DNA from: a virus
Taxonomy: Duplodnaviria > Heunggongvirae > Uroviricota > Caudoviricetes
Reading direction: 5' to 3' (one strand)
DNA: 64,000 nt
IMG/VR virus record: IMGVR_UViG_2541047959_000009
Part shown: piece by piece, positions 1 to 64,000 of the stretch
Position numbering within the stretch: the first letter of the stretch is position 1
How the letters are laid out: each line of letters opens with the position of its first letter
The notes under the pieces: generated by a model
What the model was told of the DNA's origin: nothing
Database searches by the model: none
The model's input: only the letters and a program-made list of their open reading frames with translations
Translations under genes and position numbers: made by a program

Positions 1-422
1 ACAAACTCACTGGTTTTCAGGGTGATATTGTCGGCAGCCTCAATAACCATGGATTTGATGCCCCTGACATACCAGCGCCCGGTGGCGGGTTCGTATTCAA
101 ACCAGCCACCGTCAGGATGTTCTGTCACGCAGGCGTCCGCCGACGTCGACGGTGGTGCGAACTGATTCGAATAGACAGCGGGCAGCGCAAAGGCGGTCTC
201 CAGATTGCCGCCCAGACTCAGCAGCACCACCTGCTCACCTTCCGATGGTCGCCACCATGTCCGGGCATTCCCGGCACGCAGGGTCAGCCAGCTGATCCAG
301 TTGGTTTCTAAGTCGCCTGTTTTCACCCGACAAAGCCAGTTTTCCCGGTCCACTTCGGTGACTACCCCAGTGCGGATCAGGTTGGTGATAAGGCGCATGA
401 TTTCGGTTAGTTGTGTGTTCAT
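1..422 (-). CDS. V: P2-like baseplate assembly protein V (N-terminal part; gene runs off window start)
   Basis: Minus-strand ORF starting ATG at 420-422; translation MNTQLTEIMRLITNLIRTGVV...WWRPSEGEQV resembles P2 gpV; synteny downstream of S and R. Confidence 0.8.
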   Translation of the reverse strand, partial: MNTQLTEIMRLITNLIRTGVVTEVDRENWLCRVKTGDLETNWISWLTLRAGNARTWWRPSEGEQVVLLSLGGNLETAFALPAVYSNQFAPPSTSADACVTEHPDGGWFEYEPATGRWYVRGIKSMVIEAADNITLKTSEF

Positions 423-560
423 GAAAATAGACTGCTATATCTCAAAATTGAGAAGTAGCTTTGATAGTTGTATCACGGCTGTCACAAACAACTGGCAAAA
501 AACGACTACTATCTATAAATTATTGAGAGTTATCTCATTAACAAAAAAGAAGCTTGGTAA

Positions 561-2261
561 ATGGAACACTTAAGACAACTGCAAAATAAAACTTCCCTGT
601 TAGAAAAGTACGGGACTAGTAACGCACATCTTTTATGGTCATTAGGTCTTTACTTAGATGAATCCGATTTTGATAAGCTAGCATCTGATGGACTTACTGA
701 TGGTGGAAACGATAAGAAAATAGACTTCATTACCGTAATTAATTCAACGTTATTTATTGCTCAGGGTTACTACTGCAATCAGCAAGCACTTAAAATAGTT
801 GCGCCTGCAAATAAAGCTTCTGACTTAAACACTGCTTTAGCGTGGATTATGGCAGGCTCAGGAGAGTCTCCAAATGCAAAATTAAGAGCAAAAATTTCTG
901 AGGTTAGAAAATTAATTGATGATAACGAAATTGAAGCTGTTGAATTATTATATATCCATAATTGTGCCGAATCTGAGCAGGTTAAAACTGAGCTTGAAAC
1001 TTGTCGTGACTATCTAGCAGGTAGATTTGCAGACAAAGAAATTGAGGTAACTTACAGAGAACTTGGTGTTAATAGTCTTGAAAAATTGTATATTGCGCTA
1101 TCACAACAAATTGTTGTGACTGACAATATAAAGTTCAATGGCGAACTTATAAATTCTGTACAAGGTGATGGCTGGACTTCACATGTTGGCTTTGCAAACG
1201 GCACTTGGCTAAATTATTTATACAAAAATTATGGAGCAGAATTATTTTCTGCTAATTATAGGGGGTTCATGGGATTAAATAAGAGAAGAAAAATAAACTC
1301 ATCAATTAAGAATACCGCAGAAACATCCCCAAAAGACTTCTTTGTCTTTAACAATGGTGTATCAATCCTAACAACAAAATTCAACAAAGAAAAAGGGTTG
1401 TTGGAAGGAGTTTCAATCATAAATGGAGCTCAAACCACTGGTTCTATTGGTTCAGTTCAAGATATACAAAAATTAGATGGCCTAAAAGTCCTTTGTAAGG
1501 TTATTGAATGTAATGATGCGGACAAAGTAAAAAAAATAGTCCAGTATAATAATACTCAGAATCATATTACAACCTGGGATCACTACTCTAACAGCACAGA
1601 ACAAAAACAGGTGGCAGAAGAATTTTCCACTCTTGGTTATACATATTCACTGAAACGCGGCTTCGAAAATACTGGTTCTTTATTTGGCATTGAGTCTGTT
1701 GCTCAACCGCTGATAGCGTTACATGGGGATTATGTTAGCGCCAATAGAGGTAAAAACTACGTTTTCGATACAAAATCAGCCTATGACAATGCCTTTCATG
1801 ATTCGAAAGCCCAGCATATTTTATGTGCTTACACTATTTCAAAAGCTATAGAAAAAGTAAAATCTCAAATCCGTGCAAAAGAGAATAAAATTAAAGTAGA
1901 TGAGGATAACTTATTATTCCTCCAAAATTTAAAGTCTCGATTCTTTTTAATATCCGTCATCGGAGAAATACTTGAAGAATTAACAGATAAACCTTTGAAC
2001 AAGAAGAAAATAAAATATAAATATGATACAGCATTATCTAAAAATAACTCTCTGGATGATTTAATCGACCTTTGGACACCAGTTATAACTGCGATATTAC
2101 CACATGTTATCCGTGTTTCAGGTCAAGATTTAACCACCTACTTATCTGTAACAGACAACCCGTTATCTATCGTATCAAAGGAAGTTAAAAACATATTAAC
2201 ATCCTTAAAAGCGTTCCAACCGATTGAGCCATTAATTACTCTTTCAAATCACCTTGAATAA
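561..2261 (+). CDS. AIPR-family abortive infection protein (putative), AT-rich cargo in S-V gap
   Basis: 566-aa ORF opposite to flanking late genes; motif FNNGVSIL...NGAQTT typical of AIPR (PF10592) as I recall; AT-rich versus GC-rich phage flanks. Confidence 0.55.
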   Translation: MEHLRQLQNKTSLLEKYGTSNAHLLWSLGLYLDESDFDKLASDGLTDGGNDKKIDFITVINSTLFIAQGYYCNQQALKIVAPANKASDLNTALAWIMAGSGESPNAKLRAKISEVRKLIDDNEIEAVELLYIHNCAESEQVKTELETCRDYLAGRFADKEIEVTYRELGVNSLEKLYIALSQQIVVTDNIKFNGELINSVQGDGWTSHVGFANGTWLNYLYKNYGAELFSANYRGFMGLNKRRKINSSIKNTAETSPKDFFVFNNGVSILTTKFNKEKGLLEGVSIINGAQTTGSIGSVQDIQKLDGLKVLCKVIECNDADKVKKIVQYNNTQNHITTWDHYSNSTEQKQVAEEFSTLGYTYSLKRGFENTGSLFGIESVAQPLIALHGDYVSANRGKNYVFDTKSAYDNAFHDSKAQHILCAYTISKAIEKVKSQIRAKENKIKVDEDNLLFLQNLKSRFFLISVIGEILEELTDKPLNKKKIKYKYDTALSKNNSLDDLIDLWTPVITAILPHVIRVSGQDLTTYLSVTDNPLSIVSKEVKNILTSLKAFQPIEPLITLSNHLE

Positions 2262-2264
2262 ATA

Positions 2265-2293
2265 ACGGGTGGCCTCCTAGGCCACCCGTTCAT
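2265..2293. terminator. Hairpin between convergent AIPR-like gene and gene S
   Basis: Inverted repeat acgggtggcc/ggccacccgt with 5-nt loop directly after the stop codon. Confidence 0.45.
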
Positions 2294-2316
2294 AACTTAT
2301 TTTTAATCTAAAATTT

Positions 2317-2775
2317 TTACGGCTTATTGTTATTAATTAACCATTGATAAAAAACATTCTTAACGTTGTTCTCAATATCATTGTTAATACCCAACAAACG
2401 CCGCTCTGCATACCGTACGTCCGGTCCTTTGCGACTGACGCGATCACGCAGACCGTAATGGTGAACACGGGCAATGCGCTGTACCTTACCTTCAAACTGC
2501 ACGCTGGCAGAGTCGGCGCTGGCGGCAGTTTTCAGGTATTTTGTGGTGCGCAGCTTTGCAAACATCTGACGTTTGATACGGCCTTTTTTACTGCGTGCTG
2601 TTACCCGTCGCGGTTCATAGCTGCTGCCGTCAGGGTTGCGCTGCATCCTGATATTCTGCTGCTGTGTCCGGCGAAGTTCCTGCGCCAGCTGGCGCATCAT
2701 GCGGCTTCTCGAGGCTGGTTCCAGATTCGCCAGCAAGGCACTCAGCCAGTCGTCCACCTTCTGCAGTTCAGCCAC
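2317..2775 (-). CDS. S: P2-like tail completion / virion morphogenesis protein S
   Basis: 152-aa ORF, MAELQKVDDWLSALL..., position between R and V as in P2. Confidence 0.8.
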   Translation of the reverse strand: MAELQKVDDWLSALLANLEPASRSRMMRQLAQELRRTQQQNIRMQRNPDGSSYEPRRVTARSKKGRIKRQMFAKLRTTKYLKTAASADSASVQFEGKVQRIARVHHYGLRDRVSRKGPDVRYAERRLLGINNDIENNVKNVFYQWLINNNKP

Positions 2776-3220
2776 ATTTCACCGTCCACATTTCTTCAGG
2801 TGCATCAGGTTCCGCTATAGCTTCAACGCTCGACACACTGCCGTCAGTGCTGACCAGCACACGTTCCGTCAGTTGCAGGTTCAGGCTGATATCACAGACA
2901 TCGTTGCGCAGAATATCCACCTCAAAGGTGAATAGCTTTTCCCGTAACGCCGGGTTATTGATGGCATCGGGCTGGTTATCCCTCAGCCACAGCAAAACCG
3001 GGGCCATCAGCAGATTCTGGTCGCCGCTGAAATCCTCAATCACCGCGTTCAGTGTGTAACGGTACTCCCACGACATGGAGCTGGCCCCCGTGGCAACCAG
3101 CGAACCGTTATCCACAAACAGATGCAGTTTGTCCGGGTTATTGCGGACATAAGGCACCGCTTTATTGAGGGCGTGGCGCAGGGATTGTGGTTTGTTCACT
3201 GTTTCGCTCCTGACACGCAA
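2768..3220 (-). CDS. R: P2-like tail completion protein R
   Basis: 150-aa ORF overlapping S start; P2 late-operon synteny. Confidence 0.8.
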   Translation of the reverse strand: MRVRSETVNKPQSLRHALNKAVPYVRNNPDKLHLFVDNGSLVATGASSMSWEYRYTLNAVIEDFSGDQNLLMAPVLLWLRDNQPDAINNPALREKLFTFEVDILRNDVCDISLNLQLTERVLVSTDGSVSSVEAIAEPDAPEEMWTVKCG

Positions 3221-3452
3221 TAATCATGTCCACTTTGTCTGCACAGACCGCCCAGGCGGCCTCCGTTTCATCCAGCAACGCGTTCAGATCACCGTTAGTG
3301 CGCGGCGTTGCCTGATCCAGCCGACACGGCGTCACTCGCGGACAACCACTGACGGTAAGCCATACCTCCGGTGAGTGCCGGACGTTTCCGCAGCCGGATA
3401 ATGTCAGCAGGCAAAGGAGTATCAGCCCAGCGGCGTAAATCCTCGTTCTCAC
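3162..3452 (-). CDS. lysC: LysC-like o-spanin (Rz1 analogue), overlapping lysB in another frame
   Basis: ORF embedded in and extending past lysB; lipobox-like LTLSGC; proline-rich. Confidence 0.5.
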   Translation of the reverse strand: MRTRIYAAGLILLCLLTLSGCGNVRHSPEVWLTVSGCPRVTPCRLDQATPRTNGDLNALLDETEAAWAVCADKVDMIIACQERNSEQTTIPAPRPQ

Positions 3453-3723
3453 GTTTCAGTTCCTCGATCCGGTGTTGTCGTTGTCTCAGCAGCGTGCTGG
3501 TCTGTTCTGCTTCGGCATAGAGCCGCGCCTGCTCCCGGTTATTGGTTTCAGTCAGAATGGACAGGCTGATAAGCTGGCTATTGCTCTTTGCCAGTGCCTG
3601 GCTTTTGCTCTGCAGCTCGTCTGCCTGCGTGCTGATGGTCTGGCTGGCATCAGCCAGCCGCCACGTCTGCCAGCCCAGCGCCGCCAGTAATAACGTCAGC
3701 ACAACCAGCAGCAACCGGTTCAT
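3295..3723 (-). CDS. lysB: LysB-like i-spanin (Rz analogue)
   Basis: 142-aa ORF, N-terminal TM segment then coiled-coil-like region; position after lysA. Confidence 0.7.
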   Translation of the reverse strand: MNRLLLVVLTLLLAALGWQTWRLADASQTISTQADELQSKSQALAKSNSQLISLSILTETNNREQARLYAEAEQTSTLLRQRQHRIEELKRENEDLRRWADTPLPADIIRLRKRPALTGGMAYRQWLSASDAVSAGSGNAAH

Positions 3724-4097
3724 GCTGCTACCTGTTGCGCCATCTGATTACGGGTGATCCAGAAGGCAATAACGGTCAGTAGATAAAAGACCAGGGTAAT
3801 AGCCCACCCCGTCCAGGCGAGACTTACAACAATCAGCAATCGCATCACCCAACTGGTAAATACGTTTTCTTTTCGAGTAATTGTCTTCAGCAAAGATGCC
3901 CTTAACTCCTGCCAGAGCGGGCCATTCTTAATTAACGCAGCCAGTGCTACCGGAATTACCGCCCATGTCAGCAAACAGGCTACCCAAACGCCGGACGCTG
4001 CCAGTACCGGAAAAATCCCCTGCGGATACACCATTGCTGCGATTAACAGCGCCATCCATAACATCAGAAACAGTCCGCTGATTAATTTCTTTTTCAT
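3720..4097 (-). CDS. lysA: LysA-like lysis timing membrane protein
   Basis: Multi-TM small protein; likely start MKKKLISG at 4097 with upstream GGAG; position after K. Confidence 0.65.
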   Translation of the reverse strand: MKKKLISGLFLMLWMALLIAAMVYPQGIFPVLAASGVWVACLLTWAVIPVALAALIKNGPLWQELRASLLKTITRKENVFTSWVMRLLIVVSLAWTGWAITLVFYLLTVIAFWITRNQMAQQVAA

Positions 4098-4098
4098 T

Positions 4099-4611
4099 TC
4101 AGTTTGCTCCCTGTAAACACCAGGCCATCTCCCGCGCACGGCGGTTATCCAGCCCCTGATTAAAAACACCTTTCACATAAACCCAGCGCGGCAACTGTCG
4201 GCATGCATCCGCCCAGCGCCGCTGATTGAGCAATTTCACCAGCGTGGAACTACAGGCATTGCCCGTCCCCACGTTGAAGGCAAACGACACCGTAGCGTCA
4301 TACACCTTCTGCGGCGGCTGTTGCTTCACACACCTTTCCAACGCCCGCTCCACTCGTAGCACGTTGGAGATCAGCCCTTCAGCTGCCTGTCGTTCCGTAA
4401 TAATTTTGCCGGGAATGACGCCCGACGTATTACCAATGCCGTCGGTCCAGACACCCGCGCTGCACTGATACGGCTGCAGACGACAGCCTTCATAATCAGC
4501 GATCAGTTTCAGTCCCTCCTCGGAGGTGTGAAGCTGCTGAAACCCCGGCAGCGTGGCAGCAATAGCCAGCACGGCCCCGACAAGGCAGCGTTTAACGATT
4601 GATGGATTCAT
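4099..4611 (-). CDS. K: P2 K-like endolysin (lysozyme)
   Basis: 170-aa ORF MNPSIVKRCLVGAVLAIAA...; lysis cassette synteny Y-K-lysA-lysB. Confidence 0.85.
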   Translation of the reverse strand: MNPSIVKRCLVGAVLAIAATLPGFQQLHTSEEGLKLIADYEGCRLQPYQCSAGVWTDGIGNTSGVIPGKIITERQAAEGLISNVLRVERALERCVKQQPPQKVYDATVSFAFNVGTGNACSSTLVKLLNQRRWADACRQLPRWVYVKGVFNQGLDNRRAREMAWCLQGAN

Positions 4612-4807
4612 AGTCCTCCCGCGAGATCTGCCCGTCGCGCAGAAGCTGGTAGGCTTTGTGTTTGTAGTACCAGTTGATAGCCAGCATCAGCACACCGATC
4701 ATCAGGCCGCCCAGCGTTGAGGCATCCTTGATGGACAAATCGCCCAGCCAGGCCAGCACGACGGCGATGCAATACGTGATAAAGGCGCTGATTCGCTCAA
4801 GCGTCAT
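4592..4807 (-). CDS. Y: P2 Y-like holin
   Basis: 71-aa protein with two TM helices immediately upstream of the endolysin. Confidence 0.8.
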   Translation of the reverse strand: MTLERISAFITYCIAVVLAWLGDLSIKDASTLGGLMIGVLMLAINWYYKHKAYQLLRDGQISREDYESINR

Positions 4808-4810
4808 AAT

Positions 4811-5014
4811 TCAGTCCCATAGCTGGACGGTCTGCACGGTGGTGGTGGTCGGAATGTCCGGCAGCTCCACCTGCAGCCCGTGAGGTAAAAAGGGGCCGTA
4901 TTCGGCAAGCCCCGGATTTGCCTTCAGTACCTGCTCCGTGACACCCTGCGTGCGCCCGTAATGACGCCAGCAAAGTGCGTCCACCGTGTCATACTGATGC
5001 GCACGCACTTTCAT
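4811..5014 (-). CDS. X: P2 X-like tail protein
   Basis: 67-aa ORF between L and Y as in P2. Confidence 0.8.
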   Translation of the reverse strand: MKVRAHQYDTVDALCWRHYGRTQGVTEQVLKANPGLAEYGPFLPHGLQVELPDIPTTTTVQTVQLWD

Positions 5015-5478
5015 CAGATAAGCTCCACTGTGCAGTGCGGCGCATCCTGCACCCGGCTGATGGCCCAGCGGGCGTCACGCCATAAATCACCGCTTGCTTC
5101 CGCCAGTTCCTCGCCTCGCTTCGCACCGGATGCCGTGGCGTCATAGTCCTGGTAACGTTCGTTGAGCATGGCGCGTGCCCAGCAGTAAACCGCGTTGAAA
5201 TAGTGCTGAATGCGCTCGCTTTTGCCGTCCAGTTGTTCCGCCGGGACTTCTGCCAGCGAGGCATACCCCAGCATCTGCTGGCGTCTGCGAAACTCATACA
5301 GCTCTGCGTTGACCTCCGAAATTGCCGACAGGGCAACCTGTTTTAAACGCGGCTGCGTCACCGTGCCGTCAGTGCGCATCACACTGCGAAACTCCGACAG
5401 GTCCACATCAGGCCAGAACGGCGTATTCCTGATGATTTCCGCCTGTTCCGGTGCCTGTTCTGGCGCAACAAACTTCAT
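5014..5478 (-). CDS. L: P2 L-like head completion protein
   Basis: ORF to 5541, but GGAGA RBS precedes the ATG at 5476-5478 (MKFVAPEQ...); synteny. Confidence 0.75.
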   Translation of the reverse strand: MKFVAPEQAPEQAEIIRNTPFWPDVDLSEFRSVMRTDGTVTQPRLKQVALSAISEVNAELYEFRRRQQMLGYASLAEVPAEQLDGKSERIQHYFNAVYCWARAMLNERYQDYDATASGAKRGEELAEASGDLWRDARWAISRVQDAPHCTVELI

Positions 5479-5573
5479 GCTGCTTTCTCCTGAAATAGAG
5501 GGCGGTGGACGGGGTTTTGATGTGGCAGTGCCTTTCGCCACCCCGTGCCGCCCGTGCGCGGGGGCACGTTCTG

Positions 5574-6224
5574 TCAGCGGCTGTCATTGCGCAGTCTGCG
5601 CTCTAGCTGCTGTTTGTCTTTTTTCACGCCACAGCGGGGATCGAGCTGTAACGCATGGTTGAGATGATTAAGGGCAGACGCCGGATTTCTTTCACTCAGG
5701 ACAGCGCCAATCGCTTTATGCAGACGCGCCCGTGACTGGTCCGGCATATCCATACCGTCTGTCAGCTCCAGGGTCTTCAGCAACAGATCGGTATCAAAGC
5801 CGGTGGCGGCAAGCATTGCGCTCTGGGCTGCATCTGCCATTTCCTCTGCCAGCACGGTCTGCACGTTGCGGTTACCTAACGGCATCACCCAGCCATGACG
5901 CAGGGCGTGACGCCCGATCTCCAGCGCCCCGGCATAATCTCCGGCATCAATGCGCCACAGCATCACGTACATCAGCACGTCATCCTGTTGAGCGCCTCCG
6001 GCAGCCAGGACACCCTCCGCCCAGGCGGCGTACTTCGGCAGCAGCTCCACCTTGATTTCCGCTTTTTTGACCGTGGACTGAACGCCCTTGAGACGGCGGC
6101 GGTCTTCCGCCAGTTGCAGCAGCATCAGGTCATAGCCCGACGCGTGGCGAACGCTGCCGCCCTCGCGGGCGGCCTGTTCAGCCTGAACGCGCAGGCGATG
6201 CTGCCGTGCGGGACTCAGGCTCAT
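5574..6224 (-). CDS. M: P2 M-like terminase small (endonuclease) subunit
   Basis: 216-aa ORF; position between N and L. Confidence 0.8.
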   Translation of the reverse strand: MSLSPARQHRLRVQAEQAAREGGSVRHASGYDLMLLQLAEDRRRLKGVQSTVKKAEIKVELLPKYAAWAEGVLAAGGAQQDDVLMYVMLWRIDAGDYAGALEIGRHALRHGWVMPLGNRNVQTVLAEEMADAAQSAMLAATGFDTDLLLKTLELTDGMDMPDQSRARLHKAIGAVLSERNPASALNHLNHALQLDPRCGVKKDKQQLERRLRNDSR

Positions 6225-6227
6225 GAA

Positions 6228-7286
6228 TTACGCTCCGGTTTCTGCTGCTGCGGCGCTGAAGTCGCCAATCTGGATGTTTTCCACCAGTGCGGCGCAGCGG
6301 TAGTCCTCAACCACATAGGCTTCGTTAACGGATTCAAAGTTTTCAATCCGGTCACGTTTCGGGTTGTCGATAACTGAGCGGCGGCGGGTGTCTTCCTGCC
6401 AGTAGATGGACAGGTTATCCAGACGGGTGATCAGCAGTGCATTCGGCGGGAAGAACGGCGCACGCACGGCCTGCAGGCCACCCATGCGTTTCTGACTGAT
6501 GATCATATCAGCAGCCAGTTTTTCACTGTTTTCCTGCTCTTTGTTGACCAGCGGGAAATACTTGTCAGACAGCAGTTCACGACCGCAAATCACCACCAGA
6601 TCGTCATCGTCCTGGTAGACCACATCGATAAGCTCATTGACGGCATCCATCACCACGGCGTCCAGGTTGGCATATTCGCCACCTTTCCCGACTTTCACCG
6701 CACCCGGTGTGGTTTCACCGCCCGTGGTGGTGCTGCCCATGACGTGATCCGGTGCATCTTCACGGATTTTCTGCAGCCAGCCTTTGTTCACATCCTGCAG
6801 CAGCGGGTTTTCGCTACGGTTGGAGGTTTTCGCACGCTTCACGCCGTTAAAGCCGATCATGATGCGGTCCAGAGCCTGACGTTTCACGATGGCGTCACGG
6901 ATGCGCACCTGGAAATCCTGAAACTTCGCCCACAGGTCCAGCTTCGCGTAGGTCAGCACCGTGTCAAAGTTGGTCTGCTCGCATTTATATTCCACATCGA
7001 CCATCAGCGTCGGATCGACAGGTTCACGCTCTTTCGCGGTGGTGTCAGTGGTTCCGGCAATGGTGCTGCCAACTCCCAGCCCCAGCAGCTGACCGGACTG
7101 CTCAGTCACTGGCGTGACGTTAATCAGCGTCAGGAAAGCGGCGGACTGCTGGATCTGGTCTTCCAGCGTCTGCTGCACAGACGGCTCCACGGTGAACTTG
7201 CTGGACAGTTCTTCAACTGCCACACCGTTCAGACGCGCCAGCTGCTGCAGGTAAGCGTTAAAAGCAAAGCGGGTATTCTTCTTCAT
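6228..7286 (-). CDS. N: P2 N-like major capsid protein
   Basis: 352-aa ORF MKKNTRFAFNAYLQQLARLNG...; synteny O-N-M. Confidence 0.9.
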   Translation of the reverse strand: MKKNTRFAFNAYLQQLARLNGVAVEELSSKFTVEPSVQQTLEDQIQQSAAFLTLINVTPVTEQSGQLLGLGVGSTIAGTTDTTAKEREPVDPTLMVDVEYKCEQTNFDTVLTYAKLDLWAKFQDFQVRIRDAIVKRQALDRIMIGFNGVKRAKTSNRSENPLLQDVNKGWLQKIREDAPDHVMGSTTTGGETTPGAVKVGKGGEYANLDAVVMDAVNELIDVVYQDDDDLVVICGRELLSDKYFPLVNKEQENSEKLAADMIISQKRMGGLQAVRAPFFPPNALLITRLDNLSIYWQEDTRRRSVIDNPKRDRIENFESVNEAYVVEDYRCAALVENIQIGDFSAAAAETGA

Positions 7287-7302
7287 CGGGTTTTGTGCTC
7301 CA

Positions 7303-8136
7303 TCAGCAATTGGTCAGAGTGTCAGCGGGGGCGTTACCGCCTGTTGCACGCTGGCGGTAGTCCTGGCGACTGTCTTCATGACTCAGCTTGTCCACCAGTT
7401 CGTTAAAGGCGGTTTGCTGTGCCTGCAGGGCAGTCTCCAGCTCAGACAGGCGTTCTTCCTGCTCAGACAGGGATTTTTCGGTGCGTGCGCTCAGGTTCTG
7501 CTGCTCAGTGGCGACCAGCTCCACGGCCTTATGCACATCAGAGAACCGGGCGTCATCGGACTGCTCTTTTTTGGTAAACAGCGCCGTGACGCGGGCAAAC
7601 AGGGACGGTTTGTCGTCCTGGATTTCTTCCAGTTCGATCACCGTTTCCTCTGCAGCGGTAAAGAGATTGGCAGGATTCTGCTTGCGGTTTGCCAGCAGGT
7701 TATGGGCTGCACTGGCGCTGAATGTCAGCATTTCCGTACCCAGACTGGCAGGGTCATCAGTGGCAGCCAGGCCGACCAGATAGGCTTTGCCCGTATCAGC
7801 GAACTTCGGGCTGACTTCCATAGAGGTGAATAATTTCTGGCCTTTTTTCACCAGTTCCACCAGGGACTCCGTTGGCTCAACGTCGGCATACAGCGCCATC
7901 TTGCCTGCCAGCGGACCTTCCGTGATTTCTTCAGCAAACAGCGCCGTCACCTTGCCGTAGCGGTTAAAGGTGCTGTCCGGCAGATAAGACTTGATGTGCT
8001 CAAGGTTAATCAGCGCGGTATACACCGCCGGGTTGTAGCTGGCTGCCATCTGTTCCAGCCATTCACGCTGGATTTCGCGTCCGTCGGTGGTGGCACCTTC
8101 CACCCCGATGCGAAAACGCTTTGCTTTCACTGTCAT
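7303..8136 (-). CDS. O: P2 O-like capsid scaffolding protein
   Basis: 277-aa ORF divergent from P; acidic coiled-coil C-terminal half. Confidence 0.85.
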   Translation of the reverse strand: MTVKAKRFRIGVEGATTDGREIQREWLEQMAASYNPAVYTALINLEHIKSYLPDSTFNRYGKVTALFAEEITEGPLAGKMALYADVEPTESLVELVKKGQKLFTSMEVSPKFADTGKAYLVGLAATDDPASLGTEMLTFSASAAHNLLANRKQNPANLFTAAEETVIELEEIQDDKPSLFARVTALFTKKEQSDDARFSDVHKAVELVATEQQNLSARTEKSLSEQEERLSELETALQAQQTAFNELVDKLSHEDSRQDYRQRATGGNAPADTLTNC

Positions 8137-8214
8137 GAGCCGTGCTCCGTTAGAAAAAACTTACTGGAGCCTTATGGTTGCGGTGATGGGGGCAGTGAAA
8201 CAATGCGCGGTATT

Positions 8215-8232
8215 TGTACCGACAACCACACA
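8215..8232. promoter_or_regulatory. TGT-N12-ACA dyad in the O/P divergent intergenic region (candidate Ogr/B-type late activator site)
   Basis: tgtaccgacaaccacaca read directly; P2-family late promoters carry this dyad. Confidence 0.35.
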
Positions 8233-8278
8233 AACCGCAGGCGGGGAAAGCCTTCATTCAAGGCTGTAGGTTTGTGCC

Positions 8279-18535: not shown

Positions 18536-18567
18536 GGTGCCCCCTTAGAAAGTTCCCATAATTGAAC

Positions 18568-18810
18568 TTACTTACCAACAATGACGCGGAAGTTGGAATG
18601 ACCGAGGGATTCACGGACCTGATCAGTTTTGTACATCAGATAACGAAGGCTTACGCGGCCTTTATTTTTTTCTTTCTTGACCATGTACTTAGCAAGTTGA
18701 CCATGGTGAATTTTTTGGTAAACAGAGCCACGGGAAATGCCCTCCCACTCTGCGAACTCTGCAGGCGTAGCCATCTCTTTTGGTACACGAATTGAAATAT
18801 CAGTACTCAT
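18568..18810 (-). CDS. apl: 186 Apl-like excisionase/repressor (HTH)
   Basis: 80-aa ORF first in rightward operon, divergent from cI. Confidence 0.65.
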   Translation of the reverse strand: MSTDISIRVPKEMATPAEFAEWEGISRGSVYQKIHHGQLAKYMVKKEKNKGRVSLRYLMYKTDQVRESLGHSNFRVIVGK

Positions 18811-18931
18811 AGTGCAGTATCTCTTACTTTGTGTGCGTGTTAGTTCGTTTTAGCTCGTCTCTTTAACTCTCACATCAAGAGACACGAAGACATTACGATC
18901 TTGATTCAAGATTGTCAAATGGAGATTACCA
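18811..18931. promoter_or_regulatory. Divergent apl/cI switch region (pR/pL-type promoters and operators)
   Basis: 121-bp gap between divergent apl and cI, as in 186. Confidence 0.5.
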
Positions 18932-19564
18932 ATGTTAAACATCAGAATGGGTTCCGATACGGGAGGTAAGGCAGCTATTGAGAGGCTGCTTGAGGCTTAT
19001 GGATTCACAACTAAGCAGGCATTAAGCGAGCACCTGAATGTCTCAAAAAGTACTATGGCAAACAGAGTGTTACGTGACAGTTTTCCTGCTGACTGGATAA
19101 TTCAGTGTGCACTAGAAACCGGTGTTTCGTTACTTTGGTTAGCCACTGGACAGGGAAGCATGAAAGAAGGATACGAGTCTGAGAAAAGATCTCATAACGA
19201 GAACAAACAAGCAATTAAACCGTTATCCAAACTCATAACTCCATCTATTCCTAAAGGAACCTTGGAAAATGGACAACTCAGTATTGATGAAGAGATTTTC
19301 CTAGACCACAGCATATTACCTGCAGATTATGAAGAATCGATGTTCTTAGAAACCCCTACTGATTGTTATCTCATCGATAAATCAGTTAAACAAGTCAGCA
19401 ATGGATTCTGGCTTATCAATATTGATGGAATGATTATTATTGCAAAAATCATGCGGATTCCCGGCAATAAGATTGTAGTAAATCAAGATGAAGCGTCTTT
19501 CGAGTGCTCTGCCGATGATGTGGAAGTTATTGGGCGTGCAGTCAAAGTAATAAAGAGTATCTAA
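18932..19564 (+). CDS. cI: 186 CI-like immunity repressor
   Basis: 210-aa ORF upstream of and co-oriented with int (cI-int operon as in 186). Confidence 0.8.
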   Translation: MLNIRMGSDTGGKAAIERLLEAYGFTTKQALSEHLNVSKSTMANRVLRDSFPADWIIQCALETGVSLLWLATGQGSMKEGYESEKRSHNENKQAIKPLSKLITPSIPKGTLENGQLSIDEEIFLDHSILPADYEESMFLETPTDCYLIDKSVKQVSNGFWLINIDGMIIIAKIMRIPGNKIVVNQDEASFECSADDVEVIGRAVKVIKSI

Positions 19565-19566
19565 AC

Positions 19567-20586
19567 ATGACTGTCAGAAAACAGCCAAACGGTAAATGGT
19601 TGTGCGAGTGCTATCCCAATGGACGCAATGGCAAGCGCGTGCGTAAGCAATTTGCTACGAAAGGCGAAGCCATTGCTTTTGAAAGCTTCACAATGGAAGA
19701 AGTGAACAAAAAACCATGGCTGGGGGAAAAGGAAGATCGGCGACACCTATCAGAATTAATTGAGCAGTGGTATTCCCTGTATGGTCAAACACTCGCAGAC
19801 CCCAAGCGCCTCATAGCGAAACTTAGAATTATCTGTAATGGTCTAGGCGATCCCATCGCTTCAGAACTGACAGCCGGTGACTTTACGAAATACCGCGAAG
19901 CACGGTTAAAAGGTGAAGTACGAAATGAAGATGGCACGTTTATGTCGCCCGTTAAGCCCCGCACGGTAAACCTTGAACAGCGCAATCTATCATCTGTTTT
20001 TGGTACACTGAAAAAGCTGGGCCACTGGTCAGCCCCCAACCCGCTTGCTGGGCTGCCAACATTTAAAATTGCTGAGAGTGAATTGGCGTTCCTGACCCCG
20101 GAAGAAATTAAACGTCTGCTGGATGCCTGCGCCGATTCTCAAAGCTCCAGCCTGCTTTTGATTGCAAAAATATGCCTGGCCACCGGCGCACGCTGGAGCG
20201 AAGCCGAAAACCTGCAGAGTCATCAGGTATCAAAATACCGTATCACTTATACCAAGACCAAAGGCAAGAAAAACCGAACTGTGCCTATTTCTAAGGATTT
20301 ATATGAAGAACTGCCTAAGAATAGGGGGAAGTTATTCACCCCATGCAGAAAAGCCTTTGAGCGTGCAGTAAAGCGAGCCGGTTTAGAACTACCAGAAGGC
20401 CAATGTACCCATGTTCTGCGCCATACATTTGCCAGTCATTTTATGATGAACGGTGGAAATATACTGGTACTGCGCGATATTCTTGGACATGCCGATATAA
20501 AAATGACGATGATTTACGCTCATTTTTCCCCAGATCATCTTGAAGATGCAGTAACTAAAAACCCATTAGCAACCTTGATGGATTAA
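19567..20586 (+). CDS. int: Tyrosine integrase (P2/186 family)
   Basis: 339-aa ORF; C-terminal R...HxLRHT...Y catalytic pattern (VLRHTFAS, IYAHF). Confidence 0.85.
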   Translation: MTVRKQPNGKWLCECYPNGRNGKRVRKQFATKGEAIAFESFTMEEVNKKPWLGEKEDRRHLSELIEQWYSLYGQTLADPKRLIAKLRIICNGLGDPIASELTAGDFTKYREARLKGEVRNEDGTFMSPVKPRTVNLEQRNLSSVFGTLKKLGHWSAPNPLAGLPTFKIAESELAFLTPEEIKRLLDACADSQSSSLLLIAKICLATGARWSEAENLQSHQVSKYRITYTKTKGKKNRTVPISKDLYEELPKNRGKLFTPCRKAFERAVKRAGLELPEGQCTHVLRHTFASHFMMNGGNILVLRDILGHADIKMTMIYAHFSPDHLEDAVTKNPLATLMD

Positions 20587-20590
20587 GCAC

Positions 20591-21814
20591 ATGCGCAACA
20601 TTATCGAATTAGAACAGATATCGGAAGAACTAAAAAAACATGAACTATTGCAACCCCCATTCATTGCCGAGGGAAAACTAATTTCTGACTTTTCTAAGAG
20701 AGTCGAGTGCTATTTAGAATTAATTGACTCCATTAGAAATAAATATCCTGACAACGAGATAATTAAACAAGTAAAGATTCGCACAAAATCAATAATATAT
20801 TTATCTGATAAAATAATAGAAACTCTTAAGCTATTTTTAATAGGAAATGTTAAAGAAGCTTATAAAAAATTCGATTTGGCAATTACCAAGTCATCAATGC
20901 ATACTCATCTTTATAAGATGACTGTTCCTCTAACTAAATTATGCAACCCACACACCCCTTTATTTCGCGTAAGGAAAAGTGAGTGCATCCTAAAACAAAG
21001 AGAAGAATTATTTCATATACCATTTAAAAATAGACATTTAGTTAGCGCACAAAGATTTTCTGTATCCGGTCTTCCATGTTTATATCTTGGAACATCAATA
21101 TTTGTATGTTGGCAAGAAATGGGAAAACCTGACTTTGATAAACTTTACATATCTTCCTTCATATCCGATAAAGAAAATTCAAATATAAGAATTTTAGATC
21201 TTGGGTACAATTTAACATCTGCACTTCGTACAAAACCGGGAGATCTTTGGTATTCATTCGAACAAGGTTCAGATGATGATTACGATCTAAATAATGATAA
21301 TTTCATGGATCAAATTAATGATAAAATTTCAAAGTTGATTGCATGGCCTTTAGTCCTTGCATGTAACTATACAAAAGATAATGAAAACGCAAGTTTTAAT
21401 AAAGAATACATAATACCAAACCTATTAATGCAATGGATTAGTAGTGACAGAAACAAAAATATATCAGGGATATCGTATCGATCAACAAAGATATTAAACC
21501 AAAAAGATAGCGATATTGGGATTAATGTAATTATCCCCCCAAAAATAGAAAACATAGTTGAAACCAATGATACCCACTGTCCTGTTTTAAAAAAAATATT
21601 TAGAGTTACAAACCCTGTTTCCTGGACTGTGTTTAGTACACTAGAAGCCACCCCCTATCTATACAAAAATAATTTTAATTTTTCGACCTATAATCCCGCA
21701 AAAGGATGGATTGAAGACTTTGATGAATCCCTTGTTGAACATTATGAAAATACCACTTTTAGAAAAGTTGAACTCCTTATTCATCAAATGATGAAGTATG
21801 AATATTTAAAATAA
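20591..21814 (+). CDS. RES-domain-like protein (putative NAD-targeting toxin fold), AT-rich cargo after int
   Basis: 407-aa ORF 4 bp after int stop; segment SAQRFSVSGLPCLYLGTSIFVCWQEMG matches the RES Arg/Ser/Glu signature as I recall. Confidence 0.5.
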   Translation: MRNIIELEQISEELKKHELLQPPFIAEGKLISDFSKRVECYLELIDSIRNKYPDNEIIKQVKIRTKSIIYLSDKIIETLKLFLIGNVKEAYKKFDLAITKSSMHTHLYKMTVPLTKLCNPHTPLFRVRKSECILKQREELFHIPFKNRHLVSAQRFSVSGLPCLYLGTSIFVCWQEMGKPDFDKLYISSFISDKENSNIRILDLGYNLTSALRTKPGDLWYSFEQGSDDDYDLNNDNFMDQINDKISKLIAWPLVLACNYTKDNENASFNKEYIIPNLLMQWISSDRNKNISGISYRSTKILNQKDSDIGINVIIPPKIENIVETNDTHCPVLKKIFRVTNPVSWTVFSTLEATPYLYKNNFNFSTYNPAKGWIEDFDESLVEHYENTTFRKVELLIHQMMKYEYLK

Positions 21815-21930
21815 GAGTGGCGGCATAATGGCGGCAAAGAGTTAAAAACACATAAAACAAGGTAATACATCGTAAACTTAAGTGATTGAAAATTAACATA
21901 AATAGTTGTTTTGCAACATGTTATAATGGT

Positions 21931-21975
21931 ATGTAGGAATTTCGGACGCGGGTTCAACTCCCGCCAGCTCCACCA
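21931..21975 (+). other. 45-nt copy of the ssrA (tmRNA) 3-prime end: prophage attachment core
   Basis: atgtaggaatttcggacgcgggttcaactcccgccagctccacca matches the remembered E. coli ssrA 3-prime end; upstream is unrelated AT-rich DNA. Confidence 0.7.
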
Positions 21976-22104
21976 ATCATGATTGGACGGTGTAAGGACA
22001 ACACCAACAAAAACAGGAAGTTAGAAGTCTCAGCAGGACACCGACCAGACGGTGAGGAGACATAAAAGGATACGCAAAGGAGCCGCGGCTCCGAAGTGAA
22101 ATGA

Positions 22105-22129
22105 AAGCCCGCTGATGCGGGCTTTTTTG
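22105..22129 (+). terminator. Rho-independent terminator
   Basis: agcccgc tgat gcgggct followed by tttttt. Confidence 0.6.
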
Positions 22130-22360
22130 CTTCTTCTCTTTAGCCTGATTCGACACTCTCAATGCGGCCATAAACAACAACCCACTTTTCTTATACCGTA
22201 GCCTGTCCCCCTCTTCCTGCTTTCTAACCATAACAGATGTGAGCGTTTGCTATGAGCGATATATAGTCATTCGTACCCTCCGATACTAATCATCACAGAA
22301 ATTAATATATTCATTCCTTACTGAAAAGCTATGAAGTAGATATATAGGATTGGGGCGCGT

Positions 22361-22558
22361 ATGGCACTGGACAGTTATGCATCTCCGAATATTATTCCGG
22401 AGCTAAGACAACCGAATGCCGCAGCAGGTAAGATCACGCTAGGGGGGCTGGACAGAATGGCTGTTACGCCCAGTGTGAAGAAAAGAAGGCTAAGTATGGT
22501 AGAATTTCCATACGCACAGACCTTGTTATCCGACTATACAGCCTGGAAGGCACTATGA
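22361..22558 (+). CDS. Small ORF upstream of and overlapping the nuclease-like gene (uncertain)
   Basis: 65-aa ORF with ATGA stop-start overlap with the next gene. Confidence 0.3.
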   Translation: MALDSYASPNIIPELRQPNAAAGKITLGGLDRMAVTPSVKKRRLSMVEFPYAQTLLSDYTAWKAL

Positions 22559-23343
22559 CAAATCTACAACTGGAAGAAAGATTTAGGGCGCTTGAGAAAG
22601 ATTACGATGCGCTCATTTCCACAAAATATACTGCGCAGAACGTTCTCACTCACACTATGGAAACCTATGTTGATTCTGGTAAATATAAAAACTGGATCGC
22701 CAGAGTGAAAAAGTTAATAGAGGACAGCTACGGAAAAGAGTCTGATTATTACAATGACTTCAATACTGTAAACAGCAGGTGGTCTTCTAATTACAATACA
22801 CTGATCAAAAGTTATAAACCGTTGTTTGATGCGGCGAGAGATGATCTTGCGCACTCTGCTGTCAGTACTAATACTCCTCAAGAAGGTTCGCCGCTGAGCC
22901 TCGTACTTAATATTCTTAACAGGTTTCCGACCTTTGTTCGCCAGTTAAAGAGGCGGTACAACGGCCGTGCGCCGCTTGAAGTTAATGATGAGTATGACGT
23001 ACAGGATTTGATTTATGCACTGCTGACGCTTCATTTTAATGATATTAGGGCGGAAGAGTATACCCCCAGCTTTGCGGGCGCGGCCTCAAGACAGGACTTT
23101 CTTTTGAAAAAAGAGAAAATTGTGATAGAGGTGAAGAAAACCCGTGAATCTCTGGGAGCGGGTAAAGTTGGTGGAGAGTTGCTTATTGATATGGCGCGCT
23201 ACCGCGCTCACCAAGACTGCGATACGTTGATCTTGTTTGTATATGACCCGGATTGCTACATAAATAATCCTTTGGGCGTGAAAACCGATCTGGAATCTAA
23301 AGACGCGGAAGGAAAAGTGAAGGTTGTTATTGCGCAGTTCTGA
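22555..23343 (+). CDS. PD-(D/E)xK nuclease-like protein (putative restriction-endonuclease fold)
   Basis: 262-aa ORF; C-terminal EYDVQD...RQDFLLKKEKIVIEVKK fits D...D/E-x-K; helical N-terminal domain. Confidence 0.55.
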   Translation: MTNLQLEERFRALEKDYDALISTKYTAQNVLTHTMETYVDSGKYKNWIARVKKLIEDSYGKESDYYNDFNTVNSRWSSNYNTLIKSYKPLFDAARDDLAHSAVSTNTPQEGSPLSLVLNILNRFPTFVRQLKRRYNGRAPLEVNDEYDVQDLIYALLTLHFNDIRAEEYTPSFAGAASRQDFLLKKEKIVIEVKKTRESLGAGKVGGELLIDMARYRAHQDCDTLILFVYDPDCYINNPLGVKTDLESKDAEGKVKVVIAQF

Positions 23344-23378
23344 CACGCTTAAGTGTCACCTTACAGGATTAGGTTTGC

Positions 23379-23423
23379 GGCCGTGCCAGCAGGACGAGCA
23401 TGAAAAAGGCCGCTGGCACGGCC
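23379..23423. terminator. Hairpin between convergent genes
   Basis: ggccgtgccagc ... gctggcacggcc 12-bp stem. Confidence 0.4.
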
Positions 23424-23430
23424 GGATTTG

Positions 23431-23724
23431 TCATCTTTGCCAGGTCAAATCAAAATCTACGTGAAAATCCGCAGGCTTAAGCTCGCAACTGCCACCACGC
23501 CCAATTAACGACGTTATGTTTACAACGTTTGAACCTGTTGAGATGGCAAGTTGAGTGTCATCTGTAAACGTGATGATTAGCATTTCAGTCTGATGAACCT
23601 GTACTCCAGTTTTCTGAAAACCAATCTGGACAGATTTCACCGTTTTCCCAACCATTTCACGGGCTTGATTGATAGAGTAATTAGCTTCAACTTGTAGGTC
23701 ATTCCTGAACTTGGGTAGTGTCAT
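23431..23724 (-). CDS. Hypothetical 97-aa protein
   Basis: ORF with AAGAGGATG RBS. Confidence 0.45.
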   Translation of the reverse strand: MTLPKFRNDLQVEANYSINQAREMVGKTVKSVQIGFQKTGVQVHQTEMLIITFTDDTQLAISTGSNVVNITSLIGRGGSCELKPADFHVDFDLTWQR

Positions 23725-23934
23725 TTTACATCCTCTTTAGTGAAGTTTTCGCTATTTAAATCAGCAGCATTCCTTTTAAATCACTGGCATGTCAGCAGTG
23801 GATAGTCTGAGTGTAACGTCCAGTGAGGGGAATAAATATTGGTCAGACTTTGCACAAAAGAGCCAACTATCGCGGGCTCTCTCTCATCATGTGCGAAAAT
23901 TGACCACAATATGAAATCCAGTTCCATTCCGAAA

Positions 23935-24759
<825 letters not shown>

Positions 24760-24865
24760 TCAATTGACAACTTATAATCCCTACTAGTTAGCATTATGAT
24801 TTCCAGAGTGAGGAATATAAAAATCTCTGTTTCTGGCACATAACAGCCCTTAAGATCGTAGCTCG

Positions 24866-24915
24866 CCATCATGGGGTGTCGGGGGGCGGAGGTTCAAATC
24901 CTCTCGTGCCGACCA
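24866..24915 (+). other. 3-prime fragment of a tRNA-Pro(UGG)-like gene (att-like remnant), not an intact tRNA
   Basis: catggggtgtcggggggcggaggttcaaatcctctcgtgccgacca matches remembered proM 3-prime half; no complementary 5-prime acceptor strand upstream. Confidence 0.55.
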
Positions 24916-24928
24916 AAAATCCCTTAAG

Positions 24929-24955
24929 AACCAGCCTATTATGGCTGGTTTTTTT
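24929..24955 (+). terminator. Rho-independent terminator after the tRNA-Pro fragment
   Basis: aaccagcc tattat ggctggtt then ttttt. Confidence 0.6.
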
Positions 24956-25156
24956 ATGATTGTTTTTTATGCGGAGAAATACCGGGGAATAATTGGGGTA
25001 AAACACCTTTAGGCTATTCACTTAGCCTACCACCATCAAAATCTTTCCGAATGTATCCATCTCTTTTTTCTTATGCAGCTAAAACGAAGTCTTGATACTG
25101 TTTATTTACACAGATAAGAATAATACTGTCTACAAACGCAGTACAAAAGAAGTGTT

Positions 25157-25335
25157 ATGCGTATTGAGATCTCCATAGCCAAAGACAAAATGACCAAATG
25201 CCAAACGGCGCTGTGGACGCGTTAAAGGAAGAATTAACCCAACACATTGGCAAGCGTTATGACGATGTGGAGATGATCGTAAAAGCCACCAGCAACGATA
25301 GTTTTTCAGTTAGACATACTGCAGATAAAGATTGA
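25157..25335 (+). pseudogene. dinI-like gene disrupted by a frameshift
   Basis: [11 protein letters not shown]... stops after 22 codons; the DinI-like remainder ...[37 protein letters not shown] is in another frame. Confidence 0.45.
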
Positions 25336-25759
25336 GCTAAAACTTTCGTTCAGGAAACTCTGAATGATACCTGAGAGTCTACTGAAGAGTTGTTTGTTCA
25401 CTAGTTAGCACGTAGGAAATCATTCAATACTCGCACTATCGGAAGTTCACCAGCCAGTCGTAGCACGTCCTTGCAAACGACGTGCCTACGGTTTCAATCA
25501 CCTCTCACCATCAATTCTATCAATAATAATTAAACAGCGCCTAGACAAAATAAATAACAACAAGTCAACAACCTCGACAGGATGCCGATGGGATGATGAA
25601 GAGATAAGAAAGAATAACCAGTAAAGCCCTAAAACGTCAGCGTTCAGACGCGTTTTTTACTTAATCGGTAACAAATACGTTGTATCATAGCAAAATAAAA
25701 TGATTGTTCTAAATCAGATTAACTCCTCACTTTTGTACAATGTCGCTTACAGGTATACC

Positions 25760-27649
25760 ATGAAATCCGAGACGCTAACTGTCCAACAACTTTTTCAAGA
25801 CCGCCGACAATACTGTGTTCCATTCTATCAACGTGCCTATGTATGGACTCAGCAAGACCAGTGGTCAGCTCTACTGGAGGATATCCTAGAGAAAGTACAA
25901 TCCCGGCTCTCGGGTACAAAACCAACTCCCCATTTCCTTGGTGCGGTTGTACTGGAACCTCAATCAAAAAAAGGATTATTAGGTGTAGATTCCATACATA
26001 TTATTGATGGTCAGCAACGATTGACCACTCTTCAATATGTTCTGGCATCCATCCGATTAGCATTACGTGCTACGGATCTTTCCAGCTTAGAGGCTCTCAT
26101 TTCGCCTTGCCTGAAAAACTCAAACGAAGACACAATGCGAAATAAAGAAGTAGAACGCTTCAAACTGTGGCCAACTTTTCGGGATCAAACTCATTTTATT
26201 CAAAGTTTTAATGTTGAAAATATTGACGATCTCCGGGACGTATTCTCTGATAGTTTCACGCAGCATGGTACGTTGCGTAAGCATTTTAATCACCCGCCAT
26301 CACTAGAAGCATTATGTTTTTTTACTGAAGCCTTTATAAAATGGATTAAAATAGAAAACCACTCACCACAAGAAAATGCTGTAGCTCTAATTGAGGCTGT
26401 CTTAACAGATCTGAAACTGGTAAGCATATTTCTCGAAGCTGAAGATGATGCCCAAATAATTTTTGAAACATTAAATGGGCGAGGGGCGGAACTTCATGCT
26501 ACGGATCTTATTCGCAACTATATCTTTATGTGCGCTGAGCATGAAAATATTAATGCTATTGAATTATATGAAAATGAGTGGAAGAGCTTTGAAGATAAAT
26601 ACTGGTCGGAAAAACAACGCCGTGGACGTATTAATAAACCACGCATGGAGTGGCTAGTACATGCGACATTGCAATCAGAAAGGCAACGTGAAATTGATCT
26701 GTCTCGCCTTTACAATGAGTATCGTGATTATGTAAGTAAGGACTTGTCTTCACAACGAGCAGATCTGCAAGTAAAGCGCCTCAAACAATATGCATCACAA
26801 TATAAAGAATTGGTTGATGGTTTTGGCACAACCCCCATCTCACACTTTGGATATCGCATCGCAGACTATGATGTGACGACACTTTATCCGCTTGCTTTGT
26901 TCATTTCGATAGCTAACATCGCTGATGATGAGAAAGCAGCCATGTATAATGATCTTGTCTCCTACGTAGTACGAAGAGCCGTATGTGGCCTGACGCCAAA
27001 GAATTACAACAATGTATTTATGAATGTATTGCGGCACTTGGCTAAAACGGAAATTTCCAGTGTTGAGTTACGTAATATCCTCAATAACTTAAATGGCGAA
27101 GCCTCACGTTGGCCTGGTGACTCAGAATTTCTCAACGCTTGCATCAATGCTCCACTTTATCCTGGCAGGCTCGACGCACCGAAAATGCGCTCAATGTTAA
27201 CGGAACTTGAAAGAGAACTTTGTCGCCAAGTAAAGACAGAAAAGCCTGATGTTCCAAATCTTTCTAATCTCGATATCGATCATCTTATGCCTCAAAGTTG
27301 GTATTCCTGTTGGCCTCTCGAAAATGGTCGTATGGTGACAAATTCAGATGCTACGGTATTGAACCAAATTGTTCTGTCTGGAACCGATCTTACCCCTGAA
27401 CAGCTACTGGTAAGGAAACGGCAACAAGCGATATCTACTTTGGGAAATCTAACTTTGCTTAACCTTAGCGTAAACCGTTCTGTTCAGAATGCTGTATTTC
27501 TGAAAAAACGTGATGCTCTCATCGTCCACACCAATCTACGACTGAACATTCCACTTATAGTTAAGGATAAATGGGATGAGGATGAAATCCTGGAGCGGGG
27601 TAAAAAGTTGGGGGAAATTGCATTGAAAGTATGGCCAAAACACGATTAA
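25760..27649 (+). CDS. GmrSD-family type IV restriction endonuclease-like protein (DUF262 + DUF1524)
   Basis: N-terminal QRAYVW and IIDGQQRLTTL; C-terminal DIDHLMPQS...GNLTLLN His-Me finger; ORF opens at 25700 but AGGT RBS favours ATG 25760. Confidence 0.75.
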   Translation: MKSETLTVQQLFQDRRQYCVPFYQRAYVWTQQDQWSALLEDILEKVQSRLSGTKPTPHFLGAVVLEPQSKKGLLGVDSIHIIDGQQRLTTLQYVLASIRLALRATDLSSLEALISPCLKNSNEDTMRNKEVERFKLWPTFRDQTHFIQSFNVENIDDLRDVFSDSFTQHGTLRKHFNHPPSLEALCFFTEAFIKWIKIENHSPQENAVALIEAVLTDLKLVSIFLEAEDDAQIIFETLNGRGAELHATDLIRNYIFMCAEHENINAIELYENEWKSFEDKYWSEKQRRGRINKPRMEWLVHATLQSERQREIDLSRLYNEYRDYVSKDLSSQRADLQVKRLKQYASQYKELVDGFGTTPISHFGYRIADYDVTTLYPLALFISIANIADDEKAAMYNDLVSYVVRRAVCGLTPKNYNNVFMNVLRHLAKTEISSVELRNILNNLNGEASRWPGDSEFLNACINAPLYPGRLDAPKMRSMLTELERELCRQVKTEKPDVPNLSNLDIDHLMPQSWYSCWPLENGRMVTNSDATVLNQIVLSGTDLTPEQLLVRKRQQAISTLGNLTLLNLSVNRSVQNAVFLKKRDALIVHTNLRLNIPLIVKDKWDEDEILERGKKLGEIALKVWPKHD

Positions 27650-27899
27650 TGCAATTAATAAAATGATTATAGTGGCCTTACATTAGTAAGGCCGCTACTC
27701 ACTATTAAATACTTTAATTTGCATCAAGAACAGCAGTGTCAGCCCTAGGTCTCGGACTTTGTACCGCTTATCTTGTCTTCAAAAATCAGCTCGCATCCTG
27801 CACAGTTCAGCGCATTACGTTGTAGATCTGTGTTCTGGTCATTTGTTGACACACGTACATAGCCAATAAGCATGGTAGATCTCCCTGACAAAAGCAGGA

Positions 27900-28196
27900 A
27901 TGATGCCATTTGCTCGTTATTTCTGCATTTTCATAAACGTTGGTTTGGGAGAAGGCGCTGCATGGCCTGTGGGCGTCGCTGATAAACAGACCCCAGACAC
28001 ATCGCTCAGGACGGGTCTGAGATGCAACGGAACGGCTGTGATTGGTGAACCTTACCGGGAAATCATTCAGACTGATCCGGTAAGTATAAGGCGCGAATTG
28101 CCTATGAATGGAATGACTGACAGTGCTGATGGGCGCGGAGGTGATAATAGGCGTTCTGTGGTCTCAGCACCATTGCCAACTGTATTTACTATTTAG
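27900..28196 (+). pseudogene. 5-prime-truncated copy of the tail-fibre constant-region 3-prime end (left arm of mirrored cassette)
   Basis: ...GLGEGAAWPVGVADKQTPD...LRCNG...VVSAPLPTVFTI parallels the C-terminus of the fibre gene at 29612-30157; in-frame stop at 27876. Confidence 0.5.
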
Positions 28197-28200
28197 GTGC
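28176..28200. repeat. Left copy of 25-bp inverted repeat at the fibre junction
   Basis: ccaactgtatttactatttaggtgc; 24/25 identical to the reverse complement of 29608-29632. Confidence 0.6.
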
Positions 28201-28394
28201 TGGTAGCTATCCTCTTGGGATCTTCGAGAGGTTCAGGTGCTATATTCAGTAATATAGTAGGGTCAGGCGCAACCGGGGTTAGCATTACCGTCGCCGTCAG
28301 TAGGAATAATACCGTTGTGGGCACAGTGGCCGTACCACTGATTGCAACCTGTCCTTCCAATACCAGAGTCTCCGCTATAGTGATAGCACGGTAA
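28197..28394 (+). CDS. Short glycine-rich tail-fibre distal segment (Sv-prime-like), GTG start after in-frame TAG
   Basis: 65 codons in frame with upstream fragment; GSGAIFSNIVGSGATGV...RNNTVVGT homologous to the minus-strand counterpart. Confidence 0.4.
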   Translation: MLVAILLGSSRGSGAIFSNIVGSGATGVSITVAVSRNNTVVGTVAVPLIATCPSNTRVSAIVIAR

Positions 28395-28738
28395 TGATGA
28401 AAGCAGTATTCTATACAGGACGAAGTGCAACAAATGATCGGCAAGATATGGTTCAAGAATATGATGGTGAGAGAACGCTACCTGATGACACTTTAGAAAT
28501 TTACATTGACATAGGTGAGCGAATCCCTGGACAGTCCTCACAAGGTAAAGCAAGTGTAGCTGAGGCTGCAGAAGCGCCCGGTTGTATTGAGTATTCACAT
28601 CCATCGGAAGAGGTTCAGGAGCTGCCGGGTGAAATCGACAAAATATCTTTGACTTCAGAATTAAATCAAAACACAGCAACCCATGATTGGCCCGGAAATG
28701 CTACTACTGGTCGTCTAATAGGCCCGTACCATGCGTAA
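28394..28738 (+). CDS. Tail-fibre assembly/adhesin-like protein (U-prime-like)
   Basis: 114-aa ORF, TAATG overlap with previous ORF; C-terminal ...HDWPGNA; paralogous to 29088-29414. Confidence 0.5.
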   Translation: MMKAVFYTGRSATNDRQDMVQEYDGERTLPDDTLEIYIDIGERIPGQSSQGKASVAEAAEAPGCIEYSHPSEEVQELPGEIDKISLTSELNQNTATHDWPGNATTGRLIGPYHA

Positions 28739-29087
28739 GATGATTCGTGGCGGGAGTACCATAACGAGCTGGAGCTGGGCGACGCTTCATACGCGGCAGA
28801 TGCTCAGTGTCAGACACCTACGGATGTTGAGACCGGTTGCCACGGGGCGCTTTAGCTGAAATTGCAGCCCGCACCGAATCTAAGGAATGCAGCAAAAACC
28901 CAACCTGAGGCGTTGCTGGCTGAATTAGATTCGGTCCGGGCTACAATTACCACCAAATCGCACGATTTCAAGTCGTCTGAGCTGCCATCGGCGTCGGACG
29001 TTGTATTTCTGCCGCGTAGAATGTGTCGCCCTGTTCCAGTGCGGTCACGGTCTCCAACCTCGCACTATACTACTTCACTTCCTCGGT

Positions 29088-29414
29088 TTATAGGCCAATA
29101 ATAGCTGTTTTTTCGGGCCAATGACGCGGATTGGTGTTGGTATTGGCTTCTCCAGTTAAGGATATTTTGATGATTTCAGCCCTCAACTCCTGAACCTCTT
29201 CCCATGGGTTTGGGTACTTAGACCAACATGTCGCTCCACACGCGTCAGCTCTACCTGCTTCATCTTGACGGGGAAGTGCCGGGATTCCATCATAAATGTC
29301 TCTATATACACTTGTAACAGAAACAGATACCCTAGCTTCACCATCATATTTTTGAACCGAATTATCCCGTGACATAGTATTAATAACGGGACTAATTAAT
29401 ATTGAGTTATTCAT
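29088..29414 (-). CDS. Tail-fibre assembly/adhesin-like protein (U-like)
   Basis: Start MNNSILISP at 29414 with AGGA RBS; C-terminal ...PRHWPEKTA; paralogous to 28394-28738. Confidence 0.5.
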   Translation of the reverse strand: MNNSILISPVINTMSRDNSVQKYDGEARVSVSVTSVYRDIYDGIPALPRQDEAGRADACGATCWSKYPNPWEEVQELRAEIIKISLTGEANTNTNPRHWPEKTAIIGL

Positions 29415-29434
29415 TACGGTCCTATCATGAAATA

Positions 29435-29611
29435 TTAAACTCTGATATCGCATGGACAGGTATCGATCGGTGTTTCGTCGACTGTGAACGAAACCGTATT
29501 ATTCTTCCTGTCAGCGACAAAAGAATTAACCGCGGTCGCGTATGAACCTGCAATATCAGTAAATTCACCACCTGAGGCTCTCGTAGATACCGGGGGGATA
29601 ACTCGCTGCAC
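29435..29611 (-). CDS. Short tail-fibre distal segment (Sv-like), GTG start right after the TAG of the fibre gene
   Basis: 58 codons VQRVIPPVSTRASGGEFTDIAGS...KNNTVSF...TCPCDIRV, homologous to 28197-28394. Confidence 0.4.
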   Translation of the reverse strand: MQRVIPPVSTRASGGEFTDIAGSYATAVNSFVADRKNNTVSFTVDETPIDTCPCDIRV

Positions 29612-29632
29612 CTAAAAAGTAAATACAGTTGG
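29608..29632. repeat. Right copy of 25-bp inverted repeat at the fibre junction
   Basis: Reverse complement ccaactgtatttactttttaggtgc. Confidence 0.6.
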
Positions 29633-30157
29633 CTCTTGGGCTGAGACAACCTCAGGCTTTTTATAACCGGTGAGGCCATCAGCCTTGCCAGTAATACCCT
29701 TACCAGCCACTGGGGCGATTTTACTTGCCGGAACAACCTTTGTCATTTCCCGGTAATGTTCAGCAAACAAAAACGCTCCATTGCAACTAATCAAGGTTGA
29801 GGGAGGTATATCAGAAGGTTGGGTATCAGGGACGCCCACAGTTCGTGCAGAGCCTTCTCCCAAACCAAGGTTTTCGAGAGCCGTTTTCACCGTGCCGTCC
29901 GATTTGATATCGCTAAACGGATTCTTGCGGCTTAACAGCAGCGCACGAAGCGCGGTAAGCAGCTGGTCGTGCCGCGCCTTCTCCAGACTGGCACCGGATG
30001 CCTCCACCACGCTGCAGAGTTCTTCCTGCAACATGTCAAAGTAGTCATCATCCAGATCGGTGGCAGGCGTGCCTGTCTGGGGGTTACCACGGGTAAAACC
30101 GTTCTTACCCGCGCCGAACTTATCCTTCTGCGCGGTTTTCGTGTCTATACGATGCAT
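29612..30157 (-). CDS. Tail fibre protein, conserved N-terminal (constant) part
   Basis: 181-aa [32 protein letters not shown]..., the N-terminus I associate with Mu-type tail fibres; ends at TAG inside the repeat. Confidence 0.65.
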
Positions 30158-30160
30158 GGA

Positions 30161-30745
30161 TTACTCCGGATATTTAAAAATTACGTAGGTATGCGAAGGG
30201 CAGAGTTTGTTAAGCACACATTCGACGACGGTGTCGCCCCAGATACGCAGCGCGGAATCACAGGGATCGCCACATGTCATCCAGGTGCTGTTGGTGGCGG
30301 CTGGCATGTTGACCTGCCAGTAATACCGCCATTCCGGCGCATTCACCGCGTCAGTACAGGCCGATGAGCAGGTGAACGTGCTTTTGTCGTATCGCGTGAT
30401 GGTGGCGTCTGGTCTGCCCAGGGCAGCAAGCTGTGCAAGGTAAAAATCCTCATTGATGCCGCCCGCCAGGTTAACCTTCGCATCCAGTCGTTGCTGACGC
30501 TGGCGAAGGGTCTGTGTTCCTGCGGGAATACATTCATCCGGCAGGCCGCACAGACGCTCCCAGCGATTTATCAGTTCGGTGGTGGTGCGCGGATCCAGCT
30601 CCCGCATCAGGGCATCCGCACGCTGATGAACGCGGGTTAATGACTGTGCCGCACCGGCAATCGCCGGATCGCTGGCTGACCACGCCGGACCGGGCGGCAG
30701 CAGTGCCGACAACAGACGGATGTAATCATCGTTTGTCACGCCCAT
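30161..30745 (-). CDS. Mu gp48 / YmfQ-like tail protein (DUF2313)
   Basis: 194-aa ORF between baseplate J-like gene and tail fibre. Confidence 0.65.
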
Positions 30746-31794
30746 GAAATCGTCCCCAGAACCGCCAGTTCATTTTTTGCAATGGAGATATTTTCCGCCG
30801 GTGCAAGCAATTGATGGCTGTATTCCCCGTTCGCACCGGAAATCGCTTCACTGATACGCGACACCTTCAGTTCTCCCTGCGGATAACCATCACGCAGCAG
30901 GAACGAACGCAACTCCGCGGTGATGGCAGCCCGTATTTCCGGTGTATCCGGCGTCACACGGATATGAAAATCCACCGTATGCGCCACCGGCCTGAACACA
31001 TACAAATCAGAGCCTGCCACCGGGGCCAGTGGCCCGATATGTTGTCTTGCCGCCGTTTCCGTTGATTCTTCCGGAATGGGATTAATCAGGTCACTGCTGG
31101 CAATCATCACACCGACAGTCCCCGTTCCCATCCAGTGACGGTATGCCCATGCGCGGGTAATGCCGGGCAATTCTTTAGCCCAGACAACATAGTCCCCGTC
31201 AGCCCCGCCCTGAGGCGTCCAGTAATACCGCTCAATGACGCGGGCGCGCCACGTTTCCAGCTCTTCAGTATCAAATCCACCTGTCAGAGTGTCTGCCACG
31301 CCGGAAGACGGCAGACCATTAACCGGCGTGACCAGGATTAATGACGTACCGTCGTCAGCGTTACCGACCGCGCCTGCACTTGAGCAGGCGATCGGCACGC
31401 GCAGGACACCACCGGCGCTGGTTGCATCGGCAGTTGCCGTGTACTGAATCAGGTCATCGCGCTGAATAACACTCCCGGCGGTCACCTTCAGGCCATCGCT
31501 GACGCCTTCCCAGCGCATATACCCGCTGGCAGTCGTGGCCCCCTTGCGCGGACACCGTTTCATCGCAGCATGTCGCGCCAGCCAGGACTCATCGCACAGG
31601 TCAGGCAGCATGTTCATTGCCAGATAATCGATGTACCCGTAAACCGTATGCAGCGCCGCCGCATACACCTTTGCCCGCACGTCTTCATCCATGCGCCGGA
31701 GCGTGTCGCTGACGTCCAGCCTGGCGAATAAATCGTTACGGAGCATACTGATATTTTCTGCCAGCGTCGGGCGCTGAAATTCACTGTCCGCCAT
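30736..31794 (-). CDS. Baseplate J-like protein (Mu gp47-like)
   Basis: 352-aa ORF in Mu-like baseplate order. Confidence 0.8.
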
Positions 31795-32209
31795 GCGTTA
31801 TCGCACTCCACAGATCATCTAAAGAAATCATTACCGGTCCGTCACGACGCCAGAGAGTGATACTGTTACCCAGTTCATTAATCCCGGTGCGGAGGATATC
31901 CAGATCAATACGGGACACCACGCCGTCATCAATCATCCATTGCAGGCATTCGCGGATATACCCCCTTACCGTCTGCACCAGCTGATTGGTCAGTTTGCTG
32001 CGCTGAAGCAGCCACAGTCGGGAGCCGTAACGGTCATTCTGTACCGCAGGCCAGGTATCCCCCCACCATCCCATCGGGACGTCGGCGTTGTCATCAGGCT
32101 CCGCCCGCCGCCAGGTAAACAGGGAAATCACCACGGCGCGGGTCAGCGGATCCAGCGGTGCGCTGGCGCAGGTGCGTTTACCGTTCACCGTCAGCCACAG
32201 TTCCATCAT
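31781..32209 (-). CDS. Baseplate protein (Mu gp46 / gpW-like)
   Basis: 142-aa ORF; synteny. Confidence 0.7.
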   Translation of the reverse strand: MMELWLTVNGKRTCASAPLDPLTRAVVISLFTWRRAEPDDNADVPMGWWGDTWPAVQNDRYGSRLWLLQRSKLTNQLVQTVRGYIRECLQWMIDDGVVSRIDLDILRTGINELGNSITLWRRDGPVMISLDDLWSAITHGGQ

Positions 32210-32754
32210 GCCTCCATCGCTTTATCAGGTTTGTCGGTGTTACTGCCCTGACCGTTCTCTCTGTGACGATGCCCGTTATAGGCAAGCCGCATCGCTGACA
32301 TGGTGGTGCCGCTGGAGTCGCACAGGTCTTTCACCTGTCCTGTCACTTCCAGGTCCATTTCAAAACGTGCTTCAGGTGCATTGCGAAACGTGATCGTTTT
32401 ACCTGCACCGTCCACCACGATCCCCTCCCGGGTCAGCGTCACAGACTGCCCCTGATCGTCATAGACCGCCACCTCACCCGTCTGCAGCCCTTTCAGGCGG
32501 TAGCGCCGGTCCGACACCGTAACAACCACCGCATGAGAACGGTCACCATCCGGAAACAACACCACCGCTTCCGCACCGCTGTTTGCCCTTGCGGTAAAAC
32601 CGTAGGGTTCAAGATGTTCAACCCCGGCTTTGGGTTCACCGGCAATCAGGGACACATCCACGGTCTGACATTTCGTGGCGGCACTGATGCTTTTCACCAC
32701 TGCCCGCCCAATCAGGCCGAGGAGTTGTCGCTGCATGGCTTCAATCGTACTCAT
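32206..32754 (-). CDS. Baseplate assembly protein V-like (spike)
   Basis: 182-aa ORF; synteny. Confidence 0.7.
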   Translation of the reverse strand: MSTIEAMQRQLLGLIGRAVVKSISAATKCQTVDVSLIAGEPKAGVEHLEPYGFTARANSGAEAVVLFPDGDRSHAVVVTVSDRRYRLKGLQTGEVAVYDDQGQSVTLTREGIVVDGAGKTITFRNAPEARFEMDLEVTGQVKDLCDSSGTTMSAMRLAYNGHRHRENGQGSNTDKPDKAMEA

Positions 32755-33833
32755 CAGAACGGGTCCTCCTGTACTCTGGCTTTTTTCTTTTTCCGCGCGC
32801 CGGGGGCTTCGGGTTCAGGCAGATAAGCATCAGGTGGGCCGACACGGATTTCCGTCAGGGTGCCGTTCTGGTCCTGAGTAAACGTGACTTCCGAGACAAG
32901 CAGTTCGGTATTGTCGAAACCACAGACCGGATCGAAGACAATCACCCGCTGGTTGGGCTGCCACAGCGTACCGTTACCCTGTCGCCAGCCCTGCACCACA
33001 TAGGTGGTTTCATCCGTCCGCGCCGCCCGTTGTCGGGCTTCAAAGTCAGCACGCGCAATACAGCCTGCCCCCGTAGCCTGCCCTGTCTGCCTGATATACA
33101 TCGGACGGTAACGGGCAATAAATGCGTCCTCTGTGCGGGCCCGCAGCGCGCTGGTGGTGGCCTCACCGAAATCATCGTCGTTTCCAGCACGCTGCCCCGC
33201 CACCTGGTAAACAGAAAACCGCTCCCGGATACTCTTCTCCGTATCGCAGGAAAGGATGTTTTCCCCGAGTACCAGCGCAGTATGTGCCCGCGTTGAGCCA
33301 ATACCGCCAATCACCAGCCTGCCGTGTGGGTCGTCGTAAGCCAGTGCCTGCTGCTGACCGAGTATTTTGTTGATTACCTCAATCACCGTTTCACCGTGAT
33401 CGGGCTGGACGTCAGGAATAACACCCGACGGCGCACCGTTGTTCACCACCTCAATGCCGAAAGGCGCAGCAAGCGCCTGCGCAATCTGTACCAGCGATCG
33501 TCCGTTAAACTGTGTCGGTTCGGCTGCACAGTCAATCAGGTCAGCGGTCAGACTGCGTCCGGCAATACCGGTGCTGACCGAACGGGCATCGTAACGAACG
33601 GGCGTCGCCTCCACCCAGCCGGTGATCACCAGCTCATCACCAATCAGCACCTCCACTTTTGAACCGTTTTTAATGCGCGGCTGAAGCGTGGTGATACCCT
33701 CATCACCCGGCCACTGGCGGGTGATCTCCACACTGAAATCCCGCGCCAGCCGTTCAATACCGGCACCGATGCGCACCGATGTCCAGCCATTCCACTCCCG
33801 GCCATTTACCCGTAGCGTGACGTTATCGTTCAT
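32754..33833 (-). CDS. Baseplate hub protein (Mu P / gpD-like)
   Basis: 359-aa ORF after DNA circulation protein. Confidence 0.7.
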   Translation of the reverse strand: MNDNVTLRVNGREWNGWTSVRIGAGIERLARDFSVEITRQWPGDEGITTLQPRIKNGSKVEVLIGDELVITGWVEATPVRYDARSVSTGIAGRSLTADLIDCAAEPTQFNGRSLVQIAQALAAPFGIEVVNNGAPSGVIPDVQPDHGETVIEVINKILGQQQALAYDDPHGRLVIGGIGSTRAHTALVLGENILSCDTEKSIRERFSVYQVAGQRAGNDDDFGEATTSALRARTEDAFIARYRPMYIRQTGQATGAGCIARADFEARQRAARTDETTYVVQGWRQGNGTLWQPNQRVIVFDPVCGFDNTELLVSEVTFTQDQNGTLTEIRVGPPDAYLPEPEAPGARKKKKARVQEDPF

Positions 33834-35200
33834 TGCACTGGCACCTTCAGAGGGATCACCGGCACAAAGCCGGGATGCGTAATGGCATTACGCCGGATAA
33901 TGTCCGCGTCACGCGCCGCGTTATCAAACCAGGTCGCCGCCAGCACCAGCGCGGGTAAAACCTCATCCGGTGTGCGCTGAATGATCCGTGCAGACTGTTC
34001 AAGGCGCGTGTTGATATCCGCATTCAGATCTGCTTTCACCCGGCGCAGCGCCAGAAACAGCACATCACTGGTTGTACGGGACAACTCCTTATCAATTGCC
34101 GTATTCAGTGTGTCGCGAATGTCGGTCAGTTCTTCCCACGTTGGCAGGTCAACCGTGTTTTTCACCGCCGGTGCATTGTTCAGTGCCGGATGCGTGACAG
34201 AAGGCCAGCCGGTGCTCTGCGCGGGTGTTGTTGACTGCCCCACTGTGGCATTCTGCATCACCGCGGAAGTTGTGGGCGCAGGCAATCGTGTGACGGCATA
34301 CGCCGCTTCGCTGATTGCGGTCGTACGAAGGGTGCTGGCAACCACGTTACGCTGCTGCGTCGCCGTGGCGGTGGTTTTACTGTCCGTTTTCCAGACGCCG
34401 CGCGGTTGCAGATCGCTGCCGAGGCTGACACCGGAAAGCGTTTTGATCATGGTGACCAGGTCGCTGGCGTTACCATAAAGGCGTTTCCCGGTACGCCACA
34501 TTTTCTGCACCTGCTCAACGAAATTTTTGCCTGACGATGGCGGCGGCAGAAGTACCGAGATATCCCCCTGCAACAGCCTGGCGGCATCCGATACGGCAGA
34601 ATCCACCACTTTCATCGCATCAGAAACATACCCAAGCATTGTGCTGGCATTACCGACGACGTCGTTCTGCACAAAATCTGCCACGCCATCGATACTGAAA
34701 CCACTGAAGCTGTCACTGATGCAGTCATCCAGTGCAGAACAGGATGACATCAGCGTCTGCGCCGTCGCCGCACCTGAAGTGGGGTAAGAGAGTTCTCCCG
34801 CTTCGACAAACTTCAGGTCAAAGCGGACAATACGCCCTTCACTCTTCGATGTGCTGACCCGAACTTCCCCGTCAACACAGACTTTCAGCTCACCGTAAGT
34901 CGGATGGACAAGCGTGCCGGGACCGGGTTTATTCAGCGCGTCAATCAGGCGATCGCGCTGGTCAAAGCAGTCATCTCCCACCACATAAGCTGTGATGGAC
35001 GGGCGGAAAGTGATTTTCCCCAGGTCTTCGGTATAGGGTTTGTCGCGGTTCGGGTATTCGTGCGTTTCCACACGACGACCGGTTCCCGCACTTTCTTCTT
35101 CAACCTTAAACGGCACACCGCGAAATGACGCGTCCTGAAGTCTGTCTTTCCACGTCATATAAACTCCGTACATAAAAAATCCCACCGGAGTGGGACTCAT
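33830..35200 (-). CDS. Mu N-like DNA circulation protein
   Basis: 456-aa ORF downstream of tape measure. Confidence 0.7.
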   Translation of the reverse strand: MSPTPVGFFMYGVYMTWKDRLQDASFRGVPFKVEEESAGTGRRVETHEYPNRDKPYTEDLGKITFRPSITAYVVGDDCFDQRDRLIDALNKPGPGTLVHPTYGELKVCVDGEVRVSTSKSEGRIVRFDLKFVEAGELSYPTSGAATAQTLMSSCSALDDCISDSFSGFSIDGVADFVQNDVVGNASTMLGYVSDAMKVVDSAVSDAARLLQGDISVLLPPPSSGKNFVEQVQKMWRTGKRLYGNASDLVTMIKTLSGVSLGSDLQPRGVWKTDSKTTATATQQRNVVASTLRTTAISEAAYAVTRLPAPTTSAVMQNATVGQSTTPAQSTGWPSVTHPALNNAPAVKNTVDLPTWEELTDIRDTLNTAIDKELSRTTSDVLFLALRRVKADLNADINTRLEQSARIIQRTPDEVLPALVLAATWFDNAARDADIIRRNAITHPGFVPVIPLKVPVQ

Positions 35201-35218
35201 TAACAGATTAATTTTTCA

Positions 35219-37054
35219 TTACCTGCCAAAGCGCGTATAGCCAACATCATGGCTGACATCAAAACCGCTGGATCGCGTTTCCATAACCCGCATACCCGGA
35301 GGTGAATTCACAAAAGAGACCTTGATCTCACCATCAACTTTTGGCGCAGAAGCTTTGTTAATCATGAAGGGATTCGGGCCTGTGGCACCGGAGGCGTTGT
35401 TTGACTGAGCCGGATCCACCGCCTGATAAGGTGTGTATCCCCGTGCCGGTATTCCCGTCCCATAAGCATCATAAGCACCCGCGCCCCACTGCGCAGAGTT
35501 AATGGCATCGACCGTGTCACCGGAACTGTCGGTAAACCACTCAATAATTGGCTTCAGCTTGTCCCACATATCCTGAAACCACTTAACAACCGGTCCCCAG
35601 TTATTGATTACCATCCCCAGCGGCGACCAGGCAAAAACCTTCTTCAGAAGTTCCCGGCCAGCCTCAAAATAAGGACCAATGGTTTCCCAGAGCTTCTTGA
35701 AATAAGGTCCGACAACATCCCAGTTAGTGATAATTAATCCCGCAGCCAGGGCTATCGCCGTCGCAATCATGCCAATCGGCGTCATCGACATGATCCTGCT
35801 GACAATACTGATGGCACCGCCAACGCCCATCAATCCCAGTTTCAGAATCGCAAGACCGGCAGCAAGCCCGACGACGCCGCGAATAACCCGGGGATTTTCA
35901 TCCGCAAACTTCGTGAATTTCTCCCCCAACTCCCCCAGCCATTGCGTGATATTTTTAGCGTCACCAGAAAATGCGCCGCCAATAGCCGCAAGGCCGTTAG
36001 TTGCGGTCCCTGTCATTGCCTCCCACAGGTTGGACAGCGTACCAAGCTGTGCCTGAACACGTTTATTCAGACTGGCCTGTTTATTCATCTTCTGCTGGAT
36101 CTGGTCGTAGCCATCCTTTCCTTTATCGATTAGTGCATTGACCACCTGAAGGGTTTCGGCATCATCACCAAATATTGCCTTAAGTACACCAGTTCGCTTA
36201 ACGTCGGTCAGTTTTCGCAGCTTTGCCAGTTGCCTGAACATGTTATCAAGACCGCCAAAACTCCCTTTGCCGTCAGTAAAATCGAGCTGTACCCCGAGTT
36301 TCTGGCGGGCCATGACTTTATTGACGTCCCTGATTTTCTTAACGCTTAATCCGGACTGGATAACTTTTCGCAGGGCGTTACCTGCCGACTCCCCGTTCAT
36401 CCCCATCTGATCCATCATGACGCTGATGGGGGCAAGGCTCTGTGCAGCCTGAAGACCGTCCTTGTTCACCATCTTCAGAACAGAGCTGGTTTTAGTGAAG
36501 AAGGACAACATGTTGGTATCGTCAACGCCCAGATAAAACGCCTTCTGGATAGTGTCGAACAGCCCCATCATGTCTTCTGACGCCGTTCCGGTAGCATCCT
36601 GCATCTTTGCGGCAAACTCGGCAGCCGCTTCCGGTGTTTTTTTCAGTTGTACCGCAAGATAAGCTGTCGCTTTACCCACACCGCCAAGAATGTTTTCTGC
36701 CGGGATCCCCTGACGCACCAGCATCTGCATCATGTTCTGGAAATCAGCCGTTGTACCGGGTAGCTGGTTACCCAGACCAATAGCCAGTTTATTGATGTCC
36801 TGAAAGCGCTTTCCGACCTCACCGTTCGCATCCATCATGGCAACTTTCAGCCCGGTGGCGGCGTTTTCCTGATCGGCATAAGATTTCAGGGAAAGCGTCA
36901 GACCCGCAGCCAGTCCGCCACCAAGCGCCAGCCCACCCTGTGACGCTTCTTCCGCCTGGCGTTTAAATCCCCGGATTTTCTTTTGCATTTTCGACAGCGC
37001 GGGAGAAAGCCTGTCGACACCGGTGATCAACGCCTTAAGCTCAAATTCAGCCAT
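35219..37054 (-). CDS. Tail tape measure protein
   Basis: 611-aa Ala/Gly-rich helical protein with C-terminal TM-like stretch; follows chaperone. Confidence 0.8.
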   Translation of the reverse strand: MAEFELKALITGVDRLSPALSKMQKKIRGFKRQAEEASQGGLALGGGLAAGLTLSLKSYADQENAATGLKVAMMDANGEVGKRFQDINKLAIGLGNQLPGTTADFQNMMQMLVRQGIPAENILGGVGKATAYLAVQLKKTPEAAAEFAAKMQDATGTASEDMMGLFDTIQKAFYLGVDDTNMLSFFTKTSSVLKMVNKDGLQAAQSLAPISVMMDQMGMNGESAGNALRKVIQSGLSVKKIRDVNKVMARQKLGVQLDFTDGKGSFGGLDNMFRQLAKLRKLTDVKRTGVLKAIFGDDAETLQVVNALIDKGKDGYDQIQQKMNKQASLNKRVQAQLGTLSNLWEAMTGTATNGLAAIGGAFSGDAKNITQWLGELGEKFTKFADENPRVIRGVVGLAAGLAILKLGLMGVGGAISIVSRIMSMTPIGMIATAIALAAGLIITNWDVVGPYFKKLWETIGPYFEAGRELLKKVFAWSPLGMVINNWGPVVKWFQDMWDKLKPIIEWFTDSSGDTVDAINSAQWGAGAYDAYGTGIPARGYTPYQAVDPAQSNNASGATGPNPFMINKASAPKVDGEIKVSFVNSPPGMRVMETRSSGFDVSHDVGYTRFGR

Positions 37055-37195
37055 GTGTGCGTTTCTCCTGCTCTATCCTGTTTGCCTGACTGACCAGCAA
37101 GGGAATTTCACTGATCGGCATATTCAGCAATTCGAAGGGATTAATGCGCCAGTAGCTGGCGCAGTCAAAGAAGCGATCAGTGAGGTATTCAGCCG

Positions 37196-37465
37196 TCAGG
37201 CCTGGAGGAAAAAACCAGCCACAAGCCACGCCGCAGCATTCAGGTCTGCCGGAGACATCTGGTCGACAGAGTTTTGCGGCACTTTCGCCAGCCGCACAAT
37301 GTATTTCGATACCACATGCGCCAGAAGTCTGACGGACTCATCCTGATTCATCTGGTAGGGATACCCCAGCTCGCGGACATCTTTCCCGGTGGGCTCATCA
37401 AACTCCAGTACGGAGAGTGTCTCGCCATGAGCGGTAATCGGTTTCTTTAACTCAAGCTCTTTCAT
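37196..37465 (-). CDS. Tail assembly chaperone (G-like) with -1 frameshift extension to 37047
   Basis: 89-aa ORF ending ...GFFLQA; slippery T_TTT_TTC at 37208-37214; -1 frame continues to 37047. Confidence 0.6.
   Translation of the reverse strand: MKELELKKPITAHGETLSVLEFDEPTGKDVRELGYPYQMNQDESVRLLAHVVSKYIVRLAKVPQNSVDQMSPADLNAAAWLVAGFFLQA
37208..37214 (-). promoter_or_regulatory. Candidate programmed -1 ribosomal frameshift heptamer T_TTT_TTC
   Basis: Read from reverse complement ggttttttc; overlapping ORF in -1 frame. Confidence 0.5.
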
Positions 37466-37821
37466 TACTGGTAATCCCCTTCTTCACCGTGGAACTCAAG
37501 ATCAACCGTCCCTTCTTCGGCATTATGGTTCGCTTCGCCGTGCAGCCAGGCAGACGACAGTACATAGACCTGACCGTTCGCCAGCTCGGCAGTGATGGTC
37601 ATCTCATCAGACGAGGTGATTTTGCTCACCGGAAAATTCTTCGGCACCTTGAAGGTCCCTTTAACATAAGGCGCACGGTGAGTTTCCTTGCGGTCCACTG
37701 AACCGTCCAGGCCGATGATGTCATCATTGACCGTCCTGTTCATGGGCACCTCAATGCCGCCGGTCAGCGATAGCTGCTGACCGTCAATTTTGAAATAACA
37801 GGTTCCCCCGATACGGGCCAT
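37465..37821 (-). CDS. Tail tube protein
   Basis: 118-aa ORF directly after sheath. Confidence 0.8.
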   Translation of the reverse strand: MARIGGTCYFKIDGQQLSLTGGIEVPMNRTVNDDIIGLDGSVDRKETHRAPYVKGTFKVPKNFPVSKITSSDEMTITAELANGQVYVLSSAWLHGEANHNAEEGTVDLEFHGEEGDYQ

Positions 37822-39317
37822 TATGCGGACTCCTCTGAATACTGAAGACGGAACTGGTTAACCACGGCAAAGACACGCAACTGGTTAACATAGTCAGGCG
37901 GGAACAGCGTGTTCAGGCGGTTCGGATCGCTGGCATCACGCTCCACAACCAGGTACTGCTTAAAAAGTTCGTAGTTTTCCACGATCCCCGCACGCTCAAG
38001 CTGACGGTAGGTTGCCAGCAGTTCCCCTTTGATCACCGCCGGGGTGACAATCGCCTGACCGGGACCAAAGCGGGTACCGTCGCTGGCAAGCTTGTGACGC
38101 CCGTACTTACTGGTAATGACGGATTTCAGTTTGCGCAGTACATACGCACTGGTATGCAGCGTCTCGCTGTCGAGGTAGCTGTTATCCGCAACCCCGTAAG
38201 CGTTTTTCCTGTACGTGGTGACATCACGCTGAATGCGCAGTACCCCGCTTTCGACATACGCCGTTGCCACGCCATGAGACAGCAGGGTCTTTTGTTCGGT
38301 CATCGTGAACCGTTTCCCCTTCGGCGCAGGCAGCATACCCACCAGCTCACCGGTCTGCGTGGGACGTGCCGGATCGTTGCGGATAAACACCGCTGCGCGG
38401 GCGGTACGGCTTGCCGCCAGCTCGTCGGCAGGCGTCTGGGTGTCTTTTTCGTACCCCGCCAGGGTAATGTGCTGCTGGTTAAACTGGTCACCTGCGGTCA
38501 CCAGTTCTGACAGCGTGCCGGTCTTTGCCGTATACACATGACCATACAGCTGACGCGCATAGCTCCAGCGACCGCTGGTATCGTTCATCTCGGTCACCAG
38601 CGTGTTAACGGAGGCCGTGTCGTTGAACGGCAGGCCGATATAATCAAACGGCTCATCCGCCATTGCAGCCACAGCGCCGGTGAGAACCGGAGCACCCGTT
38701 CCGGCGGTACCCGTCACCACGGCAATCTGTACGCCCGCTGGCAGCACTTCGCCCCCACCAAAGCCGTAGTAATTGAGGCTGACAGGAATTTCATTCCCGC
38801 AAAGCCCCTTATGACGCGCGGTCAGTGTGACCACGCCTGCCGAAGATGAAGCCGTAAACGGCAGGGTCGGAACGGCATTGATGGCATCCTGGATACTGCT
38901 GGCAATCATCGTAACGTTATCGCCGTTAGTCACCGGTACCTGCACGCGGGTACGTCCCACATACACATTCACCGTGCCGGTTTCGGTTGCCGCCCCGGTC
39001 ACCGTCAGCGTAACCGTTGCCGCCGCGCCTGTGGATTCAGGAACGGCAATCACATACAGCTCGCCAAACGGGTCAGTCTGGCGATAAGCCTCGACCATAC
39101 GCGCCAGCTGACTTCCCGCACCACAAATCTGGCGTGCATAGTCTGCCGACGGCATCAGTACCAGACTGTTGGCAACAATCTCTGCACCGTTATTGGCATG
39201 ACCAATCAGCAGCGATGCTCCGCTGTCCTGTGCAGTATTCGCAGCCTGGTTATCCATTTCCGCATAAAACAGCGGAACCAGCGTATTCGACGGAATGGTG
39301 TTAAAGCTTATCGTCAT
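37821..39317 (-). CDS. Contractile tail sheath protein
   Basis: 498-aa ORF; Mu-like order. Confidence 0.85.
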   Translation of the reverse strand: MTISFNTIPSNTLVPLFYAEMDNQAANTAQDSGASLLIGHANNGAEIVANSLVLMPSADYARQICGAGSQLARMVEAYRQTDPFGELYVIAVPESTGAAATVTLTVTGAATETGTVNVYVGRTRVQVPVTNGDNVTMIASSIQDAINAVPTLPFTASSSAGVVTLTARHKGLCGNEIPVSLNYYGFGGGEVLPAGVQIAVVTGTAGTGAPVLTGAVAAMADEPFDYIGLPFNDTASVNTLVTEMNDTSGRWSYARQLYGHVYTAKTGTLSELVTAGDQFNQQHITLAGYEKDTQTPADELAASRTARAAVFIRNDPARPTQTGELVGMLPAPKGKRFTMTEQKTLLSHGVATAYVESGVLRIQRDVTTYRKNAYGVADNSYLDSETLHTSAYVLRKLKSVITSKYGRHKLASDGTRFGPGQAIVTPAVIKGELLATYRQLERAGIVENYELFKQYLVVERDASDPNRLNTLFPPDYVNQLRVFAVVNQFRLQYSEESA

Positions 39318-39471
39318 CGGTGTTCACCTTTTTATTCACGCGCCGGATATCACCCGCTGCTTCACGGCGCAGCCAGTAGTTGTTCTCATCAACATTTCGC
39401 CCTTCGGCGGGCAAAAGGTCGCCGCGGGCAGGGTCAGGCACTGACCGCCCTTTAACAGGTTTCACAAACAT
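39301..39471 (-). CDS. Small 56-aa protein upstream of sheath (below ORF-track cutoff)
   Basis: ATG at 39471 with GAGGA RBS; stop overlaps sheath start. Confidence 0.35.
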   Translation of the reverse strand: MFVKPVKGRSVPDPARGDLLPAEGRNVDENNYWLRREAAGDIRRVNKKVNTDDDKL

Positions 39472-39479
39472 GATGATCC

Positions 39480-40040
39480 TCAGGAAGGAAGGGGTATTTC
39501 GGTGTGATGTTCGATATCGCCGTCAGACCCGTTACCGGGATCGAGATAATCAACATCAATCGCCAGCGTTCGCAGTTCATCCAGACTGTTCAGGTCATCC
39601 TGCTGGCGGGTATCGTCTTCGGTCAGCTCTCTGATGACCGAAAAATCGAACTGATAAATCAGCTCATGACGATTCAGATCCAGCAGCGTGCCGCCGTCAT
39701 AGGTAATCGGGTTACCGCACGCTTCCGGGTTCCAGCCCAGCAGGGCCTTAAAGAGCATCTGCCGGACATCGTCCACCACATCATACGAGGCAAACTGACC
39801 GCGCTCATCACGTCCGTTACTCAGTATGACAACCACGGAGAAGCCCTCTTTCAGCTCCTGCCAGTAGTCGGTCTGGCTTTTGTTTTCTCCCGGAGAGTCA
39901 TCACCCGGTACCACATATGCCGCCGGGAGTCTCAGCTTTCCGACCTCCGGCAGATTTTTGAACTGTGCCGCGCCTGCCACCCGGTTTTCAAAATACGGGC
40001 AGCGGGCACGCAGCGCAGCAATAACAGGCGTCAGTTTCAT
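39480..40040 (-). CDS. Virion protein (Mu gp37-like)
   Basis: 186-aa ORF in head-tail joining region. Confidence 0.5.
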   Translation of the reverse strand: MKLTPVIAALRARCPYFENRVAGAAQFKNLPEVGKLRLPAAYVVPGDDSPGENKSQTDYWQELKEGFSVVVILSNGRDERGQFASYDVVDDVRQMLFKALLGWNPEACGNPITYDGGTLLDLNRHELIYQFDFSVIRELTEDDTRQQDDLNSLDELRTLAIDVDYLDPGNGSDGDIEHHTEIPLPS

Positions 40041-40543
40041 CTGCGTCGTCGCTCCGGCTTCAGTGATTTACGTAATTCCCGCGCCAGAAAATAGCGTGTC
40101 CAGCTGCGGTTCTTTTCAAGCGTTTCCACCATAAAGTTATTACGTGGAGCCAGTCGCCAGCCGCTGCCACCGGATGCACCACGATGATGGCTGCGACGAC
40201 GCTTTGCCCCTCGCCTCACGCCATAGAACAAAAAAGCCGGATAAAAATCACCGGTGATACGGCGGTTTCCCTCTCCATTACGCTGGTTAGGGGCTATACG
40301 TGCCATAAAACCAGGGCGATGTTTACTGGCTCTGGGTACCATGTAACCAATCGAACGAGCCAGGCGTCCGGTCTGATAACCGGGGTTTTCACCCGGTGCC
40401 GACCGCGCACGGCGCATCACCAGCCGACGGGCATCACGCATATGACGCTGACCAATCGTGACAAACGCCCGCCGGACACGGGCGCGGTTAAAGCGCATCT
40501 CCGCGGGCTGCTGAAAATCAACGTGCAAAAAGGAAGTCGTCAT
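40037..40543 (-). CDS. Virion morphogenesis / tail component protein
   Basis: 168-aa basic ORF; synteny. Confidence 0.45.
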   Translation of the reverse strand: MTTSFLHVDFQQPAEMRFNRARVRRAFVTIGQRHMRDARRLVMRRARSAPGENPGYQTGRLARSIGYMVPRASKHRPGFMARIAPNQRNGEGNRRITGDFYPAFLFYGVRRGAKRRRSHHRGASGGSGWRLAPRNNFMVETLEKNRSWTRYFLARELRKSLKPERRRR

Positions 40544-40928
40544 TGTTGCCTCCGTGACTCTGCCTACATTCGCCCAGCTCCGTACACTCCAGCAGCAGAA
40601 AGCGCCGCGCCCCGTTCAGATCGCGCTGACGTTTCACCCGGTACACACTGTCACCGCAGACCACCTCATAATCAGCGGTAATCCCCCGGCGGTAACGAAT
40701 GGTGATGTAATGGGTGATGGCGTCCCCGGTCTGCGCGGTTTCCTGCCAGGTGGTGGCACTGGTCTGGATAACCTTCGCCCATGTCCGGAACGTAATCAGG
40801 TATTGAGGCTCCACGCCAAAGTTATCCGCGGGCATATCCACCCGCAGGCGGATCAGGACGCGTTTATTCAGTTCACCGGGGTCCGGCAGAATGTAGGTTG
40901 CGCTGGTCTGCGCCTGACGAATTTTCAT
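40518..40928 (-). CDS. Head closure / head-tail adaptor protein
   Basis: 136-aa ORF; synteny. Confidence 0.5.
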   Translation of the reverse strand: MKIRQAQTSATYILPDPGELNKRVLIRLRVDMPADNFGVEPQYLITFRTWAKVIQTSATTWQETAQTGDAITHYITIRYRRGITADYEVVCGDSVYRVKRQRDLNGARRFLLLECTELGECRQSHGGNNDDFLFAR

Positions 40929-41248
40929 TGCGGAAAGTACCTGTACGGGCCGACAAGCCAGCCAAAACTCTGCGGCATGTCGAGTTTCTCCACTTCCGTA
41001 ACCGACGAGCGGTTTTCGTAAAAATGGCTGATAAGCATCAGCATCCCCAGACGAATATCATCCGGCAGGTGCAGCCCGTCCGGATCGCTGTCCGGAATGG
41101 TTTCATCCGGTGCATAGAGCTTCCGGTTCAGATACGTTTCCGTCCGCTTTTGTGCCGCACAGGCCAGCAGTTGCAGATGGCGGTCATCAGCATCGAAATC
41201 CTCATCCAGCCGGAGTTGGGCTTTAATCTCTTCCATTGTCAGAAGCAT
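40925..41248 (-). CDS. gp6-like head-tail connector protein
   Basis: 107-aa ORF after capsid module. Confidence 0.55.
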   Translation of the reverse strand: MLLTMEEIKAQLRLDEDFDADDRHLQLLACAAQKRTETYLNRKLYAPDETIPDSDPDGLHLPDDIRLGMLMLISHFYENRSSVTEVEKLDMPQSFGWLVGPYRYFPQ

Positions 41249-41250
41249 AC

Positions 41251-41451
41251 TCAGCCCTCTTTACTGGTCGTGGCTTTTTTCTCTTTTGCCGCTTTACTGC
41301 TTTTTGCACTGATTCCGCGCTCTGCTAACCCGGCCTGAAGTGCAATCTCCTGCACCCGGGCAGGAAGCGCCCCATCGTCATACTCACCGGCCCGAATGAC
41401 CTCAACACGCATACCGTCCGGTGACCATTTCAGATCTTGTTTCAGGATCAT
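41251..41451 (-). CDS. Small head-associated protein
   Basis: 66-aa ORF after the major capsid gene. Confidence 0.4.
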   Translation of the reverse strand: MILKQDLKWSPDGMRVEVIRAGEYDDGALPARVQEIALQAGLAERGISAKSSKAAKEKKATTSKEG

Positions 41452-41500
41452 GATTCTTCACCCGTCAGAACAGGGGGCGCGGTTCCGCGCCCCTGAGTGA

Positions 41501-42706
41501 TTACGCCGCTGCAATCTTCAGCAGTTTGATGGCCTGCGAATCGACCAGCATCCCGCCGGTGCGCTTGGTGGTATAAAAACCGACAAACGGTTTATTGGTG
41601 TACGGGTCACGCAGAATGCGGGTGCCGATACGGTCAACGATGGTGTAACCCCGTTTGAAGTTACCAAATGCAATGGCTTTCGCATCAGCGGCGATATCCG
41701 GCATCTGTTCGTTTTCAGCGATACCGTAACCCGCCAGAGAGGACGGCTGCCCCAGTTCCAGCCCCGGACGCCACAGATAGTTACCCTCGCTGTCTTTAAG
41801 CAGACGGATGGCAAACAGGCTGTTGTTGTTCATCATGAACTTCGCGCCAGTGCGGTGTGCCTTACGCAGCGTGTAAATCAGTTTGATAATGGCGTCTGCG
41901 GTCACCGCCGTCGCTTCGCCGGATACAATATGCTGAAGTTTGCCGAACGCCCGGACCTTATCGGTTTCATCAGTGGATTCATACGCCAGGAACCCTTTCG
42001 GCTTCTTGGTACCATCGCCGGTGGTAAAGGCAATTTCTTCCTGTTCGGCAAATTCGGTTGCCAGCTCGCTGTTGATCCATGCTTCCACGTTGAAAAAGGC
42101 ATCATCCAGCATTTTCTGGGTGGCCTGCGGGTTACCGTAGATTTCCCCCATGAAAGGTTCAATCAGGCCCAGTTTTGAGGTGGCAGTCTGGGAGCGCGCG
42201 TCAGTCTCGCCAACCCATCCGGAAGCCGTGCCGCCCAGATTCACCAGTTTTTTGTAGTCGGAACCACCAACGGTGATCACCGTGGCTTCCTGGCGCATCA
42301 CCACTTCATCTTTCAGCAGGGTGAGAATGTTGCGATCCAGTGCTTCCGGCACGGCATAGCCGCCGTCTTCATCGGTGCCCACCTGCAATGCCTTGCGCTC
42401 CAGATCGCGCAGACCATCTTCACGGCCTTTACGCAGGAAGCCCACAAACGCTTCTTTATGCTCGGTGGCCAGTTTATTTTGCGCACCACCTGCCGGACGT
42501 TTCAGCTCAAGCAGCTCTTTTTCAAGATCGCTTTTGAGGTTTTCCAGCTCGCTGAGTTTCCCGTTCAGGGTTTCCACCTGCCCGGCAAGTTTGCCTTTTT
42601 CCTGCTCAATCGCATCCACGCGCTTGTCGTTCTTTGCTTTGAAGTCGTCAAACTTCTGCTGCAGCTCCTGCGCGACCTGTTCGACATCTTTAATATCAAC
42701 CGCCAT
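41501..42706 (-). CDS. Major capsid protein (HK97 fold)
   Basis: 401-aa ORF with N-terminal coiled-coil delta domain. Confidence 0.9.
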   Translation of the reverse strand: MAVDIKDVEQVAQELQQKFDDFKAKNDKRVDAIEQEKGKLAGQVETLNGKLSELENLKSDLEKELLELKRPAGGAQNKLATEHKEAFVGFLRKGREDGLRDLERKALQVGTDEDGGYAVPEALDRNILTLLKDEVVMRQEATVITVGGSDYKKLVNLGGTASGWVGETDARSQTATSKLGLIEPFMGEIYGNPQATQKMLDDAFFNVEAWINSELATEFAEQEEIAFTTGDGTKKPKGFLAYESTDETDKVRAFGKLQHIVSGEATAVTADAIIKLIYTLRKAHRTGAKFMMNNNSLFAIRLLKDSEGNYLWRPGLELGQPSSLAGYGIAENEQMPDIAADAKAIAFGNFKRGYTIVDRIGTRILRDPYTNKPFVGFYTTKRTGGMLVDSQAIKLLKIAAA

Positions 42707-42720
42707 CGTATTTCTCCTGA

Positions 42721-43407
42721 TTAGAAGTTCAGATTTTTCAGTGCATTCAGTGCAGAGCCCACATCCTCAGCGTCGCGCAGGGACAGTGCGCCATAGCCCC
42801 CGGCCATGAATGCTTTGGCCTGGGTACGGGAGAGTCCGACATCACGCAGGACTCTTTCGATTTTTTTCTGTTCGGGGATTTCCCCGCGGGCCAGTGCGTT
42901 CTTGACGTCGCTGATCCGCGCCTCGTCGTTAGACGGGAACGTCACCAGGCTGACTTCCCAGAGGTCGATTTCTTTCAGCAGAAAGGCTTCTTTGCTCCGG
43001 TCGTATTCCCAGTCTTTCAGGACGTACCCAATAGAAAGGCCGGTTAACGAACCGGCCTTCATGTGTGCATGTGCGCGTTTTGCGAGGGGATCATCATCAA
43101 TAAGCAACCGTCCCCTGACGTAAAGCCCGACATCGTCTTCCTTCATTTCGGTGTAAACACCGATGGGTTCATCCATGCGGTGCTGCCAGAGCAGCGCAGG
43201 TAACGCTTTTCTGTCACTCCACGCCCGCAGGGAAGCAGCAAATGCCCCGGACATCACCACATCATCGTGGCTGTCCTTTACACCAAAGACGGAGCCATAC
43301 CCTTCAAACTCACCGGAGTCACTGACAGATTTCAGACTCAGCGGTACATCAAGACGTTGTTTCGTCTGCATTGGCGTTATCCTTCTGCTTACCGGCTTTA
43401 CTGCCAT
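42721..43407 (-). CDS. Prohead protease (HK97 family)
   Basis: 228-aa ORF between portal and capsid. Confidence 0.85.
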   Translation of the reverse strand: MAVKPVSRRITPMQTKQRLDVPLSLKSVSDSGEFEGYGSVFGVKDSHDDVVMSGAFAASLRAWSDRKALPALLWQHRMDEPIGVYTEMKEDDVGLYVRGRLLIDDDPLAKRAHAHMKAGSLTGLSIGYVLKDWEYDRSKEAFLLKEIDLWEVSLVTFPSNDEARISDVKNALARGEIPEQKKIERVLRDVGLSRTQAKAFMAGGYGALSLRDAEDVGSALNALKNLNF

Positions 43408-44590
43408 CGGAGGGTTTCGTGGTCATGTTCATCGGTGTGAGATAGACATCCCCACCGGGACGGGGATTCATATCTTCCAGGTCGCGGCAGTCATTGGGAG
43501 AGTAAATTCCCCAGTTAATCCCGGTGGCGTAGGCTTCAAAACGGGACTTCATATCCCCGCGCAGTAACGCCCCGGCGTTAAATTTGGCGTAATAAACGCC
43601 CTGCTTACTTTTTCGAACCAGTCCGGTGTTGATCCGCTGCTCGATGCGGGTCAGATACGGCACCAGTGAATAGTTGATAAATCCCAGCCCCAGCTCTTCA
43701 ATATTGTTGAAGGTGGCGCGATCGGTGTTCTGCACCATGTGCAACGGCACCCGGAACAGACGACAGATTTCTTCAAGCTGAAACTTGCGGGTTTCCAGGA
43801 ACTGGCTGTCCTCGGCGTTCAGCGCCATCGACTTCCAGTCCAGCCCCATCTCAAGGATCATCGGGCGGTGAGCATTACCAAGCCCGGTGTGACGCTCCTC
43901 AAAATCTTTCTTCAGGCGCTCGTAAGCCTGATCTGACAGCGTCTGCTCTGTACGCAACACACCCGACGTCACCGCACCATTGCTGAACAGTCTGGCCCCG
44001 TGCTCTTCGGTCGCAGCTGCCAGCGATATTGCCTCGCGGGCATAGGCGATGGGATTCAGCCCCACCAGACCGTCCAGCGTCAGCGTGCGCACATGCCAGA
44101 TATCTTCCTGGCTCAGCACATCCGTGGAGCCGTCCGAGAATGTGACCTGATAGACCGGCTCCCAGCTACTGTTAAGCTTCGGTACCACACAGCCAGGATC
44201 GACGGGCAGCAGTTCAGCCACTTCGCCAAATGCTTTCACTTTGTAGGCGTAAAAGTTTCCCCGCAGGCACAGACAGGTGACCACCAGCTCCCAGAACTCC
44301 TGCGGCGTCATATAGCCATTGGGATGCGTGGAGATCAGCTTATGCAGACGTTCGCCGGTGGCCCTCTGTTTCAGGCTGCCGTTCAGGTGATACAGATTGC
44401 AGGGCAACATCCCGACCGACTCTGCCAGCACCCTGACGCAGGAAAAAACCGCCGTCAGTCGCATGGCCCGCTGGCTGCTGATCTGCTTTCCGGTATAGGT
44501 GTCGTATGACAGCCCGATAGCCTCCGCCAGCTCTGCTGGCGTGGTCACCGGCGCGTCACTTTTTCGTTGAAATAATCCCGAAAAGAACAC
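43349..44590 (-). CDS. Portal protein (HK97 family)
   Basis: 413-aa ORF after terminase large subunit. Confidence 0.85.
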   Translation of the reverse strand: MFFSGLFQRKSDAPVTTPAELAEAIGLSYDTYTGKQISSQRAMRLTAVFSCVRVLAESVGMLPCNLYHLNGSLKQRATGERLHKLISTHPNGYMTPQEFWELVVTCLCLRGNFYAYKVKAFGEVAELLPVDPGCVVPKLNSSWEPVYQVTFSDGSTDVLSQEDIWHVRTLTLDGLVGLNPIAYAREAISLAAATEEHGARLFSNGAVTSGVLRTEQTLSDQAYERLKKDFEERHTGLGNAHRPMILEMGLDWKSMALNAEDSQFLETRKFQLEEICRLFRVPLHMVQNTDRATFNNIEELGLGFINYSLVPYLTRIEQRINTGLVRKSKQGVYYAKFNAGALLRGDMKSRFEAYATGINWGIYSPNDCRDLEDMNPRPGGDVYLTPMNMTTKPSDGSKAGKQKDNANADETTS

Positions 44591-44772
44591 TATTTACCTC
44601 CGCCGACAGACAGCTGTGTACGATCGAGATATCGCGCCACCAGCCACGACCAGAACAGGCACAGCGCCCCGGCAACAACAAAACCCGCCGGGGGATAAAT
44701 CAGCCAGGCACCATATGCCAGCAAAAGCGCACCCAGCACGCCCACCAGAGGCGCGAGAATCAGCATGATCAT
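44590..44772 (-). CDS. Small membrane protein
   Basis: 60-aa hydrophobic ORF between terminase and portal. Confidence 0.4.
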
Positions 44773-44783
44773 AATTACCTCAG

Positions 44784-46517
44784 TTAAAGCGAGCGGATCC
44801 CGTAGGACTCAATGTGGTCAGACAGCGTGTCTTCTTTCTCGTACAACATGGCTCTGCCAACCGCCATAATCAGCGCAACTGCACCATCGATTTTGTTTTC
44901 CGCCTGCTCTTTGACGGGTTTCACCACATCATCGTTACCCGGAATGGTTTTGCCGACCACGTTGCCGATACACCAGGTCATGATGGGATTGCCATCATGA
45001 TGAAAGCGCCCCGATTCAATTGCCGCTTCCAGCTCTTTCATCGGGTCGGACATGTTGGTGTAGTTCTGAATGATAGTGATGGGGTTCAGGTCTTCATCAG
45101 CAAGGTCATGTGACAACCCGGTCGCCCCGAAGGGGTCGATGGGTGACTCACTGACCGGGCTGATTTTGTTCGCCGCTTTGGCCTCCTCGAGGATGTAGCG
45201 ATAATCCACCTCCGCACCATCGGTAACGGTCAGAACGCCCATTTCCACCCATTTCTGAAAGCGTTCGGCTGTCCGTCGATCTTCATTTTTCTCGACGCTG
45301 TACACCGTGTCATACGGTACCCAGAAACGCGGGGCCACACTGTAGTAATGCGTTTTACCGTCAATCTCGCGGGTATAAAGTCGCGCCATGCTGTTCATAT
45401 CCAGCTTACGCGCCAGGTCAAAGGCCAGAATGCACGGCTGCCCCTCGAACTGCTCAAGGGTCAGTGATTTATCCTCGCAGCTCTGCCAGCTCACCAGGTT
45501 GAAATACGCCGAACGCGCCGACACCCAGATATTGAGGTGTTTTGTTTTAAAGACGTTTGCCAGACGGGCGTTATTTTTCGCACGCTGCTGCTGACTTAAC
45601 AAAAATTCGCGATAAACCGACACGCCAATATTTGGATTGGCTTTTTCCAGCACCTGCGGGTCGGTCCAGTCGTCACCTTCATCAACGGTATAGATGATCC
45701 CGAACAGTTCATCGTTAGGCACCGAGCCATTGAGCATCTCGATGACTTCCCGCCGCTTGTCGTAGCACGGCCCCTCAATGTTGTACCCGGCGGTGGTGAT
45801 AGCCCACATCAGTGGCTGACGTCGCGCCCCCATCCCGGTAAGCATCGTGGTGTAAAGCGCATCGGTGGCGTGCTCGTGATATTCATCCACCACCGCACAG
45901 TGGGGTGATGAACCATCACCGGGGTTACCGATCAGCGGTTCAAACCGCGCGCCATCCTCCGGACGGTTCATGTTTGAGGCGTTAACCTCAATCCCGAACG
46001 CTTCCGTCAGCATGGGTGTGCGTTTACACATCAGTCGAGCCGGGCGAAAGACTTCCCACGCCTGTTTCTCTGTCGTGGCACCGGAATACACTTCCGCGCC
46101 AAACTCGTTATCACAGGCAAAACAATACAGGGCAACACCGGCAGAGATTGCCGATTTGCCGTTCTTACGGGGGATTTCGGTATACACCTCCCGGAAGCGG
46201 CGCAGCCGGGAGCCTTTATTGACCCAGCCAAACGCGCAGCAGATCACAAAGAGCTGCCACGGCTCCAGCGTGATGGGCATCCTCTTAAATGCCCACTCAC
46301 CCTTGGTGTGCGGCAACAGCTGAATAAATTTGGCGGCCCGTTCAGCCAGGTCCTTGTCGAAGCGGTAACGAAACGACTTACTTTTTTCCGCCATCAGGTC
46401 ATCAAGATGGCGCTGGCAGGCCTGAATCACAAACTGGCAGGCCACAATCTTTCCGCGCACGACATCCCGGGCATACTGATTGGCAGCATTTACGTTGGGG
46501 TAAGATTTCCGGCTCAT
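44784..46517 (-). CDS. Terminase large subunit
   Basis: 577-aa ORF; position after small subunit. Confidence 0.9.
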
Positions 46518-47017
46518 GATTCGATGATTTTCAGAAACGGGTTAGTGGCTTTCTTCTGCCCCGCCAGGCCAATCAGACGCTGACGGCTGCTGGGGTCGAG
46601 TCCGAGCATTGCCCCCGTGCTGCTCATCTCGGACTCCTGTTCTTTTTTGGCTGTCAGCTCCGGATTTTTGACCCTGCCGCCCATTGCGCCGGTGATGGTA
46701 TTGCCCTGTATGGCAATATTTTTCACAGCACGTCGCCAGAACTCATAGGCCACGCACCACCGCTCAAGCACCGCGAGGTCAGTCACGCACAGCAGGCCCT
46801 GACCGCAGAGTTCTTTGGTTGTCAGTTGCCACATGATCGTGGCGAGAGGGAGATCTTCTTCAGCGAACCACTCCGGTGGCTCAACACCTTTGATGGGCGT
46901 AAAAACAGGTTCATCTTTGTTCAGGGCTCGCTTGCCGGGGTTTCCGGCCAGCGCCTTGCGCGCCGTTGGCTTGGGGCGACGCCCGGAACGCCCCGCCGTT
47001 CCAGCCATATGCGGCAC
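46514..47017 (-). CDS. Terminase small subunit (P27-like)
   Basis: 167-aa ORF overlapping terminase large start. Confidence 0.8.
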
Positions 47018-47133
47018 TCCTGGTTAAATTTCATTTTTCGCGGGTATAAAAAAACGATGGGGCGGGCAGTCCGGAAGACGTCAGGTCACAGGGATTTGAC
47101 CCGCCCCTCCCCTCAGAAAGTTGAGAATTATTA

Positions 47134-47484
47134 TCACTTCAGTCGTTCACGGGCCGTCTTCGCCTTATGACACGGCCAGCACAGGCTCTGCAGATTGCAG
47201 TCTGCATCAGTGCCGCCATGCGCTTTAGGGATGATGTGGTCAACGGTTTTCGCCTCACGCACCACACCGACATGCAGGCACAACTGACACAGGCCTTTGT
47301 CACGCTTCAGCACGCGCGCGCGGATAACATCCCACTTCGAACCGTAGCCGCGCTGGTGACGGGATTGTCCTGGCTTGTATTGTTTCCAGCCTTCGCTTTT
47401 GTGGCTTTCACAATAGCCTGACGGATCAGTGGTGGTTTGGCGGCAGCCGCGAACGCGGCAGGCTTTTGGGGTTCGTGGGGGCAT
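47134..47484 (-). CDS. HNH endonuclease (terminase-associated)
   Basis: 116-aa ORF with cysteine pairs and DHIIP...H...CH motif; precedes terminase as in HK97-like phages. Confidence 0.85.
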   Translation of the reverse strand: MPPRTPKACRVRGCRQTTTDPSGYCESHKSEGWKQYKPGQSRHQRGYGSKWDVIRARVLKRDKGLCQLCLHVGVVREAKTVDHIIPKAHGGTDADCNLQSLCWPCHKAKTARERLK

Positions 47485-47586
47485 TTAAAGTGGGATCTAA
47501 CTCTAATAATTTAAAAAATTTAATTGGGTCTTGATATTAATCACATAGACTCAATGCTCTTTAGTTCTTACATAGGTGGTTGTATT

Positions 47587-48027
47587 ATGAGTATCCCCAG
47601 TTTAGATGTTCATAAAGTTGTTAAGTGCGCAGAGCATAAAAAGGCTTTAGATGCAATATCTCTCAAACTTAAGAATAACATTATTGACTCAAGCTCTGAA
47701 TACGATTTTCTTGGCGACACAATAATTTTCAATAAAGATAAAAAAAATAGGTTAACCCTCAAACTTTCAACATATGAACTAGAACTTATTTTCAAAGAAA
47801 CACTGCTAGTCATTGATGAAGCTCCTGTATTGAAGTTTGCTGCCATTGACCCAACCGATGAAAATAACAACGAGCTGATTGATTTATTTTTATCCAAAGG
47901 TGGATTTATTTATATTAGAGAATACAAATCCGAGCCACATTATGAGTATGGCGACACTTCTCTATTTTTACATATACTTGACGCTACTCTTAAAGAGCTT
48001 AAATCTGCAAACAAAATATCCTATTAA
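47587..48027 (+). CDS. Hypothetical AT-rich moron protein (146 aa)
   Basis: Plus-strand ORF opposite to the late operon; AGGTGG RBS before ATG 47587. Confidence 0.45.
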   Translation: MSIPSLDVHKVVKCAEHKKALDAISLKLKNNIIDSSSEYDFLGDTIIFNKDKKNRLTLKLSTYELELIFKETLLVIDEAPVLKFAAIDPTDENNNELIDLFLSKGGFIYIREYKSEPHYEYGDTSLFLHILDATLKELKSANKISY

Positions 48028-48133
48028 ATAAATTTTTGCTAACATAGCCCCGCGCCATGACAAGATTTTCTGTTCTAGATGCAAGGGCTATGTGTGAATA
48101 TCTATAAACAAAAACCCCATCCGGTGATTTTTG

Positions 48134-48385
48134 TCATTTTTTAGCCATCTCAATTGCGGCATCAAAAAGTCGTTCAAGAATAAAATCAGGGTACTGTAAT
48201 TTTTCTTGCTCGATATGAAGCTCATAAATTTTCCCTTCCCACTCCCATTTAAAATTAAATCCAGAAGCAGAAGGTGCGAAATGTGTTTTAGCTTTAGGGT
48301 TAGCGTAACCAGCAACAGTCAACACATCAAACTTAAAATCTTGAGGTTTAATACGCATAATCATATCCTTTGCCAAGTTCATCAT
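48134..48385 (-). CDS. Hypothetical AT-rich small protein (83 aa)
   Basis: Convergent with 47587-48027; start uncertain. Confidence 0.4.
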   Translation of the reverse strand: MMNLAKDMIMRIKPQDFKFDVLTVAGYANPKAKTHFAPSASGFNFKWEWEGKIYELHIEQEKLQYPDFILERLFDAAIEMAKK

Positions 48386-48455
48386 TATTCTTCTCGATTA
48401 TAAAACAATGAATAAAATCATTAAAGCATAGACGTTAAATATCCTCAAAATGTGA

Positions 48456-48893
48456 TTAGTTGGGACATTGCGTCCTGATATACTCCTGCAAGTAATTGAC
48501 CTGTGAGGTTATCTTGTCGATTCCACTTCGGAGACGGTAATAATGGAGTTCAGCATCTGCTGTAAGTCTAGGGCTTTCTCCATCGCCCATGCCGCTGGCT
48601 CCGGTCGTTGACTTTGTACAGGTGGCGGCGACTTGCAGGCGCTTATGCCCAGCAGAAACATCAGCACGAAGACTTTCGATAGTCGCATTAGCATCAGCAA
48701 GCTCCTTTGTATATCTGGCATCGAGTTCAGCTACATTACGTTGACGCTTCTGCATATCAGCGATGATGGATGTGGCTTTATCGCGCTGTACTTTGTAGAC
48801 GATGGCGTCATCACGGTAATTATCAACAGCCCATGACAAGCAGACGATGATGCAGATAACCAGAGCGGATATAATCACCGTTACTCTGCTCAT
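48456..48893 (-). CDS. Rz-like i-spanin
   Basis: 145-aa ORF, N-terminal TM, after endolysin. Confidence 0.7.
48509..48721 (-). CDS. Rz1-like o-spanin lipoprotein embedded in Rz
   Basis: Embedded alternate-frame ORF with lipobox LLGISAC and proline-rich region. Confidence 0.5.
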
Positions 48894-49366
48894 ACCTGAA
48901 TCTCTTTGACCGTTCCGCCGGCTTCTTTGAATTTTGCAATCAGGCTGTCAGCCTTATGCTCAAACTGACCATAACCAGCTCCCGGCAGTGAAGCCCAGAT
49001 ATTGCTGCAACGGTCGATAGCCTGACGAATATCACCGCGATCAATCATCGGTAAAGCACCACGCTCTTTAATCTGCTGCAGTGCAACAGCATCCTGGCTT
49101 TTTGGAGAGAAGTCTTTCAGTCCAAGCTGTTTACGGTATGCATCCCACCAGCGGGAAAGAAGCTGGTAGCGCCCGGCAGCCGTTGATTTGAGTTTTGGGT
49201 TTAGCGTGACAAGTCTGCGAGGGTGATCGGAGTAATCAGTGAATATTTCTCCGCCCACAATGACGTCATAACCATGATTACGTGTCGGTTGTAGCCCATT
49301 ATCCGTTCCTTCTGACCAGGCCACCATATCGAGGAAAGCTTTACGCTGAGGATTAAGATTTTGCAT
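48890..49366 (-). CDS. Endolysin (lambda R-like lytic transglycosylase)
   Basis: 158-aa [27 protein letters not shown]... Confidence 0.85.
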
Positions 49367-49757
49367 TTTTCACCCCTGTCAGTCGTTCCCAGAAGTACGT
49401 CAGTGCAACCGAACCCATCGCACCACTAATCCCCGCAGTTGCGAGAATCATGTAAATACTGAATCCACTTTCGATACTGATTAGGCCACCAATAACACCG
49501 GTGAATCCTGATACAACTATCTGAGCGAGGGCATTTATCCAGCTCCACGTTGCTTTACTCTGCTTCACATCAATCAGGTAACGGACAAGCCCCCCCCAAC
49601 CTGCGATGATCAGCAAAACAAGCCAGAACGCTCCGGCAAGATTCTCTTTTTCGTGCATATGAATAGCCGCAGTTTCGCCTCCGACAGAAAATCGGAGCGT
49701 GAAATGATATGTTGATTTATTATTAATTCGAAAATTACATTCTAATTCATCAGGCAT
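49353..49757 (-). CDS. Holin
   Basis: TM-rich ORF overlapping endolysin start; likely start at internal MHEK at 49658. Confidence 0.6.
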   Translation of the reverse strand: MPDELECNFRINNKSTYHFTLRFSVGGETAAIHMHEKENLAGAFWLVLLIIAGWGGLVRYLIDVKQSKATWSWINALAQIVVSGFTGVIGGLISIESGFSIYMILATAGISGAMGSVALTYFWERLTGVKNAKS

Positions 49758-49809
49758 TGATGATTTTATAATAATAAAGGCCGTTCGTTACGGCCTTTAT
49801 TATTGATAT

Positions 49810-50145
49810 TTATTTTACATCCCAAGGTAGTTCCTCAAGAGAGAAGACTAATTCATTATCAATAATTTCGTATTCTGCATAACCTTCAACCTCTCCTGAG
49901 AAGTTATTGTCAACGCATCCTTCATAATAGCTATATGGTGCTATAAAGTGAAACCCATATTCATCTATCTCTGTGATTTCAAAATTGTAGTAATCGTAAG
50001 AATATCGAATATCATCATCAGAAATAGAACTAAGTACATAGTTATTAAATTTATCGGAATGCTTAACGATAAGTTCTGACAACGCGTCAAGATTCTCTGG
50101 AGAGATATTTCCTAACGGTAATCTGTACTCAACGGCATTAATCAT
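49810..50145 (-). CDS. Hypothetical acidic AT-rich moron protein (111 aa) between antiterminator and lysis genes
   Basis: ORF downstream of the tR-prime-like terminator and upstream of holin. Confidence 0.5.
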   Translation of the reverse strand: MINAVEYRLPLGNISPENLDALSELIVKHSDKFNNYVLSSISDDDIRYSYDYYNFEITEIDEYGFHFIAPYSYYEGCVDNNFSGEVEGYAEYEIIDNELVFSLEELPWDVK

Positions 50146-50201
50146 ACAACCTCCTTTTTAACTGATATGAGGTTATATAATGTGTTTCAGTACAAGTAAA
50201 T

Positions 50202-50222
50202 AAAAACCCGCTCAACAGCGGG
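50202..50222 (-). terminator. tR-prime-like intrinsic terminator downstream of the Q-like gene
   Basis: On minus strand CCCGC tgttga GCGGG followed by TTTTT. Confidence 0.55.
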
Positions 50223-50330
50223 TTCGTGAAAATTATCAACGGCAGACATACAAAGCCCATCGTTGAGAAAATCTTATCCATATTTTTTGAAAAATGCAAG
50301 CTTCATGTCACTATCTTCGGCGAAAATCAC

Positions 50331-51083
50331 TTATCTCGTCACCTTTCTCAATTGTGTTTCAGCATATGCTTCTTCCTGCCAGCACTTTGTTACTAGTTTA
50401 TCAATTACGTCTGCATATCCTTTGTACCACTGATAATCAGTCAGGTCTGGAACCAGCTTCTGGACATGACGTCGTGCCAGTGTAGTCGGTAAACGGCTAA
50501 ACCGGTTTCCATTGCAACGCCCACAAGTCTTATAAACAGGCGTGCCATGAAGCCGGGTTCTTTTTTCATCCAGGACAATACCTTTACCCTTACACCCTCT
50601 GCACGCCGTGCTGACTTCTCCCTTGCCATGACAATGCTGACACAGTTCCTTCACCCACTCTTCTTTGATAACGGATTCCCCGCTTCTGGAATGTTTCACC
50701 ACTTCGCGCAATACATTATGAAATCCAGTACCAGTACAATGCTCACAGCGAGCCTTACTTGCCGCAGACCTGGAATAATCAGCAAAGGCAAAATTCACAA
50801 GGTAAGGGATGATCTGTAACCGGGTTTCTTCACTCAATTTGTTCAATGTCGGGTTATCCAGTGCCATCGCGTAATTGAGCAGGCCTTCAATCGCAAACTG
50901 AGGATCCTGAACACCAACTTTTGCCAGGAATAAGGCAAACCCAAGCGGTGCTTTCGACTGCACCATCCCCTGCGCAGCCATTACATCCGTAATTGTTAAA
51001 CCACCCGAGCCTGTCGCCGATGCGTCATCGCTCAATTTTGGAGATTTTGGGGAGTAATATTTCGGTAAGGCTTCAAGGTTCAT
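50331..51083 (-). CDS. Late antiterminator Q-like protein (multi-CxxC zinc finger)
   Basis: Position just upstream of terminator and lysis genes; CEHCTGTG/CQHCHGKG/CRGCKGKG/CGRCNGN motifs; start taken at MNLEAL. Confidence 0.5.
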   Translation of the reverse strand: MNLEALPKYYSPKSPKLSDDASATGSGGLTITDVMAAQGMVQSKAPLGFALFLAKVGVQDPQFAIEGLLNYAMALDNPTLNKLSEETRLQIIPYLVNFAFADYSRSAASKARCEHCTGTGFHNVLREVVKHSRSGESVIKEEWVKELCQHCHGKGEVSTACRGCKGKGIVLDEKRTRLHGTPVYKTCGRCNGNRFSRLPTTLARRHVQKLVPDLTDYQWYKGYADVIDKLVTKCWQEEAYAETQLRKVTR

Positions 51084-51096
51084 GCTCGTTCTCCAC

Positions 51097-52092
51097 TTAC
51101 ACCAGTACGCCAATTGCCAGCGCACGATCGATAAAACGAAATATCAGCTCCAGCTGGGAGCCATACATCTCTTCAAATGCCACGGTATCCGCATGCAGCT
51201 CGTCGTGATGCTTTCTGCACAAAGGCAACACAAAAAGGTCATGCGCTTTTGTACCCATTCCACCCTGTCCGTGGCCTATCAGGTGGTGGGGATCATCAGC
51301 GGGCTTTCCACAACATGCACACGACTGTGTCTTAACCCAGCGCGTGTACTTTTCATTAACCCAGCGGCGACGTTTTGGGCGTAACATAAAAGACTCCGGC
51401 GACTCCGGATCCACTTTCAGCGCCAGCACCTTTTTCGCCTTATCCTGGATGATGCTGGTGGCAGGAACCGAAGGCACAAGGTCACTTTCCCGGGTGACAG
51501 ACGGCACAACAGGCTTCGGTAATCTCAGTGCCTTACGGGCTGCACTTTCCGGTAAGGCATCCGCCAGATCATTACGAACCAGCCACCAGCACAGTTCCGG
51601 CATTGTCACAACGTGACTGTCATCAAAACCGAGATCCCGACGCACAACAGACAACACCCAGCGGGCACAGTTATCCGTTGCCATTGATTCCAGCCGTTCC
51701 GTGAACTGATCGCGAAGCAGGTTATCGCAGTGCCAGCACAGACGGATTGCGCCCGGCGCGTGTCGCATTGTGGTCATGTTCTCGCTGTGCCATCCGGAAT
51801 GAGGCCACTGACAGCCCTTTTCACGAAGTAACCAGCTTTCAAGACATTCCACACCCCCCGCACGACGAATAACTGCCTCATTGCGGAACACGGCCCGAAT
51901 GGCAGGATCATCCGCCAGCGGTTGTGATGCCGCCGGAACGGCACCACTGGCAAAAGATGAATAACGTTCCGGCTCAGGCTCCAGCAGGACACGCCCCTGC
52001 ATAAACAGGGGCATCAGCTCTGAACCGGGCCTGAACAATACGATCCCCATACGCGGGGCAATTTCAGGGGTCAGTAGTGCTCTCACGGTCAC
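51097..52092 (-). CDS. Phage protein, DUF968/NinG-like with C-terminal HNH-like motif
   Basis: 331-aa ORF; C-terminal CACCGKP...HHL...H...HH..LH. Confidence 0.45.
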   Translation of the reverse strand: MTVRALLTPEIAPRMGIVLFRPGSELMPLFMQGRVLLEPEPERYSSFASGAVPAASQPLADDPAIRAVFRNEAVIRRAGGVECLESWLLREKGCQWPHSGWHSENMTTMRHAPGAIRLCWHCDNLLRDQFTERLESMATDNCARWVLSVVRRDLGFDDSHVVTMPELCWWLVRNDLADALPESAARKALRLPKPVVPSVTRESDLVPSVPATSIIQDKAKKVLALKVDPESPESFMLRPKRRRWVNEKYTRWVKTQSCACCGKPADDPHHLIGHGQGGMGTKAHDLFVLPLCRKHHDELHADTVAFEEMYGSQLELIFRFIDRALAIGVLV

Positions 52093-52093
52093 C

Positions 52094-52891
52094 TCAATGA
52101 ACGGTATCGAGCAGCTTTAACAGCTCAGGGAATCGGGATTCGAAGAAATGCGGCTGCGTCTCGCGCGGATTTGCAGGACTGGTGATGTTCTTGCCGAACA
52201 TGCAGCCTTTCGCCGTCAGCGACCAGAATTTTTTGATGTTGTTAATCGCTGTACGGCTGTATCGTTCGCGCTGTTCGACGATCCCCAGCTTCGCCATCTG
52301 GTGATATGCCTGATTAGCCGTAAGGCGGATACCATACTGTTTCAGCAGTGCACTCAGCGACAGTGTCGGGCGACTTGAGCCATCAGGCGCGTCAGCAGGA
52401 GCATCAATGGCATAGCGCGGTGCCAGATTCGGTAAGCCAACAGCCTCCTGAAGCTTCTGACAGGCTCCAAGCACTGATGAGTTAGACAGGTTTAATTCCC
52501 GGCGCATAAAGTCCAGCAGGATCACGCCAGCCTGCATCTTGTCAGCAGCCTGCCCGGATAATTTTTCCGGTGTGCTGGTTACCATATCGAAAGTACGGAT
52601 CACCTTCAGATGGAATGACGGGCTTATCCACATTGCATAGGCATACACCAGTTCTTTGCAGACATACGTCCCCTGGTTATTTCCGCCACGAATAACGTTA
52701 ACTGGCTCTATATTGACCGAGTTGCAAATCTGCAACTCGCTTATTAAACGTTCAGTTTGCTCATTGCGGAGCCAGAATGCAGGCTTATGCTTATCCAGAG
52801 AACCGGCAGCCCTGTGCAGATCGTTCAGGCTGTAACGCCCATAAGCATCACGACGAACTTCAATACCATCAATAACCATCAGATTATTCAT
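52094..52891 (-). CDS. KilA-N / antirepressor-like domain protein
   Basis: 265-aa ORF; N-terminal domain reminiscent of KilA-N; nin-region position. Confidence 0.45.
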   Translation of the reverse strand: MNNLMVIDGIEVRRDAYGRYSLNDLHRAAGSLDKHKPAFWLRNEQTERLISELQICNSVNIEPVNVIRGGNNQGTYVCKELVYAYAMWISPSFHLKVIRTFDMVTSTPEKLSGQAADKMQAGVILLDFMRRELNLSNSSVLGACQKLQEAVGLPNLAPRYAIDAPADAPDGSSRPTLSLSALLKQYGIRLTANQAYHQMAKLGIVEQRERYSRTAINNIKKFWSLTAKGCMFGKNITSPANPRETQPHFFESRFPELLKLLDTVH

Positions 52892-52910
52892 ACTTCGTTT
52901 CTCCTCTTAA

Positions 52911-53300
52911 TCAGGCAGCTGCACCCGCCGTTTTCTCGTACTTACTGATAGTGATCTCGACCTTCCCTTCCGGGATAACCGGTCCCCACTCCACCAGCAT
53001 TCTTTTCACCTGACTGTCGTCTTCCCACACACCCGCGTGGGTCAGGGCGTCAAACAGCGCCTTGTTATAGTTGTCCAGATCGCGGATCCGGTTATCCGGA
53101 GGAAACAACACGATCTCCACTGAAGCAGGTGCCGACGTTGGTTTTGGCAGACGACGTAACTGCTCAACTATTGCTGCACACGCCGCGCTCTGGAATTTGC
53201 GCCCCGCCGCGCTTATCAGGCTCTTACCAGCAAACGCCCCTTTGTTGGGGTGTCGCCAGTACGTGTTCACGCTGGGCGGAAACGGCAGAATCAGCTTCAT
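52911..53300 (-). CDS. rusA: RusA-like Holliday junction resolvase
   Basis: 129-aa ORF MKLILPFPPSVNTYWR...DLDN. Confidence 0.8.
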   Translation of the reverse strand: MKLILPFPPSVNTYWRHPNKGAFAGKSLISAAGRKFQSAACAAIVEQLRRLPKPTSAPASVEIVLFPPDNRIRDLDNYNKALFDALTHAGVWEDDSQVKRMLVEWGPVIPEGKVEITISKYEKTAGAAA

Positions 53301-53623
53301 ACTTTCAGGCCCCTCTCATGTAACCAGTGGGCTGCACGCAGCCTGGCGTTTTCCTTACCGGCAAGCAGTGAGCGGATAATCCCGACCGCCTCGCTGTCGT
53401 CGTCCTTCACCGCGGTATGAAGAGTGATACCCCGGGCCACGCCACGCTTTATCGTGATGACGCCTTTTTTCTCCAGTGCTCGAAGATGCTCCACCGCTGC
53501 ATTCACTGAACGGTATCCCAGCATGGTTGCCACCTCCTGATTGGTTGGCGGGAAGCCACGTTCTTTCTGATAAGAAATCAGCATATCCAGCACCTGCTGC
53601 TGGCATTGAGTTAACGTCGTCAT
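53297..53623 (-). CDS. LexA-type DNA-binding domain protein
   Basis: 108-aa ORF with winged-HTH resembling LexA N-terminus. Confidence 0.5.
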   Translation of the reverse strand: MTTLTQCQQQVLDMLISYQKERGFPPTNQEVATMLGYRSVNAAVEHLRALEKKGVITIKRGVARGITLHTAVKDDDSEAVGIIRSLLAGKENARLRAAHWLHERGLKV

Positions 53624-54306
53624 GCCGCCATCTCCCTGAGCAGTTTTTCCGCCTGCTGGCGAACCTGCGCCAGAAACGCCTCACCACATGCCTCAAGTTC
53701 ATCGCGCCCGATGTAGCTGATTGCCGGTCCCTTCCAGGTCTTGTCAAAAACAGCAATAGCACCAGCGAAGAAAGCTCCTGTCGGCACCTGCTTCTCGTCT
53801 TTCGGGATAAACCAGACAGGCAGTTCAAAACCAATACGCCCGCGAATAAAAGCAATATGATCTGCATCTTCCGGCCACCACACTTCGCTGGTGGCAGCTT
53901 TGATCAGGAAAACATAGCGCCCGCCTTTATCACGCATGGCACTGGCATGCTTCATGATGTAACGCATGCCGGTGATGTATTGCCCCTCATGCTGACTGGC
54001 GCGGCTGTATGGGGGATTACCAAAGGCAGCACCTTTAAGCTCCGCAAGACGTTCTGACCAGTCATGCGCCAGCGCATTGTCTTCCGCCGTGTAATACGCG
54101 GCACATTTGGCGTTACCACCGTCGGTGAACAGATCCAGAACAAACGGGCCAAACAGGGTGTTAATTCCCCAGAAAATGTTGTCCGGCGTGCGCCACTGAT
54201 CGCCCACTTCCTTCAGTTCATGGGCTGGTTTGTTCCGCAGCTCCACCAGCGCCTGGCAATATTTATTACTCATTAAGCCCCCACGTAATTCCCTGACAGA
54301 TACCAC
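53620..54306 (-). CDS. Phage N6-adenine DNA methyltransferase (NPPY motif)
   Basis: FGNPPY motif; start may be internal at 54273. Confidence 0.75.
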   Translation of the reverse strand: MVSVRELRGGLMSNKYCQALVELRNKPAHELKEVGDQWRTPDNIFWGINTLFGPFVLDLFTDGGNAKCAAYYTAEDNALAHDWSERLAELKGAAFGNPPYSRASQHEGQYITGMRYIMKHASAMRDKGGRYVFLIKAATSEVWWPEDADHIAFIRGRIGFELPVWFIPKDEKQVPTGAFFAGAIAVFDKTWKGPAISYIGRDELEACGEAFLAQVRQQAEKLLREMAA

Positions 54307-54767
54307 TCTTCACCCGATGCAGCGCGCTTGCTGCTTTTCCGTAAGCACCGCTCACGACGCGCCAGAAAATTGTTTCGTTCTGGCTGGGAGTGGCTTTCAC
54401 GGAATGCCGCCATCCACACGGTTGCAGCACGACGGTATAAACCCCTGGACTCCAGTTCTTCAGCCTGGCGGGTCAGGCACAAAATCACCCGTGGATCGTT
54501 AGTGCCGACATAGAAATTGCGCACAGGTCTGGTTTCTCGAACTGGTTGTGGTTCCGGTTCCTGCGCTCTCTCAGTCAGGCGCGGGAAATGTCTGCGTGTA
54601 TCTCCTTCACAACGGTGAGCCACACGCCCACTCTGACGTAACTTGCTTGCTGACTGCAGAACGCGCTGTCGTGAGTAACCTGCAAAAGCATCCGCAATGT
54701 CACCGGAAGTACACCCCGGATGGGCTTCAATGAATTTCTGAACGTCATTTAACAGACTCATGATCAC
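54273..54767 (-). CDS. Hypothetical phage protein
   Basis: 164-aa ORF between replication gene and methyltransferase. Confidence 0.4.
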   Translation of the reverse strand: MIMSLLNDVQKFIEAHPGCTSGDIADAFAGYSRQRVLQSASKLRQSGRVAHRCEGDTRRHFPRLTERAQEPEPQPVRETRPVRNFYVGTNDPRVILCLTRQAEELESRGLYRRAATVWMAAFRESHSQPERNNFLARRERCLRKSSKRAASGEEWYLSGNYVGA

Positions 54768-55705
54768 CCCCTGAATCCTGCCGGGATCTGGCTGTAGTCC
54801 ACGTTGTCGTAACTGGCTTTGAAGTACGGGTCCTCGCGTTTTTCGGTGTACGTACTTACGGACGGCGATAAGCGCAGGGAAAGCTCATCCCATTTTTCCC
54901 GCAGCTTCGACGGGCTGAGCACGTTACGGCACCAGAACGGATCGCGGCTGACGCGGCTGTACATCTCGCAGATTTGTTTGTGAGTACGACCATCCTGCAC
55001 ACACATCAGGCGAATTTCGTTTGCCCAGGCTGTCCAGTTCGGTTCTTTGGGACGAACCACCTCGCCGTCACATTCGGCAGCCTGCTCGTACAGGGCGATG
55101 ATTTTTTTCCAGAGCCACTGTGCGCAGGTCAAATCATCCTGCGTTCCCCACTGGCGCTTTTTAGGGCTGAATACAACAGCATCAGGATGGCGAGTTAAAA
55201 ACTCCTGTTCAGCCGTCTGCGTGTCCGGTTGCGAAGCGTCCGGACGAGAAGTTTTTTTATCTGACGGATCATGTTTTGATTTTACTGACGGATCCCCGCC
55301 AGATTCTGACGGGTGAAAACCCGCTTTTTTGCCAGATTTCGACGCATCAAATTTTGACGGGGCAGATTTTGATGCGTCAGATTTTGACGGGTCAGAATCT
55401 GACAGTTGAGAAAATGCCGCTGCCTGAAGCTTCGCAACGTTAAGCTGATAAACATTCGACGCATTGCGGTTACCCTGGCGACGCGCCTTACGCGTTAACC
55501 AGCCTTCTGCTTCCAGCCGTGCGATAGCCGTTCTGACGGTACTCATCCCCGCGCCAATCTGGCGGGCAATGGTTTCAATTGATGGCCAGCACACACCTTC
55601 GTCATTACTGAAATCAGCCAGGCGGGCCATAATTGCCACGCTGGATAACTTCATGCCTGACGCAGCGCAACCATCCCATACATAGCCGGTTAATTTAGTG
55701 CTCAT
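54764..55705 (-). CDS. Replication initiation protein (O-like, N-terminal HTH, internal iterons)
   Basis: 313-aa ORF; iteron repeats inside the coding region as in lambda O. Confidence 0.6.
   Translation of the reverse strand: MSTKLTGYVWDGCAASGMKLSSVAIMARLADFSNDEGVCWPSIETIARQIGAGMSTVRTAIARLEAEGWLTRKARRQGNRNASNVYQLNVAKLQAAAFSQLSDSDPSKSDASKSAPSKFDASKSGKKAGFHPSESGGDPSVKSKHDPSDKKTSRPDASQPDTQTAEQEFLTRHPDAVVFSPKKRQWGTQDDLTCAQWLWKKIIALYEQAAECDGEVVRPKEPNWTAWANEIRLMCVQDGRTHKQICEMYSRVSRDPFWCRNVLSPSKLREKWDELSLRLSPSVSTYTEKREDPYFKASYDNVDYSQIPAGFRG
55255..55405. repeat. Iteron-like direct repeats (candidate replication origin) inside the O-like gene
   Basis: About eight copies of AGATTYTGACGG-like motif read directly. 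Confidence 0.5.
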
Positions 55706-55714
55706 GACCGACCT

Positions 55715-56053
55715 CTATTTCCCTGAATTTACGACGAAACTGTTCGAGCGGACTGAAGCATTCATGCTCATAGCCTTCGCGGAGGTAGATAACCCGTTGT
55801 GTTTCCGGTTCCCAACGAATGACTCTGACGGGCACTCCGTAGTGATCTTTGAACCAGCGGTTAACTTGTCGCAAAGGACTGTCTCCTTCTGCCGGTTGAA
55901 ATCACCCACAGCCCACTCAGCAAAGCTGTGGGTTACAATTTCCCTGTCACCTGGTACATTTACTGCATAGCAATACTCCACCTTCGCTTTTCCACCCGGT
56001 ACAGGAAGCGCAATCAGTTGCGAGCGACGGTAGTGTGTTGTTAAACTGTTCAT
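55715..56053 (-). CDS. Hypothetical early protein
   Basis: 112-aa ORF between YdaT-like and O-like genes. Confidence 0.35.
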
Positions 56054-56613
56054 GCGTTAGTTTCTCCACAGTCACGACACGCCACGGCGCCCGGAGCTGC
56101 ACACTCGCGGGCGTCACTACTTTCTGAAACGCAAAAGATTTTGTAGACCAGTGCTGCATGCTCCTGCAGCTTCGAAATTGAGAGGTACAGCTCATCGTTA
56201 ATTGCTGTCTTCTCATGCGGTTCCACTACACCGTCTTCAATTGCTGAACGAATCTGTTTTGAATAACTGCCGATCTGTTCAATGACCTCCAGCAGGCGTT
56301 GGTTGATATCGGCGTTGTCCACATCCTCGACGTCAGGAAGAGACACAAAGACGCCATTTGCAGACTGCGCCACAGCATCAGCAATGAAGTGAGTGCCACC
56401 AGCACGCTGTAAAACCATTGCCCATCCCAGCGGGAAAATCTGATCGCCATCTGCACGAAGGCGGTTGAATAAAGCGTTTTCTGTTACATCGAGCCAGTCA
56501 GCCGCTTCAGCGTAACCACCCGGCAACGCCGCGATCGTTTTTCTGACAGCTTTCACGTACCACTCAGGCTGTTTTTCTATTTTCCAGTGATGCTTACCCA
56601 CGATTAGCCTCAT
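56050..56613 (-). CDS. YdaT-like / CII-like regulatory protein
   Basis: 187-aa ORF directly after the cro-like gene. Confidence 0.45.
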
Positions 56614-56644
56614 CGTTCTGTGGTTAAAAATTGAAAGTGTTCTG

Positions 56645-56845
56645 CTAATCTTTCGGATAGATATCCGGTCTTAAGTCAGATTTCGTAATTGCACCTGACG
56701 TGCATTGCTCAAGTTTTTTAGCCAGCACAAAACTGGCTTTTTTATAGCCATTGAAAACCAGCCGTAAGTAGCCAGGTGTTGAGCCAACTTTTCCGGCCAA
56801 CTCGCCCTGCTGTTCTTTGGTTAAAGAGTCCCAATACGCTTTCAT
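56645..56845 (-). CDS. Cro/YdaS-like HTH repressor
   Basis: 66-aa ORF from ATG 56845 with GGAGG RBS; divergent from cI. Confidence 0.6.
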   Translation of the reverse strand: MKAYWDSLTKEQQGELAGKVGSTPGYLRLVFNGYKKASFVLAKKLEQCTSGAITKSDLRPDIYPKD

Positions 56846-56935
56846 ACAATGTGTACCTCCGGTGTACATATTACATGATTGAAATGAACCTTCAAGATAC
56901 TTGTACCTTAACGGTACAAGGGTTTTAATTTCGTT
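56846..56935. promoter_or_regulatory. cI/cro divergent promoter-operator region
   Basis: Perfect palindrome cttgtacc ttaac ggtacaag plus tgtacctccggtgtaca. Confidence 0.5.
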
Positions 56936-57610
56936 ATGAAAACAATCCATGACATCCGGCGGTCTAACGCCAGAAAACTGAGAGATGGTGTTGGCGGGAA
57001 TTCTTCCTTTGCCACTATGATTGATCGCGAGCCAACCCAGACCAGCAGGTTTATGGGAGATGGTGCTACTAAAAATATCGGTGACAGCATGGCACGACAC
57101 ATCGAAAAATGTTTCGACCTGCCTGTCGGATGGCTCGATCAAGAACACCAGACAACGAACATCACAAAAAAACCTGATGTTTCAATCACTAATAAACAAA
57201 TCACATTAGTCCCTGTCATATCATGGGTACAGGCCGGAGCATGGAAAGAAGTTGGATATTCTGAGGTTGATTTGAGCACAGCAGAAACGTATCCCTGCCC
57301 TGTACCCTGTGGGGAAATGACTTATATCTTGCGGGTGATAGGTGATTCAATGATTGATGAGTACCGCCCGGGAGACATGATTTTTGTCGATCCTGAAGTA
57401 CCTGCCTGCCACGGTGACGACGTTATTGCATTGATGCACGATACAGGTGAAACCACCTTCAAAAGGTTGATAGAAGATGGGACACAGCGTTATCTCAAAG
57501 CGTTAAACCCAAACTGGCCTGAGCCTTACATTAAGATCAACGGTAATTGCTCTATAATTGGTACTGTGATTTTCTCAGGAAAACCAAGAAGATACAAAAT
57601 CAAAGCCTAA
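56936..57610 (+). CDS. cI: CI-like repressor (HTH plus S24 LexA-type peptidase domain)
   Basis: 224-aa ORF; C-terminal domain with Ser/Lys autocleavage-type features (GDSM...K). Confidence 0.8.
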   Translation: MKTIHDIRRSNARKLRDGVGGNSSFATMIDREPTQTSRFMGDGATKNIGDSMARHIEKCFDLPVGWLDQEHQTTNITKKPDVSITNKQITLVPVISWVQAGAWKEVGYSEVDLSTAETYPCPVPCGEMTYILRVIGDSMIDEYRPGDMIFVDPEVPACHGDDVIALMHDTGETTFKRLIEDGTQRYLKALNPNWPEPYIKINGNCSIIGTVIFSGKPRRYKIKA

Positions 57611-57639
57611 TCAATGTTTATGAACCTGCTTCGGCAGGT

Positions 57640-57690
57640 TTTTTTATACTTGACAATGTACCTTTGGGATACATAATGTACCCAAGAGAA
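57640..57690 (+). promoter_or_regulatory. Candidate pL-type promoter with operator half-sites
   Basis: TTGACA, 17-nt spacer, ATAATG; TGTACC half-sites like those in the cI/cro region. Confidence 0.35.
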
Positions 57691-57812
57691 ACAACAAACA
57701 GGCAGGACGCCCACGAAGTAGCCGCCTGGGGCATATGAAGTCCAGGATGATTCGTTAGCAACAAAAAAGCGCCCTATAGGACGCTTCGCTCTTTAACAAT
57801 CTGGATGACTTA

Positions 57813-58325
57813 TTACTCAGATTTGAACTTTGGTTCTGGCAAAAGAGGAGGAGTTGAGTCCTCGAATCGTAGCCAGTGCTCCCAGATATCGTGGGATTGT
57901 AATTCCAGAAGACCAATTTGACGTGATGCAACTGCAGTGCCAGCTATAGTTCCTCCTGCATAATCAACCTGGACGGACTTTGACGCTTTCTCAATTAATT
58001 CTGTCCAAGCTTCACTTTCCGCGTTAAAAGAAGCAGTTAATTCCTGCAGACGCTGTGGATCATCCTTGTTGTCTTGTTTCAAACGATTCAGGGCGGCCAC
58101 CGAATACTTATTCTTAACCCAACTAACCTGAGCTAACTGAACTCTCTGACAAGCGTCCATATCAGTAGTTGTTTCCTGAGGCATATCAAAGCAGGAAATA
58201 AAAAAAGTCTCAACACCATCATTTAGACTACTGCTCGGCTGGTTCAAAGCATCAGAAGCATTGGATGCTATCGGTATTATCAGTGCTACCGACAGAATCA
58301 AACGTTTAACATAAATCGCTCCCAT
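57813..58325 (-). CDS. Secreted DUF1311/LprI-like protein (moron)
   Basis: 170-aa ORF with N-terminal signal peptide; antisense to the early-left operon. Confidence 0.45.
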   Translation of the reverse strand: MGAIYVKRLILSVALIIPIASNASDALNQPSSSLNDGVETFFISCFDMPQETTTDMDACQRVQLAQVSWVKNKYSVAALNRLKQDNKDDPQRLQELTASFNAESEAWTELIEKASKSVQVDYAGGTIAGTAVASRQIGLLELQSHDIWEHWLRFEDSTPPLLPEPKFKSE

Positions 58326-58609
58326 TTAATTATCCCCTCTAAGAACAGAGTCATCCAGATTAGCCGAATCCTTGTTGTTGGGGAATAACCAGGCCCACCT
58401 CGCCTGATGTGGCTAAAAGCAGGCACATAACAGCTAAGTATTTTCAACCAGAGAGAATCCTTAGCGTTGTGGTGAATGCGGCTCAGCGCACGCGGGTTAA
58501 GGTTGAGGCTGACAGTCGACCTTCTGTGGATACCCACCCGCCTGGTGTGCAACCTTCGCCAGGCACCGGGAGGCACCCGGCACCACAACTTTATGCTGTG
58601 TGTAGTCCT

Positions 58610-58656
58610 GGCGGTACCAGCTTGTACCCTTGCTTCCGGCTGGTACCGCTCTTTTT
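58610..58656 (+). terminator. Strong intrinsic terminator upstream of early-left genes
   Basis: ggcggtaccagc ... gctggtaccgc 11-bp stem then tcttttt. Confidence 0.6.
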
Positions 58657-58793
58657 ACAAAACAGAGAAGAGCATCACCGGACGACGGGCTCATAACCCA
58701 ATCCACCCGGGCGGCTGCCACCGCAGGTGTTCTTCTCTGTTTTGTGGAGAAACCAACCGACCTTGCAGGGTCGATATGATGAGGAGCAGCAAA

Positions 58794-64000: not shown

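Follow-up and report, generated by a model that had tools for sequence, protein, structure and literature searches.

A tail-fibre inversion switch of an e14-like prophage, deposited as a per-base mosaic of its two orientations beside a truncated invertase gene

The locus and its question

In a 64,000-nucleotide stretch of phage DNA (hereafter the window), short tail-fibre-like and Tfa-like Open Reading Frames (ORFs) on the two strands face each other, in the manner of an invertible host-range segment. The initial annotation read this as a tail-fibre cassette with a diverged mirror copy (fibre fragment, Sv-prime and U-prime) and noted that no invertase accompanies it. Is the locus a decayed relic or a genuine switch, and if it is a switch, why do its genes look truncated and what could invert it?

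The source of the window is E. coli UMEA 3893-1, an ST95-type strain with a draft genome (assembly GCA_000461775.1). The locus belongs to an e14-like prophage that has a Mu-type tail, appears to be complete and is integrated at ssrA. Of ssrA itself just the 3' end lies in the window, near 21931, where it forms an att copy, and ARAGORN found no tRNA or tmRNA in the window. Beyond positions 27955–29845 the flanks are base-identical to the ST95 strains UTI89, S88 and IHE3034; compared with UTI89, identity is complete in each 100-nt bin of the flanks and 52–73% in the segment interior, where no gaps occur. The coordinates of all features are collected in Table 1.

Table 1. Features of the tail-fibre locus, in window positions
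Feature	Position	Strand	Remarks
GmrSD/DUF262 type IV restriction gene	25760..27649	+	Pfam GmrSD_N 7e-34, GmrSD_C 4e-20
pin invertase stump	27751-27873	-	codons 1-41 (MLIGYVRVSTNDQ...GTKSE); adjoins left crossover site
Putative Fis-dependent recombinational enhancer	27789..27852		pin nt ~22-85, inside stump; placed by Hin geometry and gin/pinE homology
Left crossover site	27928..27953		TTTTCATAAACG-TT-GGTTTGGGAGAA; central dinucleotide 27940-27941
Right crossover site	29855..29880		TTCTCCCAAACC-AA-GGTTTTCGAGAG; central dinucleotide 29867-29868
Invertible segment	27940..29868		1,929 bp; here a per-base mosaic of both orientations, the sequence of no real molecule
Sc, constant 5' part of tail-fibre gene	29869..30157	-	codons 1 to ~96, ends ...ALENLGLGE; outside invertible segment
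SvF, variable fibre part (true forward content, UTI89/S88)	29414..29868	-	UTI89/S88 annotation shares window coordinates
tfaE, 200-aa chaperone for SvF (true forward content)	28812..29414	-	from annotation; Pfam Caudo_TAP 4.4e-30
Tfa', second tail-fibre assembly gene, 147 aa (true forward content)	28397..28840	+	from annotation; Pfam Caudo_TAP 5.9e-28
SvR, alternative variable fibre part (true forward content)	27940..28394	+	no own start; inversion gives second 247-aa fibre
Window text ORF, 181 aa	29612-30157	-	listed
Window text ORF, 58 aa	29435-29611	-	listed
Window text ORF, 121 aa	29088-29453	-	listed
Window text ORF, 98 aa	27900-28196	+	listed
Window text ORF, 65 aa	28197-28394	+	listed
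Window text ORF, 114 aa	28394-28738	+	listed

The deposited segment is a mixture of two orientations

The segment is not a simple inversion relative to UTI89, as the reverse complement of the UTI89 sequence is likewise only 64% identical to it, and a mosaic test was therefore made. When 1,939 positions were compared with the UTI89 forward sequence and its exact reverse complement, 699 agreed with the forward sequence only, 662 with the inverted one only and 578 with both, while none agreed with neither. Within the segment proper, all informative sites fit one of the two orientations (0 of 1,359 match neither) and are split 697:662 (binomial p=0.36). The probability that all 1,359 sites would fit one of two given bases by chance is ~1e-409, and each base substituted relative to UTI89 is the base of the inverted orientation. 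The segment in the window is thus a 50:50 base-by-base mixture of the two orientations of an e14-type tail-fibre segment.

The choice between orientations at each site is made without base preference, mirror correlation, spatial trend or autocorrelation (lag-1 autocorrelation of −0.04), and these statistics rule out both a fixed rule for ties (for example, whichever base comes first in the alphabet) and a choice made block by block. Between the window and the UTI89 segment, all 12 substitution types occur at like counts (42–67 each), the mismatches are distributed over the codon phases without bias (228/223/211) and indels are absent, by which natural divergence or pseudogenisation of the cassette was ruled out. 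A diversity-generating retroelement or other targeted hypermutation, considered for a segment with 35% substitutions and no indels, was ruled out because the spectrum is not adenine-specific.

The ORFs listed in the initial annotation are present at their coordinates, and the mirror symmetry of the window text can be measured: positions 27940–29868 are 64.7% identical to their own reverse complement without gaps, and a 50-nt inverted repeat at 88% is found at 27935–27984 / 29824–29873. However, when the real, UTI89-type segment is compared with its own reverse complement, identity falls to the chance level (29.5%). The 65% mirror symmetry and the short ORFs of Sv-like and Tfa-like appearance are therefore products of a text that mixes two orientations, and the mirrored, seemingly diverged cassette is an artefact of assembly. 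Pfam matches are obtained with the deconvoluted proteins, and none with the chimeric ORFs of the window.

The chimeric 181-aa ORF is the public protein ERA20530.1 (UMEA 3893-1), a singleton among ~15 billion proteins. As it is already in GenBank, an alteration confined to this copy of the window was ruled out. No sibling mosaic was found among 29 contigs holding the stump protein described below, whose contexts are forward, inverted or degraded, and with the true fibre protein as query all of the at least 120 matches listed are genuine fibres. A promoter and terminator scan of the region gave background level, and in a mosaic sequence such a scan is meaningless.

Crossover sites and the invertible segment

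The crossover core CTTCTCCCAAACCAA has exactly two copies in the 64-kb window, inverted to each other, where 0.19 are expected by chance, and the number is still two when 2 mismatches are allowed. Between this core and the e14 repeat of the literature, CCTTCTCCCAAACCAA (PMC12529663), there is no difference, and the left site aligns with the crossover sites beside e14 pinE and Mu gin. The invertible interval, first placed at 28201–29607, is accordingly wider, with crossover centres at 27940/41 and 29867/68.

In-silico inversion at these centres reproduces IHE3034 exactly, the segment of that strain being the exact reverse complement of the UTI89 segment between identical flanks. Both pure orientations occur in complete genomes at 100% identity, the forward one in 111 and the inverted one in 43; the latter, found at 100% identity and coverage, include IHE3034 and APEC O1. 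Because the exact inverted form exists in complete genomes, the locus is a real inversion switch. Two prophage integrases are the only tyrosine recombinases annotated. A shufflon was ruled out by the presence of just two core copies and by the absence of any annotated tyrosine recombinase beyond these integrases.

A serine invertase would exchange strands at the two inverted 26-bp sites and flip the 1,929 bp between the crossover centres. Either of two unrelated receptor-binding ends, 146 residues long and each followed by its own Tfa chaperone, would thereby be joined to one constant fibre N-terminus (~96–101 residues).

Fibre and chaperone genes of the deconvoluted orientations

In each deconvoluted orientation a 247-aa fibre is followed by a Tfa protein (200 or 147 aa), and the two cassettes stand head to head with the crossover inside the fibre gene; the ORFs of the real segment are 247, 200, 147 and 163 aa. 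The constant part Sc, whose ORF starts at 30157, is 100% identical to UTI89, S88 and IHE3034 and shows 95% identity to residues 1–106 of e14 StfP. SvF completes a 247-aa fibre with a Collar domain (Pfam, 1.2e-15) and is related to e14 StfE. SvR has a weak Gp53-like_C match (1.3e-4) below the Pfam cut-off, and the SvR-type 247-aa fibre is encoded by IHE3034 (WP_000554664.1). Tfa' and TfaE are 31% identical over 80 aa and share only the C-terminal Caudo_TAP part; Tfa' serves the alternative fibre after inversion.

The two real variable parts are unrelated (SvF against SvR, BLASTP E=0.5), and so the supposed mirror arm has no counterpart on alignment of real sequences. This lack of relationship had been proposed as grounds for rejecting an invertible segment, but the inversion switch is genuine all the same. 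The left arm does lack a fibre N-terminus, as the initial annotation observed; this is the normal design of such switches, and its "truncated" look comes from the mosaic.

A truncated invertase gene and a putative enhancer

The earlier statement that no serine invertase ORF is present holds for an intact gene, as none is found in the six frames of the window, but a 41-codon stump of pin had been overlooked. The stump differs from K-12 pinE by 3 mismatches in 122 nt, and the homology stops at nt 122. The catalytic-serine motif is kept, but the remainder of the catalytic domain is missing, as is the DNA-binding domain. The stump matches the Pfam Resolvase N-terminal domain (E=2.9e-9), is annotated in RefSeq as 'recombinase family protein, incomplete' and is the sole phmmer match to PinE or PinQ in the six frames of the window, in which no other recombinase-like frame was found.

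The gene is cut after codon 41, where the GmrSD gene now lies. The latter stands where the rest of pin and then mcrA stand in e14, and it is recognized over its full length by PADLOC as mREase_IV (1415 bits). The junction between the stump and the GmrSD gene is the same in genomes of either orientation.

The Hin enhancer is 65 bp long and lies ~100 bp from the hix site (PMC3798978), and the Mu enhancer is reported to lie within gin (Kahmann 1985). Up to nt 122 the stump can be aligned with gin and pinE, long runs being invariant, and by analogy it probably still carries the Fis enhancer. The placement in Table 1 combines the Hin geometry with the gin alignment.

Origin of the mosaic

The best explanation, in which we have good confidence, is a Pin-type tail-fibre switch whose invertase is encoded elsewhere and whose mosaic arose from both orientations being present in the sequenced DNA. 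To judge from the consensus, the two orientations would have coexisted in the DNA of UMEA 3893-1, and the likeliest cause of the mosaic would be an assembler that merged two equal-length alternative paths site by site. The independent choice at each site is unlike a majority vote over overlapping reads and points to tie-breaking between equal paths. The assembler used for UMEA 3893-1 may have been Broad/ALLPATHS-LG.

Alternatively, the mosaic could be due to software alone, the reads having had a single orientation; the orientation difference within ST95 would then be historical (inversions rare, or earlier than the truncation) and the segment now locked. The K-12 P segment is locked when pinE is lost (PMC12529663), each of the listed sets of close isolates shows one orientation (729_* and APEC E16002/E18006 forward, GN06489/GN06758 inverted), and neither a pinE-like nor a pinQ-like place is found in some chromosomes with the stump. 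However, the perfect repeat of only 15–16 nt is too short to make the assembly graph ambiguous unless reads support both junctions, the stump-GmrSD junction and the flanks are identical in both orientations, and the inverted sequence within the mosaic is exactly the natural inverted form, so that we consider a locked segment unlikely.

Very unlikely, in our judgement, is the collapse of two oppositely oriented genomic copies, for example from a second related prophage, with no mixed population at one locus. Repeat collapse is a frequent assembly error, and related tail-fibre loci are present several times over in some E. coli genomes, at as many as 11 places, but the closest complete relatives have one copy of the locus: UTI89 gives 1 place, and of the 2 places in S88 the second may be the tfa of a P2-like prophage. 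Besides, the window is continuous and unique over 64 kb on both sides of the segment, and a second copy would require identical flanks on both sides.

It is scarcely credible that the deposited text is a genuine diverged mirror copy of the fibre/Sv/Tfa cassette, a decayed and fixed relic with truncated genes and no inversion, which would suit the short mirrored ORFs, the 65% self-complementarity and the want of an intact invertase in the window, but for which forward or inverted UTI89 sequence accounts for all positions, transitions are not in excess over transversions, codon-phase bias and indels are absent, the real arms are unrelated to each other, and 154 complete genomes carry intact forms, in one orientation or the other.

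Inversion in trans

With a switch present in both orientations in the DNA as the preferred reading, the source of the invertase becomes the question. As pin is cut after codon 41, inversion must rely on an invertase supplied from another part of the genome, and we infer that the segment is flipped by such an enzyme. Since the stump-GmrSD junction and the flanks are identical in both orientations, inversion would most simply have followed the truncation of pin.

Several observations make action in trans plausible. The e14 P segment is inverted by the PinQ protein of prophage Qin (PMC12529663), Gin and Hin are exchangeable for one another, as are their sites (PMC1904230), and the Salmonella H segment is reported to be flipped by Fin of Fels-2 (Kutsukake 2006). 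In clonal K-12 cultures, both e14 orientations coexist (PMC4272514). However, in a K-12 pinE mutant the P segment is locked under native conditions (PMC12529663), and inversion in trans is therefore not automatic.

Candidate trans-acting genes were sought as counts of extra BLAST places per chromosome, using composite queries. One extra place matching pinQ was counted in each of the S88 and MS7163 chromosomes, and one matching the 3' part of pinE in each of UTI89, IHE3034 and NU14. Neither a pinE-like nor a pinQ-like place was found by BLAST in the stump-bearing ATCC 11775, ZJ3920 and PMV-1, the last of which has the inverted orientation.

A bolder reading can be offered tentatively, and we hold it to be possible but rather less than probable. 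The locus may be an orphan host-range switch, its own invertase destroyed by the swap of a type IV restriction gene, that is still flipped at high frequency by the invertase of another resident element (pinQ-like in S88-type and pinE-like in UTI89-type genomes), the 122-nt stump being kept in thousands of assemblies as a cis-acting Fis enhancer. If true, the tail-fibre switching of one prophage would depend obligatorily on another mobile element.

Significance

The locus adds another member to the e14/Mu-type tail-fibre switches, a class already known, and its modest peculiarity is a truncated invertase in a lineage that retains both orientations. This would make it a natural setting in which to study inversion in trans and an enhancer acting without its gene. 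For sequence databases, the lesson is that the two states of an invertible element can be blended base by base in a deposited genome. Such a blend yields fake "diverged" genes, for example the singleton proteins ERA20530.1 and WP_024249029.1, and could be mistaken for rapid evolution or pseudogenisation. Comparison of each site with the forward and reverse-complement sequence of a relative detects these blends directly.

Comparison with known systems

A layout of the Mu G, P1 C and e14 P type had been proposed for the locus, and this was borne out: as judged from the repeat core, the 95% identity to StfP, the neighbouring ymfQ and the pin remnant, the locus is directly homologous to the P segment of e14, with only one of the two cassettes common to both. 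The gene order is that of K-12 (ymfQ-stfP-tfaP-tfaE-stfE-pinE-mcrA), ymfQ lies upstream in both, and the 15–16-nt repeat core TTGGTTTGGGAGAAG(G) of e14 is identical here. The shared cassette consists of tfaE and the StfE-like Collar end, whereas the second cassette (SvR and the 147-aa Tfa) is unrelated to the C-terminus of e14 StfP and to TfaP, and the P segment is 1,797 bp long against 1,929 bp here. In place of the mcrA of e14, a GmrSD-type type IV enzyme is found together with PD-T4-3 and other cargo. Moreover, e14 is a remnant at icd, whereas the present prophage looks complete and sits at ssrA.

The Mu G/Gin and P1 C/Cin systems follow the same logic, with a constant Sc, alternative Sv/U and Sv'/U' parts and a crossover inside the fibre gene; their invertase gene lies beside one crossover site and reads away from it, as here. 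The first 122 nt of Mu gin and pin can be aligned, with long invariant runs. However, the cassette sequences of Mu G and P1 C differ from those described here, Mu G is larger (~3 kb), and the invertase here is not intact.

Inversion across prophages, by PinQ on e14 P and by Fin of Fels-2 on Salmonella H, is an earlier example of a segment flipped by the invertase of another element. In both of those cases the invertase of the segment itself is intact, whereas here the foreign enzyme would be obligatory.

The segment in the window is a mosaic of two orientations

The tail-fibre locus belongs to a known type of switch, here with its invertase truncated, and the initial annotation was right to place it in the family of invertible host-range segments. 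The sequence at 27650-30200 is absent as such from complete E. coli genomes, with the best match at 70% coverage and 80% identity. When compared with UTI89 in 100-nt bins, the flanks score 100/100, while 27955-29845 is only 52-73% identical, with 0 gaps. Each of the 12 substitution types accounts for 42-67 of the 662 differences, and the three codon phases have similar shares (228/223/211), which rules out ordinary gene divergence. Aligned in the register 27935<->29873, the reverse complement of the UTI89 segment likewise reaches 64% identity with this interval.

Site by site, 699 of 1,939 positions agree with the forward orientation (UTI89/S88 type) only, 662 with the inverted one (IHE3034 type) only, 578 with both and 0 with neither. 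This test was repeated on 2,551 nt; the forward:inverted split of 697:662 is consistent with a fair coin, and the choice at each site showed no base preference, mirror-position correlation, spatial trend or autocorrelation. An unrelated sequence would match one of two given bases at all 1,359 informative sites with a probability of about 1e-409.

What had been read as a diverged mirror copy is a product of this mosaic: the window segment shares 64.7% identity with its own reverse complement, against 29.5%, the chance level, for the real segment. The longest inverted repeat in the region covers 50 nt (88%; 27935-27984 / 29824-29873). The ORFs listed in the initial annotation are present as mechanical ORFs. 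None of the chimeric ORFs of the window has a Pfam match, and the 181-aa one, GenBank ERA20530.1 of E. coli UMEA 3893-1 (GCA_000461775.1, scaffold KE702650.1), is a singleton among ~15 billion proteins. The features that seemed unusual at this locus are consensus-mosaic artefacts or parts of the normal design, and the window segment is a cautionary case of invertible DNA misrepresented in draft genomes.

The real segment and its variants

In silico, we flipped the part of UTI89 lying between the two central dinucleotides (27940..29868). This inverted form was found with 100% identity and coverage in 43 complete genomes, including IHE3034 and APEC O1, and the forward form in 111. Reverse-complementing the UTI89 segment gives exactly the IHE3034 segment, and a single SNP is the only difference between the IHE3034 flanks and the window from 21931 to 47746. 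Exactly two copies of the crossover core, TTGGTTTGGGAGAAG, occur in the 64 kb, inverted relative to each other.

The fibre gene from 30157 has 247 codons in either orientation, and both versions share N-terminal residues 1 to about 101 (...ALENLGLGE). In one version the end carries a Collar domain, and TfaE (200 aa) comes next; the other has an end unrelated to the first that gives a weak Gp53-like_C match, with a 147-aa Tfa behind it. The real variable ends show no relationship to each other (BLASTP E=0.5), and the two Tfa chaperones share 31% identity across 80 residues.

Variants of the locus exist in APEC IMT5155, N66 and the contigs L011 and L015. Some are remnants in which most of the prophage is gone; they retain the invertase stump, GmrSD and a portion of the segment next to an IS element. 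Because its homology does not begin until window 27926, one variant genome lacks the stump; its segment is inverted. Another has an IS3 insertion inside the matched span. Some draft contigs (L017, L018) stop 40-90 nt into the segment, just beyond the crossover site, perhaps because the orientation was ambiguous in those assemblies too. In L017, a different cassette adjoins the same stump.

Possible origin of the mosaic

With perfect repeats of just 15-16 nt, an assembler needs junction reads of both kinds to see two paths, and we infer that both orientations were present in UMEA 3893-1 DNA. With reads for both junctions, the assembler would see two paths of equal length, which could be collapsed column by column like a SNP cluster, with one allele chosen per site; such a collapse would give a gapless, uncorrelated mosaic as observed. 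The strain was presumably sequenced in a Broad project using ALLPATHS-LG, whose ambiguity encoding could lead to this collapse. For e14, clonal cultures are known to contain both orientations (PMC4272514).

Prophage surroundings and cassettes in other phages

From 21931 to its end, the window is essentially identical to, and collinear with, UTI89; outside the invertible segment, the compared part differs from UTI89 and IHE3034 only at 24228 (one SNP) and near 47747 (one indel). Window 14000-23000 is 100% identical to S88, MS7163 and N53, in which P2-like and e14-like prophages lie in tandem at ssrA. The identity with UTI89 starts within the ssrA 3' end (~21931-21975), an att copy between the two prophages. 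The complete ssrA is located upstream of the P2-like prophage, which is why ARAGORN did not detect a tmRNA in the window.

The prophage end adjoining the stump (22555-27649) is a small defence island, and the P2-like prophage (window 1-21930) carries accessory defence genes. A 407-aa ORF adjoining the P2-type integrase has no match in Pfam or PADLOC.

Coordinates of defence-related and neighbouring features in the window
Feature	Coordinates	Location	Evidence or status
AIPR/AbiU-like gene	561-2261	P2-like prophage	
PD-T7-1	11127-12536	P2-like prophage	PADLOC 1.3e-196
407-aa ORF	20591-21814 (+)		RefSeq: hypothetical
DpnII/MboI-type REase-domain protein	22555-23343		Pfam 9.5e-49
PD-T4-3 / LEM-3 GIY-YIG	23935-24708		PADLOC 8.5e-136
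DinI-like pseudogene	25157-25374		
GmrSD type IV enzyme	25760-27649		full length

About half of the segment is shared, at 87-90% identity, by P2-like phages (e.g. Escherichia phage 500465-1 and P2 from O157:H43 T22) and a set of Klebsiella phages (phage records H173-H187), so the cassettes circulate among unrelated tail modules. At least two of these phages are annotated with an intact DNA invertase.

The truncated invertase and proposed inversion in trans

Directly left of 27900-30157, the frame 27745-27909(-) translates as MLIGYVRVSTNDQNTDLQRNALNCAGCELIFEDKISGTKSE, the N-terminus of a Pin/Gin/Hin invertase, which matches the Pfam Resolvase N-terminal domain (E=2.9e-9). The initial annotation, which reported no serine invertase ORF, missed this N-terminus, although no intact invertase is present in the window. 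The stump has 3 mismatches to pinE nt 1-122, and the homology ends there. It is the sole window frame similar to PinE or PinQ, and RefSeq labels it an incomplete recombinase in UTI89, S88 and IHE3034. In the assembly collection, 6,620 index blocks contain the stump protein; its junction with GmrSD is very common and occurs in both forward and inverted genomes.

The enhancer of Hin spans 65 bp and lies ~100 bp from a hix site (PMC3798978), and that of Mu is located inside gin (Kahmann 1985, as cited there). Alignment with gin and pinE extends over the retained 122 nt, which span the interval expected for the enhancer by Hin geometry; covering this interval, the stump may still supply the enhancer in cis.

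With pin destroyed, inversion would require an enzyme in trans. PinQ of prophage Qin inverts e14 P (PMC12529663), and Gin and Hin can be exchanged for one another, as can their sites (PMC1904230). By composite BLAST queries, which give place counts only, the S88 and MS7163 chromosomes have one extra pinQ-like place each, UTI89, IHE3034 and NU14 one extra pinE-like place each, and some stump-bearing chromosomes neither.

Comparison with the e14 P segment

In K-12, the e14 gene order is ymfQ-stfP-tfaP-(tfaE)-(stfE)-pinE-mcrA. The crossover core here is the same as the published e14 P segment repeat (PMC12529663), residues 1-106 of StfP and the constant part of the fibre share 95% identity, and one cassette corresponds to StfE/TfaE, whereas the second differs from its e14 counterpart. 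Judged by the homology of the constant part and one cassette, the locus is a P segment homologue with one cassette exchanged. The defence island takes the position of mcrA in e14, with a full-length GmrSD-type type IV restriction gene where e14 has the remainder of pinE and mcrA, and an exchange of cargo at this prophage end appears to have removed most of pin.

What the first reader, a model, noticed from the sequence alone, without database searches (positions are those of the whole stretch)
47587..48385. Convergent pair of AT-rich morons between HNH/terminase and the lysis cassette
A 146-aa plus-strand gene with strong RBS and an 83-aa minus-strand gene face each other inside an otherwise co-directional late region. 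Both are AT-rich and of unknown function, a possible toxin/immunity or exclusion pair.
Basis: seen in the sequence. Interest (0 to 1): 0.45.

Follow-up and report, generated by a model that had tools for sequence, protein, structure and literature searches.

The report
Two unrelated prophage cargo genes, side by side
Two small AT-rich genes of unknown function sit between the lysis and DNA-packaging genes of an E. coli prophage; they are real and conserved, but they are two independent cargo genes ("morons"), not a matched toxin/antidote pair.

Summary
A 971-bp island (47485-48455) has 33% GC against 48-57% in its flanks. It lies between Rz and the HNH endonuclease of a prophage found in ST95-type ExPEC strains (S88, UTI89, APEC O1). 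It carries ORF-A (47587-48027, +, 146 aa) and ORF-B (minus strand). ORF-B is best read as 74 aa (48134-48358), not 83 aa.

Both are real genes: they are longer than chance allows and evolve under purifying selection. Neither matches Pfam, PHROGs, NCBIfam, PADLOC or PDB sequences.

The pair interpretation fails. ORF-A relatives always lie on the opposite strand just upstream of HNH, in five other phage contexts, never with ORF-B. ORF-B relatives lie downstream of the lysis genes on the late-operon strand, in ten or more other contexts, never with ORF-A. ORF-A is frameshifted at an A8 tract in about 42% of carrier genomes while ORF-B stays intact.

The best reading is two independent morons brought together by module shuffling in a known cargo slot. 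The closest known architecture is the tai/ati "non-contiguous operon" of phage phi80, but there is no sequence similarity to it. Function remains inferred. Interest is modest.

The parts
47485..48455 (.). AT-rich cargo island (971 bp, 32.9% GC) between the HNH start codon and the Rz stop codon
   Evidence: Composition. Megablast homology to phages SfIV and vB_EcoM-720R4 stops at the HNH start codon, and those phages have 27-290 nt in this slot. No flanking repeats and no Rfam match.
47587..48027 (+). ORF-A: 146-aa cytoplasmic protein, pI 5.4, antisense to the late operon, orphan family
   Evidence: Only 6 representative clusters among 1.84 billion proteins, down to 30% identity over the full length. 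dN/dS 0.32-0.40. No family hits. AF2 pLDDT 39, not usable.
47574..47579 (+). AGGTGG ribosome-binding site, 7 nt before the ORF-A ATG
   Evidence: Read from the sequence. The upstream in-frame ATG at 47554 is closed by a stop codon in homologue L002, so the 146-aa start is preferred.
47531..47559 (+). Candidate ORF-A promoter: TTGATA, 17 nt, ATGCTC (weak -10)
   Evidence: TTGAT(A/G) is conserved in L002, L017 and L018. The distant homologues L024 and L025 have perfect TATAAT boxes 30-40 nt before the ATG. The consensus scan found no more promoter-like sites than chance. Inferred, not shown.
47740..47747 (+). A8 homopolymer inside ORF-A (codons 50-54). The A7 allele truncates the protein to 55 aa
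   Evidence: 58 genomes match the A8 query exactly. 44 fall in the 95-99% identity band; 25 of the 26 of those listed are one base short (A7), hence about 43 in all. The tract state shows all four allele combinations with three mutually compatible SNP groups among 12 near-identical prophages.
48035..48098 (+). Long hairpin just downstream of the ORF-A stop codon
   Evidence: spacer z = -2.2 on the + strand and -3.9 on the - strand. ORF-A homologues each carry a different strong hairpin right after the stop codon.
48100..48134 (-). Weak terminator-like hairpin plus U-run just after the ORF-B stop codon; a degenerate copy of the canonical terminator in homologues
   Evidence: Window: CACCGGATGGGGTTTTTGTTT. 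Homologues: GCCGCC-N4-GGCGGTTTTTTGTTG in L003, L005, L008 and L010.
48134..48358 (-). ORF-B: 74-aa cytoplasmic protein on the late-operon strand, orphan family (the 83-aa reading starts at 48385)
   Evidence: dN/dS below 0.07. AF2 pLDDT 68, alpha-beta3-alpha-alpha fold, only generic fold matches.
48366..48370 (-). AAGGA ribosome-binding site, 7 nt before the 74-aa start of ORF-B
   Evidence: Read from the sequence. (A)AAGGA is invariant across all six upstream regions aligned.
48397..48402 (-). TATAAT (-10-like box), 38 nt before the ORF-B start
   Evidence: (A)TATAAT is kept at 35-41 nt from the start codon in 5 of 6 otherwise poorly conserved upstream regions. The -35 is weak. Inferred promoter.

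Best explanation
The locus holds two unrelated, independently mobile cargo genes ("morons"). They ended up next to each other when a lysis module carrying ORF-B recombined with an HNH/packaging module carrying ORF-A. The slot between lysis and packaging genes is known to collect such cargo.

Shown:
- Both are real, selected protein-coding genes of narrow orphan families in Enterobacterales prophages.
- ORF-B travels with the end of the lysis cassette.
- ORF-A travels with the HNH gene, in inverted orientation.
- Related phages have the slot empty.

Inferred mechanism:
- ORF-A is transcribed from its own weak sigma-70 promoter in the lysogen. Its transcript stops at the hairpin after its stop codon.
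- After induction, Q-antiterminated late transcription runs antisense through ORF-A and damps it. This is the "non-contiguous operon" logic shown for taiEcA in phage phi80.
- ORF-B is made with the late genes. It may also be made from its own conserved -10 box.

Neither protein has catalytic motifs. Both most likely act by binding another protein. My best guess for ORF-A is a prophage-expressed factor in phage-phage conflict (superinfection interference), at roughly 0.3 probability. It appears dispensable or costly, because it is repeatedly switched off at an A8 tract. ORF-B's strong conservation across phages with different holins, terminases and capsids points to a conserved host target, or some target outside the phage, rather than to ORF-A.
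For: Independence of the two genes:
- ORF-A relatives are in 5 other contexts, always on the opposite strand upstream of HNH, and never with ORF-B.
- ORF-B relatives are in 10 or more other contexts, downstream of the lysis genes on the same strand, and never with ORF-A. Most lie 50-110 nt after Rz; in L040 and L042 the gap is about 700 nt.

Insertion:
- The slot is empty in SfIV and vB_EcoM-720R4.
- GC is 33% against 48-57% in the flanks.

Transcription-unit features:
- A TATAAT box is conserved 35-41 nt before ORF-B, and a canonical terminator follows it in homologues.
- Hairpins follow every ORF-A homologue, and L024 and L025 have TATAAT boxes upstream.

Coding and selection.

Precedent: in phi80, taiEcA sits inverted inside the Q-controlled late operon upstream of the packaging genes. 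It is expressed in the lysogen and is reduced when Q is supplied (PMC11364771).

Dispensability:
- About 43 of 102 carrier genomes have the A7 frameshift.
- At least 4 independent tract changes are needed among 12 near-identical prophages.
- IS1 is inserted in ORF-A in APEC E18006.
Against: - No transcript data are available.
- The sigma-70 consensus scan finds no more promoter-like sites than chance in this AT-rich DNA, and only one terminator-like site, which lies outside the island.
- In the window the ORF-A -10 element and the ORF-B terminator are both weak.
- No homology or usable structure supports any function for ORF-A (pLDDT 39).
- Frequent inactivation of ORF-A fits neutral decay as well as it fits cost.
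- Some A7 calls could be homopolymer sequencing errors, because UM146 and SF-173 carry other homopolymer indels. Five of the six A7 genomes examined do share the allele with an intact holin tract or an otherwise clean sequence. My recollection that UTI89 and APEC O1 are Sanger assemblies is not a tool result.
Confidence: 0.6

Rival explanations
1. A cognate two-gene system. ORF-A would be a lysogen-expressed defence or toxin, and ORF-B its late-expressed counter-defence or immunity protein, as with TaiEcA/AtiEcA in phi80 or a toxin-antitoxin pair.
For: - The architecture is the same in outline: an inverted gene embedded in the Q-dependent late operon, next to a small gene on the late strand, upstream of the packaging genes.
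- ORF-B (74 aa) is about the size of AtiEcA (76 aa).
- In phi80, loss of ati selected for IS insertions in tai. Here ORF-A is hit by IS1 in one genome and by frameshifts in many.
- Only 5 atiEcA-like genes were found for the 57 Tai homologues, so a defence gene travelling alone is not unusual.
Against: - ORF-B is conserved under strong purifying selection (dN/dS below 0.07) in 10 or more phage contexts that lack ORF-A.
- ORF-A stands alone between Rz1 and HNH in L025.
- The genes are convergent and separated by two hairpins. In phi80 the two genes are divergent and their starts overlap.
- ORF-A does not resemble TaiEcA, and ORF-B does not resemble AtiEcA.
- ORF-A is broken while ORF-B is intact in many genomes, so ORF-A cannot be an antidote needed against ORF-B.
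Confidence: 0.1
2. ORF-B is an accessory lysis or late-stage gene rather than a moron. ORF-A is decaying cargo with no current function in these hosts.
For: - ORF-B follows the lysis genes on the late-operon strand in every locus examined.
- ORF-A is off in about 42% of carriers through recurrent slippage.
- For the window versus the frameshifted L023 copy, ORF-A dN/dS is 0.72.
Against: - ORF-B accompanies three different holin families and two spanin families, so it has no fixed lysis partner.
- Most lambdoid phages lyse without it: it is absent from 50,697 phage records.
- It has its own conserved -10 box and terminator.
- ORF-A is kept full-length down to 30% identity, with dN/dS of 0.3-0.4, so the family as a whole is under selection.
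Confidence: 0.15
3. ORF-A is a lysogenic-conversion factor that acts on host physiology or virulence in ExPEC ST95, rather than on other phages. The A8 tract would then give population-level ON/OFF heterogeneity.
For: - It sits where lambda carries bor, a lysogen-expressed virulence moron (own knowledge).
- Among E. coli complete genomes it is essentially confined to one prophage lineage, found in extraintestinal pathogens such as S88, UTI89, APEC O1 and IHE3034.
- The tract has switched repeatedly.
Against: - There is no signal peptide, lipobox or membrane segment (sequence; GRAVY -0.20).
- The A8 tract is absent from other ORF-A homologues, so it is not a conserved contingency feature.
- The observed switching rate is within what neutral slippage at an 8-nt run might give. 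This is my own rough estimate.
Confidence: 0.1

Closest known systems
taiEcA/atiEcA "non-contiguous operon" of phage phi80 (He et al. 2024, Nat Commun, PMC11364771)
   Same: - A gene on the opposite strand interrupts the Q-controlled late operon, between the lysis genes and the packaging module.
- It lies next to a roughly 75-aa gene on the late-operon strand.
[quoted passage not shown]
   Different: - There is no sequence similarity. tblastn against all phage records, which include phi80, found nothing. hhalign probability was 0.1-0.5%.
- TaiEcA is 204 aa; ORF-A is 146 aa.
- The phi80 genes are divergent with overlapping starts; here the genes are convergent.
- ORF-A and ORF-B have disjoint distributions outside one lineage.
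- No function has been tested here.
Lambda bor and the classic HK97/HK022 morons (definition as given in PMC2629481; bor and the Juhala/Hendrix morons from my own knowledge)
   Same: - An extra gene is present in some relatives and absent in others at the same position.
- Its base composition is foreign.
- It has promoter-like and terminator-like flanks.
- Like bor, ORF-A lies downstream of Rz and is transcribed against the late operon.
   Different: - Bor is a lipoprotein. ORF-A and ORF-B have no signal sequence and no similarity to Bor.
- Expression from the prophage has not been shown here.
Type II toxin-antitoxin or toxin-immunity pairs
   Same: Two small adjacent genes of unknown function on a mobile element.
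   Different: - The genes are convergent, not co-transcribed.
- Adjacency is not conserved.
- No toxin or antitoxin family matches either gene.
- Either gene can be lost alone.

Membership tests
Moron (independently expressed cargo inserted in a phage operon) | Present at a position where closely related phages have nothing | tested here: met
   SfIV and vB_EcoM-720R4 have 27-290 nt between Rz1 and HNH, against 971 bp here.
Moron (independently expressed cargo inserted in a phage operon) | Base composition differs from the flanking phage genes | tested here: met
   32.9% GC against 57.4% and 47.8%. Homologues stay at 30-44% GC in all hosts.
Moron (independently expressed cargo inserted in a phage operon) | Own promoter | tested here: inconclusive
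   A TATAAT box is conserved 35-41 nt before ORF-B in 5 of 6 loci. For ORF-A, TTGATA is conserved and distant homologues have TATAAT. The consensus scan is not above chance.
Moron (independently expressed cargo inserted in a phage operon) | Own terminator | tested here: inconclusive
   Homologues have strong hairpins or terminators. In the window a weak hairpin plus U-run follows ORF-B, and a long hairpin without a U-run follows ORF-A. The consensus scan flagged neither.
Moron (independently expressed cargo inserted in a phage operon) | Expressed from the repressed prophage | not testable with these tools
   Needs RNA or protein data from a lysogen.
Tai/Ati tail-assembly-inhibition defence and counter-defence | Sequence homology to TaiEcA (ORF-A) or AtiEcA (ORF-B) | tested here: not met
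   tblastn against the phage collection, which includes phi80, found no match. hhalign probability 0.13% and 0.51%. Neither accession appears in the paper's supplements that are held as text.
Tai/Ati tail-assembly-inhibition defence and counter-defence | Inverted gene inside the Q-dependent late operon, upstream of the packaging genes, beside a small late-strand gene | tested here: met
   Orientation differs: convergent here, divergent in phi80.
Tai/Ati tail-assembly-inhibition defence and counter-defence | Blocks tail assembly of other phages, and the partner protein relieves the block | not testable with these tools
   Needs plaque assays and electron microscopy.
Toxin-antitoxin or toxin-immunity pair | The two genes co-occur and stay adjacent across relatives | tested here: not met
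   They co-occur only in the window lineage (89% identity or more). Elsewhere there are 5 ORF-A-only and 10 or more ORF-B-only contexts.
Toxin-antitoxin or toxin-immunity pair | Loss of the protective partner alone is not tolerated | tested here: not met
   About 43 of 102 genomes have ORF-A frameshifted, and ORF-B was intact in five of the six such genomes examined. Both genes are lost in APEC O1.
Known anti-phage defence families (PADLOC-DB v2) | Significant match to a defence-protein model | tested here: not met
   The only hit is PDC-M24A at E = 0.011-0.016, 13 bits over 30 residues, in 2 of 6 family members.
Lysis-cassette accessory protein (antiholin-type regulator) for ORF-B | Constant association with one holin or spanin family | tested here: not met
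   ORF-B is found with Phage_holin_2_1, Phage_holin_3_3 and the window's holin. It is found with both PF03245 and DUF2570 spanins.

The most novel reading that the evidence does not exclude
ORF-A could be a new single-protein prophage immunity factor. It would be expressed in the lysogen, silenced by antisense late transcription after induction, and toggled ON/OFF in ST95 ExPEC populations by slippage at its A8 tract. ORF-B could be a new late-expressed counter-defence protein with a conserved target. Together they would be a second, sequence-unrelated example of the phi80 tai/ati "non-contiguous operon" logic.
Probability: 0.12. Interest if true: 0.6.

Novelty: new member of a known kind. Interest (0 to 1): 0.3.

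Why it matters
If ORF-A proves to be a lysogen-expressed interference factor, it would add a new protein family to the defence cargo carried upstream of phage packaging genes. It would also be a second case in which antisense placement inside the late operon switches such a gene off during the phage's own lytic growth. The carrier lineage (ST95-type strains such as S88, UTI89 and APEC O1) is medically important, and it shows a natural ON/OFF polymorphism, so isogenic comparisons would be easy. As it stands, the locus is an ordinary example of orphan prophage cargo. The main result is negative: the attractive "pair" reading is not supported by how the two genes are distributed.

Tried and rejected
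- **Family searches.** Pfam, PHROGs, NCBIfam and PADLOC were searched with the single proteins and with every member of both alignments. Nothing was significant.
- **PDB sequence profiles.** Only noise, E of 0.05 or higher.
- **tblastn against 50,697 phage records.** No match for either protein.
- **Exhaustive HMMER search with the ORF-A profile.** Only 6 clusters in 1.84 billion proteins.
- **Species-representative genomes.** No ORF-A relative. One ORF-B relative, in Pantoea latae.
- **AF2 model of ORF-A.** pLDDT 39.4, so no fold search was attempted.
- **Relationships among the cargo proteins.** hhalign of ORF-A against ORF-B, and of ORF-A against the third moron at 49810-50145, found none.
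- **Non-coding RNA and repeats.** No Rfam match in the island. No flanking direct or inverted repeats that would suggest a transposable unit.
- **Literature.** A search for the two RefSeq accessions found nothing.
- **Neighbour of ORF-B in L008.** The 206-aa gene is not a Tai homologue. Other neighbours in the slot are also orphans, apart from one DUF2158 protein.

Full report
**Setting.** The window matches E. coli S88 and MS7163 at 100% over the region queried, and about 100 other complete genomes at 99% or more, including UTI89, APEC O1, IHE3034 and DSM 30083. The region is a prophage read on the minus strand. Its order is: Q antiterminator (50331-51125), a small AT-rich gene (49810-50145), holin, lysozyme, Rz (48456-48893), the island under study, HNH endonuclease (47134-47484), P27-family small terminase, large terminase, YmfR, portal, and HK97-type protease and capsid. 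A contractile tail lies further on.

**Observation.** The described features are all present.
- ORF-A is 47587-48027 (+), 146 aa, with AGGTGG 7 nt before the ATG.
- The minus-strand ORF 48134-48385 (83 aa) exists. The start at 48358 (74 aa) is better supported. AAGGA lies 7 nt upstream of it, RefSeq uses it, and every full-length homologue is 72-74 aa and begins at that Met.
- The genes are convergent, with 106 nt between their stop codons. Only ORF-A is inverted; ORF-B runs with the late operon.
- The island 47485-48455 has 32.9% GC, against 57.4% on the HNH/terminase side and 47.8% on the lysis side.
- In 5000 shuffles of the island no ORF reached 146 aa. A second-longest ORF of at least 74 aa appeared in 12 of 5000.
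- ORF-B is under strong purifying selection: pN 0.11-0.17 with synonymous sites near saturation, dN/dS below 0.07. ORF-A is under moderate purifying selection, dN/dS 0.32-0.40.

Both are real genes.

**What they are not.** Neither protein matches Pfam, PHROGs, NCBIfam or PADLOC. This holds for the window proteins and for every member of the family alignments. Profiles of both families find nothing in PDB sequences. tblastn against 50,697 phage records finds nothing.

An exhaustive HMMER search with the ORF-A profile returns six clusters among 1.84 billion representatives. The most distant is 30% identical over the full length. ORF-B has about fifteen clusters, all from Enterobacterales prophages (Enterobacter, Citrobacter, Pantoea, E. 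coli). It occurs in one of 185,579 species-representative genomes.

The ORF-A model is unusable (pLDDT 39). The ORF-B model (pLDDT 68) is a small alpha-beta3-alpha-alpha domain whose fold matches are generic. There is no Rfam match and no flanking repeat.

**Test of the pair idea.** I collected loci for both families from assemblies and viral contigs and mapped the window's proteins onto them.

ORF-A relatives are always on the strand opposite to the late genes, just upstream of an HNH gene. In one group a single small gene lies between them. They occur in phages whose large terminases are only 25-63% identical to the window's. Outside the window lineage (L014-16, L023, L031-34; 89% identity or more) none has an ORF-B relative. 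In L025 ORF-A sits directly between the o-spanin and HNH.

ORF-B relatives follow the lysis genes on the same strand. Most lie 50-110 nt after Rz; in L040 and L042 the gap is about 700 nt. They occur in phages with three holin families, two spanin families and several unrelated terminase and portal types. None has an ORF-A relative.

So ORF-B belongs to the lysis-side module and ORF-A to the HNH/packaging-side module. The convergent pair is a junction product of one lineage.

Within that lineage ORF-A is frameshifted in about 42% of genomes, and ORF-B was intact in five of the six such genomes I examined. In APEC O1 both are inactivated: A7 in ORF-A and W40* in ORF-B. These facts rule out an obligate toxin/antidote relationship in either direction.

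**Moron anatomy.** The nearest described phages have an empty slot. In vB_EcoM-720R4 Rz1 ends about 27 nt from the HNH start; in SfIV the gap is about 290 nt. Nucleotide homology to the window stops exactly at the HNH start codon.

Upstream of ORF-B, a TATAAT box is kept 35-41 nt from the start codon in five of six otherwise poorly conserved spacers. AAAGGA is invariant in all six. Downstream, the homologues have a canonical terminator (GCCGCC-N4-GGCGG followed by T6). The window has a degenerate copy of it.

Every ORF-A homologue is followed by a strong but different hairpin. The window has a long hairpin at 48035-98. The distant homologues L024 and L025 have perfect TATAAT boxes upstream. 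The window lineage keeps a TTGATA -35-like element but has a weak -10.

The generic promoter/terminator scan is not above chance in this AT-rich DNA. The transcription signals are therefore inferred from conservation, not demonstrated. By the definition quoted in PMC2629481, both genes qualify as morons on position and composition. The expression criteria are untested.

**Closest known system.** He et al. 2024 (PMC11364771) describe phi80 taiEcA (orf63). It is an inverted gene that interrupts the Q-dependent late operon between the lysis and packaging genes. It is expressed in the lysogen and is reduced when Q is supplied. Beside it lies atiEcA (orf64, 76 aa) on the late strand, which neutralises Tai during the phage's own lytic growth. 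The authors call this a "non-contiguous operon". They report that phage-borne Tai genes lie predominantly upstream of the packaging module.

The window's layout is the same in outline, and this supplies the most likely regulatory logic for ORF-A. Membership fails, however. There is no similarity of ORF-A to TaiEcA or of ORF-B to AtiEcA. The orientation differs. The distribution data argue against ORF-B being ORF-A's partner.

**A8 tract.** ORF-A contains the only A/T run of 8 or more in the surrounding 20 kb (47740-47747). Of 102 E. coli genomes carrying the tract region, 58 match the A8 query exactly. The other 44 fall in the 95-99% identity band. Of the 26 of these that were listed, 25 are one base short (A7) and one is a substitution variant, so about 43 genomes carry A7. 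The A7 allele gives a 55-aa truncation.

I compared 12 near-identical prophages over 20 kb. The tract state shows all four allele combinations with three mutually compatible SNP groups: {IMT5155, C1, E19035}, {E12053, BEN5202} and {APEC O1, PU-1}. At least four independent length changes are therefore required. The diverged copy L023 (89-94% identity) is also A7. P0002 has an in-frame 3-nt deletion at the same place.

Other ORF-A homologues lack the tract. It looks like a mutational weak spot in a gene that is dispensable or costly, not a conserved contingency device. Some calls may be homopolymer assembly errors, because UM146 and SF-173 show other homopolymer indels.

**Verdict.** "Morons of unknown function" is right. 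"Toxin/immunity pair" is not supported.

The best explanation is two independent cargo genes in a known hot spot. ORF-A is probably expressed in the lysogen and damped by antisense late transcription. Any defence role is conjecture, at about 0.3. The locus is a new member of a known kind, and interest is modest.

Noticed in passing
window 47740-47747 (inside ORF-A): The A8 homopolymer is polymorphic. 58 E. coli genomes match the A8 query exactly; 44 fall in the 95-99% band, of which 25 of the 26 listed are A7 (frameshift, 55-aa product). Among 12 near-identical prophages the tract state conflicts with three compatible SNP groups, so at least 4 independent slippage events are needed.
   Followed up: yes
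L028 3001-3800 (APEC E18006), equivalent to window ~47587-47671: IS1 is inserted after nt 85 of ORF-A. The rest of the late and early prophage region is deleted, up to yfdR and the integrase.
   Followed up: partly
L046 10431-10655 (APEC O1), equivalent to window 48239: APEC O1 carries a nonsense mutation (W40*, TGG to TGA) in ORF-B in addition to the A7 frameshift in ORF-A, so both cargo genes are inactivated in that strain.
   Followed up: yes
window 49590-49597 (holin gene): A C8 run in the holin gene reads C9 in UM146 and SF-173, where RefSeq marks the holin as frameshifted. This is either a real inactivation or a homopolymer assembly error.
   Followed up: partly
window 49810-50145 (-): A third AT-rich moron (33.6% GC) lies between Q and the holin, in the slot where Stx phages carry stx. 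It encodes 111 aa and is very acidic (pI 4.05; 24 D/E against 5 K/R). It matches PHROG 13663, which has no known function.
   Followed up: partly
L003 ~5935-5985, L006 and L010 equivalents (upstream of ORF-B homologues): The conserved TATAAT box is flanked by an inverted repeat, CTGTGAA(A)TTT ... AAATTCACAG. This could be an operator or an RNA hairpin. It is not evident in the window.
   Followed up: no
window 53746-54669: In strain C1 (cow) this stretch, which lies upstream of the methyltransferase/PerC genes, carries about 30 clustered SNPs relative to the other 11 prophages. This looks like a recombination patch.
   Followed up: no
window 44590-44772 (-): A 60-aa hydrophobic ORF, annotated as YmfR, is wedged between the large terminase and the portal gene.
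   Followed up: no

What the first reader, a model, noticed from the sequence alone, without database searches (positions are those of the whole stretch)
49810..50145. Acidic 111-aa moron in the stx-equivalent slot downstream of the Q-dependent terminator
The gene sits between the tR-prime-like terminator after the Q-like antiterminator and the holin, the position where Stx phages carry toxin genes. It is AT-rich, very acidic and has its own downstream hairpin.
Basis: partly seen in the sequence, partly recalled or inferred. Interest (0 to 1): 0.4.

Follow-up and report, generated by a model that had tools for sequence, protein, structure and literature searches.

The report
Acidic orphan gene cassette after Q terminator
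A real but uncharacterised small, very acidic prophage gene sits as a self-contained insert between the late-gene antiterminator and the lysis genes of an E. coli prophage; it is neither a toxin nor a lysis gene, its function is unknown, and it is an ordinary example of prophage "cargo".

Summary
Window 50145..49810 (minus strand) is a genuine 111-codon gene, RefSeq WP_000606308.1 and PHROG 13663, both annotated as unknown. The protein has pI 4.05 and net charge -19; the gene is 33% GC in a 49% GC window. It lies between the Q-module terminator (50225-50204) and a LydA-type holin, and has its own terminator (49805-49769).

It belongs to a ~500-bp insert (about 49691-50190). The same Q/PR'/tR' module carries cspF/cspB in K-12 Qin and a DNA methyltransferase in another strain. 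The same holin also occurs with an empty slot.

The family is restricted to Enterobacterales prophages. It sits in the Q-to-holin slot in every intact locus examined (directly after the Q module in most), across four Q families and five holin families. That rules out a cassette-specific lysis accessory.

All members are acidic, cytoplasmic and under purifying selection. They have no Pfam, PDB, PADLOC or isolated-phage relatives, and only weak NTF2/cystatin-like fold resemblance.

A conserved 5'-UTR hairpin occludes the SD and AUG. An own promoter is plausible but non-canonical.

My best guess, at low confidence, is a cytoplasmic acidic binder or decoy of a basic host or defence protein, made with late transcription. 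Overall this is a new member of a known kind (a moron) and of modest interest.

The parts
50331..51083 (-). Q-type late antiterminator (QuuQ/ydfT-like). RefSeq start is 51083; the longest ORF runs to 51125.
   Evidence: PF03589 E 3e-54 and PHROG 127 E 1e-108. RefSeq 'antitermination protein'. About 87-92% DNA identity to ydfT of Qin-type prophages.
50271..50299 (-). PR'-like late promoter TTGCAT-17-TAAGAT, immediately after the Q stop codon (inferred).
   Evidence: Sequence and coordinates. The block is conserved with K-12 Qin and strain 4/1-1. Not experimentally verified.
50246..50264 (-). Conserved leader motif AACGATGGGCTTTGTATGT of PF03589-type Q modules; candidate Q-utilisation/pause region (inferred).
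   Evidence: Shared by the window, K-12 Qin and strain 4/1-1. It recurs in distant loci L025, L028 and L044, which have the same Q type.
50196..50225 (-). tR'-like intrinsic terminator: hairpin 50225-50204 plus T-tract. Its T-tract is the left recombination joint of the insert.
   Evidence: Terminator scan. Homology to other QuuQ modules ends at about 50191-50205.
49691..50190 (-). The roughly 500-bp AT-rich insert (moron cassette): promoter-like block, 5'-UTR hairpin, ORF, terminator and AT-rich spacer.
   Evidence: Flank homology limits. GC is 32%. Present in 132 of 5426 complete E. coli genomes, whereas the flanks match in more than 3000.
50172..50200 (-). Promoter-like block TTTACT-17-TATAAC (non-canonical; unverified).
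   Evidence: The hexamers and the 17-nt spacing are conserved in L002, L004 and L009 while the spacer sequence differs and synonymous sites are saturated. It is not called by the consensus scan because the last base of the -10 is C.
50143..50179 (-). 5'-UTR hairpin UAUAUAACCUC / 15-nt loop / GAGGUUGUAUG that pairs the Shine-Dalgarno (AGGAGG, 50155-50150) and the AUG.
   Evidence: RNAfold MFE -10.9 kcal/mol, z -2.15. Only 4 of 80 control genes have an equally occluded initiation region. An equivalent hairpin with different arm sequences is seen across the family.
49810..50145 (-). 111-aa acidic protein gene (WP_000606308.1; PHROG 13663).
49769..49805 (.). Palindromic (bidirectional) intrinsic terminator directly after the stop codon.
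   Evidence: By a strict scan, 19 of 26 family loci have a terminator within 130 nt downstream (sequences).
49353..49658 (-). LydA-type class III holin, first gene of the lysis cassette (not part of the insert).
   Evidence: PF16083 E 1.5e-21. RefSeq start. Homology with a holin that lacks the insert starts at about 49695.

Best explanation
Shown, about 0.9 confidence. This is an autonomous accessory-gene cassette (moron) of about 500 bp. It is recombined in exactly at the T-tract of the Q-module terminator tR' and ends about 35 nt before the holin start. The order is tR', a promoter-like block, a 5'-UTR hairpin that sequesters SD and AUG, a 111-codon ORF, then an intrinsic terminator.

The gene encodes a soluble cytoplasmic protein that is very acidic (net -19) and aromatic-rich, with an alpha+beta fold. 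It belongs to an uncharacterised family confined to Enterobacterales lambdoid prophages. It is neither a toxin nor part of the lysis machinery.

Inferred, about 0.35 confidence. Every intact family member examined keeps a place in the Q-to-holin slot, usually directly after the late terminator, and one subgroup has no promoter-like block at all. The protein is therefore probably made mainly by Q-antiterminated read-through at the onset of the late phase, with translation throttled or gated by the SD hairpin.

It most likely acts stoichiometrically as an acidic binder or decoy that neutralises a basic protein, probably one that binds nucleic acid. The target could be a host defence or abortive-infection sensor, a nuclease or a nucleoid protein. 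The effect would be to protect late replication, packaging or progeny. Late-expressed DNA methyltransferases often share this slot, which fits that theme.
For: Family-wide position was checked in genomic loci and IMG/VR viral contigs:
- Genomic loci: the gene lies in the Q-to-holin slot in all but the decayed Erwinia locus.
- IMG/VR viral contigs, downstream: 18 holin hits in four Pfam families among the first downstream ORFs of 20 loci.
- IMG/VR viral contigs, upstream: 11 of the 21 upstream ORFs tested hit Pfam Q families. Four more and one re-tested hit PHROG Q families 753 and 127.

DNA methyltransferases are next to or near the gene in L021, L022, L038 and L042. In strain 4/1-1 a methyltransferase replaces it.

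Subgroup L044-L047 has only about 40-50 nt between the terminator and the ATG and no promoter-like block. The SD-occluding hairpin is conserved with compensating arm sequences.
Against: - No homology or structural match exists to any known anti-defence protein, DNA mimic or immunity protein.
- Known anti-restriction DNA mimics are expressed early, not late.
- An occluded SD argues against a need for high late-phase synthesis.
- Promoter-like blocks conserved in most subgroups would also allow expression from the lysogen. That is the classical host-benefit moron pattern.
- No member is found in 50,697 isolated-phage records, so there is no phenotype to lean on.
- No binding partner is identified and no gene is conserved alongside it.
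Confidence: 0.35

Rival explanations
1. Classical lysogenic-conversion moron. The gene is transcribed from its own promoter in the uninduced prophage, insulated by tR' upstream and its own terminator downstream. It benefits the host, for example through cytoplasmic superinfection immunity against other phages or by modulating a host regulator. The predicted own-promoter start site falls inside or after the anti-SD arm. Only this transcript would therefore have a free SD, and Q-dependent read-through RNA would be translationally damped.
For: - The hexamers TTTAC(A/T)-17-TATAAC are conserved in the window subgroup although synonymous sites are saturated.
- In the larger subgroup, TTG(A/G)CA and TAnnnT are invariant amid variable sequence.
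- In both subgroups the -10-like hexamer abuts or overlaps the 5' arm of the SD hairpin.
- The gene is bracketed by terminators.
- It is AT-rich, like many horizontally acquired conversion genes.
Against: - Neither promoter passes a standard consensus scan. In the window subgroup the last -10 base is C; in the other the spacer is 15-16 nt.
- TATATAACC may be conserved simply because it pairs with GGTTATATG.
- Subgroup L044-L047 lacks any such block.
- A self-sufficient moron would have no reason to stay in the post-tR' slot across four Q families.
Confidence: 0.25
2. Lysis-timing or lysis-accessory factor, for example a cytoplasmic antiholin-like regulator binding the basic C-terminal tails of holins, co-transcribed just ahead of the holin.
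For: It is always upstream of a holin on the same strand, and immediately so in most loci. An acidic protein could in principle bind the basic holin tails (inference only).
Against: - It is associated with five unrelated holin families and three endolysin types.
- The identical holin, endolysin and Rz cassette occurs without it in O157 strain 3384.
- Other genes are sometimes inserted between it and the holin.
- A terminator separates it from the holin.
- It has no membrane segment.
Confidence: 0.08
3. Small-molecule-binding or enzymatic protein, for example a sponge for a defence signalling nucleotide, using a pocket in the NTF2-like cone. Its invariant residues would line that pocket.
For: The weak top fold matches are to NTF2-like/SnoaL-like pocket proteins. 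A small set of residues is invariant across about 30%-identical members: F33, D45, R47, Y48, G76, C77 and W108.
Confidence: 0.07

Closest known systems
Morons of lambdoid phages (Hendrix/Juhala concept; e.g. lambda bor and lom, HK97 gp15)
   Same: It is an extra transcription-unit-like insert between genes that are adjacent in relatives. It has deviant (AT-rich) composition, its own downstream intrinsic terminator and a promoter-like block, and it is not needed by the neighbouring modules.
   Different: Own-promoter activity and prophage-state expression are unproven. The family is tied to one slot, directly after tR'. The product is a soluble acidic protein, not an envelope protein.
stx genes of Stx phages (933W, Sp5): cargo between PR'/tR' and the holin
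   Same: It occupies the same slot, downstream of the Q-dependent terminator and upstream of S, so transcription is expected to rise with Q antitermination on induction.
   Different: There is no sequence or fold relation to AB5 toxins, no signal peptide and only a single gene. The window prophage also has a different Q type (QuuQ-like PF03589).
Alternative cargo at the identical joint: cspF/cspB/ynfU of K-12 Qin, and late DNA methyltransferases of other QuuQ-type prophages
   Same: The Q gene, PR' leader and tR' are the same, and homology breaks at the same terminator T-tract.
   Different: The proteins are unrelated. cspF and ynfU are on the opposite strand to the late operon in Qin.
Acidic DNA-mimic inhibitors (T7 Ocr, ArdA, T4 Arn, HI1450/YciU, Ugi, several anti-CRISPRs)
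   Same: It is about 110 aa with pI about 4 and more than 20% Asp+Glu. It is cytoplasmic and phage-borne. The charge is conserved across a divergent family.
   Different: No sequence or structural match was found. The predicted fold is not that of Ocr or ArdA. Its genomic position is late rather than early or leading. DNA mimicry is untested.
NTF2-like / VirB8-like / cystatin-like alpha+beta folds
   Same: Helices pack against a curved antiparallel beta-sheet. Many members of these folds are protein-binding or inhibitor modules.

Membership tests
Moron (lambdoid accessory cassette) | Present between two genes or modules that are directly adjacent, or carry other cargo, in related phages | tested here: met
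   The same Q/PR'/tR' module carries other cargo in K-12 Qin and strain 4/1-1. The same holin occurs with an empty slot in O157 strain 3384. Homology breaks at about 50191-50205 and about 49695.
Moron (lambdoid accessory cassette) | Nucleotide composition distinct from the surrounding phage genes | tested here: met
   32-33% GC against 45-50% in the flanks and 49% for the window. Homologues are 35-40% GC in loci of 45-51% GC.
Moron (lambdoid accessory cassette) | Factor-independent terminator directly downstream | tested here: met
   Palindrome 49769-49805. By a strict scan, 19 of 26 family loci have one.
Moron (lambdoid accessory cassette) | Own sigma-70 promoter directly upstream | tested here: inconclusive
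   The consensus scan calls none between tR' and the ATG. Conserved TTTACW-17-TATAAC is present here, and TTGRCA-15/16-TAnnnT in the other subgroup. Subgroup L044-47 has none.
Moron (lambdoid accessory cassette) | Expressed from the repressed prophage | not testable with these tools
   This needs transcript mapping in a lysogen.
Stx-like Q-dependent late cargo | Located between the PR'/tR' of the Q module and the holin | tested here: met
Stx-like Q-dependent late cargo | Homology to a toxin (Stx A/B or other) and a secretion signal | tested here: not met
   No Pfam, NCBIfam or PDB hit. Maximum 19-aa hydropathy is 0.59, so there is no signal peptide or transmembrane segment.
Phage lysis accessory (antiholin, spanin or similar) | Co-inherited with one lysis cassette type, and a membrane or lipoprotein feature | tested here: not met
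   It occurs with five holin families: PF16083, PF16931+PF05449, PF04971/PF16080 and PF05106. The holin occurs without it. It has no transmembrane segment.
DNA-mimic anti-restriction proteins (Ocr, ArdA) | Sequence or fold homology to Ocr/ArdA | tested here: not met
DNA-mimic anti-restriction proteins (Ocr, ArdA) | Strongly negative surface charge conserved in the family | tested here: met
   Net charge is -9 to -22 in all 43 members and pI is 4.05-4.74. The charge pattern along a DNA-like surface was not analysed.
DNA-mimic anti-restriction proteins (Ocr, ArdA) | Binds DNA-binding enzymes in competition with DNA | not testable with these tools
   This needs biochemistry.
PHROG 13663 (unknown function) | Full-length match to the family profile | tested here: met
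   E 9.4e-54, residues 1-111 against profile positions 1-111 of 111.
NTF2-like superfamily | Significant structural superposition on the alpha+beta cone | tested here: inconclusive

The most novel reading that the evidence does not exclude
The family is a new class of late-operon-leading acidic decoy proteins, either DNA or protein mimics. They would disarm a host defence or abortive-infection sensor just as late proteins and packaging substrates appear.

Their synthesis would be gated by which promoter made the mRNA. An own-promoter transcript starts inside the anti-SD arm and is translatable. Q-dependent read-through RNA carries the full SD/AUG-occluding hairpin, or the reverse logic applies. 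That would be a promoter-dependent translational switch built into a moron.
Probability: 0.15. Interest if true: 0.6.

Novelty: new member of a known kind. Interest (0 to 1): 0.3.

Why it matters
The Q-to-holin slot of lambdoid prophages is where Shiga toxin, porins, cold-shock proteins and late methyltransferases ride. This work adds a defined occupant that is conserved across genera and entirely uncharacterised.

The family is present in the ExPEC/APEC ST95-type strains UTI89, S88, IHE3034 and APEC O18. It is also common in Enterobacter hormaechei, Citrobacter and Salmonella.

If the protein proves to be an anti-defence or superinfection-immunity factor, it would be a new inhibitor family. 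The conserved SD-occluding hairpin, abutting a promoter-like block, offers a compact and testable case of how cargo expression is coupled to or uncoupled from the late transcript.

As it stands, this is a well-delimited hypothetical gene in a known hot spot. It is useful for annotation but not surprising.

Tried and rejected
Searches on the protein that found nothing useful:
- Pfam, NCBIfam and PADLOC scans gave nothing beyond a sub-threshold chance hit.
- A PDB sequence-profile search gave nothing.
- A Foldseek search of BFVD gave no hit at E of 0.001 or better.
- The afdb50 library was unavailable.
- tblastn of three family members against 50,697 phage records found no match.
- The literature has no paper with the accession, and nothing specific came from three text searches.
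- Cluster names are all 'hypothetical protein'. My look-up of the window protein itself failed because I gave coordinates that dropped the start codon.

Other checks that led nowhere:
- I looked for a conserved partner gene, such as a toxin or effector. The divergent roughly 290-aa ORFs next to the Erwinia and Salmonella copies are unrelated and have no Pfam hit.
- Rfam gives only sub-threshold chance hits in 49300-50700.
- A formal covariation count with the count of structure pairs was abandoned. MAFFT puts the hairpin arms of different subgroups in different registers, so I tabulated the arms with a script instead.

Readings rejected:
- Toxin: no homology and no signal peptide.
- Lysis accessory: see the membership test.
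- Chance ORF.

Full report
**1. Where we are**

The window matches E. coli UTI89 2,878,068-2,942,067 and other B2/ST95-type genomes almost base for base. Examples are S88, IHE3034, APEC O18, NU14 and ATCC 11775.

From about 22 kb to 61 kb it holds a roughly 40-kb prophage next to ssrA. The prophage has a lambdoid regulatory region, an HK97-type head, a P27-family small terminase and a contractile tail. Its late genes are on the minus strand.

A 37.7-kb circular record called a 'plasmid' (NZ_CP081716.1) is essentially a related phage genome carrying the same gene. Phages of this type therefore probably still excise.

**2. The observation**

The ORF list gives 49810..50145 on the minus strand, 111 aa with an ATG start. 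RefSeq annotates it as hypothetical protein WP_000606308.1.

| Property | Value |
|---|---|
| D+E / K+R | 24 / 5 |
| pI, net charge | 4.05, -19 |
| Aromatic residues | 19 |
| Maximum 19-residue hydropathy | 0.59 (no hydrophobic segment) |
| Gene GC vs window | 33% vs 49% |
| Shine-Dalgarno | AGGAGG, 4 nt before the ATG |

- Upstream gene: a Q antiterminator (PF03589, E 3e-54; PHROG 127).
- Downstream genes: a LydA-type holin, a GH24 endolysin and Rz/Rz1.
- Terminators: a terminator-like hairpin with T-tract lies at 50225-50204 on the minus strand, and a 16-bp palindrome at 49769-49805.
- Chance: an ORF this long arises in only 10 of 5000 shuffles of the 500-bp AT-rich island.

**3. It is a real, selected gene of a small, uncharacterised family**

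A word-indexed search found only three close relatives, in E. coli, Salmonella and Citrobacter, at 69-98% identity. An exhaustive HMM search of 1.84 billion cluster representatives found 26 hits. A second profile search gave named members from Enterobacter hormaechei, Citrobacter, Salmonella, Duffyella and Erwinia.

All are about 110 aa and all are labelled 'hypothetical'. Identity to the window protein falls to 25-40%.

- Invariant residues: F33, D45, R47, Y48, G76, C77 and W108.
- Nearly invariant residues: L38, F55 and E105.
- Charge: all 43 members examined are acidic, with net charge -9 to -22.
- Selection: against the 69-72%-identical homologues, dN is 0.15-0.22 while dS is saturated. 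dN/dS is 0.28 for the closest pair.
- Annotation: PHROG 13663 matches end to end (E 9e-54) and is annotated 'unknown function'.
- Other libraries: there is no Pfam, NCBIfam, PADLOC or PDB sequence match.
- Isolated phages: no family member is found in 50,697 GenBank phage records.
- E. coli genomes: the gene is in 132 of 5426 complete genomes, nearly always at 99% identity or better.

**4. Anatomy of the insert**

*Left joint.* The Q gene here is of the ydfT/quuQ type. DNA homology to more than 3000 E. coli genomes with such Q genes runs through several elements and stops at about 50191-50205:
- the Q stop codon (50333-50331);
- a PR'-like promoter, TTGCAT-17-TAAGAT (50299-50271);
- a conserved leader, AACGATGGGCTTTGTATGT (50264-50246);
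- the terminator hairpin.

*Alternative cargo at that joint.*
- In K-12 Qin the same module is followed by cspF, cspB and ynfU before the holin.
- In strain 4/1-1 it is followed by a 67-aa ORF and a DNA methyltransferase.

*Right joint.* Homology to the same holin in an O157:H7 prophage resumes at about 49695. That prophage has a lambda-type Q and only about 320 bp between Q and the holin.

The insert is therefore about 49691-50190, 500 bp at 32% GC. The terminator T-tract is also the joint in other genera. The same DUF1133-type Q leader and terminator is followed by the window-type gene in Salmonella (L004) and by a 36%-identical family member in Enterobacter (L014).

**5. Position is conserved, partners are not**

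In every intact locus examined the family gene lies in the Q-to-holin slot on the late strand. In most it directly follows the Q module; in a minority other cargo also shares the slot.

| Loci | Upstream Q type | Lysis genes downstream |
|---|---|---|
| E. coli (window) | PF03589 | LydA holin, GH24 |
| Salmonella, one E. coli, Enterobacter | DUF1133/PF06530 | holin_8 + holin_3_7, GH19 |
| Citrobacter | DUF1133 | P21-type holin, lysozyme |
| Duffyella | PHROG 753 | P21-type holin |
| Another Salmonella lineage | short PF06530 Q, then three extra ORFs | methyltransferase in one variant, then holin_8 |

In Erwinia tracheiphila the gene survives in a decayed, IS-ridden remnant with a Q fragment 5 kb away.

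In 26 IMG/VR viral contigs I tested the first downstream ORFs of 20 loci. They gave 18 holin hits:
- 9 to holin_8;
- 7 to P21-type;
- 1 to lambda-S-type;
- 1 to LydA-type.

Upstream ORFs hit DUF1133/PF06530 (6), PF03589 (5) and PHROG 753 (4 tested).

That makes four Q families and five holin families, and no gene is conserved alongside. This excludes a lysis accessory tied to one cassette. The gene is an independent module whose only constant is its place in the Q-to-holin slot, downstream of tR'.

**6. Regulatory features**

*(a) Downstream terminator.* Strict scanning finds one within 130 nt in 19 of 26 loci. The stems differ between loci.

*(b) Promoter-like blocks.*
- In the window subgroup (window, L002, L004, L009) the hexamers TTTAC(T/A) and TATAAC are conserved 17 nt apart. 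The spacer and the synonymous sites have diverged.
- In the larger subgroup an alignment of 11 loci shows TTG(A/G)CA invariant, and 15-16 nt later TAnnnT invariant, amid variable sequence.
- Neither block is canonical. One has C at the last -10 position; the other has a short spacer. The tool's scan calls no promoter there.
- Subgroup L044-L047 has only about 40-50 nt between the terminator and the ATG and no such block.

*(c) An SD/AUG-occluding hairpin.*
- In the window, 50179-50169 (UAUAUAACCUC) pairs with 50153-50143 (GAGGUUGUAUG) across a 15-nt loop. The MFE is -10.9 kcal/mol with z -2.15.
- Only 4 of 80 annotated genes of this region have an initiation region as inaccessible.
- Across 24 distinct family 5' UTRs the mean probability of being unpaired is 0.46, against 0.62 for controls (Mann-Whitney p 2e-5). 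The family members are related, so this p-value overstates independence.
- The arms differ between subgroups while the hairpin persists: AACCUC/GAGGUU, AUCCAC/GUGGAU, UUCACC/GGUGAA, GCUCC/GGAGU, UCACUUU/AGAGUGA and CAUGCG/CGCAUG. This is compensatory variation.
- The -10-like hexamers end at or within a few nt of the 5' arm. A transcript from that promoter would start inside or after the anti-SD, whereas PR' read-through RNA would carry the full hairpin. That is an inference worth testing, not a result.
- The overlap also means that conservation of TATATAACC may reflect pairing rather than promoter function.

**7. The protein**

With a 25-sequence alignment AlphaFold2 gives pLDDT 86 and pTM 0.78. 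The topology is beta1, alpha1, alpha2, then five beta-strands, with a low-confidence C-terminal tail that carries the conserved LDE(T/L)xW motif.

The fold class is one often used for protein binding or inhibition, but no functional homologue is identified.

**8. Interpretation**

*What is shown.* The gene is a self-contained, AT-rich cassette in the known cargo hot spot after tR'. It encodes a cytoplasmic, strongly acidic protein under purifying selection. It is independent of the particular Q and lysis modules, and its translation initiation region is structurally occluded.

*What is inferred.* The family never leaves the Q-to-holin slot, and one subgroup lacks any promoter-like block. I therefore think Q-dependent late transcription is its main source of mRNA.

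A conserved charge of about -16 on a 110-aa soluble protein with no catalytic signature points to a stoichiometric binder or decoy of a basic partner, probably one that binds nucleic acid. Late-acting methyltransferases share the slot. The most economical guess is thus a progeny-protecting or anti-defence role.

I put this at about 0.35. The rivals are:
- the classical prophage-expressed, host-benefit moron, about 0.25;
- a lysis-timing role, about 0.08;
- a ligand-binding role, about 0.07.

The remainder is unassigned.

**9. Comparison and novelty**

Functionally and architecturally this is a moron in the sense used for lambdoid phages. (PMC3430580) notes that most morons lie in the late region and that stx remains linked to Q.

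It is positionally equivalent to stx, to cspB/cspF of Qin and to the late methyltransferases. It is not a member of any toxin, lysis, DNA-mimic or defence family tested.

The protein family itself is undescribed beyond an 'unknown' PHROG. I rate it a new member of a known kind. It is of modest interest, and the conserved SD-occluding hairpin and the exact reuse of the tR' T-tract as a recombination joint are the most useful by-products.

Noticed in passing
window 50143-50179 (minus strand); equivalents in L002, L004, L009, L014, L020, L023, L028, L042, L045 and L047: A 5'-UTR hairpin pairs the Shine-Dalgarno sequence, and in the window also the AUG, of the 111-aa gene. The hairpin is kept across the family with different arm sequences. 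A -10-like hexamer abuts its 5' arm.
   Followed up: yes
window 50191-50205 (T-tract of the tR' terminator): The terminator T-tract is an exact recombination joint. The same Q/PR'/leader/terminator is followed by cspF/cspB/ynfU in K-12 Qin, by a 67-aa ORF plus a DNA methyltransferase in strain 4/1-1, and by this gene here. A near-identical terminator stem (AACCCGC...GCGGGTT) also ends the unrelated DUF1133-type Q modules.
   Followed up: partly
window 50246-50264 (minus strand): The leader motif AACGATGGGCTTTGTATGT lies just after the PR'-like promoter. It is conserved in distant PF03589-type Q modules (L025, L028, L044) and may be the Q-utilisation or pause site of this Q family.
   Followed up: no
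window 47490-48450: A second AT-rich island (30-36% GC) lies between Rz/Rz1 and the HNH/terminase genes. It has a 167-aa ORF on the plus strand (47524-48027) and a 74-83-aa ORF on the minus strand (48134-48385). Neither has a significant Pfam, PHROG, NCBIfam or PADLOC hit, and the 167-aa ORF has no phage-record match. The island is present in 105 E. coli genomes, and the 167-aa ORF is unannotated (1-nt shorter copy) in UTI89 and IHE3034.
   Followed up: partly
window 49659-49757 (minus strand): The longest holin ORF (134 aa, from 49757) extends about 100 nt into the AT-rich insert. Homology with insert-free holins starts only at about 49695, and RefSeq starts the holin at 49658. The N-terminal extension is therefore probably not real.
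   Followed up: partly
window 48509-48721 (minus strand, inside Rz 48456-48893): An embedded +1-frame ORF carries a lipobox-like LGISAC motif. This is the expected Rz1 o-spanin nested in Rz. RefSeq UTI89 annotates only the Rz ('lysis protein').
   Followed up: no
window about 22500-27700 (prophage end next to ssrA at 21614-21976): Cargo at the ssrA-proximal end of the prophage includes a DUF262 protein (630 aa), a LEM-3-like GIY-YIG protein, a DinI-like pseudogene and a recombinase fragment. These could be defence-type genes.
   Followed up: no
NZ_CP081716.1 (L053), whole record: A 37.7-kb circular 'plasmid' of E. coli CX04 is essentially a related phage genome with head, tail, lysis and Q-region genes and the same 111-aa gene. 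That suggests an excised or replicating phage captured in the assembly.
   Followed up: partly
L009-L013, locus coordinates about 2181-3275 (Citrobacter prophage): A 364-aa protein with a pore-forming colicin domain (PF01024) is encoded on the opposite strand in the nin-like region of the Citrobacter prophage that carries a 69%-identical copy of the gene.
   Followed up: no

What the first reader, a model, noticed from the sequence alone, without database searches (positions are those of the whole stretch)
58330..58790. GC-rich, stem-rich non-coding leader with a strong terminator and no N-like gene
Between the secreted-protein moron and the first early-left gene lies about 460 bp of GC-rich DNA with several hairpins, ending in a strong intrinsic terminator (58610-58656). 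The overlapping ORFs look like translated GC-rich noise. No arginine-rich N-type antiterminator is apparent, so early-left expression may depend on an RNA-based element (put-like) or an sRNA.
Basis: inference. Interest (0 to 1): 0.45.

Follow-up and report, generated by a model that had tools for sequence, protein, structure and literature searches.

The report
Structured prophage RNA, terminator, early-left leader
The flagged stretch is not a gene for a protein but a folded, pseudoknotted RNA of the known but functionally unexplained prophage family STnc100, followed by a strong terminator and a long hairpin, sitting in the untranslated leader of the phage's early-left operon; it is not related to the HK022 put antiterminator, and a second, undescribed conserved RNA sits right at the start of the same transcript.

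Summary
In detail: 58400-58800 is GC-rich (55-58% against 42-47% in the flanks), folds better than shuffles on the + strand, and carries a strong intrinsic terminator at 58610-58656 (-23 kcal/mol). No ORF is conserved. The PGAP 'frameshifted hypothetical protein', and K-12 e14 'ymfH', are translations of this RNA.

Positions 58436-58658 (+) match Rfam STnc100 over the whole model (45.4 bits, gathering score 47, E 7e-8). Across 81 distinct cores from viral contigs the fold covaries, and a pseudoknot appears that neither the Rfam model shown here nor the one recent family paper I checked mentions.

The window's copy belongs to a subtype with a 'GCGGC' P2 helix. This subtype has no promoter of its own. 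In 24 of 30 cases it lies 0.3-1 kb downstream of a second conserved structured RNA at 57689-57762, which I call PLE. PLE always sits about 10 nt after the start of the repressor-controlled PL promoter, and nothing in Rfam matched it.

A covariance model of HK022 put finds nothing here, so 'put-like' fails as family membership.

Most likely, PL transcription yields an STnc100-type RNA that ends at the terminator, which also attenuates yfdP...xis-int. How transcription reads through (PLE, or the boxA at 57787-57799) is inferred, not shown.

The parts
57650..57677 (+). PL-like sigma-70 promoter (TTGACA-16 nt-CATAAT, 11 of 12 matches) just after the cI (ymfK/cohE) terminator at 57622-57641. The inferred transcript start is near 57684.
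   Evidence: The same promoter and repressor (protein WP_000848748.1) occur in K-12 e14.
57689..57762 (+). PLE, a conserved structured RNA at the 5' end of the PL transcript. Helix P1 is 57692-57698 with 57751-57757. Helix H2 is 57723-57729 with 57742-57749. An invariant stretch, CAGGCAGGACGCCCACGAAGUAGCC, lies between them at 57699-57722. No Rfam family matched it.
   Evidence: Found in more than 50 phage records and more than 100 viral contigs. It always lies 10-20 nt after a -10 hexamer, next to differing operators. Covariation: 89% of cells paired against 71% in shuffles, 99 double-change cells against 27.5, score 0.466 against at most 0.10 when partners are slid. My own model scores this copy at 89 bits and finds a single copy per phage. 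No Rfam match at E<=10.
57766..57799 (+). Hairpin (57766-57787, which is also the terminator of the minus-strand moron) followed directly by an exact boxA, CGCTCTTTAACAA (57787-57799). The order hairpin-then-boxA is the one seen in rrn operons.
   Evidence: a single exact match in the window. GCTCTTTAACAA follows PLE in 14 of 85 distinct contexts, and GCTCTTTAAAAA in 3 more.
57813..58325 (-). Reverse-oriented moron encoding a 170-aa protein with a signal-peptide-like N-terminus. The PL transcript crosses it antisense. It is flanked by the inverted repeat 57798-57821 / 58338-58361.
   Evidence: I2. Weak Pfam LprI hit and PHROG 7681.
58436..58658 (+). STnc100-family RNA (full span of the Rfam match), GCGGC subtype.
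- P1: 58466-58474 with 58581-58589.
- P2: 58478-58493.
- P3: about 58494-58496 with 58533-58539.
- P4: 58540-58547 with 58557-58564.
- P5: 58566-58570 with 58576-58580, loop AGGCA.
- Pseudoknot: AAGGUUG (58499-58505) with CAACCUU (58550-58556).
   Evidence: Rfam RF02076: 45.4 bits, E 7e-8 and E 1.3e-6 over the whole window. Fold. Family covariation. Pseudoknot.
58610..58656 (+). Intrinsic terminator and 3' end of the RNA. Its 5' arm, GGCGGUACCAG, resembles the DicF terminator.
   Evidence: In ST64B the stem sequence differs but the hairpin and T-run are kept. Rfam DicF scores 15.9 bits here and 28.5 bits in e14, both below its gathering score of 48.
58655..58747 (+). Long hairpin with a 22-bp stem and a conserved apical region. 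It is an inferred RNase III-type processing site in read-through transcripts.
   Evidence: (I1). Kept in ST64B with a G-C to A-U compensatory change and G-U changes that only work on the + strand. Also shared by mEp460, cdtI and Stx2c phages. Other subtype members carry unrelated 27-bp hairpins next to the core.
58758..58796 (+). Small hairpin (58758-58773), ribosome-binding site GAGGAG (58781-58786) and the yfdP start codon (58794). yfdP is the first translated early-left gene.

Best explanation
58436-58658 encodes a non-coding, pseudoknotted RNA of the STnc100/PasD prophage family. It is a subtype that has lost, or never had, its own promoter, and it is built into the roughly 1.1-kb untranslated leader of the repressor-controlled early-left (PL) operon.

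Inferred sequence of events:
1. When the cI/CohE-type repressor is inactivated, PL fires near 57684.
2. The transcript begins with the conserved PLE fold and a boxA, runs antisense through the moron, and forms the STnc100-type core.
3. Part of the polymerases stop at the strong terminator (58610-58656). This releases an RNA whose 3' module (structured core, terminator hairpin, U tail) is the sRNA. A 5' trim to about 220 nt is likely.
4. The same terminator attenuates transcription into yfdP-yfdQ-yfdR...xis-int.
5. Polymerases that read through transcribe the 22-bp hairpin, a probable RNase III site that separates the leader from the mRNA.

Shown here: the homology, the fold, the terminator, the absence of coding constraint, the absence of an own promoter, and the linkage to PL and PLE.
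Inferred: who transcribes it, where it is processed, that it acts in trans through Hfq, and how read-through is achieved.
For: Homology. The match covers the whole Rfam STnc100 model, with the two signature motifs UGGUGAAU and CACCGGGAGGCACCCGGCACCA intact.

Fold. Covariation of P1, P2 and P3 across 39 diverse sequences: 95% of cells paired against 85% in shuffles, 83 double-change cells against 28, 0 of 500 shuffles as high. Pseudoknot: at least 6 contiguous pairs in 73 of 81 distinct cores, against 25-35% in controls, with at least 10 different compensating sequences.

Strand. Only the + strand folds better than shuffles.

Terminator. Most family members have one 28-40 nt after the core. Here and in ST64B the stems differ in sequence but the structure is kept.

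Promoter. No own promoter in the GCGGC subtype: 0 of 18 have the -10 hexamer that 45 of 86 other members carry exactly 14 nt before GGTGAAT.

Linkage to PL. 24 of 30 GCGGC-type cores have PLE within 2 kb upstream on the same strand, against 0 of 63 canonical cores.

Literature. Family members are expressed and one was confirmed by northern blot in EHEC (PMC5331693). The related PasD is Hfq-associated by RIL-seq (bioRxiv 10.64898/2026.05.13.724894).

Read-through. In K-12 e14 the downstream genes xisE and intE are listed in the same iModulon as ymfH and ymfJ, consistent with the transcript passing the terminator (PMC12132413).
Against: The Rfam score is 1.6 bits below the curated gathering threshold.

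There are no expression data for this copy or for this subtype.

The U tail (UCUUUUU) is short for a classical Hfq-dependent sRNA.

Such an elaborate, invariant, pseudoknotted core is unusual for a base-pairing sRNA. It hints at another activity, such as binding a protein, RNA polymerase or a ligand.

In K-12 Qin and in P1 the same subtype has no terminator. There it ends 25-35 nt before the start codons of dicB and tciA, which looks like a cis-acting 5' UTR element rather than an sRNA gene.

A weak promoter-like site at 58306-58333 (9 of 12 matches, no more than chance) cannot be excluded as a local driver.
Confidence: 0.6

Rival explanations
1. A cis-acting structured leader or attenuator. 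The pseudoknotted core binds something (a host protein, RNA polymerase, the ribosome through its invariant GGAGG in P5, or a small ligand). This sets how much transcription or translation reaches the often toxic early-left genes. On this reading the sRNA is only a by-product.
For: The GCGGC subtype has no own promoter and sits in sense orientation in repressor-controlled operons.
- Window, SfV, ST64B and e14: PL.
- phiES15: upstream of kil, between the DicA-type repressor gene and the kil-gam genes.
- P1: in the intergenic gap just upstream of tciA, downstream of the C1-controlled ban promoters (P1ban/P2ban).
- K-12 Qin: between dicF and dicB.

In Qin and P1 the core ends 25-35 nt before the start codon, with no terminator. 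The invariant unpaired nucleotides and the pseudoknot are typical of aptamers or protein-binding RNAs. The spacing from core to terminator is conserved.
Against: About half of the other family members are clearly stand-alone units of promoter, core and terminator, sometimes in tandem arrays. The core must therefore do something that does not depend on a downstream gene. I found no consistent alternative pairing between the core and the terminator that would make a switch. No ligand or partner is known.
Confidence: 0.25
2. A put-like RNA that binds RNA polymerase and makes it terminator-resistant, located inside 58330-58790.
For: There is no N gene, a terminator lies in the leader, and the downstream genes must still be expressed.
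Against: The put covariance model gives no hit here or in the relatives' leaders, while it recovers putL and putR. The architecture is different. The element lies about 780 nt from the promoter and there is no second copy on the PR side. Canonical family members are independent sRNA genes.
Confidence: 0.04
3. A small protein gene (YmfH-like), frameshifted in this strain, as PGAP annotates.
For: PGAP calls a frameshifted CDS at 58469-58779. K-12 annotates ymfH over the homologous stretch. A 'ymfH' over-expression clone has a phenotype as a retron-Sen2 trigger.
Against: The ymfH GTG start codon is the 5' strand of helix P1 and has no Shine-Dalgarno sequence before it. The reading frame is not kept between the window, e14 and ST64B, because the indels are not multiples of three. 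Substitutions are compensatory for RNA helices. There is no Pfam family, and the only PHROG match covers only the terminator/hairpin part. The clone phenotype could equally be caused by the RNA.
Confidence: 0.04

Closest known systems
STnc100 (Rfam RF02076) and the related PasD sRNAs of EPEC/EHEC prophages
   Same: Alignment over the full model, the same signature motifs, the same helices, and a 3' intrinsic terminator. Located in lambdoid prophages.
   Different: The score is just under the gathering threshold. The P2 helix is GCGGC/GC-CGC instead of CCCCC/GG-GGG, with three compensatory pairs. There is no own promoter. The element is embedded in the PL leader downstream of PLE, whereas canonical copies are stand-alone units, for example downstream of stx2. 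The family's function is unknown in any case.
DicF and the dicB operon of the K-12 Qin prophage
   Same: An sRNA module lies inside the early-left operon of a defective lambdoid prophage. From my own knowledge of the older dicF literature, DicF is produced by termination and by RNase III/RNase E processing. The terminator's 5' arm is nearly identical (GGCGGUAyCAG). In Qin a GCGGC-type STnc100-like core lies directly after dicF.
   Different: The Rfam DicF score here is only 15.9 bits against a gathering score of 48. The DicF seed regions are absent. The order is reversed: core then terminator here, DicF then core in Qin.
HK022 put RNAs (putL, putR)
   Same: A phage without N has a structured RNA in the early leader, ahead of terminators. 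PLE, not the flagged stretch, shares putL's position immediately after PL.
   Different: No sequence or structure similarity by covariance model. The flagged element has five helices and a pseudoknot. PLE is a three-way junction and occurs only on the PL side. Activity is untested.
Lambda nut sites and rrn antitermination (boxA with Nus factors)
   Same: An exact boxA (CGCUCUUUAACAA) lies about 100 nt into the PL transcript and is preceded by a hairpin, as in rrn leaders.
   Different: There is no N protein and no boxB-type pentaloop hairpin after boxA. As far as I know, boxA-Nus complexes counter Rho-dependent rather than intrinsic termination, so boxA would not by itself explain passage of the 58610-58656 terminator.

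Membership tests
STnc100 (Rfam RF02076) | Covariance-model score at or above the curated gathering score (47 bits) | tested here: not met
   45.4 bits. E is 7e-8 for the 3.5-kb search and 1.3e-6 for the whole window. The match is statistically significant but 1.6 bits short of the threshold.
STnc100 (Rfam RF02076) | Full-length match with the conserved motifs UGGUGAAU and CACCGGGAGGCACCCGGCACCA | tested here: met
   Model positions 1-206 are aligned. Both motifs are exact, and the 22-mer is unique in the window.
STnc100 (Rfam RF02076) | Closing helix around a multi-hairpin junction (P1, P2, P4, P5) | tested here: met
   The minimum-free-energy fold reproduces it.
STnc100 (Rfam RF02076) | Intrinsic terminator 3' of the core | tested here: met
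   58610-58656, -23 kcal/mol. Most family members have one.
STnc100 (Rfam RF02076) | Independent sRNA gene with its own promoter | tested here: not met
   No -10 hexamer at the family position: 0 of 18 in the GCGGC subtype against 45 of 86 in the other members. The only nearby promoter-like site is at chance level.
STnc100 (Rfam RF02076) | Expressed as a discrete RNA and associated with Hfq | not testable with these tools
   Known only for other copies (PMC5331693; bioRxiv 10.64898/2026.05.13.724894).
HK022 put antiterminator RNA | Sequence and structure similarity to putL/putR (conserved GAACGGC, GUCGG...GGCGGG, CAGGAUGA, GGCAAU; two stem-loops of about 70 nt in all) | tested here: not met
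   Model R1, built from 8 put sequences, scores putL at 95 bits and putR at 52 bits. It gives no hit at E<=10 in 57600-58800 or in the relatives' leaders.
HK022 put antiterminator RNA | One copy after PL and one after PR | tested here: not met
   There is a single STnc100-like copy and a single PLE copy in the window, both on the PL side.
HK022 put antiterminator RNA | Factor-independent suppression of downstream terminators, blocked by mutations in the zinc-binding domain of the RNA polymerase beta' subunit (rpoC) | not testable with these tools
   Needs in vitro transcription or reporter assays.
Lambda-type N/nut antitermination | Arginine-rich N protein encoded as the first PL gene | tested here: not met
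   No such ORF lies between 57650 and 58794. The SfV orf33 and e14 ymfJ products are not arginine-rich.
Lambda-type N/nut antitermination | boxA followed by a boxB hairpin | tested here: inconclusive
   An exact boxA lies at 57787-57799. The hairpin precedes rather than follows it, and I saw no boxB-type pentaloop hairpin after it.
DicF (Rfam RF00039) | Covariance-model score at or above 48 bits | tested here: not met
   15.9 bits, E 5.7 here. 28.5 bits in e14. True dicF scores 76.7 bits.
YmfH protein family (PGAP annotation) | Intact reading frame that is conserved among homologues | tested here: not met
   PGAP itself calls it frameshifted here. Indels that are not multiples of three separate the window from ST64B. 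No Pfam family.

The most novel reading that the evidence does not exclude
The early-left leaders of e14/SfV/ST64B-type phages, which lack N, would carry a two-part RNA-only control system. The first part is PLE, an undescribed three-way-junction RNA at the very 5' end of the PL transcript. The second is the pseudoknotted STnc100-type core. Together they would act in cis on RNA polymerase, Rho or the ribosome to decide whether transcription passes the leader terminator. On this reading 'STnc100' is not a simple base-pairing sRNA but a folded functional RNA (a protein, polymerase or ligand binder, or a ribozyme). The same RNA also sits unrecognised between dicF and dicB and under 'ymfH' in E. 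coli K-12.
Probability: 0.2. Interest if true: 0.8.

Novelty: new variant of a known kind. Interest (0 to 1): 0.55.

Why it matters
1. Annotation. The stretch (at least 80% of 58430-58760) is present in 1826 of 5426 complete E. coli genomes, and some part of it in 2809. It is annotated as a hypothetical or frameshifted protein, and as ymfH in K-12 e14. It is better read as RNA, which removes a 'y-gene' and changes how ymfH over-expression phenotypes (such as the retron trigger) should be interpreted.

2. The STnc100 family. It is listed among the most abundant sRNA families in bacterial genomes and has no known function. A covarying pseudoknot, an invariant P5 hairpin, and a promoter-less subtype wired into repressor-controlled operons (PL of e14, SfV and ST64B; dicF-dicB in Qin; upstream of tciA in P1; upstream of kil in phiES15) give concrete handles for experiments in K-12.

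3. Lambdoid phages without N. How they get past leader terminators is known only for HK022. PLE (present in 1786 of 5426 E. coli genomes and in phages of at least nine genera) together with boxA is a testable candidate for a second solution.

Tried and rejected
- put membership. I built a put model and searched with filters off. It found nothing. The shared 8-mer CAGGAUGA between put and PLE sits in a different structural context, so I treat it as coincidence.
- Long-range pairing between PLE and the terminator's 5' arm, as an antitermination mechanism. RNAduplex energies were no better than shuffles for the window, ST64B or e14.
- Enrichment of intrinsic terminators downstream of PLE. Only 19 of 58 loci have one within 1.5 kb, mostly the terminator linked to the core, so this gives no independent support.
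- A second PLE or STnc100-like copy on the PR side. None was found.
- A universal partner protein for PLE. Only the repressor and the CII-like gene recur, and the early-left genes vary.
- A riboswitch-like alternative pairing between P2 and the terminator. It appears only in the E. coli canonical copies and not across the family (by eye).
- A coding reading. No Pfam family, and the frames are not conserved.
- A crude ORF-orientation analysis of flanking genes was too noisy to use for the GCGGC type.
- The King 2011 paper on put-like RNAs is not held in the library. A literature search for the PLE core sequence found nothing.

Full report
CONTEXT. The last 14 kb of the window are 100% identical to a prophage of E. 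coli ATCC 11775 and ST95 strains. The layout:
- a cI-type LexA-family repressor (ymfK/cohE, 56936-57610, +) with its terminator (57622-57641);
- a strong promoter-like site, TTGACA-16 nt-CATAAT, at 57650-57677 (+), in the position of PL;
- a reverse-oriented 170-aa moron (57813-58325, -);
- the flagged stretch;
- then yfdP (ATG 58794), yfdQ, yfdR ... integrase (61882-63054), all on +.
cro-like ymfT and CII-like ymfL (Pfam Phage_CP76) lie on the other side. The repressor protein is identical to that of K-12 e14 (WP_000848748.1). Relatives with the same early-left arrangement are SfV, SfII, SfIV, ST64B and mEp460.

1. GC content is 0.55-0.58 across 58400-58800, against 0.42-0.47 in the flanks. 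The + strand of 58436-58662 folds with z = -2.9, and none of 200 shuffles does as well. The - strand gives z = -1.3. Directly after the terminator, 58655-58747 forms a 22-bp stem (z = -4.5). No N-like ORF lies between PL and yfdP.

2. WHAT IT IS. cmscan against Rfam places 58436-58658 (+) on the whole STnc100 model (RF02076) at 45.4 bits. E is 7e-8 for the local search and 1.3e-6 for the whole window, and the gathering score is 47. It is the only such match in the window and nothing reaches a gathering score. STnc100 is a multi-copy prophage sRNA family. EDL933 has 11 copies, one confirmed by northern blot (PMC5331693). It was recently linked to the Hfq-associated PasD sRNAs (bioRxiv 10.64898/2026.05.13.724894) and has no assigned function (PMC9029176).

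A pattern built from the two signature motifs retrieved more than 120 viral contigs, giving 81 distinct cores. On 39 diverse sequences the closing helix P1, the bulged hairpin P2 and the short helix P3 covary:
- 95% of cells are paired, against 85% in shuffles;
- 83 cells have changes on both sides, against 28;
- 0 of 500 shuffles reach the observed covariation score, and slid controls stay at or below 0.13 against 0.30.
P5 (CCGGG-AGGCA-CCCGG) was fixed by my search pattern, but the K-12 Qin copy has the compensatory CCUGG/CCAGG.

A pseudoknot also emerges. The segment just inside P3 pairs with the loop of P4. In the window this is AAGGUUG (58499-58505) with CAACCUU (58550-58556). In other members the pairs are AAGGCUG/CAGCCUU, ACUGGAUA/UAUCCAGU, AGACUGACA/UGUCAGUCU, CCAGUC/GACUGG, CUAGAC/GUCUAG and more. 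At least 6 contiguous pairs occur in 73 of 81 cores, against 25-35% in shuffled-loop and cross-sequence controls. The Rfam structure line has no pseudoknot, and the word does not occur in the 2026 family paper.

3. NOT CODING. PGAP annotates 58469-58779 as a 'frameshifted hypothetical protein'. In K-12 e14 the homologous stretch is the CDS ymfH. Its GTG start is the 5' strand of P1, it has no Shine-Dalgarno sequence, and it runs through the terminator and the long hairpin. The window and ST64B differ by indels of 1, 1, 1, 20, 1 and 2 nt, while the core stays nearly identical, the terminator keeps its shape with a different stem sequence, and the long hairpin keeps pairing through a G-C to A-U double change and G-U changes. 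YmfH and the window ORF have no Pfam family, and the only PHROG match covers the terminator/hairpin part. The annotated 'gene' is the RNA.

4. A DISTINCT SUBTYPE TIED TO PL. Cores split by their P2 sequence.
- Canonical 'CCCCC' cores are often stand-alone units. Of 86 distinct non-GCGGC cores, 45 have TAnnnT exactly 14 nt before GGTGAAT, and 31 of these also have a -35-like hexamer. Most have a terminator 28-40 nt after the core. Some contigs hold 2-3 units in tandem.
- The window's 'GCGGC' type never has that -10 hexamer (0 of 18). In 24 of 30 cases it lies 0.3-1 kb downstream, on the same strand, of a second conserved element. This is true of 0 of 63 canonical cores.
The same subtype occurs in several repressor-controlled operons:
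- in phiES15, upstream of kil, between the DicA-type repressor gene and the kil-gam genes;
- in P1, in the intergenic gap just before tciA, downstream of the C1-controlled ban promoters (P1ban/P2ban);
- in degenerate form in e14;
- in K-12 Qin, immediately after dicF's terminator and ending 25 nt before the dicB start codon.
mEp460 has a very diverged paralogue with the same P1, annotated as minus-strand proteins. The terminator's 5' arm (GGCGGUACCAG) resembles that of DicF, but the DicF model scores only 15.9 bits here and 28.5 bits in e14.

5. This stretch is conserved at 80-100% identity in 51 phage records from Escherichia, Shigella, Salmonella, Citrobacter, Klebsiella, Pantoea, Yersinia, Pectobacterium and Aeromonas. 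It carries no annotation in nearly all of the listed records; a few call a hypothetical protein over it. It also occurs in more than 100 viral contigs and in 1786 of 5426 complete E. coli genomes, including MG1655 e14. In all cases examined it starts 10-20 nt after a -10 hexamer, and the operators next to that promoter differ between immunity types. It is therefore the 5' end of the early-left transcript.

An outer helix (P1) and a hairpin (H2) flank an invariant 24-27-nt stretch, CAGGCAGGACGCCCACGAAGUAGCC. Both helices covary strongly: 89% of cells paired against 71% in shuffles, 99 double-change cells against 27.5, score 0.466 against at most 0.10 for slid partners. An invariant G-U pair fixes the strand. 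Rfam has no match at E<=10, and the sequence string occurs in no paper of the library. A model built from it finds one copy per phage, never on the PR side. No partner protein recurs apart from the repressor and the CII-like gene. That points to a host factor as partner, if there is one.

In the window, PLE is followed by a hairpin and an exact boxA, CGCUCUUUAACAA (57787-57799). The same 12-mer follows PLE in 14 of 85 distinct contexts.

6. PUT-LIKE? I located HK022 putL and putR, collected six further put homologues, aligned them and built a model. It scores putL at 95 bits and putR at 52 bits. With filters off it finds nothing at E<=10 in 57600-58800, or in the SfV, ST64B, mEp460 and phiES15 leaders. 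Neither the flagged stretch nor PLE is a member of the put family. Whether either works like put cannot be decided by computation.

7. MECHANISM.
Shown: a non-coding, pseudoknotted STnc100-type RNA, a strong terminator and a long hairpin lie in sense orientation in an untranslated leader about 1.1 kb long. That leader begins at a repressor-controlled promoter with a conserved fold and a boxA.
Inferred, most likely (0.6): on induction PL transcribes the leader. Part of the transcripts end at 58656 and give an STnc100-type RNA, and the terminator attenuates yfdP...xis-int. Read-through transcripts are cut in the 22-bp stem. This follows established knowledge that RNase III needs about two turns of dsRNA, and, from my own knowledge of the older dicF literature, the precedent of DicF, which is made by termination and by RNase III/E processing in the dicB operon. 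Read-through does happen in e14, since intE, xisE, ymfH and ymfJ are listed in one iModulon (PMC12132413). By analogy with rrn leaders and CRISPR arrays, boxA would shield the long untranslated leader from Rho. PLE is the candidate for getting past the intrinsic terminator, but nothing tested here supports that beyond its position.
Main rival (0.25): the core is itself a cis-acting 5' UTR or attenuator device. Its position 25-35 nt before dicB and tciA without a terminator, and the aptamer-like conservation, favour this. The many stand-alone promoter-core-terminator units argue against it.

8. NOVELTY AND VERDICT. The flagged element belongs to a known family whose function is unknown, so it is not categorically new. 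New as far as I could check are:
- the pseudoknot;
- the promoter-less PL-leader subtype;
- its identity with 'ymfH' and with the dicF-dicB spacer in K-12;
- the linked, apparently uncatalogued PLE.
Its interpretation is partly supported: sRNA yes, put family no, and RNA-based read-through remains possible but is located elsewhere and unproven.

Noticed in passing
window 57689-57762 (+): PLE: a conserved three-way-junction RNA at the 5' end of the PL transcript. It has strong covariation, no Rfam match and no literature hit. It is present in 1786 of 5426 E. coli genomes and in phages of at least nine genera.
   Followed up: yes
window 57787-57799 (+): An exact boxA (CGCTCTTTAACAA) directly after the bidirectional hairpin 57766-57787. 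The same 12-mer follows PLE in 14 of 85 distinct contexts.
   Followed up: partly
window 57798-57821 and 58338-58361: A 24-nt inverted repeat (13-nt perfect core AATCTGGATGACT/AGTCATCCAGATT) brackets the reverse-oriented moron. It could be a cassette boundary or a long-range RNA helix. The moron protein has only a weak Pfam LprI (lysozyme-inhibitor) match.
   Followed up: no
L236 4304-4615 (K-12 e14 ymfH) and L236 3501-3575: The K-12 CDS ymfH is the translation of a degenerate copy of this RNA plus its terminator and hairpin. PLE is also present, unannotated, after cohE. A ymfH over-expression clone was reported as a trigger of the retron-Sen2 toxin RcaT, which might be an RNA effect.
   Followed up: partly
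L237 6389-6615 (K-12 Qin, dicF-dicB): A GCGGC-type STnc100-like core (Rfam 34 bits; compensatory P5 CCUGG/CCAGG; pseudoknot CAGUUAA/UUAACUG) fills the spacer between dicF's terminator and the dicB start codon.
   Followed up: partly
L001 about 2850-2990 (mEp460): A strongly diverged paralogue of the core with the same P1 helix lies at the same position. It is annotated as two minus-strand hypothetical proteins.
   Followed up: no
L066, L021, L023, L035, L064, L080, L014 (viral contigs): Two or three promoter-core-terminator units of the canonical type lie in tandem within about 1 kb. Their variable P3 and pseudoknot sequences differ.
   Followed up: no
L001 323-511, L002 226-414, L004 409-597: mEp460, SfV and ST64B carry a C4 antisense RNA plus isrK pair (P1 immI-like) on the PR side. 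The window has neither.
   Followed up: no
window 21905-21975 (+): Partial tmRNA match (34 bits, E 5e-10). It is probably an ssrA-derived attachment-site fragment of another element.
   Followed up: no
window 8540-8604 (+): Weak hit of my put model (19 bits, rough E 0.001), far from any early promoter. Probably chance.
   Followed up: no
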